DNA of 18,747 bases. Origin: Perkinsela sp. CCAP 1560/9. Lineage: Eukaryota; Protista; Euglenozoa: Kinetoplastea. The notes beneath the pieces were generated by a model, which made no database searches, had not been told where the DNA came from, and was given only the letters and a program-made list of their open reading frames with translations. The translations under genes were made by a program, and so were the position numbers. Positions 1-18,747 of the stretch are shown here, piece by piece (within the stretch, counting starts at the first letter, position 1; the number at the start of each line of letters is the position of its first letter). The DNA lies in assembly GCA_965644495.1 (NCBI GenBank), contig CBFFSA010000103.1, positions 1 through 18,747 of the forward strand, given 5' to 3'.

Positions 1-2193
1 TCTTCCTCTTTCTTCCTCTTTCTTCCTCTTTCTTCCTCTTTCTTCCTCTTTCTTCCTCTTTCTTCCTCTTTCTTCCTCTTTCTTCCTCTTTCTTCCTCTT
101 TCTTCCTCTTTCTTCCTCTTTCTTCCTCTTTCTTCCTCTTTCTTCCTCTTTCTTCCTCTTTCTTCCTCTTTCTTCCTCTTTCTTCCTCTTTCTTCCTCTT
201 TCTTCCTCTTTCTTCCTCTTTCTTCCTCTTTCTTCCTCTTTCTTCCTCTTTCTTCCTCTTTCTTCCTCTTTCTTCCTCTTTCTTCCTCTTTCTTCCTCTT
301 TCTTCCTCTTTCTTCCTCTTTCTTCCTCTTTCTTCCTCTTTCTTCCTCTTTCTTCCTCTTTCTTCCTCTTTCTTCCTCTTTCTTCCTCTTTCTTCCTCTT
401 TCTTCCTCTTTCTTCCTCTTTCTTCCTCTTTCTTCCTCTTTCTTCCTCTTTCTTCCTCTTTCTTCCTCTTTCTTCCTCTTTCTTCCTCTTTCTTCCTCTT
501 TCTTCCTCTTTCTTCCTCTTTCTTCCTCTTTCTTCCTCTTTCTTCCTCTTTCTTCCTCTTTCTTCCTCTTTCTTCCTCTTTCTTCCTCTTTCTTCCTCTT
601 TCTTCCTCTTTCTTCCTCTTTCTTCCTCTTTCTTCCTCTTTCTTCCTCTTTCTTCCTCTTTCTTCCTCTTTCTTCCTCTTTCTTCCTCTTTCTTCCTCTT
701 TCTTCCTCTTTCTTCCTCTTTCTTCCTCTTTCTTCCTCTTTCTTCCTCTTTCTTCCTCTTTCTTCCTCTTTCTTCCTCTTTCTTCCTCTTTCTTCCTCTT
801 TCTTCCTCTTTCTTCCTCTTTCTTCCTCTTTCTTCCTCTTTCTTCCTCTTTCTTCCTCTTTCTTCCTCTTTCTTCCTCTTTCTTCCTCTTTCTTCCTCTT
901 TCTTCCTCTTTCTTCCTCTTTCTTCCTCTTTCTTCCTCTTTCTTCCTCTTTCTTCCTCTTTCTTCCTCTTTCTTCCTCTTTCTTCCTCTTTCTTCCTCTT
1001 TCTTCCTCTTTCTTCCTCTTTCTTCCTCTTTCTTCCTCTTTCTTCCTCTTTCTTCCTCTTTCTTCCTCTTTCTTCCTCTTTCTTCCTCTTTCTTCCTCTT
1101 TCTTCCTCTTTCTTCCTCTTTCTTCCTCTTTCTTCCTCTTTCTTCCTCTTTCTTCCTCTTTCTTCCTCTTTCTTCCTCTTTCTTCCTCTTTCTTCCTCTT
1201 TCTTCCTCTTTCTTCCTCTTTCTTCCTCTTTCTTCCTCTTTCTTCCTCTTTCTTCCTCTTTCTTCCTCTTTCTTCCTCTTTCTTCCTCTTTCTTCCTCTT
1301 TCTTCCTCTTTCTTCCTCTTTCTTCCTCTTTCTTCCTCTTTCTTCCTCTTTCTTCCTCTTTCTTCCTCTTTCTTCCTCTTTCTTCCTCTTTCTTCCTCTT
1401 TCTTCCTCTTTCTTCCTCTTTCTTCCTCTTTCTTCCTCTTTCTTCCTCTTTCTTCCTCTTTCTTCCTCTTTCTTCCTCTTTCTTCCTCTTTCTTCCTCTT
1501 TCTTCCTCTTTCTTCCTCTTTCTTCCTCTTTCTTCCTCTTTCTTCCTCTTTCTTCCTCTTTCTTCCTCTTTCTTCCTCTTTCTTCCTCTTTCTTCCTCTT
1601 TCTTCCTCTTTCTTCCTCTTTCTTCCTCTTTCTTCCTCTTTCTTCCTCTTTCTTCCTCTTTCTTCCTCTTTCTTCCTCTTTCTTCCTCTTTCTTCCTCTT
1701 TCTTCCTCTTTCTTCCTCTTTCTTCCTCTTTCTTCCTCTTTCTTCCTCTTTCTTCCTCTTTCTTCCTCTTTCTTCCTCTTTCTTCCTCTTTCTTCCTCTT
1801 TCTTCCTCTTTCTTCCTCTTTCTTCCTCTTTCTTCCTCTTTCTTCCTCTTTCTTCCTCTTTCTTCCTCTTTCTTCCTCTTTCTTCCTCTTTCTTCCTCTT
1901 TCTTCCTCTTTCTTCCTCTTTCTTCCTCTTTCTTCCTCTTTCTTCCTCTTTCTTCCTCTTTCTTCCTCTTTCTTCCTCTTTCTTCCTCTTTCTTCCTCTT
2001 TCTTCCTCTTTCTTCCTCTTTCTTCCTCTTTCTTCCTCTTTCTTCCTCTTTCTTCCTCTTTCTTCCTCTTTCTTCCTCTTTCTTCCTCTTTCTTCCTCTT
2101 TCTTCCTCTTTCTTCCTCTTTCTTCCTCTTTCTTCCTCTTTCTTCCTCTTTCTTCCTCTTTCTTCCTCTTTCTTCCTCTTTCTTCCTCTTTCT
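1..2193. repeat. Perfect 10-bp tandem array (TCTTCCTCTT)n / (AAGAGGAAGA)n, about 219 copies, running off the window start
   Basis: Read directly; no variant units seen; ends at ...tctt tct|ggtctgcc. Confidence 0.98.
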
Positions 2194-2471
2194 GGTCTGC
2201 CGGGTTGTCTTTCGTTGAGAAGTAATCGGCCTTGATGCAGACGCCCCGGTCCTTCGCCCATTGCAAAGAGTTGGTTTGATATTCCTCCTGATTTTGAAAT
2301 TTTTCTGTTTAGCGCTGCTTGGCACGAAGTGTTATCTACCCATAATTGCAAGCACGTGCCCCGGGTGAAATGTCTCTCCAACTTCTGGAGGGAAAGTCTA
2401 ACGGCTGTCGCTTCTGCCCTATTTACTTCGTATTGCCAAGAGGATTTCCATTGCCCCCCCACGATGATCAC
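2194..2471 (-). pseudogene. RNase H domain remnant of a YR retrotransposon pol (paralog of the 8281-13944 element)
   Basis: Manual minus-strand translation, absent from the ORF track: VIIVGGQWKSSWQYEVNRAEATAVRLSLQKLERHFTRGTCLQLWVDNTSCQAALNRKISKSGGISNQL, frameshift, then LQWAKDRGVCIKADYFSTKDNPAD. It aligns to YEVNRAEAAAVRLALEK...RGTCLDVFVDNTSCQAALNRRISKS...STDENPAD of the pol ending at 12743. Confidence 0.93.
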
Positions 2472-2602
2472 TGAGACTTTAAGGATAATAATTCACCGAA
2501 GTGGAAAATATAGAATGTCAGTGACTAATTGTATTATAAAATGATACTTTTCGTCGTATAGCAATTTCTCTTGTTTTCCTACTGTAATACTACATTTTTT
2601 GG

Positions 2603-3913
2603 ATGGTATCTACACGGGCGCGCTCACGCGAGGAAGAAGCTCCAGTGGTTTTTCAAACTCCAGGTCGGGACGACCCTGTAGAAAGTGTGGACTCGTCGGA
2701 ATGCACCAGTGATATACACACCAGAGTAAGTCGTCTTGACCAATCGCTAGAAAATTTAACATCGCGAATGGCGATTGTTCAAGAAGATGTGCGCCGAACC
2801 ATCCGACAAGATGTACAGGAAGTGTTGAGAAAAAAGTTACAAGGGATAGTGCGCGACGAAATGAAGGCTTTTCAGTCTCGTTCCTCGTCGGCGGAACCTC
2901 CCTCTACACAAGCAGTGCCACATTCAACTTTTCCCTTCTCAGTTCGGAAAGATCGCCAAGACATGACAAATACTTTTCGTTGTTGCGTGGACAGTGCTAC
3001 CAATGCGTTGTACGCAAGCTTACCTGTCATCAAGCCAGAAAATCTTTCTTCTAAGGTGCAGGAGATCTTGGACAAGATTGCACGATATGACTTGGAGGTA
3101 GAAGTAACTTGGTTTGCGGCCACAAGTTCTCCAAGCGAAGCAACAACATGGCGCGGTATTCCGATAGAAGAAGGTGAATTTGAAGAGCAGAAAACTGTCG
3201 TTATTAGCTATAATGTGGGAAACTACCACCTTCCTAATCCCAAACTCAATTATACGAGAATCGAGATTGTGAAAGCGGAACCAGCTATGCCGGATCGATT
3301 GGAACCTTGTGAAACAAATGGTGATGAAACAATTCCAGAAGCCGACGAATTTAAAGTACGCGATGTCCGAACGTGGAACAAATACATTGCGACGGATAGC
3401 GAGTTCGGGGTTGATTTTCTTCTTTTGCGTATTCGAACCGCCCTGGAACTTCCAAATCCTTTACCGCCAAATTTGCAACCAATGTGGGATGTAATGCAGC
3501 ATTGGGTAGACGACGATAAAGCAAGAGGTGGAATTGACCCGGAGAATGTGGCACAAGTTCAAACAGGGCAAAGAGCGTTGGACGATCTTCGCATGCAGCA
3601 GGGTGTTTATCGCGGAGCCGATCCACGATACCTTCGAATGATCTACGAGGTGAACAAAGACCCGGCGGATGTGATCGGGAATGGCATAGAACACAGTGTC
3701 AACTACCAGCGAAAAGTATCTGCGCGACGTGGGGGATACGGTCGTGCCACTTATCCTAGTGCAAATTTCGGAAGAGGACGTTGTATGACTCGAGGTCGTG
3801 CGTTCAGGCCATGTGAACCTTATCGCCCAAATTACACCTCGGACAATAACAGAAAGACCCAGTACTCACCCACATCGGATTTCTCCGCGGGGGGCGCTGG
3901 CCGCCGAATGTGA
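2603..3913 (+). CDS. Gag-like protein of YR element 1 (436 aa)
   Basis: Blocks shared with the 8446-9849 gag: YHLPNPKLNYTRIEI vs YRFPHPEINYHSLEL; FKVRDVRTWNKYIATD vs FSPYDPVTWQPWIDTD; C-terminal DFSAGG vs DFRGG. Predicted coiled-coil N-terminus, RG-rich C-terminus, no CCHC knuckle. Confidence 0.82.
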   Translation: MVSTRARSREEEAPVVFQTPGRDDPVESVDSSECTSDIHTRVSRLDQSLENLTSRMAIVQEDVRRTIRQDVQEVLRKKLQGIVRDEMKAFQSRSSSAEPPSTQAVPHSTFPFSVRKDRQDMTNTFRCCVDSATNALYASLPVIKPENLSSKVQEILDKIARYDLEVEVTWFAATSSPSEATTWRGIPIEEGEFEEQKTVVISYNVGNYHLPNPKLNYTRIEIVKAEPAMPDRLEPCETNGDETIPEADEFKVRDVRTWNKYIATDSEFGVDFLLLRIRTALELPNPLPPNLQPMWDVMQHWVDDDKARGGIDPENVAQVQTGQRALDDLRMQQGVYRGADPRYLRMIYEVNKDPADVIGNGIEHSVNYQRKVSARRGGYGRATYPSANFGRGRCMTRGRAFRPCEPYRPNYTSDNNRKTQYSPTSDFSAGGAGRRM

Positions 3914-4494
3914 CTCCCAGTAGTCCACCCCCTCCAAAGCCAGTTAAAAACAAAACATATAAAAGTTCAAAATCAGTCTCTATACAAACTTCCTTTGCCA
4001 GTGAAAATAGCATTATTATGCCAGAAAAGCAGAATTCAAAGTCAGCAACAGATACTAAAAGCAAAAATTTCAGTACAAAATTGCAAGTCAGTAAAAATAA
4101 AAACAAAAATTTCACTTCAAACTCGGAAACAATACAAAAGCAAGTCAAAGACGAACACCATAGCGAAAAATGCCGGAAACCTCGCTCCAAAGCAGAAGAC
4201 CAGGAAGCCAAACGTTCGCCCCAAGACCACAAACGTGAACAATACAGTGTGGAAGAGATCTCCAGTCACGAAGAACGCCATATCACAGGTCACCCAAAGA
4301 TGCGGTGGTACGATCAGCGAAACAAATATGCGAACGTCTGGAATCCAAACAGCCTCGTCCGACTTTATCCTCAACAACGTATTGCAAGTCACGAATCCGG
4401 AAATCAGAAAGGCAATACGCGGAATATGGGCCACCTCAACATGGAATACGAGGGCACGCCTGATTTTGGACATGTGGCGCCGCAGATTATATAG
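3850..4494 (+). pseudogene. Truncated -1-frame (pol N-terminal) ORF of element 1, overlapping the YR frame
   Basis: Corresponds to track ORF 3910-4494; open from 3850. It is -1 relative to gag, the same arrangement as pol in element 2. Confidence 0.6.
3914..4494 (+). pseudogene. N-terminal fragment of the tyrosine recombinase ORF of element 1 (same frame as gag, after its TGA)
   Basis: KAIRGIWATSTWNTRARL matches EALQPMWATATWATRERL of the 9853-11037 YR. The frame is open from the gag stop to the 18-bp array. Confidence 0.75.
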
Positions 4495-5260
4495 TTTGTA
4501 TTAAGACCACTTTTTGTATTAAGACCACTTTTTGTATTAAGACCACTTTTTGTATTAAGACCACTTTTTGTATTAAGACCACATTTTGTATTAAGACCAC
4601 TTTTTGTATTAAGACCACTTTTTGTATTAAGACCACTTTTTGTATTAAGACCACTTTTTGTATTAAGACCACTTTTTGTATTAAGACCACTTTTCGTATT
4701 AAGACCACTTTTTGTATTAAGACCACTTTTTGTATTAAGACCACTTTTTGTATTAAGACCACTTTTTGTATTAAGACCACTTTTTGTATTAAGACCACTT
4801 TTTGTATTAAGACCACTTTTTGTATTAAGACCACATTTTGTATTAAGACCACTTTTTGTATTAAGACCACTTTTTGTATTAAGACCACTTTTTGTATTAA
4901 GACCACTTTTTGTATTAAGACCACTTTTTGTATTAAGACCACTTTTCGTATTAAGACCACTTTTTGTATTAAGACCACTTTTTGTATTAAGACCACTTTT
5001 TGTATTAAGACCACATTTTGTATTAAGACCACTTTTTGTATTAAGACCACTTTTTGTATTAAGACCACTTTTTGTATTAAGACCACTTTTTGTATTAAGA
5101 CCACATTTTGTATTAAGACCACTTTTCGTATTAAGACCACTTTTTGTATTAAGACCACTTTTTGTATTAAGACCACTTTTTGTATTAAGACCACTTTTTG
5201 TATTAAGACCACTTTTTGTATTAAGACCACTTTTTGTATTAAGACCACTTTTTGCATTAA
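4495..5260. repeat. Minisatellite: 42 full copies of TTTGTATTAAGACCACTT plus a degenerate partial copy
   Basis: Read directly; head-to-tail with no spacers; two single-base variant types. Confidence 0.97.
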
Positions 5261-5550
5261 TACGTTGGTACAAAATGGCGGAGGCCTCCGGACCGTTCGA
5301 AAGTGTGTTGGAAGTCTGTGGCAAACTTCGGACGGCCAGGTGTGGTCGGGGCAACCTTTTTCTGCCTCCACAGCAGAGGGGGGTTGGGACAAAACTCCGG
5401 CAGCGGGCCCTTTTACAGATGTCAAAGGTTTTGGCTGTGGGAAAACGCGTGGCTGTTGTTTGGTGTATGGCTTATAACGAACGTATTACACTCTGGGAAG
5501 GGGTGGTTCACTCATCGCTTGATGGGTCTGGTTGGCTCGTCAAGTAAGAC

Positions 5551-8280
5551 TTGATGAATGGGCGCCTTCTCCCGTTTCCTCCGAGAGATGATTGTATCCA
5601 TGTGCTAGGCGGCAGAGTTGGACTGCTTCCAAAATCTTTGCGCAAACGTAATCGGAAACGCAAATCCTGCTTTCGGCGTGGCTACCGAGAGCAGAGACCC
5701 AAGATCAAAGCTATGAGAGAGGGGTTTGCAGTAAGCACCATGAATGTAGATACTTTAAAGTGTAAAACCACAGACGAGTTTGCTCTACGTAAATGTTTCC
5801 GTTTGCATCAAGCTGTAGAGTTCATGCGAAGTTACGGCGTAACAATAATGGCCTTGCAGGAAACGCGACTATCGTTCAAGAGCGAGGAACCGATCATTCA
5901 TCGTAGGCTCTATCTGGCTGGCATTAGTGTTAATATATATATTATGAGTGCAATAAAGGGCTATAACGGAATGGCAATGCTGAGTCTGCAACCCATGGGT
6001 GTTGAAAAGATCAATGATCGCATTATGAAAGGAACAATGCATATTGGAAAGATGAAGGCGTGTATATTTAATGTTTACTCCCCGACGGCTGGTGCAAAGA
6101 AAGAGAAGCAAGAATCGTTTGATGAGGAGCTATTTGATGCTTGGCATCATTCACAATGTTCGCTAAAGATAATATGCGGAGACATGAACGCACCTTTGCA
6201 AGATCCAAATGTCAGAAAATGTTGTTCGGAAAGAGCGCAAGAATTTCGCAAATTTTTGGTAACCCTTGGATCTAAATCGGCTCATCAATGTTGCAGCGCA
6301 GAAAGAAAGTGGACTTATAGGTTTCCACCTACGCCGAAACACCCTGATGGTCTAACAAAACAGCTTGATCATATCATAATAAATTCCCGTTTCAGCTCAG
6401 CATTTCGGTATCAGAAGGTGCTTTTGGCTCCCATACCTACGAGACACTGTGCAGTAATAGCAGGATTAAATATAAAATGGAGAGTGGCATGCAAACCTGG
6501 TAAGTTACAACCGTTTTGGGGATCTTTGAGAAACGAAACCATATGTGATACATTCGTGAAAAATGTGGAGGAGTCAATTCAGGGGGGAAATAAACGGTCA
6601 CGAGAAGGGTCAATTGGCCCCGCTTTATGGGATAAGCTATCGTCCGCAGTCAACTCCGCCGCAGAGAAATTACCCAGGAAAATTGCCAATATTGGAAAAG
6701 CTCCTGACTCGGAAACTGACTCGCATTCCCTTGATATGAAAACTATTGTGCAAATTGCTCGAAATCGAAGGACTTTCGATACCTTTGCTCGAGAACACGG
6801 AAAAATGATTGAAGAATGCGTGAAAGAAGAATGTGAAGTGATCCAAGAAAAGCTATATAAATGTCCAAAAAGCGCGTATCAAGCAATTCGCTATGTTGTA
6901 GGGGAAAATCGAAAAGTATTCTCCATGTTTGGTGAAAATGTTCGAGACAGTATGTGCAGAGTGAGAGGACATTTTCAGGCGATAGGTAACCAATTAAATC
7001 AAATTTCCGAACCGGTAAACTTCCCTAACTGTAATAAAAGCTTAATTGGTATTGAGGATACGGAATTTACCCTAAAGGAGCTCAGAATTTCTCTGCAAAA
7101 AGTCAAATCTGGAAAAGCTTCAGGCTCCGACAACATTCCTATTGAGGCTCTCTCTACATTGGCTCGGAGCGAAGAAGCACTTGGCATGCTCTTGAACATA
7201 ATAAATGAAGTAATGTGTACCGGTGCCGCGGCGGAGAAATGGAAGATGATTCTGCAAGTGCCACTTCCAAAGAAAGGGAATCTCAATGATCTTACAAATT
7301 GGAGACCGATATGCATTGTAAACCATGTGGTAAAGGTAATGAACCGGATGGTACTAGAGCGTATACAACCAGCCGTTGAGAATATGCTTCGCTCAAATCA
7401 GTTTGGATTTCGCCCGCACCGATCCACTGCCGGCGCACAGGAAACTTTCGTGGAAATAGCTACTAAAGCTTCGAGGGGAGAAGGTGTTGCGGTGGCGTTT
7501 GTTGACTTTAAGCAGGCATTTCCTTCCGTTACTTTCTCTGCAATACGAGATGCGCTGAGAGCATTCCACATACCGGAATATATTACTAAAGTTATTATGA
7601 GCATGTATGAAGGCCTGAAATCTTATGTGAGGACGCCTCATGGTGACACCGAATCGTTTTCTATTGAAAATGGTACTCTACAAGGGGATGTGCTTGCGCC
7701 ATATCTCTTTATTATGGTCCTCGACAGGATTATGGCAGAGGCCATTGACGCGAAGGGGTTGGGTGTCATTGCTTATTCCACCGGGACGAAGAGTCGCGGC
7801 GAAAAGCACCTCCGAATTTCTGATGTGGCATATGCAGATGACGTAGTTCTCTTCGCTTCTTCTAGGTCTGAACTCTCCGAAATGCTAGAAAACCTGTGCA
7901 AGTATGCAAAGAGGGCAAACCTTCAGGTAAATCTGGGCAAAAACAAGACCGCATGGATGGTTCTAGGAAAAATTGATATGAAAACTCCCCTTCTAGTCCC
8001 AAGTGTTGGAGAAATCCCCCGAGTATACAAATATAAATATCTTGGAAGTACACAAGAGAATGAAAATCGTCATGTAGCCCCACAAGAACGCATTCTTCTA
8101 GGATGGGCCACAATGCATAAACTTCATGCGATATGGAACTCACCCATTCAAGTCGCAAGTCGGTTAAAAATTATAAATATTAATTACAACTGCGGCACGT
8201 GGAATATTTCATCGAATCAAATGAGCGAATTGGACGTACAAGTCAGCAAAATGCGAAGATGGGTATGCGGAGTAGGGAAA
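5551..8280 (+). CDS. LINE polyprotein, 5' part: apurinic endonuclease plus reverse transcriptase (true start uncertain, e.g. ATG 5554 or 5713)
   Basis: APE motifs TMNVDTL, ALQETR, NVYSPT, GDMNA, LDHII, TRHCAV. RT motifs PKKG, WRPI, QFGFR, FVDFKQAF, GTLQGDVLAPYLF, YADD, YKYLG. The TAA at 8281 belongs to the inserted element. Confidence 0.95.
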
Positions 8281-8444
8281 TAATAGTTCACGTTTTGAAA
8301 TTTAGCCGAGGGGCGGCTATATATTTGCCTGCTGGCCCTTCGGGGCACATAATTTTCTCAAATTATGATGTAGTATTCTTTAACGATAAAGATACAGTTT
8401 CTGTACCTTGTTGGTTGTTATTTTGTTACGTTTAAAGTTTTGTG
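8281..8444 (+). repeat. Terminal repeat A1
   Basis: 8281-8379 is identical to 13526-13624 (99 bp); 8414-8444 is identical to 13673-13703 (31 bp); the middle segments differ. Confidence 0.95.
8381..8413 (+). other. Spliced-leader (mini-exon)-like sequence TAACGATAAAGATACAGTTTCTGTACCTTGTTG
   Basis: Contains the conserved kinetoplastid/diplonemid SL core CAGTTTCTGTAC, a TAACG 5' part and a TTG 3' end at the expected spacing. No SL-RNA intron or Sm site recognised downstream. Confidence 0.85.
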
Positions 8445-8445
8445 T

Positions 8446-9849
8446 ATGAGATCCCAACGTTTACGGGCTCCGTCGGAGCCACGCCAGGAGCGCGATAGAT
8501 CACCGAAGCGGAATAGGGCGCCGACACCCATTCAGACCTCCTCCGTCCAAGACCATTCTAAGCGTCAGTCCCTTTCGTGCCCTCCCGTGCGCCCCCCTCT
8601 CCCCCCTCTCCCCACGCAGCCGGCTCCGCAGGTATCCGCGCGACCTCCTCCGATTCCCCCTACTCCTGTCCCAGCGCGCCGAAAGGTACGCCCTTCAGGA
8701 AGAGCACTCAGCCCCGCCCGCGAACCGCCTAGCCCTCTCCCTTCCAACCTTCCCAGTTTGCCTGCGAGCTCCCTCCCTAGCCCGTACCCTTTTCCGCTGG
8801 AGGCTCCCGAGCCCCATATGCGACGAAGAGGAACCCTTAACCCCGACCAGGTTGAGGCTTCTCGCTCGCCGCGCCGTTACGAGGCCCTTGACATTGACCA
8901 CGTCGAGTTGCCTCAGCGTTCACGCTGTGATGCGCGTGGGATCATGACACAATCCAGCAAAGAAGAGTTCATCACGAAAGTGATTGAGCTTCTGCGCAAG
9001 GACTACGAGGTCACCGTCGAGGCTGTATGGTCCCTTCCCCGTGACGGCCTACGGCAGACGGTTATAGGGTTGGTGCATATGACGCATCCTAAGGACCCTA
9101 ACTCAACTGAGTTGTTCGCCGAGTGGGATGGGGACAAGAACACTGCCTATCGTTTTCCCCATCCCGAGATCAACTACCACTCTTTGGAACTGGCCCATGT
9201 TCGGGCGCAGATGCCGGGTGGGAAACCAGTTGAAGATCTGATCCCCACGTTTGAACGCGTCCGTATTACGGACCCGAAAGGCTTCTCCCCCTACGATCCG
9301 GTTACTTGGCAACCGTGGATCGACACGGATGATTTGTTCAAGCCACGTGAACTCATCCGTGAGCTGCGCGAAGCTCCGCAGCTTGGGGTACGCTTCAACC
9401 CTCCGCCGCAGCGTGAGCGCCTGTTCAAGATGTTAACTGAATGGGTGTACGCTGCGTGCAATACGGAGGGATGGCTAGAGAAGCACAACCTCGCCGTAGC
9501 CCTTCTCATCATCGAAGAGCTTCGCAACCATTATTGGGCTGCGGCGGGCGTTGCTGTCGAGCGTGTGCAACAGCGGTTGCACCGTGACGACGACCCTCAG
9601 GACCGCTACGGTCAGCTTGTGGTTGACGAGCAACTGAGGGGCCGGACTGCGCAGCGTGCTCCTCGTCGACGCAGCCAAGGACCTTTCTGTTTTGGCTGTC
9701 ATCAGCCAGGCCACCTCCGATCGAACTGCCCCCAAGCGTCCCAACAGCAGGGGGGGCAGTTCCGTACCACACGCACCCCGCAACAGGATTTTCGCGGCGG
9801 GGTGGTGGGCGGCGCCAACCGTTACGGCGCAACACGGGCTTTCCACTAG
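8446..9849 (+). CDS. Gag-like protein with Pro-rich N-terminus and CCHC zinc knuckle
   Basis: ATG at 8446; CFGCHQPGHLRSNC fits CX2CX4HX4C; first ORF of the element. Confidence 0.9.
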   Translation: MRSQRLRAPSEPRQERDRSPKRNRAPTPIQTSSVQDHSKRQSLSCPPVRPPLPPLPTQPAPQVSARPPPIPPTPVPARRKVRPSGRALSPAREPPSPLPSNLPSLPASSLPSPYPFPLEAPEPHMRRRGTLNPDQVEASRSPRRYEALDIDHVELPQRSRCDARGIMTQSSKEEFITKVIELLRKDYEVTVEAVWSLPRDGLRQTVIGLVHMTHPKDPNSTELFAEWDGDKNTAYRFPHPEINYHSLELAHVRAQMPGGKPVEDLIPTFERVRITDPKGFSPYDPVTWQPWIDTDDLFKPRELIRELREAPQLGVRFNPPPQRERLFKMLTEWVYAACNTEGWLEKHNLAVALLIIEELRNHYWAAAGVAVERVQQRLHRDDDPQDRYGQLVVDEQLRGRTAQRAPRRRSQGPFCFGCHQPGHLRSNCPQASQQQGGQFRTTRTPQQDFRGGVVGGANRYGATRAFH

Positions 9850-9866
9850 GAAATGCCCCCCACCCC
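9786..9866 (+). promoter_or_regulatory. Putative -1 ribosomal frameshift signal: G_GAT_TTT, 6-nt spacer, stem-loop
   Basis: The slippery heptamer is in the gag frame. GGGGTGGTGGGC (9799-9810) pairs 11/12 with GCCCCCCACCCC (9855-9866). The -1 frame is open into RT. Confidence 0.7.
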
Positions 9867-12743
9867 AATTACTGCTCGTGCCCGTCGTCCCAGGCGACGA
9901 CGGGTGGATATTCTTACCCCCGTTTCCTCCCCGTCTCTCCGCCAGCGCGAAAGACGGCCACGCGTGCGTGGCACTACTCCTCCTCCCCGCCCTCTCTCCC
10001 CGTTACGTCTAAGGCGCAGAAGCGTCTCCCTCCCAATCCGTCCTCTACCCCGGCTTCCCGTTCCCGTTTACACCGCCGCCAAGACCGCCGCCGCCAAAAC
10101 CGCTGCCGTCGTAACCGCCGACGCCGCGCAGCCTCCAGGAGGACGCCGCCAGGAGCTGCTGAGGGCGATTCTTCGAATGCCCCCCGAGGACCCGCGCGCC
10201 ACTCAATTGGGCGAGGCGCTCCAGCCCATGTGGGCAACGGCCACGTGGGCCACAAGGGAGCGACTGTGGTTCCGCCTGCGCGAGTATTGCCAGGCGAAGG
10301 GAATCACCGCGAATCCTGCAAACGCGGTGCTCTTCCTGGAGACTCTGCCTCTCGCTACCTCGACGCGCATGGGGTACGCAGGGGCATTGAGGACTCTGTT
10401 CGAGCTCATGGGAATCGAAGGTACCCCATTGAGTCTCTACGTAAAGGCCCTGCAAGCGCAGGGGGGGCTAGAACCCACGCGGCAGATGCTACCAATCACG
10501 CCACTTCTTCTAAAGAAGCTGAGACGTCATCTCGACGTAAAGGAGAGCATGTGTTGCCTCCTGTGTTGGAAAGCCGCTGCGAGATGGACCGAGACTGCCG
10601 ACCTGAGGCGGGAGCAGTTCGTGAGTGTGGCCAGTCACGAGGTAATCATTTATTGGGGCAGGGGGACCAAGACAACCCGTCTGAATCCTTACCGGCCGTA
10701 CCTCTACGCGATAGTGACTGGACCGGGGACACCCGAACTGGCTCAGTTTGTGGGAAGTTTGAGACCAGGCCAGCGCCTGTGTTACACGACGGTCCGGGAG
10801 ATGGACCACAGGATGAATCAACTTCTCGGTCCGGGGTATGGAACACATTCCATAAAAAGAGGTGCAATTACTTACCTATTCCACGAGATCTCCCTCGGGA
10901 ATCTCAGGATGGAGGACGTCCAGAACCTCACGAAACACCTCAACGTCGAATCACTGTTGCGCTACAACGCAAGCAGTATTACAACGGCAAGGGCTCTCGG
11001 GACGCAGAGAGTCTCAGCACGTCTCCCAGTGCTGTAACCTCGGAGCACGTGGCAAAGTGCTTCGAGGAAGTGCCTTACCTTCGCAGGCACTCCGTTGTTT
11101 GTGCACGCCGCTCTTCACGGCTAGCCAAGGCACACGACGCTCACCTACCTTTGCACGTTAAGAAGTCGATACCTGTTATCCATTTGGATCAGGTTAAGGA
11201 GTGGATGAGTCTGTCAGCTGCCACTCGTTTTCGCAAGGTAGTGGATGAATTATTATGGGTACCTAAAGCCCCGTACCCCGAACCTAGTGTGAAAGGTTCA
11301 TTGCCTGAGGCGGACGTCCGATTGTTGGAGGACGCAGGCATAATCTCCAAGGTCCCGGCGCAGGAGTTGAGAAAGCGCCCATCGATGCAGTTCATGATTC
11401 CCTTCACGGTTGTGGAGACCGATGATCAGGGCAATCAGCGCAGAAGGTTTATTTCGTGGACACGGGACGATAATGATAGACTTAAAGGATATGAACCACA
11501 GGTCCCTTTATATCATCCCTCCAAGTACCTTCATAAGGCGCACGAGCCGATGGCTGTGAAGCGGGACTTCACATGCGGGTTTTACCAGATTGGTATCCCG
11601 AAGAGGGCGCGGCCCAAATTCCGCCTTAGAACGAACAGTGGAGACGTGTTTGAGATGAACGTCCTCCCGATGGGCCATAGGTGTGCACCGGAGGTTATGC
11701 ACACGGTTACCGCCGCGATTGCTGGCGAGGCGTCGATTTGTTCTCAGCGCTACTCGTTTCACCGAGGCGCTATCGACGTTTATGTTGACGGAGTTCGGTT
11801 TGCAGGAACCCACTCCGAGGCCACCACGTACGCTCAGTTCATTGACGAGCGTTGCGACAAGGCGAACGGTCTTTTCAAAGATCGGGGTCAGCCCCCTGTA
11901 GCACAGTACGTGTTCAATGGGGTGGCGTTCGACCATAACGCGCATACGGTCTGCCTGGGACCGCGAGTGATCAGGAAACTGCGAGCCGACTCTTTCTTCA
12001 ACATTTCCTTTGTTGACCTAGAGGCGGTGGTGGGGCGCCTCATTTATGGCTCCGCAGTTCTCCGGCTCAATATGCCGCGATTTTATTTCGCTTTGAAGGT
12101 GGCGCAACGGCGTATCAACTTGTTGAACCGTTGCCCGAAGTTATGTGACCGTCCGGTCGCACTCCCTGTCGTCACTCGCTCCATGCTAGCAGAGTGGAGA
12201 AACGAGTTGTTGGAGAATGTTCCACGGTCTCCACCTCCCCACCCCGATGTTGTTCCACACAAGCATCGTCTCTACACCGATGCCTCGGTGAAAGGGTGGG
12301 GAGCGATTATGTATTTAGACAGCGGAGAGGTTTTGATTACGGGAGAGGCGTGGCCTGAGTCATCCTCGTATGAGGTGAACCGTGCGGAAGCTGCAGCAGT
12401 CCGCTTAGCCCTCGAGAAGTTTTCCGCGCATTGCCCCCGTGGAACCTGCTTGGATGTTTTTGTTGACAACACCTCCTGTCAGGCTGCACTGAACAGGAGG
12501 ATCTCCAAGTCAGAGGGGGTTTCAATGGAATTGCGCGAAGTCCTGCGACTGACAGAGGACAAAGGTATTTGTGTCAAGGCAGCGTACATATCCACGGATG
12601 AGAACCCGGCGGATGCTGTCAGTCGCGGGAAGGAGATTGAGAGAGAGAAGGTTGAGAAATATAAAGGCAACATCGACAAATACAGCGATAATCAGCATCA
12701 TCATATTGGTAAGCTAGACAGTCATATTGAAGGAAAACCCTAG
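9786..12743 (+). CDS. Pol: reverse transcriptase plus RNase H (frame open 9627-12743; track start 10230)
   Basis: DIRS-type RT motifs RDFTCGFYQI, LPMGHRCAP, YVDG, FNGV. RNase H motifs YTDAS, NRAE, FVDNT, NPADAVSRG. Manual translation shows no stop from 9627 to 10230. Confidence 0.9.
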   Translation, partial: GFSRRGGGRRQPLRRNTGFPLGNAPHPNYCSCPSSQATTGGYSYPRFLPVSPPARKTATRAWHYSSSPPSLPVTSKAQKRLPPNPSSTPASRSRLHRRQDRRRQNRCRRNRRRRAASRRTPPGAAEGDSSNAPRGPARHSIGRGAPAHVGNGHVGHKGATVVPPARVLPGEGNHRESCKRGALPGDSASRYLDAHGVRRGIEDSVRAHGNRRYPIESLRKGPASAGGARTHAADATNHATSSKEAETSSRRKGEHVLPPVLESRCEMDRDCRPEAGAVRECGQSRGNHLLGQGDQDNPSESLPAVPLRDSDWTGDTRTGSVCGKFETRPAPVLHDGPGDGPQDESTSRSGVWNTFHKKRCNYLPIPRDLPRESQDGGRPEPHETPQRRITVALQRKQYYNGKGSRDAESLSTSPSAVTSEHVAKCFEEVPYLRRHSVVCARRSSRLAKAHDAHLPLHVKKSIPVIHLDQVKEWMSLSAATRFRKVVDELLWVPKAPYPEPSVKGSLPEADVRLLEDAGIISKVPAQELRKRPSMQFMIPFTVVETDDQGNQRRRFISWTRDDNDRLKGYEPQVPLYHPSKYLHKAHEPMAVKRDFTCGFYQIGIPKRARPKFRLRTNSGDVFEMNVLPMGHRCAPEVMHTVTAAIAGEASICSQRYSFHRGAIDVYVDGVRFAGTHSEATTYAQFIDERCDKANGLFKDRGQPPVAQYVFNGVAFDHNAHTVCLGPRVIRKLRADSFFNISFVDLEAVVGRLIYGSAVLRLNMPRFYFALKVAQRRINLLNRCPKLCDRPVALPVVTRSMLAEWRNELLENVPRSPPPHPDVVPHKHRLYTDASVKGWGAIMYLDSGEVLITGEAWPESSSYEVNRAEAAAVRLALEKFSAHCPRGTCLDVFVDNTSCQAALNRRISKSEGVSMELREVLRLTEDKGICVKAAYISTDENPADAVSRGKEIEREKVEKYKGNIDKYSDNQHHHIGKLDSHIEGKP
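9853..11037 (+). CDS. Tyrosine recombinase (394 aa)
   Basis: Catalytic set: R (AARWTE), K (GTKT), HSIKRGA, H (TKH), Y (LLRY). Confidence 0.92.
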   Translation: MPPTPITARARRPRRRRVDILTPVSSPSLRQRERRPRVRGTTPPPRPLSPLRLRRRSVSLPIRPLPRLPVPVYTAAKTAAAKTAAVVTADAAQPPGGRRQELLRAILRMPPEDPRATQLGEALQPMWATATWATRERLWFRLREYCQAKGITANPANAVLFLETLPLATSTRMGYAGALRTLFELMGIEGTPLSLYVKALQAQGGLEPTRQMLPITPLLLKKLRRHLDVKESMCCLLCWKAAARWTETADLRREQFVSVASHEVIIYWGRGTKTTRLNPYRPYLYAIVTGPGTPELAQFVGSLRPGQRLCYTTVREMDHRMNQLLGPGYGTHSIKRGAITYLFHEISLGNLRMEDVQNLTKHLNVESLLRYNASSITTARALGTQRVSARLPVL

Positions 12744-12762
12744 GGGACAGGATCACCAAATA

Positions 12763-12870
12763 CAAAAAAAAAAAAAAAAAAAACAAGACAAGAAAAAAAG
12801 AAAAAAAACAAAGACAAGAAAAAAAGAAAAAAAACAAAGACAAGAAAAAAAGAAAAAAAAAAAAAAAAAA
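12763..12870 (+). repeat. A-rich low-complexity tract with CA(A)AGACAAG-An units, directly after the pol stop
   Basis: Read directly. Confidence 0.85.
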
Positions 12871-13308
12871 GAGAGCGGACGGGGTCCTGGGGTTTGGAGG
12901 TTGTCCCTATAATTTTGGAAGGTTATGGATGTTAATCGGTTGACAAACTTTATCCTCACGCCTTGGTTTTCGAAAAAAACAAGGTTCCCCAATGTGAGAT
13001 AAAGGTGAGTAAAGTTTTCTTTACTCTGCGATTAGCGCCTTAATGTTTTTAACCGCGTCATTGTTGACACGGCCGTACACCACGCCTAGTTGCTCCACAC
13101 TTCTAGGTCCCAAGTTGGTATATGGGCAGAGGTTGAAAGCGTAACCTGTGTAGCTCGTGTGAGCTTGTAAAGGGCGTGGTAATGGACTGGTCATCTATTG
13201 CTATCGTTATCCTTTTGTGAGCTCTGCATATTTTGATATTTTCTATCTATTAATATTTGACTACGTGATTGGGCATTTTGCGTTTATTGTGACGTGTGTG
13301 TGGGCAGG

Positions 13309-13525
13309 TTGGCCGAGGGTTCCGGTGGGGGGGAACCCCGTTAACAGAGTGACATTGATTGTGTTGTTTTATGCAGGCTTGTTTCTTTTCCATCTTTGTG
13401 CGTGTGAAATGAATGAATGATATGTTGTGTCATTTTGAATTACGATTGAGCTATTCATAGTTGTTCATTTATTCATATATGTTATCAGTGTATATGTTTC
13501 CAGGGAGCCCCTCGGCGTGGATTTC
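13309..13525 (+). repeat. Repeat B1 (217 bp)
   Basis: Identical by eye to 13728-13944. Confidence 0.96.
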
Positions 13526-13703
13526 TAATAGTTCACGTTTTGAAATTTAGCCGAGGGGCGGCTATATATTTGCCTGCTGGCCCTTCGGGGCACATAATTT
13601 TCTCAAATTATGATGTAGTATTCTCTAATTGCATGGAGGGGGGTGTTTACTCGTTTGTTATATTCTTGTTAGGTTGTTATTTTGTTACGTTTAAAGTTTT
13701 GTG
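13526..13703 (+). repeat. Repeat A2, with a candidate trans-splice acceptor (T-rich tract then AG at 13671-13672)
   Basis: Matches A1 in two blocks; abuts B1 to form the B|A junction. Confidence 0.95.
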
Positions 13704-13727
13704 CCCACCCACCGAGCCCCCAGCCAT

Positions 13728-13944
13728 TTGGCCGAGGGTTCCGGTGGGGGGGAACCCCGTTAACAGAGTGACATTGATTGTGTTGTTTTATGCAGGCTTG
13801 TTTCTTTTCCATCTTTGTGCGTGTGAAATGAATGAATGATATGTTGTGTCATTTTGAATTACGATTGAGCTATTCATAGTTGTTCATTTATTCATATATG
13901 TTATCAGTGTATATGTTTCCAGGGAGCCCCTCGGCGTGGATTTC
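13728..13944 (+). repeat. Terminal repeat B2 (217 bp)
   Basis: Identical to B1; ends GTGGATTTC, followed by LINE sequence. Confidence 0.96.
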
Positions 13945-15219
13945 AGATGGAAAACGGGAAAGTGCATTCGTCTTGAATCTCTTTATCAAGATGACTTGAA
14001 ACTCAGCACAACATCAAAAATACAACGTGCTCAACTTATTGGCCATCTTGTTCGACATGAATCGCCGTTTAGCCTAGCCATTCTGTGGCGCGTGCAAGAC
14101 AAATCATCATATCCTTCGATCTCTGAATTATGCGCAAAAGATTTAAATCTTTCAATAGAAGAAGTCATACATTCGTCTCGGGACCGCGCCTTATGGAGGT
14201 CAAGCGTTGATCGACTACGAAATCGGATCGAACCACGCCCTGATTATGTACCCATCGAAGCAAAATCATGGGAAAAACGAGCAATGGTTGCACGAAAAGA
14301 GAGTCAATATAAATCACTACAATTCGTCGAAGAAGGCGCATTGCCATTCCCAAATATTTCTCGAGCCGTACACATGTATACTGATGGCTCTCTTAAAACA
14401 ACGAAATCGAAAGTTACTTCTCGATGCGGAATCGTGTGGTCGGGGGATGGTATTGAGAAGTCCTTAATGGGAGTACGACCTCCAACGGATATTGAGCTCA
14501 CCATAACTGCGGTAGAGCTCTATGCCGTATATGAGGCACTGAATCTTGCGGCACATTATGGGCAGGACATTGTATTACACACAGACTCAAAATACGTATG
14601 GGAATTCTTCCACATTATAAGGCATCGATTTTGCATAGTTGGGTTTCAATTATTCCGGAGCGCACAACTACTCAAGAAGATACAACTTTTGTGTTCTAAG
14701 ATCGAGCAAAATAGCAATGTATATTGCATCAAAACCAGAGGGCATGAAGGAAACCCTCACAACGCAACCTCAGACTGGCTCGGTAAACGAGCTTGCGCAC
14801 ATCAAGACGAAAACCCTTCCTTTACTTACCGCGGTTTTGATATCGTGACCAATCAAAAGAGGAAAGGTAACGAAGTTCAAAACAATATGAAAAAGAACAA
14901 AAACAAAAATACGAAATTACCAGAGTTTGCGCACACACCTATCGAAATGTCTCCTACGCACTCTATAAGCACGAAAAATAAAGGTAACCTGATAAATGAA
15001 AAGGGGAAACGATCAAGATCCAAGAACAAGCGTGAAAATGCGAATACGCACAGCAACCAAAAAGCACGAAAAACTGATGGAAAGAGGAGTACGAATACAT
15101 ATTCACCAGGATTAGCAGAGGTAACTTTAGCAAGAAAGCATCCGCAAAGAAAGCGAGCTAATTGTGAAGAGGAGTGCAAGAGAACTCGAAAGGGGGGGAG
15201 CTCTTCTTCTAAAACGTGA
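13945..15219 (+). CDS. LINE polyprotein, 3' part: post-RT region, RNase H, basic tail
   Basis: RAQLIGHLVRH post-RT motif. RNase H motifs YTDGS, VELYAV, HTDSKYV, GHEGNPHNATSD. In frame with 5551-8280. Confidence 0.93.
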   Translation, partial: RWKTGKCIRLESLYQDDLKLSTTSKIQRAQLIGHLVRHESPFSLAILWRVQDKSSYPSISELCAKDLNLSIEEVIHSSRDRALWRSSVDRLRNRIEPRPDYVPIEAKSWEKRAMVARKESQYKSLQFVEEGALPFPNISRAVHMYTDGSLKTTKSKVTSRCGIVWSGDGIEKSLMGVRPPTDIELTITAVELYAVYEALNLAAHYGQDIVLHTDSKYVWEFFHIIRHRFCIVGFQLFRSAQLLKKIQLLCSKIEQNSNVYCIKTRGHEGNPHNATSDWLGKRACAHQDENPSFTYRGFDIVTNQKRKGNEVQNNMKKNKNKNTKLPEFAHTPIEMSPTHSISTKNKGNLINEKGKRSRSKNKRENANTHSNQKARKTDGKRSTNTYSPGLAEVTLARKHPQRKRANCEEECKRTRKGGSSSSKT

Positions 15220-15654
15220 TTTTGGAAGCCCAAAAGTTGAATGGAGTATCATTTTATTTATTTTGTTTATTTATTTTTACTTTTATTTTATATTCAATAA
15301 TGCGATCAATTGGTCTGTTTCAGCAGTTGAAGAGGGGGTTGTGAGACGAAGGGTTGTTCATATATTTATATATATATTTATAAATTGTATTTATACGTTA
15401 TTATTTGTTTTAGTTGTGTTTCGAACAGATAAGGTGGCCAAGTGTATGGGAGGTGAGTTGGAGGACATTTTCGCCCTATAGGGCCATTCTCATAAGAAAG
15501 TAATGAGGATGCACGAGTTCTTGGCTGCAGATGGACTCTTTGCGCGTAAATTTTATGTGAGTTTACATGGAGAAGTGTTTATGTTTATGGTGTAAATTGT
15601 AAACCCCCCAGCTGATACATATGTATCAGTGTCTTTGTTGTTGTTGTTGTTGTC

Positions 15655-16420
15655 TTCGAGGACAGCGTCACATCATCCATGTATGCTCGGATTTTCACAT
15701 CAGGAAAAAGCGTGGCGACTTCAACAAGCGCAGTGCAGTAGGGTACAAAAATATAGAGAGGAGAGAGCGGACCCCTGTCGAACTCCGGATGTGCTCTTAA
15801 TAACGGCGTGGAGATGGTTGTTTGCAAAGAAAAGCAAGTCCGAAGGGTCGCCATATTCAAGGTAGAAAAGCCTCATGAAAGGTCTGAAAATGTTGTTTTC
15901 GTTCAACGCGCGAGCTATAGCTGCTCTCTGCGGCGTGTTATACGCGTTGGAGTAATCCACTGTCAAAATCGTATGTCCGTCATCGTAGTCGTGAAGAAGT
16001 TCATGTACAAGGCTTTCGCATGCGTTCTTCTGTAAAATACCGCTTTGGTAGGGAGAAAAGAAGTTTTTCAAAGTGTCTTCGTGTCTTTGCAGTAGAATAG
16101 AGCCGCATACTTTCAGGATCGTGTCGCCCATCGCCATTGGAACTGGAGAGTTACAATCAAAGAAATCACTTTCCACTTCAGCATTTTGTGTGTCAATACA
16201 CTCGGAACTTGGAATGTCTCCTTCTCCTGTGTTTTGTGTGTCAATACACTCGGGGCTTGGAATGTCGCCTTCTCCTGCATTATTTGTTACTGCGCATATG
16301 TTTGTTTCTTTCGTGGATGGGTGTGCATCTTCTCTTGGCTCATTATTGTCTCGACTTGCGTTCGTTTCTCGCATTGAAGGTTGGCTTTCTTCTGCGGCAG
16401 GGTCATCGCTCTTGTCATTG
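15655..16420 (-). pseudogene. Deleted and frameshifted CRE/SLACS-type retroposon fragment: acidic N-terminal region fused to RT core
   Basis: PMAMGD, QSGI, VDYSNAYN, GVRQGSALSSLYFC, then RAYMDDV in a second frame; truncated at a (CAA)n run near 15635-15652. Confidence 0.85.
16181..16280 (-). repeat. Two 48-bp coding repeats (N[A/T]GEGDIPS[P/S]ECIDTQ)
   Basis: Visible in both the DNA and the 15721-16374 translation. Confidence 0.9.
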
Positions 16421-16630
16421 GTCTAAGTGTTGCGTCTAAGTGTGCAGTTTCGAGACCTTTACTTTTGTTAGCAATTTTATACATATTTTTTTAAGGCCCA
16501 ACTGCGACTTCTTTTTCGTAAATTTTTCAAAAAGCACTTTTGAACCCTTCGATGAATGATTACGAACATGTGCTGTCAAAAAAAAAACAAGCCCGCATGG
16601 CACTCATCCTAGTTATTTAGTACCTTGTTA

Positions 16631-17566
16631 TAAACCCCCGCTCACGAATAAGTGACCCCCCCTTATTTTTAGCACAGAGGGGCGTGGGTGGGTTATCATA
16701 CCACTGTTTCGTTCAAAATTTCGAGATCTATACGTTCCCGCTGTTTTTAGCTGATTTTAAAATTTTAAAATTTAGTCAAAAAAACATAATTGGTTTTTCA
16801 ACTTTTTTTTCCAAAAATGACCAAATCACCATATCGGCTCCCAAAAGGGGGCTTACGGATTGTGGTAAGGTTCTTTTGAAGATGAGACAGGCAGAAGGTG
16901 TTCCGATAAAACAATTATCCCGTGATTTTAACGTCTCTAGAAGGATAATCAAAAAATATCAGAACGAAAAAAAATCTAGTGGGGAATACACTTTGAGTCC
17001 TGTGACCATCTATTACAAGTGAGACATCTACAATGACACATCTATTACAAGTGAGACGTACATAGAAACATTAAAACAGGTAGATTTCCCCCTAATAGTG
17101 TATTTCAACAGGATAGAGCAACGGCACATACTGCCCGTGCCTCCAAAGAGTATATTGAGAATCGAATGAGTGATGTTCTAAGAAACTGGCCCCCCAACTC
17201 GCCCGACCTTTCCCCCATAGAAAACGTCTGGTCTATGGTCCAAGAGGCGGTAGACGAACAAACGCCATCGGACAAACCTTCACTTATCCGATGTGTACGT
17301 AAAGCATGGTCTTCTTTAACTCAAAAAGTGATCGACAAAACAGTATTAAGTTTTGATTCTGGACTTAAGGAGTGTATAAGATTGAAGGGCGAAAAAGTGA
17401 CAAAATGGTAATTCTTCTCTAAATTGTGCGTATTCGTTTCTTTTTGTCTCATTTCTTCACGCGCAAAGTCCTTGTGTTGAGATCTGCAAAATGCAACAAA
17501 AATCAGCTCAAACGGACATTTGTACGAAAAAAAAGAGGGGGGTCACTTTTCGTGAGCGGGGGTTTA
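16631..17566 (+). mobile_element. Internally deleted Tc1/mariner (ITm) DNA transposon, 936 bp
   Basis: TIRs TAAACCCCCGCTCACGAA(T)AAGTGACCCCCC at 16631-16661 and 17537-17566 (one indel); TA duplication at 16629-16630 and 17567-17568. Confidence 0.93.
16818..17411 (+). pseudogene. Transposase remnants: N-terminal HTH and C-terminal half of the DDE domain
   Basis: GVPIKQLSRDFNVSRRIIKKY (HTH-like); VFQQDRATAH...WPPNSPDLSPIENVW from 17100; the first catalytic Asp region is missing. Confidence 0.9.
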
Positions 17567-17832
17567 TATGTATTTGGTACCGGATGGTGCCTCCATCAAA
17601 ACAAAATCAGTCAATCGCAGAGGAGGAGAGAAGAGAGGAACGGATGTATTATCCTTAAAGTCTCAAAAAGGACGGACCCCCTTTTCCTTTTGTTATTGCT
17701 ATTCAATATCTTTGCTTTACGTATTCGAGTTTGGAAAAAAAACAAAAAGGGGTGAATTAAACAAACGTTTGGTATTCAGACAGGCGCTAGCTGGATCGGT
17801 AATATTCGTTGCAATAATCAGCTGCTACTTGT

Positions 17833-18747
17833 TTATTGTTGGAGTTCTCCCAGCCATTGAGTTGGTGTCATGTACTTTCTCAGTTGATTAGCTACTGTGT
17901 AGGCGTTCATCTTTTCAATCTCTAGCTGAAACGCTTCCTTGACTTCCTTGACATTTCTTTCTGACCGTTTCGCTAAGCATTCCAACAATCGCCTGGTATT
18001 TTGATGGAGTAGTCCGAACTCTGTAACCGCCAGGCAACTAAATTCCTGCGTTGTAATACCCTTTTCCACCACATATTTCTTGTTCTTTCTTTCCAGAGCA
18101 TTCTGCATCAGTTGTTCAGGAGTTGATTTTATGTGGCTTGGTGCACATGTGTGTACTACCGTTAAGTCGTATAGCACCTCTCCGATGGTAGGCCACATGA
18201 TCCCAAGGTCAGGTCCTGATCTTATGCGTCGCGCTTTACAGGGATGGTTCTCAACTGCTTCATCCGAGATGGAGGCCTTGCATTTCGTGCAGTAGAATGA
18301 TGTATGAACTCTTGGTTCGAGCACGTGCGGCAGACCAGCTTTCGCGCACAATTCCCCAAGGAACCGAATAAGATGTGTGTGCTTTCTTGTAGCATTAACT
18401 CCAGAGCATTGTGTACATCCGGCTACGTGGTGCAGGGCGTTGCTTGCAGACAGTTCGGTTGAGCATCCAGGGCATGGAATGAGGTCTGGCATTTCGGGGG
18501 GCGTGCAACCCAGGCGCCTCATGACACTATATCTGAAGAGATAGGGGTTCACATAGTTGCTCGTGGAGTGCAGATGGTTGTGGGAATTTGTCGTGCGATC
18601 GAGTATATCATTCAGTTTTTTGTTTCTTCGCAGTTCAGCGGCGATCATTTTTTGCTCTCCCCTGATTGCTTTCGTAGCCATCTTGCTCGCTGTTGATTTG
18701 TCTTCTGGCAGCACTGAAATCTTCTTAGTGTGTTTCGATTTCTCCAC
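17833..18747 (-). CDS. C-terminus of a CRE/SLACS-type non-LTR retroposon ORF: Zn knuckle plus restriction-like endonuclease (partial; continues beyond the window)
   Basis: CPGC...HHVAGC, RKH, EPR, PDL, YDLTV, KNKKY, EFG motifs typical of the RLE domain. Confidence 0.88.
   Translation of the reverse strand: MEKSKHTKKISVLPEDKSTASKMATKAIRGEQKMIAAELRRNKKLNDILDRTTNSHNHLHSTSNYVNPYLFRYSVMRRLGCTPPEMPDLIPCPGCSTELSASNALHHVAGCTQCSGVNATRKHTHLIRFLGELCAKAGLPHVLEPRVHTSFYCTKCKASISDEAVENHPCKARRIRSGPDLGIMWPTIGEVLYDLTVVHTCAPSHIKSTPEQLMQNALERKNKKYVVEKGITTQEFSCLAVTEFGLLHQNTRRLLECLAKRSERNVKEVKEAFQLEIEKMNAYTVANQLRKYMTPTQWLGELQQ

What the first reader, a model, noticed from the sequence alone, without database searches (positions are those of the whole stretch)
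8281..8448. Spliced-leader sequence built into the 5' terminal repeat of a YR retrotransposon, exactly at the AG seen in the sister repeat
Seen: A1 and A2 share 99 identical bp, diverge, then share 31 identical bp. In A2 the divergent part ends ...GTTTGTTATATTCTTGTTAG|GTTGTT, a T-rich tract plus AG. In A1 it is TAACGATAAAGATACAGTTTCTGTACCTTGTTG|GTTGTT, and the gag ATG follows 32 nt later. Known: the 39-nt kinetoplastid SL begins AACTAACG, contains CAGTTTCTGTAC, ends TTG, and is trans-spliced onto AG acceptors. Inference: the element RNA is SL-trans-spliced inside repeat A. The RT copied the SL and then jumped to A2 using the (C)TAA microhomology (A2 13625-13628 CTAA vs SL aaCTAAcg). The split repeats would thus rebuild a 5' end that trans-splicing removes. 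Alternatively the family stably carries an SL mimic. I know of no description of this for DIRS-order elements, but could not search.
Basis: partly seen in the sequence, partly recalled or inferred. Interest (0 to 1): 0.93.

Follow-up and report, generated by a model that had tools for sequence, protein, structure and literature searches.

The report
Spliced-leader scar in retrotransposon repeat
One copy of a jumping gene in a kinetoplastid protist carries the host's own mRNA cap sequence (the spliced leader) inside its left repeat. Five other copies carry it at different joints, which shows that the element copies itself from trans-spliced RNA and rebuilds its front end from a repeat near its tail.

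Summary
Window 8378-8413 matches nt 3-38 of the host's 38-nt spliced-leader (SL) exon exactly. I found that exon in a tandem SL RNA gene elsewhere in the genome. The SL replaces the pyrimidine tract and AG acceptor of repeat A and abuts the first base after that AG.

The element (8281-13944) is a VIPER/TATE-like tyrosine-recombinase retrotransposon with split direct repeats. It sits in a LINE without a target-site duplication.

The SL is not a family feature: 55 of the 56 copies of A found with a fixed-flank pattern keep the acceptor. However, five other independent copies carry an SL relic at other joints. Five of the six relics are fused to the same post-AG base, and every partner repeat A2 that I examined is intact.

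One further copy carries sequence found only beside A2 in front of gag. The best reading is that the element RNA is trans-spliced at this AG and reverse-transcribed, and that A1 is normally rebuilt from A2. When the reverse transcriptase (RT) runs into the SL and switches template by microhomology, it leaves a scar that is probably not inherited.

Its CTAA microhomology (actually CT) and its SL-mimic alternative do not.

No read-level evidence could be obtained. Other windows of this scan noted SL relics in this genome, and a published Perkinsela genome has them too. I found no report of an SL inside these repeats.

The parts
8281..8379 (+). A1, 5' part of split direct repeat A (A positions 1-99)
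   Evidence: Identical to A2 13526-13624. Its left edge is the exact insertion boundary in the LINE.
8378..8413 (+). Spliced-leader relic, SL exon nt 3-38. It overlaps A by 2 nt (CT) and replaces A positions 100-147, which hold the pyrimidine tract and AG.
   Evidence: Exact match to the exon of the tandem SL RNA gene. No match in 200 shuffles.
8414..8444 (+). R-like segment: the 31 nt of A downstream of the AG acceptor. It would form the 5' UTR of the spliced mRNA.
   Evidence: Identical to 13673-13703 in A2. Five of the six SL scars are fused to its first base.
8446..9849 (+). gag-like ORF (467 aa)
   Evidence: Open frame. Weak zinc-knuckle match at residues 415-430, below the Pfam cut-off.
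9853..11037 (+). Tyrosine recombinase ORF, in frame with gag after one stop codon
   Evidence: Open frame. HSIKRG and LLRY motifs. H332, K335 and Y371 are invariant in 6 homologues. The nearest Atlas clusters are Phage_integrase/XerD, score 0.98. No Pfam hit, and the AlphaFold model is poor.
10230..12743 (+). RT/RNase H ORF overlapping the recombinase ORF
   Evidence: Weak RVT_1 and RT_RNaseH matches. Homologues in Diplonema carry RT_RNaseH domains.
12757..12876 (+). A-rich tract after the pol stop codon; its length varies between copies
   Evidence: Alignments to other copies break here.
13309..13525 (+). B1 repeat
   Evidence: 217/217 identical to B2.
13526..13703 (+). A2, the complete repeat A, with pyrimidine tract 13650-13670 and AG acceptor 13671-13672
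   Evidence: 55 of the 56 copies of A found with a fixed-flank pattern have this form. The acceptor is kept in subfamilies that match the window's internal region at 90-95%.
13704..13727 (+). 24-nt spacer found only after A2. It pairs with the first ~25 nt of B2 to form a hairpin.
   Evidence: Fold of 13672-13800 has z = -3.1.
13728..13944 (+). B2 repeat, the right end of the element
   Evidence: Its right edge is the exact insertion boundary.
5551..8280 (+). Host LINE, upstream part (endonuclease plus RT), interrupted by the element
   Evidence: Pfam Exo_endo_phos and RVT_1. Five paralogues are uninterrupted at this point.
13945..15219 (+). Host LINE, downstream part (RNase H)
   Evidence: Pfam RNase_H. 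Contiguous with the left flank in five paralogues.

Best explanation
What it is. The window holds a young, intact copy of a VIPER/TATE-like tyrosine-recombinase retrotransposon. Its layout is A1, gag, recombinase, RT/RNase H, B1, A2, spacer, B2. The SL in A1 is a replication scar.

Proposed normal cycle.
1. The element RNA is cut out of a longer transcript by SL trans-splicing at the AG inside repeat A.
2. The template therefore begins with the SL, then 31 nt of A (R), then gag. It still contains B1-A2 near its 3' end.
3. During minus-strand synthesis the growing cDNA normally moves from the 5' R to the identical R in A2.
4. It then copies the acceptor and the upstream part of A. This rebuilds a full A1.

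What happened in this copy. The RT ran on through the SL to about its third nucleotide. It then switched into A at positions 98-99 on a 2-nt overlap (CT). A positions 100-147 were lost and the SL was fixed in their place. The product was integrated by the recombinase without a target-site duplication.

What is shown.
- The SL identity.
- The joint at the acceptor.
- Six independent scars with different landing points.
- Intact A2 copies.
- A2-only sequence at the 5' end of one copy.
- Integration without a duplication.

What is inferred.
- That splicing occurs at this AG in living cells.
- That the element's own RT made the switch.
- That clean copies also start from spliced RNA.
For: - SL identity: exon nt 3-38 match with no mismatch, and the host SL gene is followed by GT.
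- Position: the SL replaces exactly the pyrimidine tract and AG and abuts the first post-AG base.
- Uniqueness: of 56 copies of A found with a fixed-flank pattern, only this one has this form.
- Recurrence: among about 21 independent 5' ends of the young family, six carry an SL relic with a different upstream joint.
  - Window: A positions 98-99.
  - C21: A171, with a 5-nt overlap TAAAG and a truncated SL.
  - C36: A177.
  - C52 and C65: A178, with 7 and 2 extra nt respectively.
  - C8: gag +142.
  - Five of the six are fused to the same post-AG base.
- Partner repeats: the A2 of the window, C8 and C21 scarred copies and of three unscarred copies is intact.
- Source of A1: copy L073 has A, then the spacer, then the first 25 nt of B, then the end of R, then gag. 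Its 5' repeat was therefore copied from the A2 context.
- Chimeric A1: in the C38 copy, A1 and A2 share a variant at A74 but differ at R position 164. The A1 allele at 164 also occurs in the C52 copy.
- Conservation: the acceptor is kept in subfamilies that match the window's internal region at 90-95%.
- Integration: five uninterrupted LINE paralogues show no duplication and no deletion at the insertion point.
- Youth: A1 equals A2 and B1 equals B2 at 100%. About 30 copies match at 90-100%.
- Genome context: the SL core occurs 508 times against 0-1 for the control pattern, so trans-spliced RNAs are often reverse-transcribed here.
Against: - No RNA or read-level evidence.
- Roughly two thirds of the copies have a clean A1. 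That is also expected if the usual template is not spliced at this AG.
- The model needs the A2 acceptor to be skipped in the full-length template. No mechanism for that is shown.
- Three scars land within 2 nt of the end of A (A177-178). Simple microhomology does not explain this clustering.
- The recombinase and RT assignments rest on weak matches.
Confidence: 0.8

Rival explanations
1. The usual replication template is an unspliced or upstream-spliced read-through RNA that carries all of A1. The SL scars arise only when RT switches between a co-packaged spliced mRNA and that genomic RNA. On this view the split repeats do not serve to undo trans-splicing.
For: Roughly two thirds of the 5' ends are clean. 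The C8 scar lands inside gag, which needs a second template or re-copying. Landing sites in A cannot tell A1 from A2.
Against: L073 carries A2-only sequence at its 5' end, so at least some A1 repeats are made from A2. The 6-in-21 scar rate is high for a rare by-product. The chimeric A1 in C38 fits a transfer within R.
Confidence: 0.15
2. The family carries a heritable, functional SL mimic in its 5' repeat.
For: The SL lies 32 nt upstream of the gag ATG. Another repeat family in this genome does carry an SL relic behind a conserved upstream sequence in many loci.
Against: 55 of the 56 copies of A found with a fixed-flank pattern lack it. Every other subfamily keeps the acceptor. The six scars have six different joints. 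The only shared joint is within one 45-kb rearranged region of C36.
Confidence: 0.02
3. The SL entered by another route, either LINE-mediated insertion of a processed cDNA into A or DNA recombination between a processed retrocopy and an intact element.
For: LINE-type retrocopies of SL-headed mRNAs exist here. One has an A-tail and a 7-8-bp target duplication and sits inside the gag of another copy.
Against: The window's relic has no A-tail and no target duplication, and it is not at the 5' end of an insert. It is flanked on both sides by element sequence in register with the acceptor. This route would need an insertion plus a deletion ending exactly at the AG, repeated in six copies.
Confidence: 0.02
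4. Assembly artefact: a chimeric read or cDNA contamination placed an SL in A1.
For: I could not lay reads on the window.
Against: A spliced cDNA would not carry the 99 nt of A upstream of the SL. Six loci show the same kind of scar with different joints. More than 500 SL-like fragments are reported from an independently assembled relative (PMC5601477).
Confidence: 0.01

Closest known systems
VIPER and TATE elements of trypanosomatids and Bodo (DIRS order); Ngaro/PAT-type split direct repeats
   Same: A gag-like ORF, then overlapping recombinase and RT/RNase H ORFs. Repeats ordered A1 ... B1-A2-B2. No target-site duplication. This is how PMC12278014 and PMC6681497 describe VIPER and TATE, and I saw the same here.
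   Different: Neither paper mentions an SL inside the repeats or trans-splicing of the element RNA. Here there is also a 24-nt spacer after A2. Pfam matches are weak, and the named homologues are from Diplonema at 27-28% identity.
SL relics in front of retroposed genes in dinoflagellates, and the >500 'SL RNA gene fragments' of Perkinsela sp.
   Same: A DNA-encoded SL exon without its intron marks a copy made from a trans-spliced RNA (PMC6050394, PMC5585692; PMC5601477). This genome has 508 SL cores.
   Different: Those relics head simple retrocopies. Here the SL lies inside a terminal repeat, between two parts of it, in an element integrated by a recombinase route. The Perkinsela paper read its fragments as decayed SL genes and linked them to ingi-like LINEs, not to recombinase elements. 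Its SL primer also differs from this SL, so this is another species.
First strand transfer of retroviruses and LTR retrotransposons through the R repeat; restoration of full-length DIRS-1 from a sub-genomic transcript
   Same: A short repeat present at the RNA 5' end and again near its 3' end lets the cDNA regain sequence missing from the transcript (own knowledge for retroviruses; DIRS-1 in PMC7192593).
   Different: Here the 5' end would be set by trans-splicing, not by a promoter. A foreign 38-nt leader lies upstream of R, so overrunning R leaves a recognisable host tag.
SLACS, CZAR and CRE non-LTR elements
   Same: Kinetoplastid retroelements physically linked to SL sequence (PMC12278014).
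   Different: Those insert at a fixed site inside SL RNA genes and are flanked by gene halves. Here an SL exon alone lies inside the element.

Membership tests
DIRS order, VIPER/TATE-like | Split direct repeats ordered A1 at the 5' end and B1-A2-B2 at the 3' end | tested here: met
   A1 8281-8444, B1 13309-13525, A2 13526-13703, B2 13728-13944. Same layout in copies on C8, C33, C38 and C22.
DIRS order, VIPER/TATE-like | No target-site duplication on insertion | tested here: met
   In five uninterrupted LINE paralogues the left flank ends at base 1814 and the right flank begins at base 1815.
DIRS order, VIPER/TATE-like | A gag-like ORF followed by overlapping recombinase and RT/RNase H ORFs | tested here: met
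   ORFs 8446-9849, 9853-11037 and 10230-12743. Weak zinc knuckle, RVT_1 and RT_RNaseH matches. Homologues carry RT_RNaseH.
DIRS order, VIPER/TATE-like | A tyrosine recombinase with catalytic R, HxxR and Y | tested here: inconclusive
   HSIKRG and LLRY motifs, with invariant H332, K335 and Y371. Atlas neighbours are Phage_integrase/XerD at 0.98. There is no Pfam hit, the model has pLDDT 52, and no fold search was made.
LINE-mediated processed retrocopy with an SL relic | SL at the 5' end of the insert, an A-tail at the 3' end, and a target-site duplication | tested here: not met
   The SL is preceded by 99 nt of the element's own repeat. There is no A-tail at the element's end and no duplication. 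A true example for contrast is L085.
SLACS/CZAR/CRE site-specific elements | Insertion at a fixed position inside an SL RNA gene | tested here: not met
   There is no SL intron next to the relic, and the flanks are element sequence. The real SL genes lie on another contig.
Strand transfer through a terminal R repeat (works like, not a family) | The same short sequence at the RNA 5' end and near its 3' end, with 5' sequence regenerated from the 3' copy | tested here: inconclusive
   The 31-nt R lies after the acceptor in both A1 and A2. A2-only sequence occurs at the 5' end of L073, and C38 has a chimeric A1. The RNA ends themselves could not be observed.

The most novel reading that the evidence does not exclude
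In kinetoplastid-type hosts, which make mRNAs by cutting long transcripts, trans-spliced capped mRNA may be the regular replication template of VIPER-like recombinase retrotransposons. Their split direct repeats would then work as a device that sheds the spliced leader and restores the splice acceptor at every cycle. If so, the SL scars are a natural record of RT strand-transfer errors, at about 6 in 21 insertions. They would also be the first direct sequence evidence for the long-assumed replication model of split-direct-repeat elements.
Probability: 0.5. Interest if true: 0.8.

Novelty: new variant of a known kind. Interest (0 to 1): 0.7.

Why it matters
In the papers I read, how DIRS-order elements with split direct repeats replicate is modelled from their structure, and I found no experimental test for this type (the one experimental study I found, PMC7192593, is on DIRS-1). 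How any retroelement obtains a usable RNA in organisms that make mRNAs by trans-splicing is known only for LINEs with internal promoters and ribozymes (PMC5814959).

These scars tag the 5' end of the template with a host sequence that cannot come from DNA copying. They therefore show three things:
- where the RNA began;
- that the cDNA then moved into repeat A;
- in one copy, that the move was to the 3' repeat A2.

This turns a model into something testable with RNA-seq, 5' RACE and a search for the same scars in VIPER and TATE of trypanosomes. It also gives a new reading of some of the 'SL gene fragments' reported in Perkinsela.

Tried and rejected
I stopped there and did not use read laying, so there is no RNA or long-read check.
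- Transcript contigs. An exact-product look-up of gag found nothing on record.
- Other taxa. The ENA contigs that encode pol homologues carry the same SL, so they come from the same or a very near organism and give no independent test.
- Rfam. No family matched the SL RNA gene. No ribozyme or other family matched the 3' repeat region; there were only two chance-level hits.
- tRNA in the SL repeat unit: none found.
- Recombinase fold. The AlphaFold model was too poor (pLDDT 52) to search with. There was no PDB sequence match and no named homologue.
- L079. I first read the SL-headed gene joined to the element's A-rich tract as a template switch. Ordinary LINE-type insertion into an A-rich target explains it as well, so I do not count it as evidence.
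- Papers. Searches for an SL inside recombinase-retrotransposon repeats found nothing. The 2000 VIPER/SIRE paper is not held. My recollection that T. cruzi SIRE supplies trans-splice acceptors to host genes is therefore unverified.

Full report
**1. The observation**

- A1 (8281-8383) and A2 (13526-13628) align over 103 nt at 99%, and the first 99 nt are identical.
- After a divergent stretch, 8413-8444 and 13672-13703 are identical.
- In A2 the divergent stretch ends in a pyrimidine tract and an AG (13671-13672).
- In A1 the divergent stretch is a kinetoplastid-type spliced leader (SL).
- The gag ATG (8446) follows 32 nt later.
- B1 (13309-13525) and B2 (13728-13944) are identical over 217 nt.

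**2. The host SL**

The conserved 13-mer core of the SL occurs 508 times in the 21-Mb genome, against 0-1 for the control pattern.

Two of these hits lie 297 bp apart in a tandem unit on contig C1. There a 38-nt exon, from AACTTTAACG to CTTGTTG, is followed by GTATGAG. That transcript folds with a stem-loop across the splice donor and two further stem-loops, as SL RNAs do. Rfam holds no matching family.

Window 8378-8413 equals exon nt 3-38 with no mismatch. Shuffles of the window give no match even with three mismatches allowed.

The published SL primer of Perkinsela sp. CCAP1560/4 differs at several positions. The organism is therefore a relative and not that strain. Earlier notes of this scan call it Perkinsela-like.

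**3. The element**

The span 8281-13944 carries:
- a gag-like ORF with a weak zinc knuckle;
- an in-frame ORF with HxxR and Y motifs, whose nearest Atlas clusters are Phage_integrase/XerD;
- an overlapping ORF with weak RT and RNase H matches and homologues in Diplonema.

Its repeats are ordered A1 ... B1-A2-spacer-B2. This layout recurs in copies on C8, C33, C38 and C22. It is the layout published for VIPER and TATE (PMC12278014, PMC6681497).

The element interrupts a LINE, with endonuclease and RT upstream and RNase H downstream. In five uninterrupted paralogues the two flanks are adjacent. The insertion therefore made no target-site duplication and no deletion.

About 30 copies match at 90-100%. 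The window copy has identical repeat pairs, so it is young.

**4. The SL is not a family feature**

A pattern spanning the divergent stretch finds 56 copies of A. Fifty-five have the A2 form, and only the window's A1 has the SL. At least fifteen of the 55 are 5' repeats that sit directly in front of gag. Subfamilies that match the window's internal region at 90-95% keep a pyrimidine tract and AG at the same place. The 'SL mimic' alternative is therefore rejected.

**5. The event is recurrent**

Searching for the post-AG segment and for the SL/segment joint revealed other copies with an SL relic in the same region.

| Copy | Where the cDNA landed | Joint | SL relic |
|---|---|---|---|
| Window | A98-99 | 2-nt overlap CT | nt 3-38 |
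| C21 | A171 | 5-nt overlap TAAAG | begins at nt 12-17 (the 5-nt overlap makes the start ambiguous); one mismatch |
| C36, three linked copies | A177 | none | nt 3-38 |
| C52 | A178 | 7 extra nt (GATCTAT) | nt 3-38 |
| C65 | A178 | 2 extra nt (AT) | nt 3-38 |
| C8 | gag +142 | 3 extra nt (AAT) | nt 3-38 |

- The three C36 copies share a locally rearranged 45-kb region, so I count them as one event.
- The C8 landing duplicates R and the start of gag.
- The scarred copies have different flanks.
- Five of the six relics are fused to the same base, the first after the AG. In C65 the SL joins a variant sequence just upstream.
- A truncated SL relic at the homologous acceptor also heads a fragment of a diverged subfamily on C12.
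- This makes six scars among about 21 independent 5' ends of the young family.
- The A2 of each copy I checked (window, C8, C21, C33, C38, C22) is intact.

**6. Evidence on where A1 comes from**

- Copy L073 (C4, a related subfamily). The order is a full A, the 24-nt spacer, the first 25 nt of B, the last 14 nt of R, then gag. Spacer and B follow A only at the 3' end of the element. This 5' repeat was therefore copied from the A2 context after a misplaced switch.
- The C38 copy. A1 and A2 share a variant at A74, upstream of the AG. They differ at R position 164, where the A1 allele is one also seen in the C52 copy. This is the chimera expected from a transfer within R. It is a single case.
- Errors without an SL also occur at this joint. 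C7 has a deletion from about A70 to gag +25, and C24 and C17 have small duplications.

**7. Mechanism**

The simplest account has four steps:
1. The element RNA is trans-spliced at the AG in A.
2. The template is SL, then R, then gag and the rest, through B1-A2.
3. The minus-strand cDNA normally transfers from the 5' R to the R of A2 and copies the acceptor and upstream A.
4. If the RT runs into the SL, the transfer happens without homology or on 2-5 nt of it, and an SL scar remains.

New copies take their upstream A from A2. A scar upstream of the acceptor should therefore not be passed on, which fits the one-locus distribution of each scar.

Open points:
- How the A2 acceptor escapes splicing in the full-length template.
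- Why three scars land at the A2/spacer boundary. A stable hairpin formed by the spacer and the start of B begins there, and the misplaced switch in L073 lies at its other foot.
- Whether clean copies also derive from spliced RNA.

**8. Rivals**

- LINE-mediated retrocopies of SL-headed mRNAs do exist here. One sits in the gag of another copy, with a truncated SL, an A-tail and a 7-8-bp target duplication. The window's relic has none of these marks.
- An SL-gene-targeting insertion is excluded, because no intron sequence is present.
- An assembly artefact is unlikely, because 99 nt of unspliced repeat lie upstream of the SL and other loci show the same kind of scar. I could not check reads.
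- A softer rival remains at about 0.15. In it the usual template is unspliced, and scars arise by switching between a spliced mRNA and the genomic RNA.

**9. What is known**

- SL relics as marks of retroposition are established in dinoflagellates.
- The Perkinsela genome paper reported more than 500 SL-like fragments, some near ingi-like retrotransposons, and an L1Tc-like RNA with an SL. It left the link open (PMC5601477).
- The VIPER/TATE papers describe the split repeats and the lack of target duplication, but not splicing of the element RNA.
- DIRS-1 is known to restore its full length from a shorter transcript (PMC7192593).
- I found no description of an SL inside a split direct repeat, or of scars that reveal the strand transfer.

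**10. Verdict**

The element belongs to a known kind, and the scar phenomenon is a new variant. Interest is 0.7.

Noticed in passing
L085 (G000:C22:121100-126100), about 710-4745; duplicate at C34 near 30415: A ~4-kb retrocopy of an SL-headed mRNA sits inside the gag of another copy of the element. Its SL is truncated to its last 14 nt, it has an A8 tail, and it is flanked by a 7-8-bp target duplication (AGTGATT). This shows that LINE-type retroposition of trans-spliced mRNAs is active here.
   Followed up: partly
G000, many loci, e.g. C1:1468268, C16:159310-237438; L094:6060-6160: A repeat family carries a full SL relic that is always preceded by the same upstream sequence (ending ...CACGTACAATA) and followed by a short leader and ATGGGAGTG. 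It occurs in at least 17 listed loci. Here the SL does seem to be inherited as an internal part of a repeat unit.
   Followed up: partly
G000, e.g. C1:710249, C2:841709, C4:65953: A dispersed family has an SL relic cut off at various 5' points, followed by GTAC(A/T)TTTT...CCTTAGTTCA. This differs from the real SL intron (GTATGAG...). It looks like a 5'-truncating, LINE- or SINE-like retroposon whose RNA is trans-spliced.
   Followed up: no
SL relics genome-wide; scars in C8, C52, C65: Full-length relics often read AT, AAT or GAT before CTTTAACG, whereas the SL gene reads AA. This may reflect misreading of the modified cap-proximal nucleotides, or of the cap itself, by RT.
   Followed up: no
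window 13704-13752: The 24-nt spacer after A2 pairs with the first ~25 nt of B2 in a strong hairpin (fold of 13672-13800, z = -3.1). Three SL scars land at its 5' foot, and the misplaced switch in L073 lies at its 3' foot.
   Followed up: partly
window 12757-12876; L079 (C24:73500-74300); C22:49167-51428: The A-rich tract after pol varies in length. In other copies it holds an SL-headed gene copy and a 2.2-kb insertion, so it seems to be a preferred target for LINE-type insertion.
   Followed up: partly
G000:C34:57906-58821; C21:19020-19516: Tandem 419-bp units of B-A-spacer occur (three on C34, two on C21). They are reminiscent of the SIRE units derived from VIPER in T. cruzi.
   Followed up: no
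window 13507-13559: A 10-bp perfect inverted repeat (GCCCCTCGGC / GCCGAGGGGC) flanks the B|A junction.
   Followed up: partly
window 4351-5400: A long array of 18-bp tandem repeats (43 or more registers at up to 100% identity) lies just upstream of the LINE ORF that the element interrupts.
   Followed up: no
L078 (C7:46500-47200); L077 (C24:78360-79060); L055 (C17:245730-246514): Other errors occur at the A/gag joint without an SL: a deletion from about A70 to gag +25, a 9-nt duplication at the ATG, and an extra TG. The L055 copy also has a B repeat directly upstream of A1.
   Followed up: partly

Follow-up and report, generated by a model that had tools for sequence, protein, structure and literature searches.

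In the genome of Perkinsela sp. CCAP 1560/9, the ORF of a LINE is interrupted by a 5,664-bp element with a copy of the host spliced leader (SL) inside its front repeat. The locus, which lies in a window of 18,747 nucleotides (contig CBFFSA010000103.1, forward strand), raises two questions: to which group of retrotransposons does the element belong, and how could such an element be expressed and rebuild its own ends? Taking all parts of the answer jointly, we consider it quite likely that the element is a young, structurally complete VIPER/TATE-like tyrosine recombinase (YR) retrotransposon of an SL-using euglenozoan host, with the mechanism of expression and replication proposed below. The SL copy inside the front repeat is the new point of this element.

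Layout, insertion site and genomic copies

The element spans positions 8281–13944 and is of the order A1-gag-YR-RT/RH-B1-A2-B2 (Table 1); all its reading frames are open. The order, the open frames and both ends had been given in an initial annotation, and they proved exact in the repeat and ORF analysis and in empty-site contigs. In contigs from three public runs, an uninterrupted copy of the LINE fuses position 8280 to position 13945, omitting exactly 5,664 nt; the two sides of this joint have zero common letters, and the LINE frame stays in phase across it. The LINE ORF is the insertion target, and it carries no target-site duplication. Target-site duplication was absent from 10 insertion sites, and the 10 flank pairs are varied and show no visible target preference or consensus.

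B1 and B2 are identical at 217 of 217 nt, as annotated. B1 directly adjoins A2, whereas A2 and B2 are parted by a 24-nt spacer. The B1-A2 junction, GGATTTC/TAATAG, is flanked by the inverted pair GCCCCTCGGC and GCCGAGGGGC (a 10-nt motif); the final 22 nt and the initial ~55 nt of B1 are conserved between subfamilies. The repeat blocks of A are 8281–8383 and 8413–8444 in A1, and 13526–13628 and 13672–13703 in A2. A1 equals A2 over nt 1–99 and over the last ~31–32 nt; the middle of A1 (8380–8413) is a copy of the SL exon, not diverged A sequence. Repeat and Pfam analyses of the element revealed neither LTRs nor a DDE integrase, and target-site duplication is lacking, so it does not qualify as an LTR retrotransposon. 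No inverted repeats of at least 30 nt were found in it, and an Rfam scan of the element gave no ribozyme and no other RNA family. The A-rich tract behind the pol stop differs in length among copies, and in some copies SL-headed retroposons are inserted there.

Table 1. Features of the element and of the interrupted host LINE (window coordinates)
Feature	Position	Strand	Remark
Host LINE ORF, 5′ part (APE endonuclease + RT), outside element	5551–8280	+	
A1, 5′ split direct repeat, 164 nt	8281–8444	+	a1 (8281–8379) and a3 (8414–8444) identical to A2
SL scar inside A1	8380–8413	+	alignment with A2, other copies and SL RNA gene
gag-like ORF	8446–9849	+	first ATG 8446; CCHC knuckle ~9688–9735; stop TAG 9847–9849
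pol frame, 1038 codons, −1 relative to gag/YR	9627–12743	+	RT/RNase H domains ~11085–12632
Candidate −1 frameshift/stop-readthrough cassette	9783–9870	+	~90 nt near-invariant between subfamilies
Tyrosine recombinase ORF, 394 aa	9853–11037	+	catalytic residues; Cre-like model
A-rich tract, imperfect 26-nt units	12749–12872	+	directly 3′ of pol stop
Non-coding 3′ region	12873–13308	+	
B1	13309–13525	+	identical to B2
A2, complete A, 178 nt	13526–13703	+	polypyrimidine tract + acceptor AG 13670–13671
Spacer between A2 and B2, 24 nt	13704–13727	+	kept between subfamilies
B2, 3′ terminal repeat	13728–13944	+	
Host LINE ORF, 3′ part (RNase H), outside element	13945–15219	+	in phase with 5551–8280 across empty site

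The 21-Mb genome contains at least 44 B-A junctions, 134 starts of A and 178 ends of B. At least eight full-length copies are 90–98% identical, and nine full-length copies besides the window copy retain the A1...B1-A2-B2 arrangement. The copy number was a check called for in the initial annotation, and the arrangement in the other copies agrees with it. All frames are open in 7 of the 26 copies sampled. Within copies, A1 equals A2 and B1 equals B2, whereas between subfamilies the repeats agree at ~86% (A) and ~77% (B). Because they are identical within a copy and diverged between subfamilies, the A and B repeats are renewed at each transposition. The identical repeats support the recent insertion and young age that had been proposed; the possible activity proposed along with them is weaker for the window copy, because the SL scar has removed the polypyrimidine tract and the AG acceptor of A1. 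The genome offers a large, young VIPER-like family with many open copies. In the single possible RNA run with the same species label, the SL was present and no element transcript was found.

Relationship to VIPER and TATE

The gag-like, YR and RT/RH genes follow each other in this order on one strand, and the split direct repeats are placed as A1 at the 5′ end and B1-A2-B2 at the 3′ end, both as in VIPER and TATE. RT/RH has the blocks PF[TS]VVE, RRRFI, LPMGH, DV[WY][IV]D[NG][IV]R, TDAS..GWGA, AEA.AVRLA, VDNTS and NPAD..SR in common with files 12 and 16 of PMC6681497, and YR has W..A.RW.E, KT..(x)P.R, HSIKRGA, KH and RY in common with files 13 and 18, all at motif level. In these published alignments, RRRFI occurs 18 times, VDNTS 21, NPAD 51, WIDN 40 and HSIKRG 33 times; PFTVVE and LPMGH occur there as well. 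Judged by this motif-level comparison with published alignments, the element is a member of the VIPER/TATE (VIPER-like) superfamily and a new family of a known kind, which agrees with the lineage named in the initial annotation.

That annotation had also regarded the combination of VIPER gene order and split repeats as new, and VIPER termini as not described as clear split direct repeats. Neither view holds: Ribeiro et al. 2019 (PMC6681497) reported A1...B1-A2-B2 in VIPER of T. cruzi and C. fasciculata and in TATE of L. braziliensis, and split direct repeats had already been assigned to Viper by Szitenberg et al. 2014 (PMC4157794), so the same structure is already described at the level of the superfamily. 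The survey of Ribeiro et al. (PMC6681497) covered 44 trypanosomatid genomes and Bodo saltans. As classification, the present result is ordinary: a known superfamily gains one more euglenozoan host.

VIPER was long held to be extinct, and complete copies with repeats were reportedly first found in 2019. Like VIPER (Lorenzi 2006; PMC6681497), the element contains gag (CCHC), YR and RT/RH in this order, and its A1...B1-A2-B2 repeats are identical in young copies; the absence of the second Asp from motif C, the RT/RH and YR motif blocks, the lack of a methyltransferase and the euglenozoan host are also alike. Different from VIPER, whose motif C is WIDN, the element has YVDG, in which the second Asp of YxDD is lost; its gag and YR are in one frame, and pol overlaps all of YR. 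It is a new family in a different host lineage, with many intact copies, and it bears SL scars, of which we found none reported for VIPER. TATE has the superfamily, the gene order and the pattern of split direct repeats in common with the element (A of 381 bp and B of 294 bp in a published TATE copy; PMC6681497). However, TATE targets a single position within the telomeric hexamer and its copies accumulate in tandem clusters, whereas the copies here sit at varied sites with no target consensus.

Could the element instead be Ngaro- or PAT-like, or belong to a new superfamily outside the VIPER/TATE lineage that converged on VIPER gene order? The placement was made from motifs without a tree, and none of the published VIPER/TATE alignments contains YVDG. 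Protein searches by word index, queried with RT/RH, with an RT/RH profile and with YR, gave no trypanosomatid match, which reflects a limit of the index and not absence; their only hits were unnamed metagenomic or assembly proteins and hypothetical proteins of Diplonema papillatum. Proteins of D. papillatum are the nearest named relatives, and the nearest Atlas clusters are from Euglenozoa. An exhaustive HMMER search returned 1,117 cluster representatives at E ≤ 1e-30, and among the ten that were looked up the named ones were from Diplonema only. Against an outside origin, RT/RH and YR match VIPER/TATE block by block, whereas the DIRS reference in the same file has YLDD, and the more distant relatives carry WIDN or WVDN as VIPER and TATE do. 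In addition, YR is located upstream of RT and there is no methyltransferase domain. We therefore regard an origin outside VIPER/TATE as highly improbable.

In Ngaro and PAT elements, YR is downstream of RT/RH and RT has a canonical YxDD; PAT also has a methyltransferase domain. Ngaro was rejected on gene order, YR (9853–11037) being upstream of RT/RH (11085–12632) here. The hallmark of DIRS-like elements is inverted terminal repeats with an internal complementary region; DIRS-like and PAT-like assignments were rejected for the lack of a methyltransferase domain and of inverted repeats of at least 30 nt. Ngaro and PAT are like the element in their A1...B1-A2-B2 repeats, and their replication was proposed to proceed via annealing between repeat portions (Goodwin & Poulter 2004; Poulter & Goodwin 2005).

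Proteins and the overlapping −1 frame

Gag and YR are in one frame, split by a single TAG, and the zinc knuckle of Gag is of the CX2CX4HX4C type. Among copies, substitutions at codon position 3 versus positions 1 and 2 number 94:19:18 in gag and 88:39:29 in the YR frame, the latter also a mark of purifying selection; as judged from sequence comparison, gag, YR and RT/RH are all under such selection. Alignment showed that the catalytic R, K, HxxR, H and Y of YR are all present. For YR, neither Pfam nor a sequence-profile search of the PDB returned a hit, and the fold search alone was informative. The AlphaFold model of YR (pLDDT 71) matched Cre recombinase in Foldseek with an E-value of 6e-8, a probability of 1.0 and a TM score of 0.56. 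By this model the recombinase is Cre-like, with the two-domain fold of Cre and integrases. The pol frame stops ~35 aa past RNase H, and contains no further Pfam domain.

Starting at the end of gag, the −1 frame runs open across the entire YR gene into RT. It has 0 stops in the overlap; 5000 synonymous-codon shuffles, which preserve composition and the YR protein, had 12.1 on average and never fewer than 3. In the +1 frame there are 20 stops. Of 25 other sampled copies, 16 have at least 97% of the pol frame open, including copies only ~91% identical there. In the overlap, the pol frame itself lacks wobble-type enrichment; it is thus maintained as an open frame, whereas its protein sequence is not conserved. 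Near the end of gag, region 9783–9868 has one variable site between subfamilies, whereas divergence reaches up to ~19% in the 160 nt before it. This cassette starts with GGAUUUU, which is not a canonical X_XXY_YYZ slippery site, and the RNA fold of 9745–9900 has a z of −2.1. The sole strict slippery heptamer, G7 at 9750, was rejected as the shift site, for it is not conserved between subfamilies.

We propose expression by recoding. Ribosomes would produce Gag, and a fraction of them would slip by −1 in the conserved cassette around the gag stop, cross the entire recombinase gene in the other frame and produce Gag-Pol (RT/RH); other ribosomes may read through the single TAG, or reinitiate after it, and make the recombinase. 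RT/RH might instead be translated from its own start codon, e.g. after internal trans-splicing, the −1 frame being untranslated and open through GC-rich composition. The GC content of the region (60–64%) is compatible with this, as are the non-canonical heptamer, the overlap substitutions, which do not favor the third position of the pol frame, and the short N-termini of ~32 of 68 scorable relatives. However, no shuffle came below three stops, the +1 frame is not open, and openness is retained in subfamilies ~9% apart in the pol frame. Furthermore, ~35 relatives (30–57% identity) have long N-terminal extensions without YR motif, and the near-invariant cassette lies right at the gag end. We thus find a separate start quite improbable and prefer the −1 shift.

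The spliced leader within the front repeat

The SL scar is 34 nt in length and takes the place of the 43-nt polypyrimidine/AG segment of A; it covers 36 of the 38 exon nt if the common CT at 8378–8379 is counted. The SL is joined exactly at the trans-splice acceptor that is kept in A2 (AG/GTTGTT). The host SL RNA gene contains the same exon followed by GTATGAG. A 32-mer of the SL occurs ~397 times in the genome, compared to 0 for the control. The exon is kinetoplastid-type (...ACAGTTTCTGTAC...), and is near, not identical to, the prokinetoplastid motif in PMC7859406. Including the window copy, seven SL-a3 joints were found, all at the same AG. The upstream junctions of the scars are of five different types, with microhomology or extra nucleotides; three of the seven scars have one common junction, and two of those three are within a segmental duplication. 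In the window copy, the junction has a 2-nt microhomology and shows exact loss of the intron-like a2 segment.

These joints suggest that RT copies the trans-spliced RNA and, at its capped 5′ end, jumps to A2. The element would be part of a polycistronic transcript, and trans-splicing at the AG within A would give a mature RNA that begins with the SL, 32 nt (a3) and gag, i.e. the SL followed directly by GTTGTTATTTTG. At the RNA 5′ end, minus-strand cDNA would transfer to the internal A2 via a3 homology, by which the full A would be rebuilt beside B; if RT continued into the SL before the jump, the SL would become fixed inside A1, as in the window copy. The B-A junction with its inverted 10-nt motif is likely the site where the recombinase joins cDNA to the target without duplication. 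Whether the SL-capped mRNA is the normal replication template of the family, with a3 acting like a retroviral R region that guides the first jump onto A2 and the scars being late jumps, we regard as evenly balanced.

The SL in A1 could also come from recombination or gene conversion at the DNA level with an SL-headed retrocopy of the element mRNA, made in trans by a LINE. LINE machinery is abundant, and the genome contains hundreds of SL-headed retrocopies after poly(A) tracts; one SL-a3 joint (L014, C8) is in a rearranged copy beside gag nt 148, and duplication may have spread some of the scars. However, the window copy has standard YR-type ends, without a poly(A) tail or target-site duplication, and none of the seven joints is a free-standing, SL-headed, poly(A)-tailed retrocopy of the element. 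The window junction excises exactly the intron-like a2 via its 2-nt microhomology, and in all five junction types the SL is immediately preceded by A-derived sequence, which is what a jump onto A2 would produce. Recombination with a retrocopy is thus unlikely, and the template jump onto A2 is preferred.

To our knowledge, replication of YR retrotransposons with split direct repeats is a model without direct evidence. If the SL-capped mRNA is indeed the normal template and the scars are late jumps, they would be the first sequence-level record of the annealing/template-switch step proposed by Goodwin and Poulter, and would show how a promoterless retroelement regenerates its 5′ end in a host with polycistronic transcription. 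The scars naturally mark the RNA 5′ end, the site of trans-splicing and the places where template jumps land; together with the conserved recoding cassette, they make VIPER-like expression and replication testable. Dinoflagellate retrogenes carry relict spliced leaders (PMC6050394, PMC5585692), and there, too, an SL in genomic DNA is the trace of a trans-spliced mRNA that was reverse-transcribed. Whereas those leaders head retroposed host genes, the SL here is embedded in a terminal repeat of an autonomous YR retrotransposon, and upstream of the SL the element sequence has been rebuilt.

A trans-splice acceptor within a repeat of this kind may have a parallel. SIRE, a short interspersed element of T. 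cruzi, reportedly supplies a trans-splice acceptor to the P2beta genes of that species (Vazquez et al. 1994), which would parallel the acceptor in A here; in the part of the literature searched, no passage supporting an acceptor in SIRE was found. SIRE corresponds to the A2+B2 region of VIPER (Ribeiro 2019, PMC6681497), and similar A-spacer-B units of 419 nt are present in this genome, where they form the 3′ end of the element and also occur in short tandem arrays (C34).

Element structure, insertion site and genomic copies

The element is bounded by split direct repeats and carries three open frames between A1 and B1 (Table). A repeat search over 7000–15500 showed that B1 and B2 are identical at 217/217 positions, and that A1 and A2 are 99% identical over their first block and share a second one. 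B1 and A2 meet without a gap (GGATTTC|TAATAG), and the spacer between A2 and B2 is 24 nt. The GC content is ∼0.6, versus ∼0.42 in the AT-rich surroundings. The initial annotation had thus described a real element accurately, in its order A1-gag-YR-RT/RH-B1-A2-B2, open ORFs and 217-bp identical B copies.

Table. Features of the window
Feature	Position (strand)	Remarks
10-mer array	1–2193	contig start; 219 perfect copies of TCTTCCTCTT, pure pyrimidine on the forward strand
18-nt repeat	4495–5260	TTTGTATTAAGACCACTT × 42.6, preceding the interrupted LINE
LINE, APE-RT part	5551–8280	
A1	8281–8383	
A1, second common block	8413–8444	
gag	8446–9849	CX2CX4HX4C knuckle
RT + RNase H frame	9627–12743	open; −1 frame
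Conserved stretch	9783–9870	starts GGAUUUU, contains TAG
YR ORF	9853–11037	394 codons
A-rich tract	12749–12872	after the pol stop
B1	13309–13525	
A2	13526–13628	
A2, second common block	13672–13703	
B2	13728–13944	
LINE, RNase H part	13945–15219	
Putative retroelement remnant	15721–16374 (−)	217-aa ORF fragment, RVT_1 match E 4e-7
ORF	17833–18747 (−)	extends past the window end; no Pfam match

The ends proposed earlier, 8281 and 13944, proved exact: in contigs of three public runs 8280 is joined directly to 13945, with precisely 5,664 nt absent and no shared letters. The slightly different flanks of these contigs mark them as paralogues in which the host LINE is uninterrupted, not as an empty allele. 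The APE-RT ORF of this LINE runs on in phase into the RNase H part, APE-RT-RNase H forming a single ORF. No target-site duplication is present at the 8280/13945 joint, and neither a duplication nor a target consensus was found in ten flank pairs. Downstream of the element, the RVT_1 match in the minus-strand fragment indicates another retroelement remnant.

The identical repeats uphold the earlier reading of a recent insertion. In the genome (21 Mb, 110 contigs) at least eight full-length copies are 90–98% identical, besides many partial ones; whole-genome pattern counts found 44 B|A junctions, along with 134 A starts and 178 B ends that take in close sister families. All copies have the termini TAATAG...GGATTTC. 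A1 equals A2 and B1 equals B2 inside each copy, and between subfamilies A is ∼86% and B ∼77% identical, with indels; each transposition therefore renews the repeats, a requirement of the published model of split-direct-repeat elements. Conserved across subfamilies are both ends of B (first ∼55 nt and last 22 nt), the initial ∼95 nt of A together with its polypyrimidine/AG site, and the spacer. The inverted pair GCCCCTCGGC / GCCGAGGGGC flanks the B|A junction, making it a plausible candidate recombinase site.

Substitutions among copies fall chiefly at codon position 3 (gag 94:19:18, YR 88:39:29, pol 60:26:24), and in 7 of the 26 sampled copies each of the three frames is open for 97% or more of its length. 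Three A-I-B copies (loci L006, L019 and L026) lack A2-B2 and end after a single B, and one SIRE-like tandem array contains at least three 419-nt A-spacer-B units (G000:C34:57806-59083). Both forms could have arisen through recombination between repeats or through variable replication.

Reading frames and relation to VIPER/TATE

The gag and YR genes are in the same frame, with one TAG (9847) between them. The −1 frame spans the end of gag and the entire YR gene before it enters RT; it contains no stops, compared to a mean of 12.1 and a minimum of 3 in 5,000 shuffles that preserved Gag/YR protein and codon usage, and the +1 frame contains 20. The pol frame is open in other subfamilies too. Since substitutions in the overlap track the YR frame and not the pol frame, the trans-frame peptide looks like a spacer simply kept open. 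Relatives at 30–57% identity possess N-terminal extensions of 270–425 residues without a YR motif; in at least two proteins of Diplonema papillatum, a recombinase HxxR motif is located upstream of RT in the same frame. The conserved stretch around the TAG is nearly invariant, even where subfamilies differ by ∼19% just upstream. We infer −1 frameshifting and stop readthrough. The strict slippery heptamer G7 at 9750 was considered and rejected, being not conserved.

Pfam gave weak matches alone for the element proteins (zinc knuckle; RT_RNaseH E 0.006). The YR ORF contains the catalytic pattern R ... K ... HSIKRGA ... KH ... RY, and its AlphaFold model (pLDDT 71) matches both domains of Cre recombinase (E 6e-8, probability 1.0, TM 0.56). 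RT/RH relatives comprise 1,117 cluster representatives at E ≤ 1e-30; the closest Atlas clusters are Euglenozoa, and the named relatives are hypothetical proteins of Diplonema papillatum. RT motif C is YVDG in the element and Y[IVL]DG or [WF][IV]DN among the relatives, none of which has DD.

We also sought the most conserved words of the element in the alignments that Ribeiro et al. 2019 (PMC6681497) published as supplementary files. In the VIPER/TATE RT/RH alignment RRRFI occurs 18, VDNTS 21, NPAD 51 and WIDN 40 times, and the printed sequences agree with the element block by block, for example ...IPFSVVEEK..RRRWIAWP...LPMGHKAGPE...DVWIDNIRITG...YTFLGVQFDH...TDASLHGWGAV...AEARAVRLAL...VWVDNTS...ENPADGISR. 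In that file, the DIRS reference carries YLDD. In the YR alignment HSIKRG occurs 33 times, in the context ...ASRW.E...PKT...HSIKRGA...GKH...RY. At the motif level, these common words support membership of the VIPER-like superfamily.

The combination of VIPER gene order and split direct repeats, which the initial annotation had taken as novel, is already the published architecture of this superfamily. Split direct repeats A1 ... B1-A2-B2 are described for the VIPER elements found in T. cruzi and in C. fasciculata, as well as for TATE of L. braziliensis, some repeats being 100% identical and SIRE corresponding to A2+B2 (PMC6681497); Viper was already placed among split-direct-repeat elements by Szitenberg et al. 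2014 (PMC4157794). What is new here is the family and its host: the element adds a family to a known superfamily and introduces no new architecture. The 2019 survey covered 44 trypanosomatid genomes and Bodo saltans, and neither Perkinsela nor Diplonema is named in its text or supplements (PMC6681497). Many annotated 'hypothetical proteins' of Diplonema papillatum belong to the RT/RH clade of the element (P0031/P0032, P0043, P0066), and, together with the HxxR motifs, they make VIPER-like elements seem to reach diplonemids, a group outside that survey. A distant relative (L065, ENA ERZ24900291 ctg3704c; 30% identity in RT/RH) belongs to a tandem array that repeats every 8,124 nt. This array contains two distinct RT/RH ORFs, of 825 and 958 aa, and one low-complexity minus-strand ORF.

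Spliced-leader scars in A1

The differences between A1 and A2 are confined to the middle, which is CTAATTGC...TTATATTCTTGTTAG|GTTGTT in A2 and TTAACGATAAAGATACAGTTTCTGTACCTTGTTG|GTTGTT in A1. The 34-mer in the A1 middle is the spliced-leader (SL) exon. In locus L031 (G000:C1:661319-661647), tandem units 297 nt apart carry AACT before the 34-mer and GTATGAG after it, the arrangement that an SL RNA gene should show; the exon is AACTTTAACGATAAAGATACAGTTTCTGTACCTTGTTG. The exon 32-mer is dispersed across the genome in ∼397 copies, and SL precedes other sequences in contigs from a run labelled as the same species. Most dispersed copies have a poly(A) run upstream and an unrelated 5′ UTR downstream, which marks them as retrocopies of trans-spliced RNAs.

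The SL-A joint falls precisely at the AG acceptor and occurs at seven places, versus 58 unspliced acceptors. Upstream, SL is joined to A nt 1–99 with 2-nt microhomology in the window copy, to full A in contig C36 (three loci, two of them inside one duplication), to full A plus 8 extra nt in C52 and to gag nt 148 in C8; in C21 the jump lies inside SL at a common TAAAG. The first two cap-adjacent SL nucleotides are absent or changed at the scars, as in most SL retrocopies of the genome, where the first 1–3 nt are mostly missing or altered.

In the simplest reading, the element RNA would be trans-spliced within A, and the spliced RNA would serve as the reverse-transcription template. RT would then move from the RNA 5′ end onto the A2 copy, usually within the 32-nt homology at the end of A, leaving no trace; an occasional jump made only once SL had been copied would leave an SL scar. 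In the window copy, 36–38 nt of SL replace the 43-nt polypyrimidine/AG segment, which fits an unpaired flap spanning this segment while the terminal homology is annealed. Having lost the polypyrimidine tract and AG from its A1, the window copy may be poorly expressed despite its open frames.

A limited literature search found no report of SL scars in YR retrotransposons. Relict SLs are carried by dinoflagellate retrogenes (e.g. PMC6050394, PMC5585692), whereas here the SL lies within the A1 repeat of a YR retrotransposon. The SL scars and the wholly overlapped pol frame make the family a useful system for testing the expression and copying of VIPER-like elements.

The A-rich tract that follows the pol stop is an insertion hot spot for SL-headed retroposons (L013, L014, L023 and other copies), and genome matches therefore often break at query ∼4500–4590. 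Several copies show (T)CTTT, SL and an unrelated 5′ UTR immediately after the tract.
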